A DNA stretch of 14,285 nucleotides from Promethearchaeota archaeon (GTDB lineage Archaea > Asgardarchaeota > Lokiarchaeia > Sigyniarchaeales > SOKP01). The position numbers and the translations under genes were made by a program. Positions 1-14,285 of this stretch are shown piece after piece (the stretch's first letter is position 1; each line of letters opens with the position of its first letter). Location: positions 1 through 14,285 of the forward strand of contig JAEOSU010000103.1 of the NCBI GenBank assembly GCA_016840165.1, given 5' to 3'. The notes beneath the pieces are model-generated. The model did not search any database, had not been told where the DNA came from, and was given only the letters and a program-made list of their open reading frames with translations.

Positions 1-1079
1 ATTTTGTTTGGTTTTTTCATTCTACTCGCAATCTGCTTTGGATGAAGTTCCCATGGTTTCATTTCCTCAGGGTCTTTAGCTCGATTCTTTTTATAATCCT
101 CTGCCATCCTATTAATTCTATTAACTGTATAATCCAATTCTTCTTGTGTCTGAGCCCAACATTCCCAATTCATCCACCATTTGGGGACTCCAATCTTTTT
201 AAAAAACTCATAGTTATGGGGTACTTTATCTTTAGGCCATTTTGCCATGACTAGAGGATAGTTTCCACCTTGGACCATTACGGTGTGATGGGAAATACCA
301 AATTCTTGCTTCCCTACTTCGAGAGTTAAATTCTGCATATCAAGAGGGTTTGACATTCCCCATGCTACAATGGTTTTATGCTTTGGATGAGGATAAATTT
401 TCACAGCTGCTTTAGTTACAACCCCAAATGCTCCCTGAGAGCCCATTAAGAAACTCCACATATCAGGACCAATGCCGTATTTATAAAAAGGCTTAGCAAA
501 TGGTAATGCCCAAGAACCAGTTCTTACTACATCACCGTTAGGAAATACAATCTCCGCACACATAAAATTATCGCCTTGCGGTCCAACAGAGCTAGTATAT
601 AGTGTAAAACCACGATCTATAGCATCTCCCATTACAGTTGCTGCAGGAGGAGCCCCATCAGCAATAGGAGGAGCCCAATCGGAGTGATATTTGTGCATAT
701 ACGACCAAAGTGCTCCATTAGTAACCCCTGGCTCAATAATTGCATACCGGTTTTCCTCATCGATTTCAATGATTCTATCCATTCTACTTAGATCTAAAAG
801 GACTCCACCAGGTTTAATGGTAGGGCACGCAAACCCTCCCGATAATCCTGCAGAAACCGGACTTACTGCAATTTTTTCAGCGGTGCAATATATCAATATT
901 TTGCGTATTTCTTCCGGATACTTAGGTCGTACTACGATATCCGGGATTTGGGATTCTAAACCCATGACTGATTTAGCAAGATATGAGGCAGTGATTGCCT
1001 TATTATTGGTAGCATAATTCTTGCCGACAATACCGATCATGGCTTCTAAATCTTTCTCATCTGGAAGTTTATAGCTCAT
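1..1079 (-). CDS. FAD-binding oxidoreductase, PCMH/VAO (GlcD / p-cresol methylhydroxylase flavoprotein-like) family; 3' end runs off the window
   Basis: Not in the ORF track because it has no stop in the window. Manual translation from ATG at 1079 stays open to position 1: MSYKLPDEKDLEAMIGIVG...PDIVVRPKYPEEIRKIL...GGVLLDLSRMDRIIEIDEENRYAIIEPGVT...EIVFPNGDVVRTGSWALP...YGIGPD...GSQGAFGVVTKAAVKIYP. These are typical FAD_binding_4/PCMH motifs. Confidence 0.9.
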   Translation of the reverse strand, partial: MSYKLPDEKDLEAMIGIVGKNYATNNKAITASYLAKSVMGLESQIPDIVVRPKYPEEIRKILIYCTAEKIAVSPVSAGLSGGFACPTIKPGGVLLDLSRMDRIIEIDEENRYAIIEPGVTNGALWSYMHKYHSDWAPPIADGAPPAATVMGDAIDRGFTLYTSSVGPQGDNFMCAEIVFPNGDVVRTGSWALPFAKPFYKYGIGPDMWSFLMGSQGAFGVVTKAAVKIYPHPKHKTIVAWGMSNPLDMQNLTLEVGKQEFGISHHTVMVQGGNYPLVMAKWPKDKVPHNYEFFKKIGVPKWWMNWECWAQTQEELDYTVNRINRMAEDYKKNRAKDPEEMKPWELHPKQIASRMKKPNK

Positions 1080-1310
1080 AACTATTAACCTTTTAATCAA
1101 TCTTCATATTTTTTGATTTTTTTAATAATGTAAAATATTATTTTGGAAAATTCACTACTAAATTTTAAATTTCGTAATATAAATTTCCAATTAAAATAAC
1201 ATTTTCTCTTATACCATTAATTATGATGTCTTAAAAAGGCGATTTATATTTATAATCAGTTTGATCTAACTAAAAATAGTAATTACCCAACAATATCCAA
1301 TTTAATAGCT

Positions 1311-1676
1311 TTAACTTCCATTATGAACGCGTTCAATTTCTTTATGTAAAGCAGTAATTGCGAATGGTTTTTCAATAAAGGAACTCGCACCAATAGATAA
1401 AGCCTTATTTGCAATCGATTTATCTGCACTGGTGAAAATAATTTTGGTATGGGAGTTCAAATTGAGAATTTCAATTGAAGCTTCAATCCCATTTTTCAAT
1501 GGCATGCGGTGATCCATTAAAATGATGTCTGGCTTTAATGGCATTGAAATAAATAGCTCGACCGCATCCTTCCCATTGCTTGCTTTTCCTATTACCTCAA
1601 ATCCAAAAGTAATAAGCATCATCTCATATAATCTTTGGAGGGATAGATCATCTTCTACTATTAAAACTCTAATCAT
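1311..1676 (-). CDS. Stand-alone response regulator receiver (CheY-like)
   Basis: VLIVEDD acidic pocket, phosphoacceptor in ILMDHRMP, FTSAD and KPF are all intact. It overlaps the kinase stop by 8 nt and has a strong RBS. Confidence 0.95.
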   Translation of the reverse strand: MIRVLIVEDDLSLQRLYEMMLITFGFEVIGKASNGKDAVELFISMPLKPDIILMDHRMPLKNGIEASIEILNLNSHTKIIFTSADKSIANKALSIGASSFIEKPFAITALHKEIERVHNGS

Positions 1677-3573
1677 TAGCCATCACCTCCGGAAGTAAAA
1701 TAACAAAATTACTACCTTTCGAATGATCTCCAGCAATTTTGTCTTCGACCCAAATCTCCCCTTTATATAAGTTTAAGATTTTTTTTACTAATGTTAATCC
1801 AAGTCCTAATCCACTGACGAATTCTTTAGCATTATATCCTCGTTGAAATATTTTGTCTTTCATTTTATCAGGGATGCCAATTCCATTATCAATAAAGTCT
1901 AGTTTTACAAAATTTCCATCATTTTTTTTCATTTTTGAAATATTGATAATAATTTTAATTAACTGGTTTCGGTTGTATCGGATTGCATTGATTATAATAT
2001 TTTCAAATAAATCCGAAAGTAATTGATTAGCGTAAACACTTATTTTCTTGTAAGGTGAATTAATAATTATTTCGACATTTTTATCATGAAAACTTTTTAT
2101 AATGAATTCACGAACGTTGTGTAAAACTTTGAGCGCATTGACTTTTTCTATATTGAAAGATAAATCTTCAACATCAGATAAAGTACGCACATTAGAAACC
2201 AAGTTAGATCCTCGATTAACTTGATCTTTAATAATACTCAAAAGCTCACGGCTTTCCTCAGGGAGAGATTTATCTATGACTTTTAAATTCAATAAATCAA
2301 TTGCAGATAATATATTCTGAAGGATATTATTAATATCATGAGCAAAAAGATCCTTATAGAATTCCGAACGATTAAAAGACTTTCGATATTTGATTTCGGA
2401 TTCTTTTAATTTCTCCTCAGTTTCCTTCTTTTCTGTAATATCTTTAATGATAAATTGGATAAGGCTTTCATCCATGATCTTAATTAAAGATACAGATGCC
2501 ATCACCCAAATCCTATTACCGGTAGTACGAAATATTGGAAATGTGAAATCCTTAACTATCTCTCCATTAATAACTTTTTCTATTATTTTTTTAAAACGAG
2601 GTATTAAATGGATATTTCCCTGATTGAGCGATAAAATTTCTGTAAAATTTTTGTCAATTAAGTCCTCTATCTTATGATAGGATAGAATATTTTTAGTTGC
2701 TAAGTTACAATCGAGTAATTTACCATTAGTATCAATAAGAAAAATAGAATAGGGAGAACTATTAAACAATTCTTGATATTTCAATTGTGTTTTCTTGAGA
2801 TTTTCTTCTGCCTTTTTAATTTGAGTTATTTCTTTCGTTATTTCTACCGCAGCAACCACTTTTCCTTTCTCATTAAAAACAGGATAACCTCTTATCTGCC
2901 ATATGCGATTATCAGGTGTATTTATTTCTCCAGAAGTAGGATTACGTATCCTTATTGCTTCGATAACTGGACATCCCTCACATGGAGAGTCTCTTCGGGG
3001 CCATATTTCATAGCATTTTCTTCCCATTAGATTATGAATCTTTAAACCTACAGAATCCGCAGCTGCTTTATTTGTCCATAATATTTTATTATTCAAATCT
3101 TGGTATACAATATGTTCACTTATGCTTTCTAAGATTATGGATTTCTCTTGTTCCTCTTTTCTGAGTGTTTTTTCAATTATCTTCTTTTTGGTAATATCCT
3201 CTGTAAATACGATGACTAAATCAGGAGGAATATATATAAAAGTTGCTATAAACGCTTTATTTTTTACTAAAGGTTCAAAACCGTATCGAATTTCTTTACA
3301 GTAATTTAATCTATTATCAAAGCAATTATGGATATCGATTGAAATCATTGAATCTTTATCAAATATGGAAGATAATTTCTTTCCTAAATAAGAATCAATG
3401 TTACCTTTACTGAGGATGTTTAACGCTTTATTATAATTAACTAAATAAAAATCATTATCTTCTTTTTTCCAAATATAGGAGGGGATTGGAGTAGATATAT
3501 AAATTGATTTAAAAGCCTCATAATCTAATTCAATATTCTCATCTAAATCATTCATAACGAGATGATCAACCAA
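1669..3573 (-). CDS. Cytoplasmic multi-PAS (about 3 PAS/PAC) sensor histidine kinase
   Basis: PAS/PAC repeats end in EDITKKK, KEITQIK and KDITEKK. H-box LFAHDINNILQ, N-box FENIIINAIRY, G1 DNGIGIPD, G2 GLGLGL. No TM helix. The start may be the ATG a few codons downstream of the TTG. Confidence 0.95.
   Translation of the reverse strand: MVDHLVMNDLDENIELDYEAFKSIYISTPIPSYIWKKEDNDFYLVNYNKALNILSKGNIDSYLGKKLSSIFDKDSMISIDIHNCFDNRLNYCKEIRYGFEPLVKNKAFIATFIYIPPDLVIVFTEDITKKKIIEKTLRKEEQEKSIILESISEHIVYQDLNNKILWTNKAAADSVGLKIHNLMGRKCYEIWPRRDSPCEGCPVIEAIRIRNPTSGEINTPDNRIWQIRGYPVFNEKGKVVAAVEITKEITQIKKAEENLKKTQLKYQELFNSSPYSIFLIDTNGKLLDCNLATKNILSYHKIEDLIDKNFTEILSLNQGNIHLIPRFKKIIEKVINGEIVKDFTFPIFRTTGNRIWVMASVSLIKIMDESLIQFIIKDITEKKETEEKLKESEIKYRKSFNRSEFYKDLFAHDINNILQNILSAIDLLNLKVIDKSLPEESRELLSIIKDQVNRGSNLVSNVRTLSDVEDLSFNIEKVNALKVLHNVREFIIKSFHDKNVEIIINSPYKKISVYANQLLSDLFENIIINAIRYNRNQLIKIIINISKMKKNDGNFVKLDFIDNGIGIPDKMKDKIFQRGYNAKEFVSGLGLGLTLVKKILNLYKGEIWVEDKIAGDHSKGSNFVILLPEVMAND
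1683..1690 (-). promoter_or_regulatory. Archaeal Shine-Dalgarno GGAGGTGA, 6 nt upstream of the receiver ATG
   Basis: Minus strand reads GGAGGTGA-TGGCTA-ATG. Confidence 0.8.
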
Positions 3574-3715
3574 ATCTTGTATAGAGAAGTACGGTTTATA
3601 CTCTACTCCTTTTGTTTAAACTAGTAAAAAAATTGTTATTTAACCATTCGTATTTTAATAAACTGCGACTTAAAGTGAAGTTTAACCAATTCGGAATTAA
3701 AATAGAAAAGCATAG

Positions 3716-4516
3716 TTATTTTAAGAATCTTTTTGAAGATAAGCGAGTTCCAAGAAACATAAAAAATAATGAAAAGATTAATGTCAAAGGTAACTGCCCT
3801 AAGACAATATATACGAAATTAGGTTCAGCAGAGACAGAATATAATGCAATCGAAATAACAAAATGAATTAGAGAATTCAGAAGCGCAATTTTCCAATTAG
3901 GTGATAAATAACCTAAAATCAAGTTTGGGAGTAAGAATGAGAGAATTATATTCGCAGTTGACAGTAAAATTAAAGCTGGCATAAATCTAGTAAATAATTG
4001 CTCGGGAGTAAGTAATCGATTTAAATTTAGAGTTTCATATATAAATATAGTAGCAAAGATGCTTAAAAAAATGAGAAATGGAGAAAGTGGTCCGACTAGT
4101 ATCCAAGATAAAAATAATCTCCAAAAAGGAGATCTCAAAGTTTTTCCTCTGAGATTATTATTTATTACTTTTTCCATATCCTCCTGAATGATTAATTCGG
4201 GATTATAATCAGGGGCATATAAATTAACAAATTCTAATAAAATACCCCTTAAAATAGAAGAGACTAACTCATTATTGTCATTAGAACTTACAATTGCAGC
4301 CCCCAATATATTTTCCTCATCTATCGGAAATAAAATAAGTTTATTATTTTCTCCAAGATCCACATTCTTTACAATGCTATTTAAAGCTTCTCGGCTGAAA
4401 TTAGCTACTGATGTGAAAAATCCTATAAGAATGTTTTCATCATATTGTTCTTTCATGAAATTTTTGGAATAGAGTAAAAAACCTTGTTCAACTAAAATAT
4501 ATATACTTTTTAACAT
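3716..4516 (-). CDS. Longin-like N-terminal domain plus about 4 transmembrane helices
   Basis: The N-terminus MLKSIYILVEQGFLLYSKNF...ENILIGFFTSVANFSREAL...NKLILF...ILGAAIVSSNDN...ILRGILLEFVNLY follows the beta-beta-alpha-beta-beta-beta-alpha longin pattern (recognised by eye). Four hydrophobic segments lie C-terminally. ATG at 4516 follows AGAGGG and is preferred over the TTG at 4540. Confidence 0.75.
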   Translation of the reverse strand: MLKSIYILVEQGFLLYSKNFMKEQYDENILIGFFTSVANFSREALNSIVKNVDLGENNKLILFPIDEENILGAAIVSSNDNNELVSSILRGILLEFVNLYAPDYNPELIIQEDMEKVINNNLRGKTLRSPFWRLFLSWILVGPLSPFLIFLSIFATIFIYETLNLNRLLTPEQLFTRFMPALILLSTANIILSFLLPNLILGYLSPNWKIALLNSLIHFVISIALYSVSAEPNFVYIVLGQLPLTLIFSLFFMFLGTRLSSKRFLK

Positions 4517-4536
4517 TTTATTCCCTCTTTTTAATT

Positions 4537-6261
4537 TCAATTATAATCTTCAATTTTTTTCTTATCAACAAACTCAATATATTCACTTAAAGTTGCTTTT
4601 GTTTTCTTAAAACTAAATAAGTTCGCTCCAAATAATTCAGTTAATCGAACTATCAAAATATTTGGATTATCTTTCACAAATATTTTAAATTTTTCCATCC
4701 TTCGTTCTTCTATAATCAAATCTACATCCCTCAAATTATACATCTGTCTTATTTTATCCTCTTGAGGATTGTTTAACTCAAGATTAATAATTTCACCATT
4801 ATAGGGTAATTTTTTTATTAAATCATCATAAGTCCCGATATTAGCTTCCTTTTTACTTATTGTTAATATCTGATTGCAATTGCTTACTACTCCTTCAGGT
4901 GCATGAAAAATAAGAACGATATTGAAGTCTTTTTTTATGATATCCATATAATTATTAAATTTCTCAAAATCTAACCGTCCTAAGATTCCAAAAGGCACTG
5001 AAAACATAATGATTGAAGGTGCTTGTAGTAAAGCTCTCCCTATTGAGAATAAAAGAAATTCTAATGGAGTTAATTCTGAAAACCTCTTACTTTTTTTATT
5101 TAATAACCCCGTAACATCTAAAGCGTGCTTTAAAAATTCCTTCTTCTTATTAATTCTTTTTGGTACTCCCGCAATGATATCACTCATGATCTCATCAAAT
5201 CTTGGACTTATACCCGCATTTTTTAAAGTCTCATCTATTTCTCTTTTTTTCTGCTTTAAAATCGCGTCTATATTGATATTGTATTGGATGGCTTTTTTTA
5301 ATTTCATATTCATTATTTTTGAATCATAAGCTTCAGGCAAAATGAAAATAGATTGTTTTTCTTTTTTAGAAAGTAATTGTACAAAACGTCCGAAAACTTG
5401 AATAGTACCTGAAAAATCTTTATAGTTGCCTTTTATCGCTTCAAATAAATCCAATAATTCAATTCTATTATCGGTATTTTTTAAAACCTCTTCATCGAAT
5501 ATAATTCCTAGTGATTTACCTCTATGGATGTTGAATGAAATGTTTTTAATTTGTTCTTGAATACGTAAATTAGTCAAAACTAAGTGTTGTGAATTTAGTT
5601 TCAATGGATCGATATTCACTCTTTTTGCAATTATGCTACAAATGCTATCTACAATCTCATAAATATGAAGTGGATTAACTTCATTCCAGCCTTTAATTAT
5701 CTCTTGCTCATAAAATTCTTTCGCACTCATTATTCTTGCTAGATCCTTCGAAAATGAAATCGTTGGTAGCAAAGGATATTTTTCAAAATTAATCTTTAGC
5801 GAAATAACAAAATTTGGAAAATAAATACATATCTTTCTATGAAAAGGAACATTATTGATGGTATAGTTTTCGTACTTTTGATCTATTAGGTTAACTTCTT
5901 CACTTAAAATCTCTAAGTGTTTTCGAAATTCTCTTCGAATCAATTTTCTCATGCGAGAAATGATTTTTATAGGACTTATAAGCCCATCTTCATCAAAATC
6001 AGGCTCAAAGAGGATCTTATTAAAATCAACTTCATCCTCTATTGGTGTGTAAATTTTAAGAAGAGGTACCCCTTTTTCTAAAACTTCTTTATTAGTAAAG
6101 AATAGTACTTCAAAAAATGATTTCTTATAAATTAAATTCACGATAGAGGCAATACCAAACGTATCTTCTCGATAGGTGATCCAAAATTTCTTTGAAAACC
6201 TTATAGCATCGAGGATTTTGGCTCTTAGTCTTTCTTTCTCGGAAACATTATAACTCTTCAA
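4537..6261 (-). CDS. RWD/UEV (E2-like fold) domain(s) fused to a degenerate ABC ATPase domain
   Basis: LKINFEKYPLLPTISF...GWNEVNPLHIYEIVDSI matches the YPxxP / W..p..I..I UBC/RWD pattern. The ABC scaffold is recognisable (KNISFNIHRGKSLGII, FSGTIQVFG, SIGRALLQAPSII, LIFH), but Walker A, LSGGQ and the Walker B DE are lost. The TTG start has an upstream GGAGGT and overlaps the previous gene. Confidence 0.75.
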   Translation of the reverse strand: MKSYNVSEKERLRAKILDAIRFSKKFWITYREDTFGIASIVNLIYKKSFFEVLFFTNKEVLEKGVPLLKIYTPIEDEVDFNKILFEPDFDEDGLISPIKIISRMRKLIRREFRKHLEILSEEVNLIDQKYENYTINNVPFHRKICIYFPNFVISLKINFEKYPLLPTISFSKDLARIMSAKEFYEQEIIKGWNEVNPLHIYEIVDSICSIIAKRVNIDPLKLNSQHLVLTNLRIQEQIKNISFNIHRGKSLGIIFDEEVLKNTDNRIELLDLFEAIKGNYKDFSGTIQVFGRFVQLLSKKEKQSIFILPEAYDSKIMNMKLKKAIQYNINIDAILKQKKREIDETLKNAGISPRFDEIMSDIIAGVPKRINKKKEFLKHALDVTGLLNKKSKRFSELTPLEFLLFSIGRALLQAPSIIMFSVPFGILGRLDFEKFNNYMDIIKKDFNIVLIFHAPEGVVSNCNQILTISKKEANIGTYDDLIKKLPYNGEIINLELNNPQEDKIRQMYNLRDVDLIIEERRMEKFKIFVKDNPNILIVRLTELFGANLFSFKKTKATLSEYIEFVDKKKIEDYN

Positions 6262-9200
6262 CTTTTGGAACCTCCATTGCTTTATATCTAAAGTATTGTT
6301 CCATTTTGGAATCAGTTTGTTTAATATTTAAAATAGAGCCTATTCCCATTTCCTCCTCGATAAGTTTTTGTAGTTCGATAAGATTTAGGTTAGAAAATAA
6401 AGAAAAATCGGTTCCTGCCTTATTCTCAAGGACTTTTTCAATCCCTGGAAGTAATTCAAGTCGTCTTATCGCATTATCTTTTACTTCAGTAAAGCATATT
6501 TCTATAGATCTCCCCTTACCCGGAAGTTGAATTAATAAATCCTTTGGTTTACCAAAATCTAACATTCCTCGGTTCCTTCCGAATATCGCAACATCAGTGC
6601 AGAATCGGGATTCTTCAGGATAATGTGTAATCACGATTAATGTAGTTTTATATTGTTCATTTATTTTTGTTAAGGTCAACCATAAATTCTCTCTTATAAT
6701 TGGATCTAATCCGGAAGTAGGTTCATCTAAAATTAGGAGAATTGGATTGTGAATAAGTCCAATTGCGATACTCACCCTCCTTTTTTGACCGCCTGAGAGA
6801 TTCTTTACTAACTCATCAATTTTATCTTCTATCTCAAGACTTCGGAGGATCCTACGTGCTTTACGGATAATCTCCTTTTCTGATAGCCCATATTGTTTTC
6901 CAAAATGCAATATATTATCAAGTGTGGTAAAATTTTGGTAAATCTTTCCTAAGTCCTGAGGTACATATCCATATATTGGACGAATTCTTCTTGAATTTCT
7001 TTTATTTATTGGAAGACCGTAAATTTCGCAGAATCCAGTAACTTTTCGCATACCTAACAATCCTTTTATGAAAGTAGATTTTCCCGCTCCACTCTCACCT
7101 AAGATACCTAGTATTCTCCCATGTTCAATATTCATTGAAACTGCATCAACAATTAGTTTCCCTCCCGCAAATACACTTAAATTTTCACAATTAATTGCTG
7201 GAAAATTTTGGAGATACGATGGTGAAAGTTTACTCCCAAAACCTAACATTAGTTTTATTTTCTGAGGAATAGAAAGTCGCTGATAGAGTTTATACAGAAT
7301 GAACAAGGCAATACATCCTGCTTCAATATAGAGTATATAGGTCAAAAGTTGATTCCACGGTTTAAAATCAAATGATTGTTCATATCTTAACTCTTCAACT
7401 ATAATTATCCCATATGGTGTATTTCTTAGATCACCACCAAACCCTGGAGTATCTCCTATTCCTCCAGTCGTAAAACTTATGCACTCTCTAAACCATAAAA
7501 GTGCTTCTTGAATATTTTCCGGCTGATATCGGTAATCATATAAAGCTTTCGAAGCTAAATATGAAAAAAGAAAAGTTGATGGTAATTCAAAATACATGCC
7601 AATTGCGGGTAATAAAGCGAAACTTCCATCTTCACTTTGACTATTTTTCAAAAATTCAATTACAGCTATTTTCGAAATAGGTTCATTTTGAAAGATTTCA
7701 TTAAAAATCTCAAGACCATAATAGGTAGAAACAATATCACTATAGAATCCAACAACTATAGAAAATCCTCCATCCGCATTTTGACATGCCCGTATCCAGT
7801 GTGTGAGATTATCATTATTAATATAATTAATAGTATCCAAATTTTTAAGAGAAATCAAAGCCCAGTATGTAGATTCAACAGTAGAAACATTAGAGTTAAC
7901 GAAATTTTGGAAAAAACCAAAATATGGTCCAAAGAGAGATAATAAATAATCCAAATCATTAGCTACTCGAAAACCTCCATCATCATTTTGTAGCCCAACC
8001 AAAAATTGAGACATTGTGGCGATCTTCGAAGTTGAGAACCAAAGATCAGATAATGGATATAGAATTCGGTATATATTTATTGCGCAATAAGTTGAAAATA
8101 GTGTTGCGTTTAATCCAGGGCGAGAACCGAACCCGCCATCATAAGAGTTAAAACATAAATCTACAAAAAATAAAATATTATCGCGTTGAGACTTCGAGGT
8201 ATAACCCTCTAAATTATATTCATTCAAAGCTAATGTTCCAAAATAGTTTGATTCAATGGTTATTTGGCCAAAAAGTGAATTTTTAGCTTGAAATCGATGA
8301 GTCCAATTATAATAACTGGAGCGATAAAAAGTATAAGGGAAGATTATTGGAAATGCTTCAAGAATATTTAATGATTTCATTGCTGCCCATCCTGAGTTAA
8401 AATCAGAATCAACCATCGGATCAGGAGTTAATCCGAATCCACCATCGATTTTCCTACAACTAGCAATAAAATTTAAGGTACGAGTTTCATTGAAAAACGG
8501 TATAGATAAATTTAAGAGTTCGATAGAGGCTAGTGAATAATAAGTTGATTGAATATCAGACGTTTCTCCTAAAATAGAAGCAAATCCACCATCTAAATTA
8601 TAAAGTGTAGTAAAGTAAGACTCTATAGCTACTTTTTCTATAATAGAATAGCTCATATTCATTCCTAAGAATGCTTGAATCCCATAGAATGTAGTCATTG
8701 GATTTTGAACAAAACTGTTATTCGTTAATAAATATCCACTGCCAGACCAAGTGGAATTAATGAATTTAGATATATTGGAATTCAATAATATGTTTTCAGC
8801 ACTTAATTGATAAGCAATATCAATCGCACTGAAGGTTGAGATGATATCCGATGTATTTATCAAGGGTGTCGCTTTGAAACCGTAACCTCCATCATTTAAT
8901 ACTAATTCCAAATATATTTTTATCTGGTCAGTTTCATTATTCAACATTTTCTCTTCGAGGTATGTTTTATTAGCCAAAGAAATGGTTTTAATTGCAAAGT
9001 ATGTAGATTCGATATTCCCTAAGCCTCCAATATCCGAATATGAACCATCTGTATTCTGTTTTTCAAAAATATAATCAAAAAAGAACCAAGGATTTTTACT
9101 TTTTATCTGAACTGTCGTTATATAATTTGGGTTTATTAGTGCCGGTGAGCTTTCTTCTGCTAAGGTAAAATTGATAGAATCAATCGCTCGAAAATTGCTT

Positions 9201-9415
9201 TCGATAGCAGGCTCAACAAAAAGTCCATCATCATTTTGGTGGCTAAGAGTGAATTTCACTGCATTGGATTTAACAAATTCTACTTCATTCTCAGTAAGAT
9301 AAGAAACGAAACGTGTATTGATTAAAATTAACGTGACAACTGGAGTACCAATTAAAATTAAAAAGATAAACAGATACTTTAATCGTCGTTTTCTTACTCT
9401 ATTTAGCTTGAAAAT
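6248..9415 (-). CDS. Membrane-anchored prenyltransferase/squalene-oxidase (alpha/alpha toroid) repeat protein fused to an intact ABC ATPase; about 1055 aa if started at ATT 9415
   Basis: Repeats include YNLDGGF, CRKIDGGFG, LQNDDGGF, CQNADGGF and SQSEDGSF, each followed by 'STYxA'-type helices. TM LLTYILYIEAGCIALFILY. Walker A GESGAGKST, Q-loop GYVPQ, LSGGQ, LILDEPTSGLD, H-loop ITH. The frame is open 52 codons upstream of the GTG at 9259 and encodes a basic-plus-hydrophobic signal anchor. Confidence 0.88.
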   Translation of the reverse strand: MFKLNRVRKRRLKYLFIFLILIGTPVVTLILINTRFVSYLTENEVEFVKSNAVKFTLSHQNDDGLFVEPAIESNFRAIDSINFTLAEESSPALINPNYITTVQIKSKNPWFFFDYIFEKQNTDGSYSDIGGLGNIESTYFAIKTISLANKTYLEEKMLNNETDQIKIYLELVLNDGGYGFKATPLINTSDIISTFSAIDIAYQLSAENILLNSNISKFINSTWSGSGYLLTNNSFVQNPMTTFYGIQAFLGMNMSYSIIEKVAIESYFTTLYNLDGGFASILGETSDIQSTYYSLASIELLNLSIPFFNETRTLNFIASCRKIDGGFGLTPDPMVDSDFNSGWAAMKSLNILEAFPIIFPYTFYRSSYYNWTHRFQAKNSLFGQITIESNYFGTLALNEYNLEGYTSKSQRDNILFFVDLCFNSYDGGFGSRPGLNATLFSTYCAINIYRILYPLSDLWFSTSKIATMSQFLVGLQNDDGGFRVANDLDYLLSLFGPYFGFFQNFVNSNVSTVESTYWALISLKNLDTINYINNDNLTHWIRACQNADGGFSIVVGFYSDIVSTYYGLEIFNEIFQNEPISKIAVIEFLKNSQSEDGSFALLPAIGMYFELPSTFLFSYLASKALYDYRYQPENIQEALLWFRECISFTTGGIGDTPGFGGDLRNTPYGIIIVEELRYEQSFDFKPWNQLLTYILYIEAGCIALFILYKLYQRLSIPQKIKLMLGFGSKLSPSYLQNFPAINCENLSVFAGGKLIVDAVSMNIEHGRILGILGESGAGKSTFIKGLLGMRKVTGFCEIYGLPINKRNSRRIRPIYGYVPQDLGKIYQNFTTLDNILHFGKQYGLSEKEIIRKARRILRSLEIEDKIDELVKNLSGGQKRRVSIAIGLIHNPILLILDEPTSGLDPIIRENLWLTLTKINEQYKTTLIVITHYPEESRFCTDVAIFGRNRGMLDFGKPKDLLIQLPGKGRSIEICFTEVKDNAIRRLELLPGIEKVLENKAGTDFSLFSNLNLIELQKLIEEEMGIGSILNIKQTDSKMEQYFRYKAMEVPKVEEL

Positions 9416-10471
9416 ATTGCCTCACCCGTATTTAATAATAATTTATCCCTTTCTTCCTCTTCTTGAATTCTTATCTGGAAAAATCTTCGAAAACTGGCAA
9501 GATCACGACTCATGGAATTTACCGTCACTCCCCTTTCAATCATATACTGAATTAGTTGAGGTAAATTTTCTTCAAACGATTCCATCAAGACTTCTACGAC
9601 TTCATTACCCACTCGTAATACTTTTTTTACTGGCGGAAATTCTCTTATTCTGCTGATTTTTGCCTCGTTTAGATCATTTATTTCAAATCTTGCCACCAAA
9701 CCCTTGCTTGGTAATGAATTTACTAAATTTTGTGGGGAATCAAACTCTAACATACGTCCTTCTCTCAAAATAGCAGTTTTATCACAAATAAGAGCTGCCT
9801 CTAAATCATGAGTGATAATAAACATAGTAGTATTTAACTTCTGGTTGAGTTTCTTTAAATAACTAAGGATAGAATAGCGCTTGGACGCATCCACGCCTTA
9901 AACTCTATTAGTTTAAATAACTAAATAGTGTAGTTGGCTCATCTAAAAATAATACACTAGGTTTGTGAATAAGTCCAATCGCCATTGATAGCCTTTTCTT
10001 CTCGCCACCACTCATGTGTTTTACTCGTTTATTCCAAGTATCTTCTGGGATATCTAATATTTCAAATAATTCCTTGGCAATTTTCTTTGCTTCTTTATTA
10101 TCCAAACCGTATGTAGAACTAAACACTTCGACGTTTGCCATAGGACTTAGCTCATAGTAAAGATTTAATAATTCAAGTTGGGGGACATAACCTATATTCC
10201 TGAGTATCTTAGGATGATTTCTTTTATTTTTGGGTGATAATTCAGTAACCTTAACTTTCCCATTCCAGTTCTTCTTTTCTATTTGGCAAGTTAATACTCT
10301 GATAATAGTTGTCTTTCCCGCACCAGAGATTCCAAATAATCCTATGATCTCCCCTTTTTTAACTTCAAAGGATACATTGTGAACTATATGGCTTTTATCA
10401 AATATGACATTTAGATTCTTGACTTCAACCATTAAATCATTTGATTTAACACTTTTGTTCATTAGAATCAT
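9403..10471 (-). CDS. ABC transporter ATP-binding protein (DrrA/ABC-2 type with C-terminal extension), split by a 31-nt intron; exons 10471-9930 and 9898-9403; 345 aa after splicing
   Basis: Exon 1 has Walker A GISGAGKTT, Q-loop GYVPQ, signature MSGGE and Walker B VLFLDEPT. Exon 2 has the D-loop GVD and H-loop FIITHD. Removing 9899-9929 gives GAT GAG CCA ACT AC|A GGC GTG GAT = DEPTTGVD, colinear with the neighbouring paralog's DEPTSGLD. No other lesions were seen. Confidence 0.88.
9420..9426 (-). promoter_or_regulatory. Shine-Dalgarno GGTGAGG preceding putative ATT start at 9415
   Basis: Minus strand reads GGTGA-GGCAAT-ATT, the same 6-nt spacing as GGAGGTGA-6nt-ATG at 1676. Confidence 0.6.
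9854..9924. repeat. 13-bp exact direct repeat TTTAAATAACTAA at 9854-9866 (exon 2) and 9912-9924 (intron)
   Basis: Read directly from the sequence. Both copies are followed closely by ATAG on the plus strand. Confidence 0.8.
9899..9929 (-). other. Putative archaeal bulge-helix-bulge (BHB) mRNA intron, 31 nt
   Basis: The RNA reads GCC-AACU-AC^A-CUAUUUAGUUAUUUAAACUAAUAG-AGUU-UA^A-GGC. Exon helix GCC/GGC, 4-bp central helix AACU/AGUU, two 3-nt bulges ACA and UAA on opposite strands, and intron stem CUAUU(U)AGUU/AACUAAUAG. Cutting after the 2nd nucleotide of each bulge restores the reading frame exactly. Confidence 0.85.
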
Positions 10472-10486
10472 ATGTTTTTTAATTTC

Positions 10487-10500
10487 TTTATTATAATAAA
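10487..10500 (-). promoter_or_regulatory. Candidate TATA box / perfect 14-bp palindrome TTTATTATAATAAA upstream of the ABC operon
   Basis: It lies 16-29 nt upstream of ATG 10471, compatible with a leaderless archaeal transcript. The AT-rich context limits certainty. Confidence 0.4.
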
Positions 10501-10543
10501 TAGATTATTTTCTTTTAATTCTATACCTTGGACTAAACAAATC

Positions 10544-10550
10544 AAAAAAA
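10544..10550 (-). terminator. Oligo-U tract after the HNH-protein gene
   Basis: T7 on the minus strand about 10 nt after the stop at 10560. Confidence 0.4.
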
Positions 10551-10559
10551 TAATCTAAA

Positions 10560-12830
10560 TTAAATCTTATCAATTAGACTATAAACTTTAGTCGAGCCTT
10601 TAGTTTTAGTATTAGGGTGCTTATCACAAACCTCAACGATTTTACTTGGAATTAATATTTCTTTAATAATTCTTGAAACATTTCCTGTTGTTCTTTCAAT
10701 TAAATATGCTAAATCTTTAACTGTAAACTCGTTATAACCCTTCTTTTTAATAATTTTTTTAATTAATTTAGGATAAATCAGAAGAATATCATCATTTTCT
10801 AATCTCTTCTTGTTATTGGTCATTTTTATATCAATATGCTTTAATTTTTCAAGGATTTCAGTATTTTTTTCTTTAAATTGAGTCATTAAAGTGTTCACCT
10901 TCTCTATTCCTTTTTTAGTAAATGAAAAATAATTTTGAGTCATATCTTTTAGATATGGTGAAATATTAGTTAAATATCCTTTTTCTAAAAGTTTGGATAT
11001 TGTATGATAAGCATTATGATAGTTGTTGTTAGAAATAATTTCAATATCTTTTGTTCTAAAGCTTTTTATTCCTTTTATATTTAATAAATGGTATATTTCA
11101 AGTATTTTAACTTTCCAAATTTTATTTGGAGGAATATCATATTTCAATGGGGAATTAAACTTGATTTTATCAATATTAAAAAAGAAATTAGAAACAGATT
11201 GCTCGAGATTTTTGACCAAACGAGCCATTTCTAAATTTAATTCAAGAAATTCTCCATCACTGAGAAACTTTTGCATGATATTCTTAAAATTACCAATATA
11301 ATTTGAATGCAATAAAGAATGACAATTTGAGCATAAGCATATACACTCTTCATTTATTAAAGTGTTCAAAATATCGACGCAATCTTGATCCTGTAAATCC
11401 TGCCATCTAGATTTCTTATTTAATGAGTTGTCTTTATGATGGAAATTCATACTCGCAAGATCATCTTTGATTTTTAATCCACATGCTACACATTCTCCGT
11501 TATATAATTGCTCTATAATATATCTTTTTCTTATCCATCTTTTGATTTGGTATTTAATTTTTGATTTTTCTCTATAGTTTTTATACTTTGGATGACTCAT
11601 AATTTCTTTATCTAATAATTTTTCAATTTCTTCTTGATTATGATGGAAAAGATCCGATTTCATAATCAAATCATTGAAGTCGTTAAGAAACTTCGCTTGC
11701 TCCTTAAGGTGACAGTTACCACATAAAGCAAGAATCCTTTCCTCAACAATCCATCTACTTAAGATTTTATAGCTTTTATGATTAATCTTTCTCCATGATT
11801 TTTTCTTCAATGCTGTTTTCTGATGATGGAATTCAAAAGAAGGTAAGTATAATAATGAAGTTGAACATTTACTACATTTTCCATCAAAAAACTCTAGCAG
11901 AAGCTTTAGCTTCTTACTTAATTCTCTTATACTTTTCTTTTGTACTCTGCAATTTTTACAAATAGAACGATAACTTTGTAATCCTCCTTTTTTACCTCTT
12001 TCTCCTCCATATTTGTCAAAAGCGCTTAATGGTAATATTTTGAAACAATAACCACATTTTTTCTGAGTTTGGGCAAAAGCGTAATTTTCGGAATGGTTAT
12101 CATTATTTTCCTCGACTATTTCATTCTCACTGTTAGGTTTTTTAGTATACGCATCGAATCCGTAATCTTTAAGATCCTTCCTGATTACATGAAAGAATTT
12201 GGGAATTTCAGGGACATCCCACATTTCCGAAATGATTCGAAAGGTATTGTTAATGATATAGCGCAGAAAGATGATAAAGTGCTCGCGGTATTGCTCATTC
12301 TCCTGGATTTTTTTCTGGAGTTGTTTTAAGTGCTCATAGAACTGGTTAATTGTAAGTTTATGAAGCTTTCCGAGAAAGTTGACCTTAATTTTTGCCCATG
12401 TGGTTGGTTCAAGGATGTGCTCAAGCTGGTCGAGCAGTTCTTTTGAAATGTCTCGGTTGCTATTTTTCAGAGCTTCAATATCATCGACTTTTTTGATGGC
12501 GAGATAGGTGATTCGCGAGAGGACGAGCATGAGGTTTTCTTTGAAGATGAGAGGGAACTCGGGGTCGAAGCCGATCTGGGTGATAGGATTTAGGTGGTAG
12601 GTTTCTTGTTTTCGCTTCTGCTTAGATTTTTTCTTTTTATGTTTCTTTTTAATATCTTTCTTCTTAGTTTCAGGCTCTTGCGTAGAGTGAATTCTCACTT
12701 CGGTGCCACATAATTCACAATAAACGGGTTCATCATCTTCCTCCAAGAGTTGACGTAAATCATCGTTAAATCGAGCGTTGCAATAGGAACATTGTCGTGG
12801 TAAGGATTTTTGTTTATTCTCAGAGGACAT
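10560..12830 (-). CDS. Multidomain Zn-ribbon / tandem HNH-like nuclease / winged-helix protein
   Basis: N-terminal CSYC...CELC Zn ribbon, Lys-rich linker, CGYC...CKNC finger. Two HNH-like repeats: CSKC...FEFHH...LCGNCH and CVAC...MNFHH...LCSNCHSLLH. Two wHTH-like segments: FRTKDI...ISKLLEKGYL and FTVKDLAYLIERTTGNVSRII. Confidence 0.8.
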   Translation of the reverse strand: MSSENKQKSLPRQCSYCNARFNDDLRQLLEEDDEPVYCELCGTEVRIHSTQEPETKKKDIKKKHKKKKSKQKRKQETYHLNPITQIGFDPEFPLIFKENLMLVLSRITYLAIKKVDDIEALKNSNRDISKELLDQLEHILEPTTWAKIKVNFLGKLHKLTINQFYEHLKQLQKKIQENEQYREHFIIFLRYIINNTFRIISEMWDVPEIPKFFHVIRKDLKDYGFDAYTKKPNSENEIVEENNDNHSENYAFAQTQKKCGYCFKILPLSAFDKYGGERGKKGGLQSYRSICKNCRVQKKSIRELSKKLKLLLEFFDGKCSKCSTSLLYLPSFEFHHQKTALKKKSWRKINHKSYKILSRWIVEERILALCGNCHLKEQAKFLNDFNDLIMKSDLFHHNQEEIEKLLDKEIMSHPKYKNYREKSKIKYQIKRWIRKRYIIEQLYNGECVACGLKIKDDLASMNFHHKDNSLNKKSRWQDLQDQDCVDILNTLINEECICLCSNCHSLLHSNYIGNFKNIMQKFLSDGEFLELNLEMARLVKNLEQSVSNFFFNIDKIKFNSPLKYDIPPNKIWKVKILEIYHLLNIKGIKSFRTKDIEIISNNNYHNAYHTISKLLEKGYLTNISPYLKDMTQNYFSFTKKGIEKVNTLMTQFKEKNTEILEKLKHIDIKMTNNKKRLENDDILLIYPKLIKKIIKKKGYNEFTVKDLAYLIERTTGNVSRIIKEILIPSKIVEVCDKHPNTKTKGSTKVYSLIDKI

Positions 12831-12851
12831 ATTATATATTTTAGCTGAATC

Positions 12852-12859
12852 TATTTAAA
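12852..12859 (-). promoter_or_regulatory. Candidate TATA box TTTAAATA for the HNH-protein gene
   Basis: It lies 22-29 nt upstream of ATG 12830. No SD is present, consistent with a leaderless mRNA. Confidence 0.45.
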
Positions 12860-13053
12860 GAAAAACTTAAAATCATCCCTCAATATGAGAGCATGGAATA
12901 TATTTTAAGCATAAGAACTTTACACTAACCAATACAGCTTTTTTGGAGAATCAGATTGAAGAGCAAGAGAACTATGATACCTCGTTGGATATTGAGGATA
13001 AGTTCTTACAAAATTATAAAAAATATAGTTTATATAGGAGGAGAAAATAAGAA

Positions 13054-13311
13054 ATGACCGAAATAGAAAGGGAAATTCGAGGATTAGGGGATTCTGAAAG
13101 AAAAGTGAGGGTTTGCTTCAAATGTCGAGAATATGTCAATATTCCAAATAGAAATCCGATCTATGAGCAATATTTACAGAATTTTGATGCGATGCATCAT
13201 TTACATCCTGTACAAACTGTAAATGAATCGGAATTATTAGAAACAAAACCATGCGAAAAACCCTATATCCGAAGAAAACTCATCGAATTTTATAAAGAAA
13301 AAAAGCTCTAA
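13054..13311 (+). CDS. Small putative zinc-binding protein (CxxC...HxxH)
   Basis: VCFKCREY...FDAMHHLHPVQTV; RBS AGGAGG upstream. Confidence 0.75.
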   Translation: MTEIEREIRGLGDSERKVRVCFKCREYVNIPNRNPIYEQYLQNFDAMHHLHPVQTVNESELLETKPCEKPYIRRKLIEFYKEKKL

Positions 13312-13325
13312 GGTGAGAAGAAAGA

Positions 13326-13448
13326 ATGGAAGATGTACCAATTTGGTATCACTACTATATTGCGATTTTATTTACTATCGCAATGATTTTTTTTCTTATT
13401 GTATTATTACAGGAGAGAAAAAAGAATAAAAATAAGATTCTTTATTAA
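13326..13448 (+). CDS. 40-aa single-pass membrane microprotein
   Basis: MEDVPIWYHYYIAILFTIAMIFFLIVLLQERKKNKNKILY has one TM followed by a basic tail. It is preceded by AGGTGAG and fills the gap between two co-oriented genes. It is shorter than any ORF in the track. Confidence 0.65.
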   Translation: MEDVPIWYHYYIAILFTIAMIFFLIVLLQERKKNKNKILY

Positions 13449-13452
13449 ATAA

Positions 13453-13752
13453 TTGGTAAAAGAAAAAATGAATGAAAAAGTAATAGAAAGATTAAAAAAT
13501 ATCAGAAAAAGATATGAGGAGGAATTAAGGAAATCATTGAAAGAGGATTTACACAATAATATATTACACGAAGAAATACGAATTATAATCAAGAGTTTGG
13601 TTAGCTTATATTTACAAATACAACTTGCTCAATCAAATGTTCAAGATTTTCTTAATATTGTAGAAAAACCTCAAACTCATTGGAAAAAGATCGAGAATAT
13701 GATTCGAAAGAAATTTCATATTTCTGATTCTATTCCTCTAATTTATAAATAA
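13453..13752 (+). CDS. Hypothetical helical/coiled-coil protein (start may be ATG 13468)
   Basis: A 99-aa ORF tightly packed in a co-oriented cluster; no motif recognised. Confidence 0.65.
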   Translation: MVKEKMNEKVIERLKNIRKRYEEELRKSLKEDLHNNILHEEIRIIIKSLVSLYLQIQLAQSNVQDFLNIVEKPQTHWKKIENMIRKKFHISDSIPLIYK

Positions 13753-13767
13753 TAGGTGAGAAAAAGT

Positions 13768-14142
13768 ATGAAAAAACCTCAGTATGACATTCTTCTCGTA
13801 AATGATGATCCAGGTATACTAAATCTCGTAGAGAAAATGCTCAACCTTAAAGAAATAACATGCAAAACAATGCTTGATGGGAGTGAAGTATTGAAAGAAT
13901 TAGACGAATATCAACCTAAAGTTGTAGTGTTAGATGAGATAACACCTGGTATAAATGGAGATGGTTATCGTCTTTGTAAACAAATAAAAACAAATCCAAA
14001 ATTGAACCACATTCCCGTTTTTATTTTTGGTCATGAATGGCTGATAAAACAAAATTTAGACTGTAAAGCAGATGGGTATATCCCTTATCCCTTTGACTTT
14101 ACCGATTTCGATCCCATTATCGAACAAGTGAGAAAAAAATGA
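13768..14142 (+). CDS. Atypical stand-alone receiver domain
   Basis: ILLVNDDPG...PKVVVLDEITPG...GYRLCKQIKTNPKLNHIPV...ADGYIPYPFD. ATG 13768 follows AGGTGAG; the ORF track's GTG start lies inside this RBS. Confidence 0.85.
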   Translation: MKKPQYDILLVNDDPGILNLVEKMLNLKEITCKTMLDGSEVLKELDEYQPKVVVLDEITPGINGDGYRLCKQIKTNPKLNHIPVFIFGHEWLIKQNLDCKADGYIPYPFDFTDFDPIIEQVRKK

Positions 14143-14164
14143 AAAAAAATAATTTTAAAATCCC

Positions 14165-14172
14165 TTTTTTTT
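14165..14172 (+). terminator. Oligo-U terminator candidate
   Basis: T8 tract about 22 nt after the stop at 14142. Confidence 0.45.
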
Positions 14173-14285
14173 ATTTTAAACAATTCTGCCATATTCAAAA
14201 CTTATTTATAAATATTTCTGTTAGACCTTTCCCAATTTGATTTAAAAGGATTTTTTGTGATTTCATATACAACGATTTTTTTCTA

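Follow-up and report, generated by a model that had tools for sequence, protein, structure and literature searches.

The four genes at positions 3,716-10,471 of the window, which is the whole 14,285-nt stretch of DNA analysed here, are the distal part of a six-gene ABC-2 operon that is specific to Lokiarchaeia-type Asgard archaea. The full order of this operon is permease 1, permease 2, NBD1, P3, P2, P1. The system as a whole is best explained as a decorated heterodimeric ABC-2 exporter, to which a probability of about 0.6 is assigned. No permease gene is present within the window, and its absence is the result of a local insertion and a contig break; the case illustrates how such breaks and insertions can mimic a permease-less ABC machine. 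A non-exhaustive literature search found no description of the operon.

The four genes are co-directional on the minus strand, with the coordinates and order given in a preliminary description of this DNA; the fourth of them, NBD1, is represented by two of the window's ORFs. The features of the locus, in the direction of transcription, are the following:

10560..12830, minus strand: Cys/His-rich ORF of 756 aa, at the place where relatives carry the two permease genes; outside the transporter
9930..10471, minus strand: NBD1 exon 1, with Walker A, Q-loop, signature and Walker B
9899..9929, minus strand: candidate BHB intron (tRNA-endonuclease type) of 31 nt in the NBD1 coding sequence, between Walker B and D-loop
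9403..9898, minus strand: NBD1 exon 2, with the last base of a Thr codon, D-loop GVDA, H-loop, DrrA-like C-terminal domain and stop
6248..9415, minus strand: P3, with a signal-anchor TM, an ectodomain of ~655 aa, a second TM and a canonical DrrA-type NBD
4537..6261, minus strand: P2, 574 aa from a TTG start, with an N-terminal region of ~220 aa, an apparently dead DrrA-type NBD and a DrrA-like C-terminal domain
3716..4516, minus strand: P1, 266 aa, with a longin domain (aa 1-127, ATG at 4516) and four TM helices
1311..3573, minus strand: PAS-PAS histidine kinase and stand-alone receiver (Pfam), directly downstream of P1

Permeases and conservation of the operon

Two ABC-2 permeases, matching PF12698/PF01061 and built as TM1, a loop of ~150 aa and TM2-6, adjoin NBD1 or, in a few loci, lie beyond an insertion, in every related locus that reaches far enough upstream (about 12). 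The order perm1-perm2-NBD1-P3-P2-P1 is found in L006, L007, L008, L012, L013, L021 and L025, and L023 begins inside perm2 and continues in the same order. L009/L010 and L011 carry an insertion after perm2, while L020, L022 and L026 are rearranged but keep the permeases, NBD1, P3 and P2. The permeases thus stay in the cluster despite rearranged gene order, down to a P2 identity of 23-27%. Loci uninformative on this point are L014-L016 and L027, which end inside or just upstream of NBD1, the short contigs L024 and L028, and L029, which holds P1 and a P2 fragment alone; in L018 no permease was detected within 4.4 kb upstream of NBD1.

A search for an orphan permease elsewhere in the same genome, as proposed in the preliminary description, identified one orthologous pair (C79:49389-51762; 71% and 66% identity to the permeases of L006), downstream of which 20 codons of the NBD1 start remain as a stub. 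The earlier statement that a canonical permease is lacking therefore applies to the window, but not to the related loci or to contig C79 of the same genome. The suggestion that the genes form something other than a classical transporter is contradicted, since ABC-2 permeases belong to the cluster and the NBDs are of the ordinary DrrA type. An ABC-2 transporter core with permeases, of the type V, DrrAB/NatAB-like class, is highly probable and is supported by homology and conservation.

No second copy of the cluster was found in the genome. The operon is physically disrupted there, with the 756-aa ORF splitting the genes and the permeases lying on another contig. This ORF matches no family in Pfam or NCBIfam and includes an 808-nt stretch that is 85% identical to contig C63. 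It also occurs upstream of NBD1 in L014-L016, which are relatives with 94% identity and whose contigs stop inside it. The wider neighbourhood is syntenic as well, including FAD_binding_4/CCG genes and an acetyl-CoA-synthetase-like gene.

Of 400 Asgard species genomes, 90 contain P2 and 86 the P3 ectodomain, and these are nearly the same genomes. The two co-occur, adjacent on one contig in the compared loci, in about 85 of the 400, nearly all belonging to one family; in family f1 the tally is 78 of 134 genomes for P2 and 75 of 134 for the P3 ectodomain. The conservation of the gene neighbourhood across Asgard genomes, which had been named as a check, was confirmed, with P1, the inert NBD P2 and the P3 modules strictly conserved together. 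Within the genus itself, searches for the system came up empty in 14 of 41 species, and in a sister genus they did so in all five, including genomes reported as 100% complete; this patchy occurrence indicates that it is dispensable. Nevertheless, every gene is under purifying selection (pN/pS about 0.05-0.2 in comparisons with L014, L011, L012 and L009), so that the system is probably still in use.

Domain structure of P3, P2 and P1

The 3' end of P3 overlaps the start of P2 by 14 nt. At its other end the P3 frame is open to 9421 and its first GTG lies at 9259, the signal anchor being located upstream of the only ATG/GTG/TTG codons; translation probably starts at a non-canonical ATT (9415). 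Eight orthologues share the N-terminal TM, and several of them have no canonical start. None is present at the aligned position in L009, L012 and L014; in L012 a GTG-ATG follows after another four codons, and in L014 a TTG lies within the TM. An SD-like GGTGA motif precedes a conserved ATT/ATA.

The TM segments of P3 (residues 14-32 and 690-708) flank an ectodomain in which the prenyltransferase repeats noticed earlier were readily recovered by Pfam in two tandem regions (PF00432, Prenyltrans; E 7e-35, 121 bits, the cut-off being 26.5). Among PDB sequences RabGGTase-beta matches best (E 1e-16): its chain residues 42-188 align in register, a second stretch repeats the motif, and the Zn-ligand region is unaligned. 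P3 thus shares its toroid repeat motifs with prenyltransferase beta subunits and terpene cyclase alpha-alpha toroids. Unlike the beta subunits, it has two tandem partial toroids, placed outside the cell between two TM helices, and no alpha subunit is encoded in the cluster. It is very unlikely that P3 is a protein prenyltransferase, and binding of isoprenoids by the toroid regions would be an analogy, since the match to beta subunits covers the repeat motifs only. The extracellular location of the ectodomain is suggested by the two TMs, by its acidity (69 acidic against 37 basic residues) and by an enrichment in sequons, with 2.1 per 100 aa compared to 0.5-0.9 in the cytoplasmic parts; the permease loops are enriched too. 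The ectodomain is probably glycosylated. The C-terminal NBD (Pfam PF00005, E 1e-25; best NCBIfam match drrA TIGR01188, E 1e-43) carries canonical Walker A, Q-loop, signature, Walker B and H-loop motifs.

In P2 the NBD fold is kept, but Walker A (P-loop), signature and Walker B are all lost, suggesting that it is a duplicated DrrA-type ATPase unable to bind or hydrolyse ATP. The count of three ABC-type NBDs in the preliminary description is confirmed, with the C-terminus of P3 intact, P2 degenerate, and NBD1 intact only after removal of a 31-nt insert. For the N-terminal ~220 aa of P2 an RWD/UEV-like fold had been proposed, and a two-module alpha/beta region resembling UBC/RWD is plausible. The predicted elements (helix 97-129, strands 131-135, 138-147 and 152-158, YPLLP at 162-166, strand 167-170, then helices) give a topology that, together with the YPxxP motif, is compatible with the UBC/RWD fold. 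Distant profile matches of this region are multi-RWD/UQ_con proteins, and a Foldseek search against viral models lists two E2 enzymes (E 9e-4 and 0.018). On the other hand, Pfam gave no match at E<=10 in any of 32 family members or subdomains, NCBIfam gave none, and hhalign against five Pfam-positive RWD segments returned a probability of 0.1%. The profile of residues 1-228 found only sub-threshold EF-hand noise among PDB sequences, on the DFDEDG loop, and the ESM Atlas feature search with residues 1-222 was uninformative (best score 0.78). Whole-model fold searches barely probed the region, the match lists being filled by ABC ATPases. Of the features of E2 enzymes, neither an HPN motif nor an invariant Cys occurs in the family's invariant columns within residues 1-228. 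Pfam RWD has one sub-cut-off match in the genome, at another place.

The description of P1 as a longin-like 4-TM protein proved accurate. Its bb-a-bbb-a-a fold matches solved longin domains, which fill its fold-search match lists, and Pfam and NCBIfam return nothing for it. The four TM helices start ~10 residues after the longin domain, and there is no coiled-coil or SNARE motif. With four TMs rather than six, P1 may be distinct from a standard ABC TMD. It was undetected beside the rearranged clusters L020, L022, L026 and L027, which indicates that the pairing of P2 with P1 is not universal. A complex prediction for full-length P2 and P1 with both alignments scored 0.01, which speaks neither for nor against binding.

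The 31-nt insert in NBD1

As read, NBD1 consists of two ORFs (9908-10471 and 9403-9897) split by 31 nt with in-frame stops. Once this insert is removed the gene encodes an intact DrrA-type NBD with all motifs, including the H-loop. Exon 1 matches Pfam ABC_tran (E 2.7e-26) and, as its best NCBIfam match, drrA TIGR01188 (E 4e-36); exon 2 matches positions 155-294 of NCBIfam drrA. The insert has the geometry GCC / AACU / ACA / 7-bp stem / AGUU / UAA / GGC, that is, two 3-nt bulges, a 4-bp helix and flanking helices, with predicted cuts after base 2 of each bulge. This hBHBh' structure has an energy of -8.8 kcal/mol against an MFE of -9.9. The predicted spliced junction (window 9898/9930) reads ...CCAACUAC|AGGC..., and removal of the 31 nt restores the LDEPTTGVD frame in the window and in all six related loci checked.

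The insert occupies the same site in L009/L017, L011, L014, L018 and L019, and in total in at least seven independent assemblies with conserved helices; an assembly error or recent damage was rejected on these grounds. G233, G239, G260 and G266 also contain matches to the pattern, as pattern matches alone. Between loci 30-31 of its 31 nt are identical, compared to 61-86 of the 90 nt of flanking exon. Variation is confined to bulge 2, the loop, the bulged base of the intron stem or a change from U-A to a U.G wobble; the outer helix changes from GCC/GGC to ACC/GGU, and all base pairs of helices H and h' are kept throughout. In one genus, the intron is present in only about 5 of the 27 species that carry the cluster.

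Exon 1 has pN/pS values of 0.009/0.165 relative to L014, and exon 2 has 0.014/0.096 relative to L014, 0.062/0.719 to L011 and 0.185/0.848 to L009. Purifying selection on exon 2 indicates translation of this part, also in loci where the insert is not followed by a start codon. Synthesis of NBD1 as two polypeptides was rejected, because in L009, L011, L014 and L018 the junction and its surroundings offer no start codon, and exon 2 is nonetheless under strong purifying selection. For a translational bypass of the insert, matching take-off and landing codons were not seen. Splicing enzymes encoded in the genome are two EndA paralogues (C14:37158 and C4:49673) and RtcB. From its sequence, the insert is a candidate BHB intron which EndA and RtcB would have to remove from the NBD1 mRNA for translation.

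BHB introns occur in archaeal protein-coding genes, e.g. cbf5 of Crenarchaeota (PMC2738675). The NBD1 insert resembles the cbf5 introns in being short, in its hBHBh' geometry and location in an mRNA, and in having a length that is not a multiple of three and whose removal restores a conserved motif. It differs in that the host gene is an ABC ATPase of an Asgard archaeon and that it is known from sequence alone. No description of BHB introns in Asgard mRNAs was found in a non-exhaustive literature search. The comparative data place the insert among the better-supported candidates for tRNA-type mRNA splicing outside Crenarchaeota.

Proposed model of the transporter and alternative readings

In the proposed exporter, two different 6-TM permeases, each with an outward loop of ~150 aa, would form the membrane core. 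NBD1 and the NBD at the C-terminus of P3, both catalytically competent ATPases of the DrrA type, would pair as a heterodimer to power it. Since P3 crosses the membrane twice, its ATPase would be covalently tied to the double alpha/alpha-toroid domain outside. Placed beside the permease loops, this domain could receive, hold or process the exported cargo, which would most likely be a hydrophobic, isoprenoid-bearing molecule. P2 and the longin-4TM protein P1 might constitute a pair without catalytic activity that is attached to the membrane, has a regulatory or scaffolding role, and either docks on an active NBD or competes for one. We infer the contacts, the substrate and the direction of transport in this model. 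The system may have a role in handling hydrophobic or isoprenoid cargo; that it exports or extracts a lipid-like cargo and hands it to the toroid domain is a tentative proposal, and the chances that P2 and P1 act as a regulatory pair appear even.

The system resembles DrrAB/NatAB/YbhFSR-type ABC-2 (type V) exporters in its DrrA-type NBDs with a DrrA-like C-terminal domain (TIGR01188; ESM Atlas neighbours DrrA1-3_C), in its ABC2_membrane_3-type permeases (TM1, large outward loop, TM2-6) and in its operon organisation. Unlike these exporters, it is predicted to combine two distinct permeases with two distinct active NBDs, one of which lies behind a 2-TM hairpin bearing the ~655-aa ectodomain, and its operon adds a motif-less third NBD paralogue and a longin membrane protein. 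LptC and MlaD receive lipid from their ABC cores. LptB2FG-LptC and MlaFEDB offer a working analogy of an ABC core with a bitopic accessory whose extracytoplasmic domain takes hydrophobic cargo from the permease. They have no sequence or fold relation to the present system, in which the accessory is an alpha/alpha toroid fused to an NBD and the host is an archaeon without an outer membrane.

The preliminary description favoured a self-sufficient permease-less machine of NBD1, P3, P2 and P1 for trafficking, mechanotransmission or lipid handling, with the TMs of P3 and P1 as its membrane part. The two TMs of P3 and four of P1 do add up to six helices, and in this genome and its 94%-identity relatives the four genes are still found side by side, intact and subject to purifying selection, although the permeases are no longer adjacent. 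This reading is nevertheless improbable: permeases accompany the cluster in every related locus reaching far enough upstream, whatever the gene order and with P2 identity as low as 23%, one orthologous pair persists in the genome, ordinary DrrA-type ATPases such as NBD1 and the P3 NBD have ABC-2 permeases as known partners, and some rearranged clusters lack P1. Nor does the known occurrence of longin and UBC/RWD folds in Asgard archaea by itself indicate trafficking. Equally improbable is decay of the system in this genome, with the window genes being pseudogenes hit by a selfish gene, a broken NBD1 frame and a lost P3 start. The repeated 756-aa ORF in place of the permeases, the NBD1 stub left on C79, the in-frame stops in NBD1 and the want of an ATG/GTG/TTG ahead of the P3 signal anchor would all fit such decay. 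However, the ORFs are otherwise uninterrupted and show pN/pS of 0.05-0.2 relative to L014, which has all three oddities; the protein-level conservation of exon 2 extends to four lineages without a start codon after the insert; the insert itself exceeds the exons in conservation and can be folded into a BHB; and the canonical codon at the P3 start is missing in L009, L012 and L014 as well, while a GGTGA motif precedes a conserved ATT/ATA.

Slightly less improbable, but still unlikely, is a complex acting mainly as a sensor, a flux- or ligand-sensing ABC module of the BceAB-BceRS type that would signal through the adjacent kinase and receiver with the toroid as receptor. The arrangement of ectodomain, TM and cytoplasmic ATPase in P3 is like that of a receptor, and the histidine kinase (1669-3573) and receiver (1311-1676) directly follow P1 here and in L011, L012, L013 and L014, with a receiver alone in L009. 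The pair is absent from L006, L008 and more distant clusters, the kinase is cytoplasmic, having no TM segment, and no contact was detected. Moreover, the adjacency may reflect inherited gene order, given the synteny of the wider neighbourhood.

Within the exporter model, a bolder and rather doubtful possibility is that P1 and the UBC/RWD-like pseudo-ATPase P2 form a switch gating the export of isoprenoid membrane lipids via the ABC-2 core to the toroid. If so, archaeal 'trafficking' folds (longin, E2-like) would control lipid movement with an ATPase-like protein, and not a small GTPase, as their partner. These eukaryotic signature domains would then have had a function before eukaryotes arose, and in some lineages tRNA-type splicing of the ATPase mRNA would act as a further gate on expression. 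Asgard longin and E2/RWD-like folds are mostly viewed as precursors of the trafficking and ubiquitin systems of eukaryotes, and to our knowledge almost none has a defined archaeal partner. A longin protein and a pseudo-ATPase with a putative E2-like region, locked in an operon with an ordinary ABC-2 pump, represent a concrete, testable complex. P1 differs from eukaryotic longins (VAMP7/Sec22/Ykt6, AP sigma/mu, TRAPP Bet5/Trs23, SRX) and from Asgard longin/roadblock proteins in lacking a SNARE or coiled-coil, in having four TM helices instead of one, and in its genomic partner, which is an ABC-type pseudo-ATPase and not a small GTPase.

Gene layout and domain content of the cluster

The window, an entire contig (C98, 14,285 bp), belongs to a 3.6-Mb genome of 105 contigs with about 30% G+C, and proteins related to its products were found in Promethearchaeota (Lokiarchaeia-type) MAGs. 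The genes at 3716-10471 are all co-directional on the minus strand:

3716-4516, minus: P1, longin domain and four transmembrane helices
4537-6261, minus: P2, N-terminal region of about 220 residues and a motif-less DrrA-type NBD
6248-~9415, minus: P3, toroid ectodomain and an intact NBD
9403-10471, minus: NBD1, DrrA-type ATPase gene in two ORFs around a 31-nt insert

The pN/pS values obtained against the related locus L014, which has the same upstream insertion, intron and odd P3 start as the window, were 0.009/0.165 for NBD1 exon 1, 0.014/0.096 for exon 2, 0.024/0.203 for P3, 0.026/0.118 for P2 and 0.022/0.151 for P1, and thus indicate that selection maintains all four genes.

Both NBD1 and the C-terminal NBD of P3 are DrrA-type ABC ATPases of the ordinary sort: each contains Walker A, Q-loop, signature, Walker B, D-loop and H-loop, they match Pfam ABC_tran with E-values of 1e-25 to 3e-26, and drrA (TIGR01188) is the top NCBIfam model. 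The count of two intact NBDs and one degenerate made in the preliminary description is confirmed, NBD1 being intact once its 31-nt insert is removed and P2 being devoid of a P-loop and signature; its prenyltransferase-repeat ectodomain is confirmed as well. The latter matches Pfam Prenyltrans (E 7e-35) in two tandem regions of P3, and its nearest solved sequences are the beta subunits of RabGGTase and FTase, with likeness over the repeat motifs only. Predicted transmembrane helices (residues 14-32 and 690-708) flank the 655-aa toroid region, which is therefore assigned to the outside of the cell. This placement is supported by its acidity (69 D+E versus 37 K+R), by the density of N-x-S/T sequons (2.1 per 100 aa, versus 0.5-0.9 in cytoplasmic parts) and by the similarly sequon-rich permease loops (3-4.6 per 100 aa).

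Residues 1-222 of P2 comprise two alpha/beta modules. In the second, a long helix and three strands precede an invariant E-x-Y-P-x-x-P turn, after which come a fourth strand and further helices; this module shares the element layout of UBC/RWD folds. The earlier proposal of an RWD/UEV-like fold is favoured by this layout and turn, by the most distant of the only 40 proteins matched by a profile of the region among 1.84 billion, which bear Pfam RWD and UQ_con domains in other parts of the protein, and by two E2 enzymes listed (E 9e-4 and 0.018) in a Foldseek search of viral models. Against it, no Pfam model matched the region at E<=10 and hhalign against Pfam-positive RWD segments was negative, so that a UBC/RWD-like fold is somewhat better than an even prospect. 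An E2 enzyme is ruled out because no Cys is conserved in residues 1-222.

A nearly invariant PDFDEDGxIxPxK loop at P2 residues 87-99 (window ~5960-6000) resembles the EF-hand calcium loop and drew calmodulin matches below threshold; because the invariant residue at position 12 is Lys, not Glu or Asp, a canonical calcium site is ruled out.

Permeases and conservation of the operon

The preliminary description held that the system lacks a permease. This is refuted by the clusters of relatives, which on the long contigs L006, L007, L008, L012 and L013 have the order perm1, perm2, NBD1, P3, P2, P1, where perm1 and perm2 are ABC-2 permeases (PF12698/PF01061; TM1, a loop of about 150 aa, then TM2-6). 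The same gene set with an insertion after perm2 occurs in L009/L010 and L011. The search for an orphan permease that had been proposed located one orthologous pair in the window's own genome, on another contig (C79:49389-51762; 71% and 66% identity to L006). The expected permease position in the window is occupied by a 756-aa Cys/His-rich ORF (10560-12830, minus), found at the same place in the 94%-identical relatives L014-L016, whose contigs break inside it. An 808-nt stretch of this ORF is 85% identical to C63:162733-163539, and the ORF is probably a mobile gene, present in repeated form, whose insertion broke the operon. Given the permeases in relatives, the pair on C79 and the ORF in their place, the absence of permeases from the window reflects a local rearrangement together with a break in the assembly; the system as such is not permease-less.

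Downstream of the pair, C79 carries a 20-codon remnant of the NBD1 N-terminus (51780-51850, straight after permease 2; MVDVKNLNVVFDKKQIIYDV, then a stop), which differs from the beginning of the complete NBD1 on C98. Beyond it lie two ribbon-helix-helix-like ORFs encoded by the opposite strand, and then the contig end with a receiver-domain ORF. No family match was found for the 756-aa ORF; several CxxC...HH...CxxCH units in it look HNH-like by eye, and its C-terminal portion resembles a winged helix.

Lokiarchaeia MAGs encode numerous homologues of P1 and of P2 (the latter at 53-94% identity), and the neighbourhood is conserved, as the preliminary description had proposed to check: in distant genomes, with P2 identities of 23-41%, the genes remain clustered. 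The six-gene order is identical in L021 and L025, and L023 begins inside perm2 and continues in the same order; in L020, L022 and L026 the order is rearranged, with permeases, NBD1, P3 and P2 still present. The L027 and L028 contigs span only P2 to partial NBD1, and no P1 was detected next to the rearranged clusters or next to L027. A survey of 400 species genomes from the phylum detected P2 in 90 and the P3 ectodomain in 86; the two sets are nearly identical, and the two genes lie side by side in the loci compared. Most of these belong to the window's family (78 and 75 of 134 genomes), with a few more in other families of the class; neither was found in most other families of the phylum or in 14 of the 41 species of the window's genus. 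All entries found with the P3 architecture are from Promethearchaeota.

By its sequence, the system has a DrrAB-like core of two permeases and two competent NBDs, placing it in the ABC-2 exporter class; one NBD is fused to the outward toroid domain, and the inert paralogue P2 and the longin membrane protein P1 are co-inherited with the core. The working ATPase dimer would be formed by NBD1 and the P3 NBD, as one including P2, with neither P-loop nor signature, would have no complete ATP site. The toroid domain may receive or process exported cargo, probably hydrophobic, next to the permease loops, and P2 and P1 could act as a regulatory or scaffolding pair. No described counterpart of the fused ectodomain-NBD subunit, the pseudo-NBD or the longin-4TM subunit was found in the literature searched, and public records give these proteins generic names only. 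The system is real and conserved, and represents a lineage-specific variant within a known class of transporters. The displaced permeases, predicted BHB intron in NBD1 and non-canonical P3 start are particular to the window.

Predicted BHB intron and the start of P3

A 31-nt insert located between the Walker B and D-loop codons sets the two NBD1 ORFs apart. L009/L017, L011, L014, L018 and L019 share it at an identical position, and it is absent from L006, L008 and L012; matches in the genomes of four more species of the genus (G233, G239, G260 and G266), known as pattern matches only, bring the pattern to 5 of 135 family genomes, all of one genus. The RNA can adopt a canonical hBHBh' motif with a 7-bp intron stem, evaluated at -8.8 kcal/mol (MFE -9.9):

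9938-9936 / 9897-9895, minus: outer helix GCC/GGC
9935-9932 / 9904-9901, minus: central helix AACU/AGUU
9931-9929 and 9900-9898, minus: bulges ACA and UAA

Cuts after base 2 of each bulge excise 9899-9929 and restore ...LDEPTTGVDASKRY... in all loci checked. The insert is 30-31/31 identical among loci, versus 61-86/90 for the flanking 90 nt, and its differences affect bulge 2, the loop or the bulged base, or replace a U-A pair by U.G. The base past the 3' cut (A/G/U) is a synonymous third position of a Thr codon, and the outer helix changes from GCC/GGC to ACC/GGU; this pattern fits a BHB structure. Exon 2 is under strong purifying selection across comparisons (pN/pS 0.014/0.096, 0.062/0.719, 0.153/0.818 and 0.185/0.848), and no start codon follows the insert in most loci whose exon 2 shows it. 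The segment 9899-9929 (minus) is a predicted 31-nt BHB-type intron in the NBD1 coding sequence.

The genome encodes one RtcB ligase (C64:11156-12463) and two tRNA_int_endo (EndA) paralogues (C14:37158-37382 and C4:49673-49921), the presence of two suggesting a heteromeric EndA; enzymes of that type are known to accept introns of non-canonical form. Crenarchaeal cbf5 is a documented example of a gene with BHB introns in its mRNA (PMC2738675); no description of them in Asgard mRNAs was found in the literature searched.

Intron presence is at odds with the gene tree, L012 (76% P2 identity) being without it and L009 (60%) having it. In all four intron-bearing lineages examined, perm2 and NBD1 are separated or not found together: they are set apart by PadR and HAAS genes in L011, by about 1 kb in L009 and by the 756-aa ORF in the window and L014, and in L018 no permease lies within the 4.4 kb covered ahead of NBD1.

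Initiation at GTG 9259, the only canonical start of P3, would delete the signal anchor conserved at the N-terminus. The reading frame stays open as far as 9421, 19 nt ahead of the NBD1 stop (9403-9421), and encodes a basic stretch and then a transmembrane helix, an arrangement kept in eight orthologues. No ATG, GTG or TTG precedes the anchor in the window or stands at the aligned start position in L009, L012 and L014; L012 has GTG-ATG four codons downstream, still before the helix, and L014 a TTG within it. As an SD-like GGTGA stands ahead of a conserved ATT/ATA, with the GGGTGAGG motif upstream of ATT 9415 in the window, translation likely begins at this ATT.

Flanking genes and minor observations

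A PAS kinase and receiver downstream of the cluster are conserved only in close relatives, so that a signalling link to the transporter is possible but weak. A stand-alone receiver-domain ORF lies at 13756-14142 (plus), and at the opposite contig end a FAD_binding_4 (GlcD-like) gene (3-1100, minus), cut by that end, is syntenic with pairs of FAD_binding_4 and CCG genes that lie downstream of the clusters of L006, L008, L012 and L014.

About ten other ORFs of the genome match the P1 profile via the longin domain only (e.g. C43:26037-26474, C64:9941-10672 and C6:11870-12703), which indicates many longin paralogues of other architectures. Most clusters encode a small protein of 140-190 aa just upstream of perm1; in L006 its gene lies downstream of P1 instead (C79:48799-49299 in the window's own genome, G000; L012:2965-3396; L009:1821-2246; L008:2750-3274; L006:12692-13261). 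With its CPxC...CxHH zinc-ribbon-like N-terminus and conserved C-terminal MTLxEIYEEFWE motif, it may be a seventh operon member or a regulator of the operon.

What the first reader, a model, noticed from the sequence alone, without database searches (positions are those of the whole stretch)
9895..9938. Canonical bulge-helix-bulge intron inside a protein-coding (ABC ATPase) mRNA
Seen: the two ORFs 9908-10471 and 9403-9894 are halves of one ATPase, broken between Walker B (DEPTT) and the D-loop (GVD) by 31 nt that contain in-frame UAA UAG. The junction RNA folds as a textbook hBHBh' motif: GCC(9938-36)/GGC(9897-95), central AACU(9935-32)/AGUU(9904-01), bulges ACA(9931-29) and UAA(9900-9898), and a 9-bp intron stem with one bulged U and a 5-nt loop. 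Known: archaeal EndA cuts after the second nucleotide of each 3-nt bulge and RtcB ligates. Applying that rule gives AC^A and UA^A, which rebuilds the Thr codon ACA and the exact 345-aa frame. The paralog at about 6700-6730 has the uninterrupted DEPTSGLD. Archaeal mRNA introns are established mainly for crenarchaeal cbf5, where the intron likewise interrupts a catalytic motif. Inference: this is a functional mRNA intron in a non-cbf5 gene of a probable Asgard archaeon, which annotation would mis-call as a pseudogene.
Basis: partly seen in the sequence, partly recalled or inferred. Interest (0 to 1): 0.97.

Follow-up and report, generated by a model that had tools for sequence, protein, structure and literature searches.

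The report
tRNA-type intron splits Asgard ABC-ATPase gene
A 31-base insert shaped like an archaeal tRNA intron interrupts an ABC-transporter ATPase gene of an Asgard (Promethearchaeota) archaeon, and comparison with about 125 related gene copies shows the gene is alive and readable only after that insert is cut out of the mRNA, something shown in print for the coding part of only one archaeal gene (cbf5).

Summary
On the minus strand, a DrrA-like ABC ATPase is broken between Walker B and the D-loop by 31 nt (9929-9899). These 31 nt carry stop codons in both relevant frames. Insert and flanks form a strict hBHBh' motif. Cutting after the second base of each bulge rebuilds a 345-aa frame collinear with intron-less orthologs (DEPTTGVD).

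The comparative evidence is strong:
- An insert of 31-34 nt sits at the same site in 12 of 67 species genomes of this family, across 6 genera, and in 21 of 78 metagenome contigs.
- That gives 25 distinct junction sequences. 19 have perfect outer and central helices, and all keep bulge 1 as ACA.
- The central helix shows five complementary versions, and the inner hairpins differ in sequence.
- Exon synonymous sites that pair in the motif are constrained only in intron-bearing alleles.
- Both exons show dN/dS of 0.02-0.19.
- The genome encodes a catalytic EndA, a second EndA copy without the catalytic His, RtcB and archease.

No RNA data were available, so splicing is inferred. I put it at about 0.88.

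In the papers I could search, only cbf5 has a coding-sequence BHB intron. This scan has noted similar candidates on other DNA and elsewhere in this genome. Intron presence varies between alleles that are 96% identical.

The parts
9930..10471 (-). Exon 1 of the ABC ATPase (Walker A, signature and Walker B). It ends after the first two bases (AC) of the second Thr codon of DEPTT.
   Evidence: Pfam ABC_tran 2.7e-26. TIGR01188 drrA profile positions 3-153.
9899..9929 (-). 31-nt bulge-helix-bulge intron. Exon 1's frame holds TAA 9910-9908 and TAG 9907-9905. The triplet UAA (9900-9898) just before the first full exon-2 codon is a stop in exon 2's frame, so no single frameshift can bridge the gap.
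   Evidence: Same-site inserts of 31-34 nt in orthologs.
9403..9898 (-). Exon 2 (D-loop GVD, H-loop, C-terminal domain and stop codon). It starts with the A that completes the Thr codon.
   Evidence: TIGR01188 profile positions 155-294. dN/dS 0.02-0.19.
9895..9938 (-).
9936..9938 (-). Outer helix h, 5' strand (GCC). It pairs with GGC 9897-9895.
   Evidence: GCC/GGC, ACC/GGU and GCC/GGU variants among alleles.
9895..9897 (-). Outer helix h, 3' strand (GGC, the Gly codon of exon 2).
9932..9935 (-). Central 4-bp helix H, exon strand (AACU).
   Evidence: Five complementary H versions across alleles.
9901..9904 (-). Central 4-bp helix H, intron strand (AGUU).
9929..9931 (-). Bulge 1 (ACA). The predicted 5' cut is AC^A.
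   Evidence: ACA in all 25 alleles. The cut rule is stated in PMC2738675.
9898..9900 (-). Bulge 2 (UAA). The predicted 3' cut is UA^A.
   Evidence: Nine different bulge-2 sequences among alleles, as expected for unpaired bases.
9905..9928 (-). Inner helix h' (9 bp, bulged U9923) with a 5-nt loop.
   Evidence: Single copy in the genome.

Best explanation
The 31 nt at 9929-9899 are a bulge-helix-bulge intron inside the coding sequence of a DrrA-like ABC-transporter ATPase.

Proposed mechanism:
1. In the pre-mRNA, the last 9 exon-1 bases, the intron and the first 4 exon-2 bases fold into an hBHBh' motif.
2. The archaeal splicing endonuclease (here a catalytic alpha-like subunit plus a beta-like subunit without the catalytic His) cuts after the second base of each 3-nt bulge.
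3. RtcB, with archease, joins the exons. This rebuilds the Thr codon ACA and a 345-aa ORF reading DEPTTGVD.
4. Unspliced mRNA can only give a 187-aa fragment that lacks the D-loop and H-loop.

Shown here: the motif, its conservation and covariation, junction collinearity, purifying selection on both exons, and the presence of the enzymes.

Inferred: the cleavage and ligation themselves, and whether splicing is constitutive or regulatory.
For: 1. Geometry is exact: outer helix 3 bp, central helix 4 bp, two 3-nt bulges on opposite strands, inner stem 9 bp.

2. The published cut rule (between bases 2 and 3 of each bulge; PMC2738675) gives an ORF with no gain or loss of residues relative to intron-less orthologs.

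3. The same site is interrupted in 12 of 67 orthologs from species genomes of the family, across 6 genera, and in 21 of 78 metagenome contigs. Insert lengths are 31, 32, 33 and 34 nt, so the frame offset differs between alleles although the spliced product is the same.

4. Covariation on 12 sequences:
- 92.6% of cells are paired, against 21-53% when the partners are slid.
- 7 of 16 pairs have changes on both sides.
- Covariation score is 0.374 against 0.165 in shuffles (0 of 500 reach it).

5. Across 25 distinct alleles:
- 19 are perfect in h and H.
- H occurs as UACC/GGUA, GACU/AGUU, AACU/AGUU, AACU/GGUU and AACC/GGUU.
- Bulge 2 has 9 different sequences.
- The inner hairpins differ in sequence. 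RNAfold gives 4-11 bp for each, and the closing pair forms in 17 of 25.

6. The exon synonymous sites GAR and GGN can pair in 25 of 28 intron-bearing alleles but in only 54 of 97 intron-less alleles (Fisher p = 8e-4; alleles are not independent). CCN/ACN use 5 combinations with the intron against 13 without.

7. dN/dS is 0.02-0.19 for both exons, including pairs that both carry the intron and have saturated dS.

8. Within the 31-nt group, introns are 71-97% identical, while 4-fold sites of the flanking exons are 26-44% identical in 20 of 21 pairs (68% in the closest pair).

9. In G019, G132, G139 and others the codon after the junction Gly is GTT, GTA or GTC, not a start codon.

10. The genome has two EndA homologs. 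One has the Tyr/His/Lys pattern and the other lacks the His. It also has RtcB and an adjacent archease gene. Asgard archaea are reported to carry the broad-specificity (alpha-beta)2 EndA (PMC5829648).
Against: There is no RNA-level evidence.

The local folding energy is not better than shuffles (z = -0.58), and the AU-rich central helix is partly open in the MFE.

Three alleles have one mismatch in H and three have one in h. These are relaxed motifs.

No both-side change is needed to explain some of the variation within the 31-nt group, where the changes are wobble-preserving or fall in unpaired bases.
Confidence: 0.88

Rival explanations
1. EndA-dependent cleavage without productive ligation. 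The BHB would be a conserved regulatory cleavage or decay site, or a switch that usually leaves the gene off, rather than a constitutively spliced intron.
For: The motif is conserved beyond what pairing needs: introns are 71-97% identical against 26-44% at most 4-fold sites. A BHB in the Haloferax HVO_1309 5' UTR affects expression (PMC7714728). A negative regulatory role was proposed for the cbf5 intron (PMC2738675).
Against: Exon 2 is under strong purifying selection in exactly the post-splice frame (dN/dS 0.02-0.19). It lacks its own start codon in most alleles, so it must be translated as part of the joined mRNA. Regulation and splicing are not mutually exclusive.
Confidence: 0.05
2. Translational recoding. 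The ribosome would cross the 31 nt by programmed frameshifting, bypassing (as in T4 gene 60) or stop-codon read-through.
For: The two ORFs are adjacent, on one strand and in different frames. A hairpin lies in the gap.
Against: - Frame 0 has TAA and TAG at 9910-9905. Exon 2's frame has UAA at 9900-9898. No single shift can connect them.
- Insert lengths of 31, 32, 33 and 34 nt give different frame offsets in orthologs.
- No matching take-off and landing codons: no ACN lies just before the Gly codon.
- Recoding does not predict the exon-intron covariation of H and h.
Confidence: 0.03
3. Pseudogene. A small palindromic insertion killed the gene, and the BHB shape is chance.
For: An annotation pipeline would call this a frameshifted gene. 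The hairpin is AT-rich and its folding energy is unremarkable.
Against: - dN/dS is far below 1 in both halves of intron-bearing lineages, with saturated dS.
- Branch lengths of intron-bearing genes are like those of intron-less ones.
- There are 25 distinct alleles with an intact spliced ORF and a conserved BHB.
- The insert is single-copy in the genome and has no target-site duplication.
Confidence: 0.02
4. Split gene. The two halves would be made as separate polypeptides that assemble into an ATPase.
For: In G000 a GTG follows the junction (9894), so an ORF caller lists a 163-aa product.
Against: That codon is GTT, GTA or GTC in most other intron-bearing alleles. The split would fall between Walker B and the D-loop of one domain. 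This reading does not explain the BHB covariation or the constraint on exon synonymous sites.
Confidence: 0.02

Closest known systems
BHB intron in the cbf5 (pseudouridine synthase) pre-mRNA of Crenarchaeota (Watanabe 2002; Yoshinari 2006; Yokobori 2009, PMC2738675)
   Same: - A short BHB intron lies inside a protein-coding sequence and interrupts a catalytic motif.
- The predicted cuts fall between bases 2 and 3 of each bulge.
- The host has a two-subunit EndA.
- The phylogenetic distribution is patchy, which implies repeated precise loss or gain.
   Different: - The gene is different (a DrrA-like ABC ATPase) and so is the lineage (Promethearchaeota/Asgard).
- The motif here is mostly the strict canonical hBHBh', whereas most cbf5 introns are described as unconventional BHB.
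- Splicing is confirmed by cDNA for cbf5. It is not confirmed here.
BHB intron in the 5' UTR of Haloferax volcanii HVO_1309 mRNA (Schwarz 2020, PMC7714728)
   Same: An mRNA substrate of the tRNA splicing endonuclease outside tRNA and rRNA.
   Different: That intron lies in the untranslated leader and does not break a reading frame. Here the frame cannot be read without removal.
Archaeal pre-tRNA introns (canonical hBHBh' at position 37/38 and at non-canonical positions)
   Same: Same 3-4-3 geometry, same cut rule and same enzymes (EndA, RtcB). This genome appears rich in them: ARAGORN finds only 13 tRNA genes in a genome scored 99.7% complete, and 8 of them have introns. A 2026 preprint describes heavily interrupted Asgard tRNA genes.
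   Different: The host RNA is an mRNA. The exon strands of h and H are codons, so pairing is maintained through synonymous sites.
HAC1/XBP1 unconventional mRNA splicing in eukaryotes (IRE1 cleavage; ligation by RtcB in metazoa)
   Same: Both are spliceosome-independent removal of a short intron from an mRNA, by protein endonuclease cuts in stem-loops followed by tRNA-ligase joining. This comparison is from established knowledge and was not tested here.
   Different: The endonuclease differs (IRE1, not EndA/TSEN), the recognition motif differs, and the eukaryotic system is stress-regulated.

Membership tests
Archaeal bulge-helix-bulge (hBHBh') intron | Two 3-nt bulges on opposite strands, separated by a 4-bp helix | tested here: met
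   Bulges ACA 9931-9929 and UAA 9900-9898. Helix AACU/AGUU. H is 4/4 in 22 of 25 alleles and 3/4 in 3.
Archaeal bulge-helix-bulge (hBHBh') intron | Flanking outer (exon-exon) and inner (intron) helices | tested here: met
   GCC/GGC outer helix and a 9-bp inner stem. h is 3/3 in 22 of 25 alleles. RNAfold gives an inner hairpin of 4-11 bp in every allele, with the closing pair formed in 17 of 25.
Archaeal bulge-helix-bulge (hBHBh') intron | Cutting after base 2 of each bulge gives a functional, ortholog-collinear product | tested here: met
   A 345-aa ORF with DEPTTGVD, identical in register to 55 intron-less orthologs. The rule is cited from PMC2738675.
Archaeal bulge-helix-bulge (hBHBh') intron | The structure is conserved, with compensatory changes, in homologous introns | tested here: met
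   92.6% of cells paired, 7 pairs with both-side changes, 0 of 500 shuffles reach the score; five H versions; exon synonymous sites are constrained only when the intron is present.
Archaeal bulge-helix-bulge (hBHBh') intron | The host encodes the splicing endonuclease and an RtcB-type ligase | tested here: met
   Two PF01974 hits (102 and 72 bits). One has a catalytic-type Tyr/His/Lys pattern and the other lacks the His. RtcB scores 556 bits. Archease lies next to it.
Archaeal bulge-helix-bulge (hBHBh') intron | Excision and exon ligation are observed at the RNA level | not testable with these tools
   No transcriptome data were available. An exact-match search for the spliced junction in metagenome contigs found nothing, which is uninformative.
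cbf5 pre-mRNA intron family (Crenarchaeota) | The intron lies in the cbf5 gene, at the catalytic Asp codon | tested here: not met
   The host gene is an ABC_tran / drrA-like ATPase. It is the same kind of intron but not a homolog of the cbf5 intron.
Programmed ribosomal frameshift or bypass site | One conserved frame offset, an open path between frames, and matched take-off and landing codons | tested here: not met
   Stops lie in both frames inside the gap. Insert lengths are 31, 32, 33 and 34 nt.
Miniature mobile element (MITE/IS remnant) | Multiple copies in the genome and a target-site duplication | tested here: not met
   No other copy within 4 mismatches of the 24-nt hairpin. The covariance model finds only this locus in the genome (77.8 bits; next best 18 bits, E = 0.5). 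Across 151 genomes of the order it finds the 12 orthologous loci plus two weak matches (E about 0.007) that are not introns.

The most novel reading that the evidence does not exclude
This intron would be one member of a dynamic, genome-wide population of tRNA-type introns in Promethearchaeota protein-coding genes. These introns would be actively gained (by homing or transposition) and precisely lost, so routine endonuclease/RtcB splicing of mRNAs would be a normal part of gene expression in close archaeal relatives of eukaryotes.

Points in favour:
- Presence or absence of the intron differs between alleles that are 96% identical.
- The gene tree needs at least 8 state changes.
- Intron identity is far above synonymous-site identity.
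- Short stop-bearing inserts lie in conserved motifs of RNase HII and EF-2, and a short insert precedes a conserved motif of mevalonate kinase, in the same genome (earlier notes).

Not shown: any splicing, any mobility mechanism, or how many genes are affected.
Probability: 0.35. Interest if true: 0.88.

Novelty: new member of a known kind. Interest (0 to 1): 0.75.

Why it matters
In the papers I could search, archaeal mRNA splicing within a coding sequence rests on a single gene, cbf5, in Crenarchaeota.

- **A second example.** This case involves an unrelated gene in an Asgard lineage and has unusually clean comparative support. It shows that the tRNA-splicing machinery can be required for protein expression more broadly.
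- **Annotation.** Such genes are mis-called as frameshifted pseudogenes or as two ORFs.
- **A test system.** It gives a compact, canonical substrate for testing Asgard EndA/RtcB activity on mRNA.
- **Intron turnover.** Presence and absence differ between near-identical alleles, which makes gain and loss of protein-spliced introns testable in the archaeal group closest to eukaryotes.

Tried and rejected
1. Generic genome scan. I looked for strict BHB motifs whose removal fuses two ORFs of at least 70 codons each. There were 80,469 motifs and 402 fusions, against 377-421 fusions when the cut sites were shifted by 1-2 nt. The scan was uninformative because adjacent same-strand genes dominate. It cannot count mRNA introns in this genome.

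2. An ABC paralog at G000:C32:5913-6323 was flagged with "1 TAA inside". That TAA is simply its stop codon, and the gene is intact with DEPTSGLD.

3. Weak covariance-model hits at G000:C100:10400-10447, G037:C796:1328-1372 and G064:C93:32340-32378 are not split genes or introns.

4. An exact search for the G000 spliced junction (26-mer) in metagenome contigs gave no hit. This is not evidence either way.

5. No reverse transcriptase (PF00078) was found in this genome, so RT-mediated loss has no local support. The genome is a 105-contig MAG.

6. Thermodynamic significance of the local fold: z = -0.58, not significant. The case rests on geometry and comparison, not on energy.

7. No second copy of the intron hairpin was found in the genome, so there is no evidence here for a repeated mobile family.

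Full report
**What is there**

The window is a whole 14,285-bp contig (C98) of a 3.6-Mb archaeal MAG with 31.6% GC. Record titles of its closest relatives name Promethearchaeota, the Asgard kingdom Promethearchaeati.

On the minus strand, two ORFs lie 13 nt apart in different frames: 10471..9908 (187 aa) and 9894..9403 (163 aa). The first is an ABC_tran domain (2.7e-26) that matches positions 3-153 of the drrA-subfamily profile TIGR01188. The second matches positions 155-294 of the same profile. They are the two halves of one ATPase. The break falls between Walker B (LFLDE) and the D-loop (GVD).

- Outer helix GCC 9938-9936 with GGC 9897-9895.
- Central helix AACU 9935-9932 with AGUU 9904-9901.
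- Bulges ACA 9931-9929 and UAA 9900-9898, on opposite strands.
- A 9-bp inner stem with bulged U9923 and a 5-nt loop.

The order along the strand matches the canonical arrangement in pre-tRNA: outer helix, central helix and bulge on the 5' side; then central helix, bulge and outer helix on the 3' side. In that arrangement the exon-1 strand of the central helix pairs with intron bases.

**The junction**

The published rule places the cuts between the second and third bases of each bulge (PMC2738675). Applied here, it removes 31 nt (9929-9899) and yields a 345-aa ORF reading …LFLDEPTTGVDASK….

Unspliced, frame 0 meets TAA and TAG at 9910-9905. The triplet just before exon 2's Gly codon, in exon 2's frame, is UAA (9900-9898). 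No single frameshift can link the halves.

**Orthologs**

A six-frame search with the C half found orthologs in 68 of 135 species genomes of the same family. I fetched them. Twelve of the 67 used for the tree carry an insert at exactly this position, in 6 genera. The inserts are:
- 31 nt in seven genomes: G000, G007, G019, G132, G139 and G128 (own genus) and G080 (a second genus).
- 32 nt in G060, G145 and G149.
- 33 nt in G055. This one is in frame but contains TAA.
- 34 nt in G064.

All other orthologs read GAR CCN ACN ACN GGN GTN GAY without interruption, which is exactly the predicted spliced product.

An unbiased protein-pattern scan of metagenome contigs added 80 loci. Of the 78 that cover the junction, 21 have a 31-, 32- or 34-nt insert there. 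Twelve independent MAGs plus these contigs rule out an assembly artefact.

**Structure conservation**

On the 12-genome alignment:
- 92.6% of cells form standard pairs, against 21-53% when partners are slid by 1-3 columns.
- 7 of 16 pairs show changes on both sides.
- The covariation score is 0.374, against 0.165 for shuffles (0 of 500 reach it).

I also analysed the 25 distinct junction sequences by anchoring at both exon ends, without an alignment:
- 19 have a perfect outer helix (3/3) and central helix (4/4). Three have one central-helix mismatch and three have one outer-helix mismatch.
- The central helix occurs as UACC/GGUA, GACU/AGUU, AACU/AGUU, AACU/GGUU and AACC/GGUU. Synonymous changes in the Pro and Thr codons are therefore matched by changes in the intron.
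- Bulge 1 is always ACA. Bulge 2 has nine different sequences.
- The inner hairpins differ widely in sequence, for example AU-only stems versus GCGU…ACGC cores. RNAfold gives a hairpin of 4-11 bp for each, and the closing pair forms in 17 of 25.

As an internal control I compared exon sites with and without the intron:
- The third positions of the Glu (GAR) and Gly (GGN) codons, which form the outermost pair, can pair in 25 of 28 intron-bearing alleles. They can pair in only 54 of 97 intron-less alleles (Fisher p = 8e-4; alleles are related, so this overstates the significance).
- CCN/ACN use 5 combinations with the intron and 13 without.

The BHB fold lies within about 0.3-1.7 kcal/mol of the local MFE in 9 of the 12 genome alleles, 3.2 above it in two (G145, G149) and 6 above it in one (G139). 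Energy alone is not significant (z = -0.58).

**The gene is alive**

Pairwise dN/dS is 0.02-0.19 for exon 1 and for exon 2. This includes pairs that both carry the intron and whose synonymous sites are saturated. Terminal branches of intron-bearing genes are not longer than those of intron-less ones, apart from G060.

In most intron-bearing alleles the codon after the junction Gly is GTT, GTA or GTC. The GTG that makes exon 2 look like an independent ORF in this window is therefore incidental.

Within the 31-nt group, introns are 71-97% identical. The 4-fold degenerate sites of the flanking exons are 26-44% identical in 20 of 21 pairs and 68% in the closest pair. The intron itself is under constraint, or it has spread recently.

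**Machinery**

The genome encodes:
- Two EndA homologs. One has the Tyr…His…Lys pattern of catalytic subunits. Its best solved relatives are 3p1z_B and 3ajv_B, which from memory are crenarchaeal heterotetramer chains. The other lacks the His. This fits the (alpha-beta)2 broad-specificity type reported for Asgard archaea (PMC5829648).
- RtcB (556 bits), with an archease gene immediately beside it.

ARAGORN recognises only 13 tRNA genes in a genome scored 99.7% complete, and 8 of them have introns. This fits the heavily interrupted Asgard tRNA genes described in a 2026 preprint.

**Distribution and turnover**

On the protein tree the intron state needs at least 8-9 changes. Intron-bearing genes sit next to near-identical intron-less ones, for example G064 with G065 and G000 with G127. 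At the nucleotide level, the exons of intron-bearing and intron-less alleles are up to 96.4% identical over 947 nt.

Either the intron is old and has been lost precisely many times, as proposed for cbf5, or it moves between alleles. I cannot separate these two readings.
- No reverse transcriptase gene was found in this MAG.
- The intron is single-copy in the genome.
- A covariance model found only the 12 orthologous loci in 151 genomes of the order, plus two weak matches that are not introns.

**Rivals**

- Frameshifting, bypassing and read-through fail on the stop codons in both frames, on the four different insert lengths, and on the lack of take-off and landing codons.
- A pseudogene fails on dN/dS and on conservation.
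- A two-polypeptide split gene fails on the missing start codons and leaves the covariation unexplained.
- A MITE fails on copy number.
- A regulatory cleavage role remains compatible with splicing and cannot be excluded.

**Comparison with what is known**

In the literature I could search, the only coding-sequence BHB intron is in crenarchaeal cbf5, and one further mRNA case lies in a Haloferax 5' UTR. Yokobori 2009 notes that introns in other protein genes had been predicted but not confirmed. This is therefore a new member of a known kind: the same mechanism class, in a new gene and a new lineage.

Earlier notes of this scan (AI notes, mostly unchecked) list similar candidates in other Asgard and DPANN genomes and several in this same genome. 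In one search I saw that RNase HII (contig C100) and EF-2 (C1) carry short stop-bearing inserts within conserved motifs, and that mevalonate kinase (C87) carries a short insert just before one. I did not test them further. My own generic scan could not count such introns.

**Verdict**

My confidence that this is a real EndA/RtcB-spliced mRNA intron is about 0.88. The missing piece is RNA evidence.

Noticed in passing
G000 contigs C100:~6668-6740 (+), C1:~7918-7976 (+), C87:~6220-6290 (+): RNase HII (GIDEAGR | GPVIGP) and EF-2 (…TDSD | DEEQERGIT) are each interrupted by a short insert of about 30 nt that carries stop codons, within a conserved motif. Mevalonate kinase carries a short insert just before HFVVYGLPAIA. 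Earlier first-reader notes call all three BHB introns. My strict 3+4+3 scanner did not pick them up, so if they are real they are relaxed motifs.
   Followed up: partly
whole genome G000: ARAGORN finds only 13 tRNA genes, 8 of them with introns of 15-36 nt (plus one call of 461 nt), in a MAG scored 99.7% complete. Most tRNA genes are probably hidden by multiple or non-canonical introns.
   Followed up: partly
window 6248-9259 (-): A 1003-aa ORF fuses a prenyltransferase-type alpha-alpha toroid domain (PF00432, 7e-35) to a second DrrA-like ABC ATPase domain (uninterrupted LDEPTSGLD at 6727). It lies immediately downstream of the intron-bearing ATPase. Orthologs of 1018-1070 aa sit beside the ATPase in relatives. 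This is an unusual architecture of unknown role.
   Followed up: no
window 10560-12830 (-), 4537-6261 (-), 3716-4540 (-): Three large ORFs in the same operon-like block (756, 574 and 274 aa) have no Pfam match. The 574-aa ORF has only weak ABC-ATPase-like NCBIfam hits (1e-7).
   Followed up: no
L061 (G145), L063 (G149), L157/L159 (metagenome): Two lineages keep a mismatch at the third pair of the central 4-bp helix (UACC/GAUA and GACC/GUUU). If these are spliced, the enzyme tolerates a relaxed central helix.
   Followed up: partly
L058 (G128) vs L156; L059 (G064) vs L072 (G065): Intron-bearing and intron-less alleles are 95.5-96.4% identical across about 950 nt of exon sequence. Precise gain or loss of the intron is therefore evolutionarily very recent.
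   Followed up: partly
G000:C64:11156-12892: The RtcB gene (+ strand) is followed immediately by an archease gene on the opposite strand (12473-12892). The ligase and its activator are neighbours.
   Followed up: no
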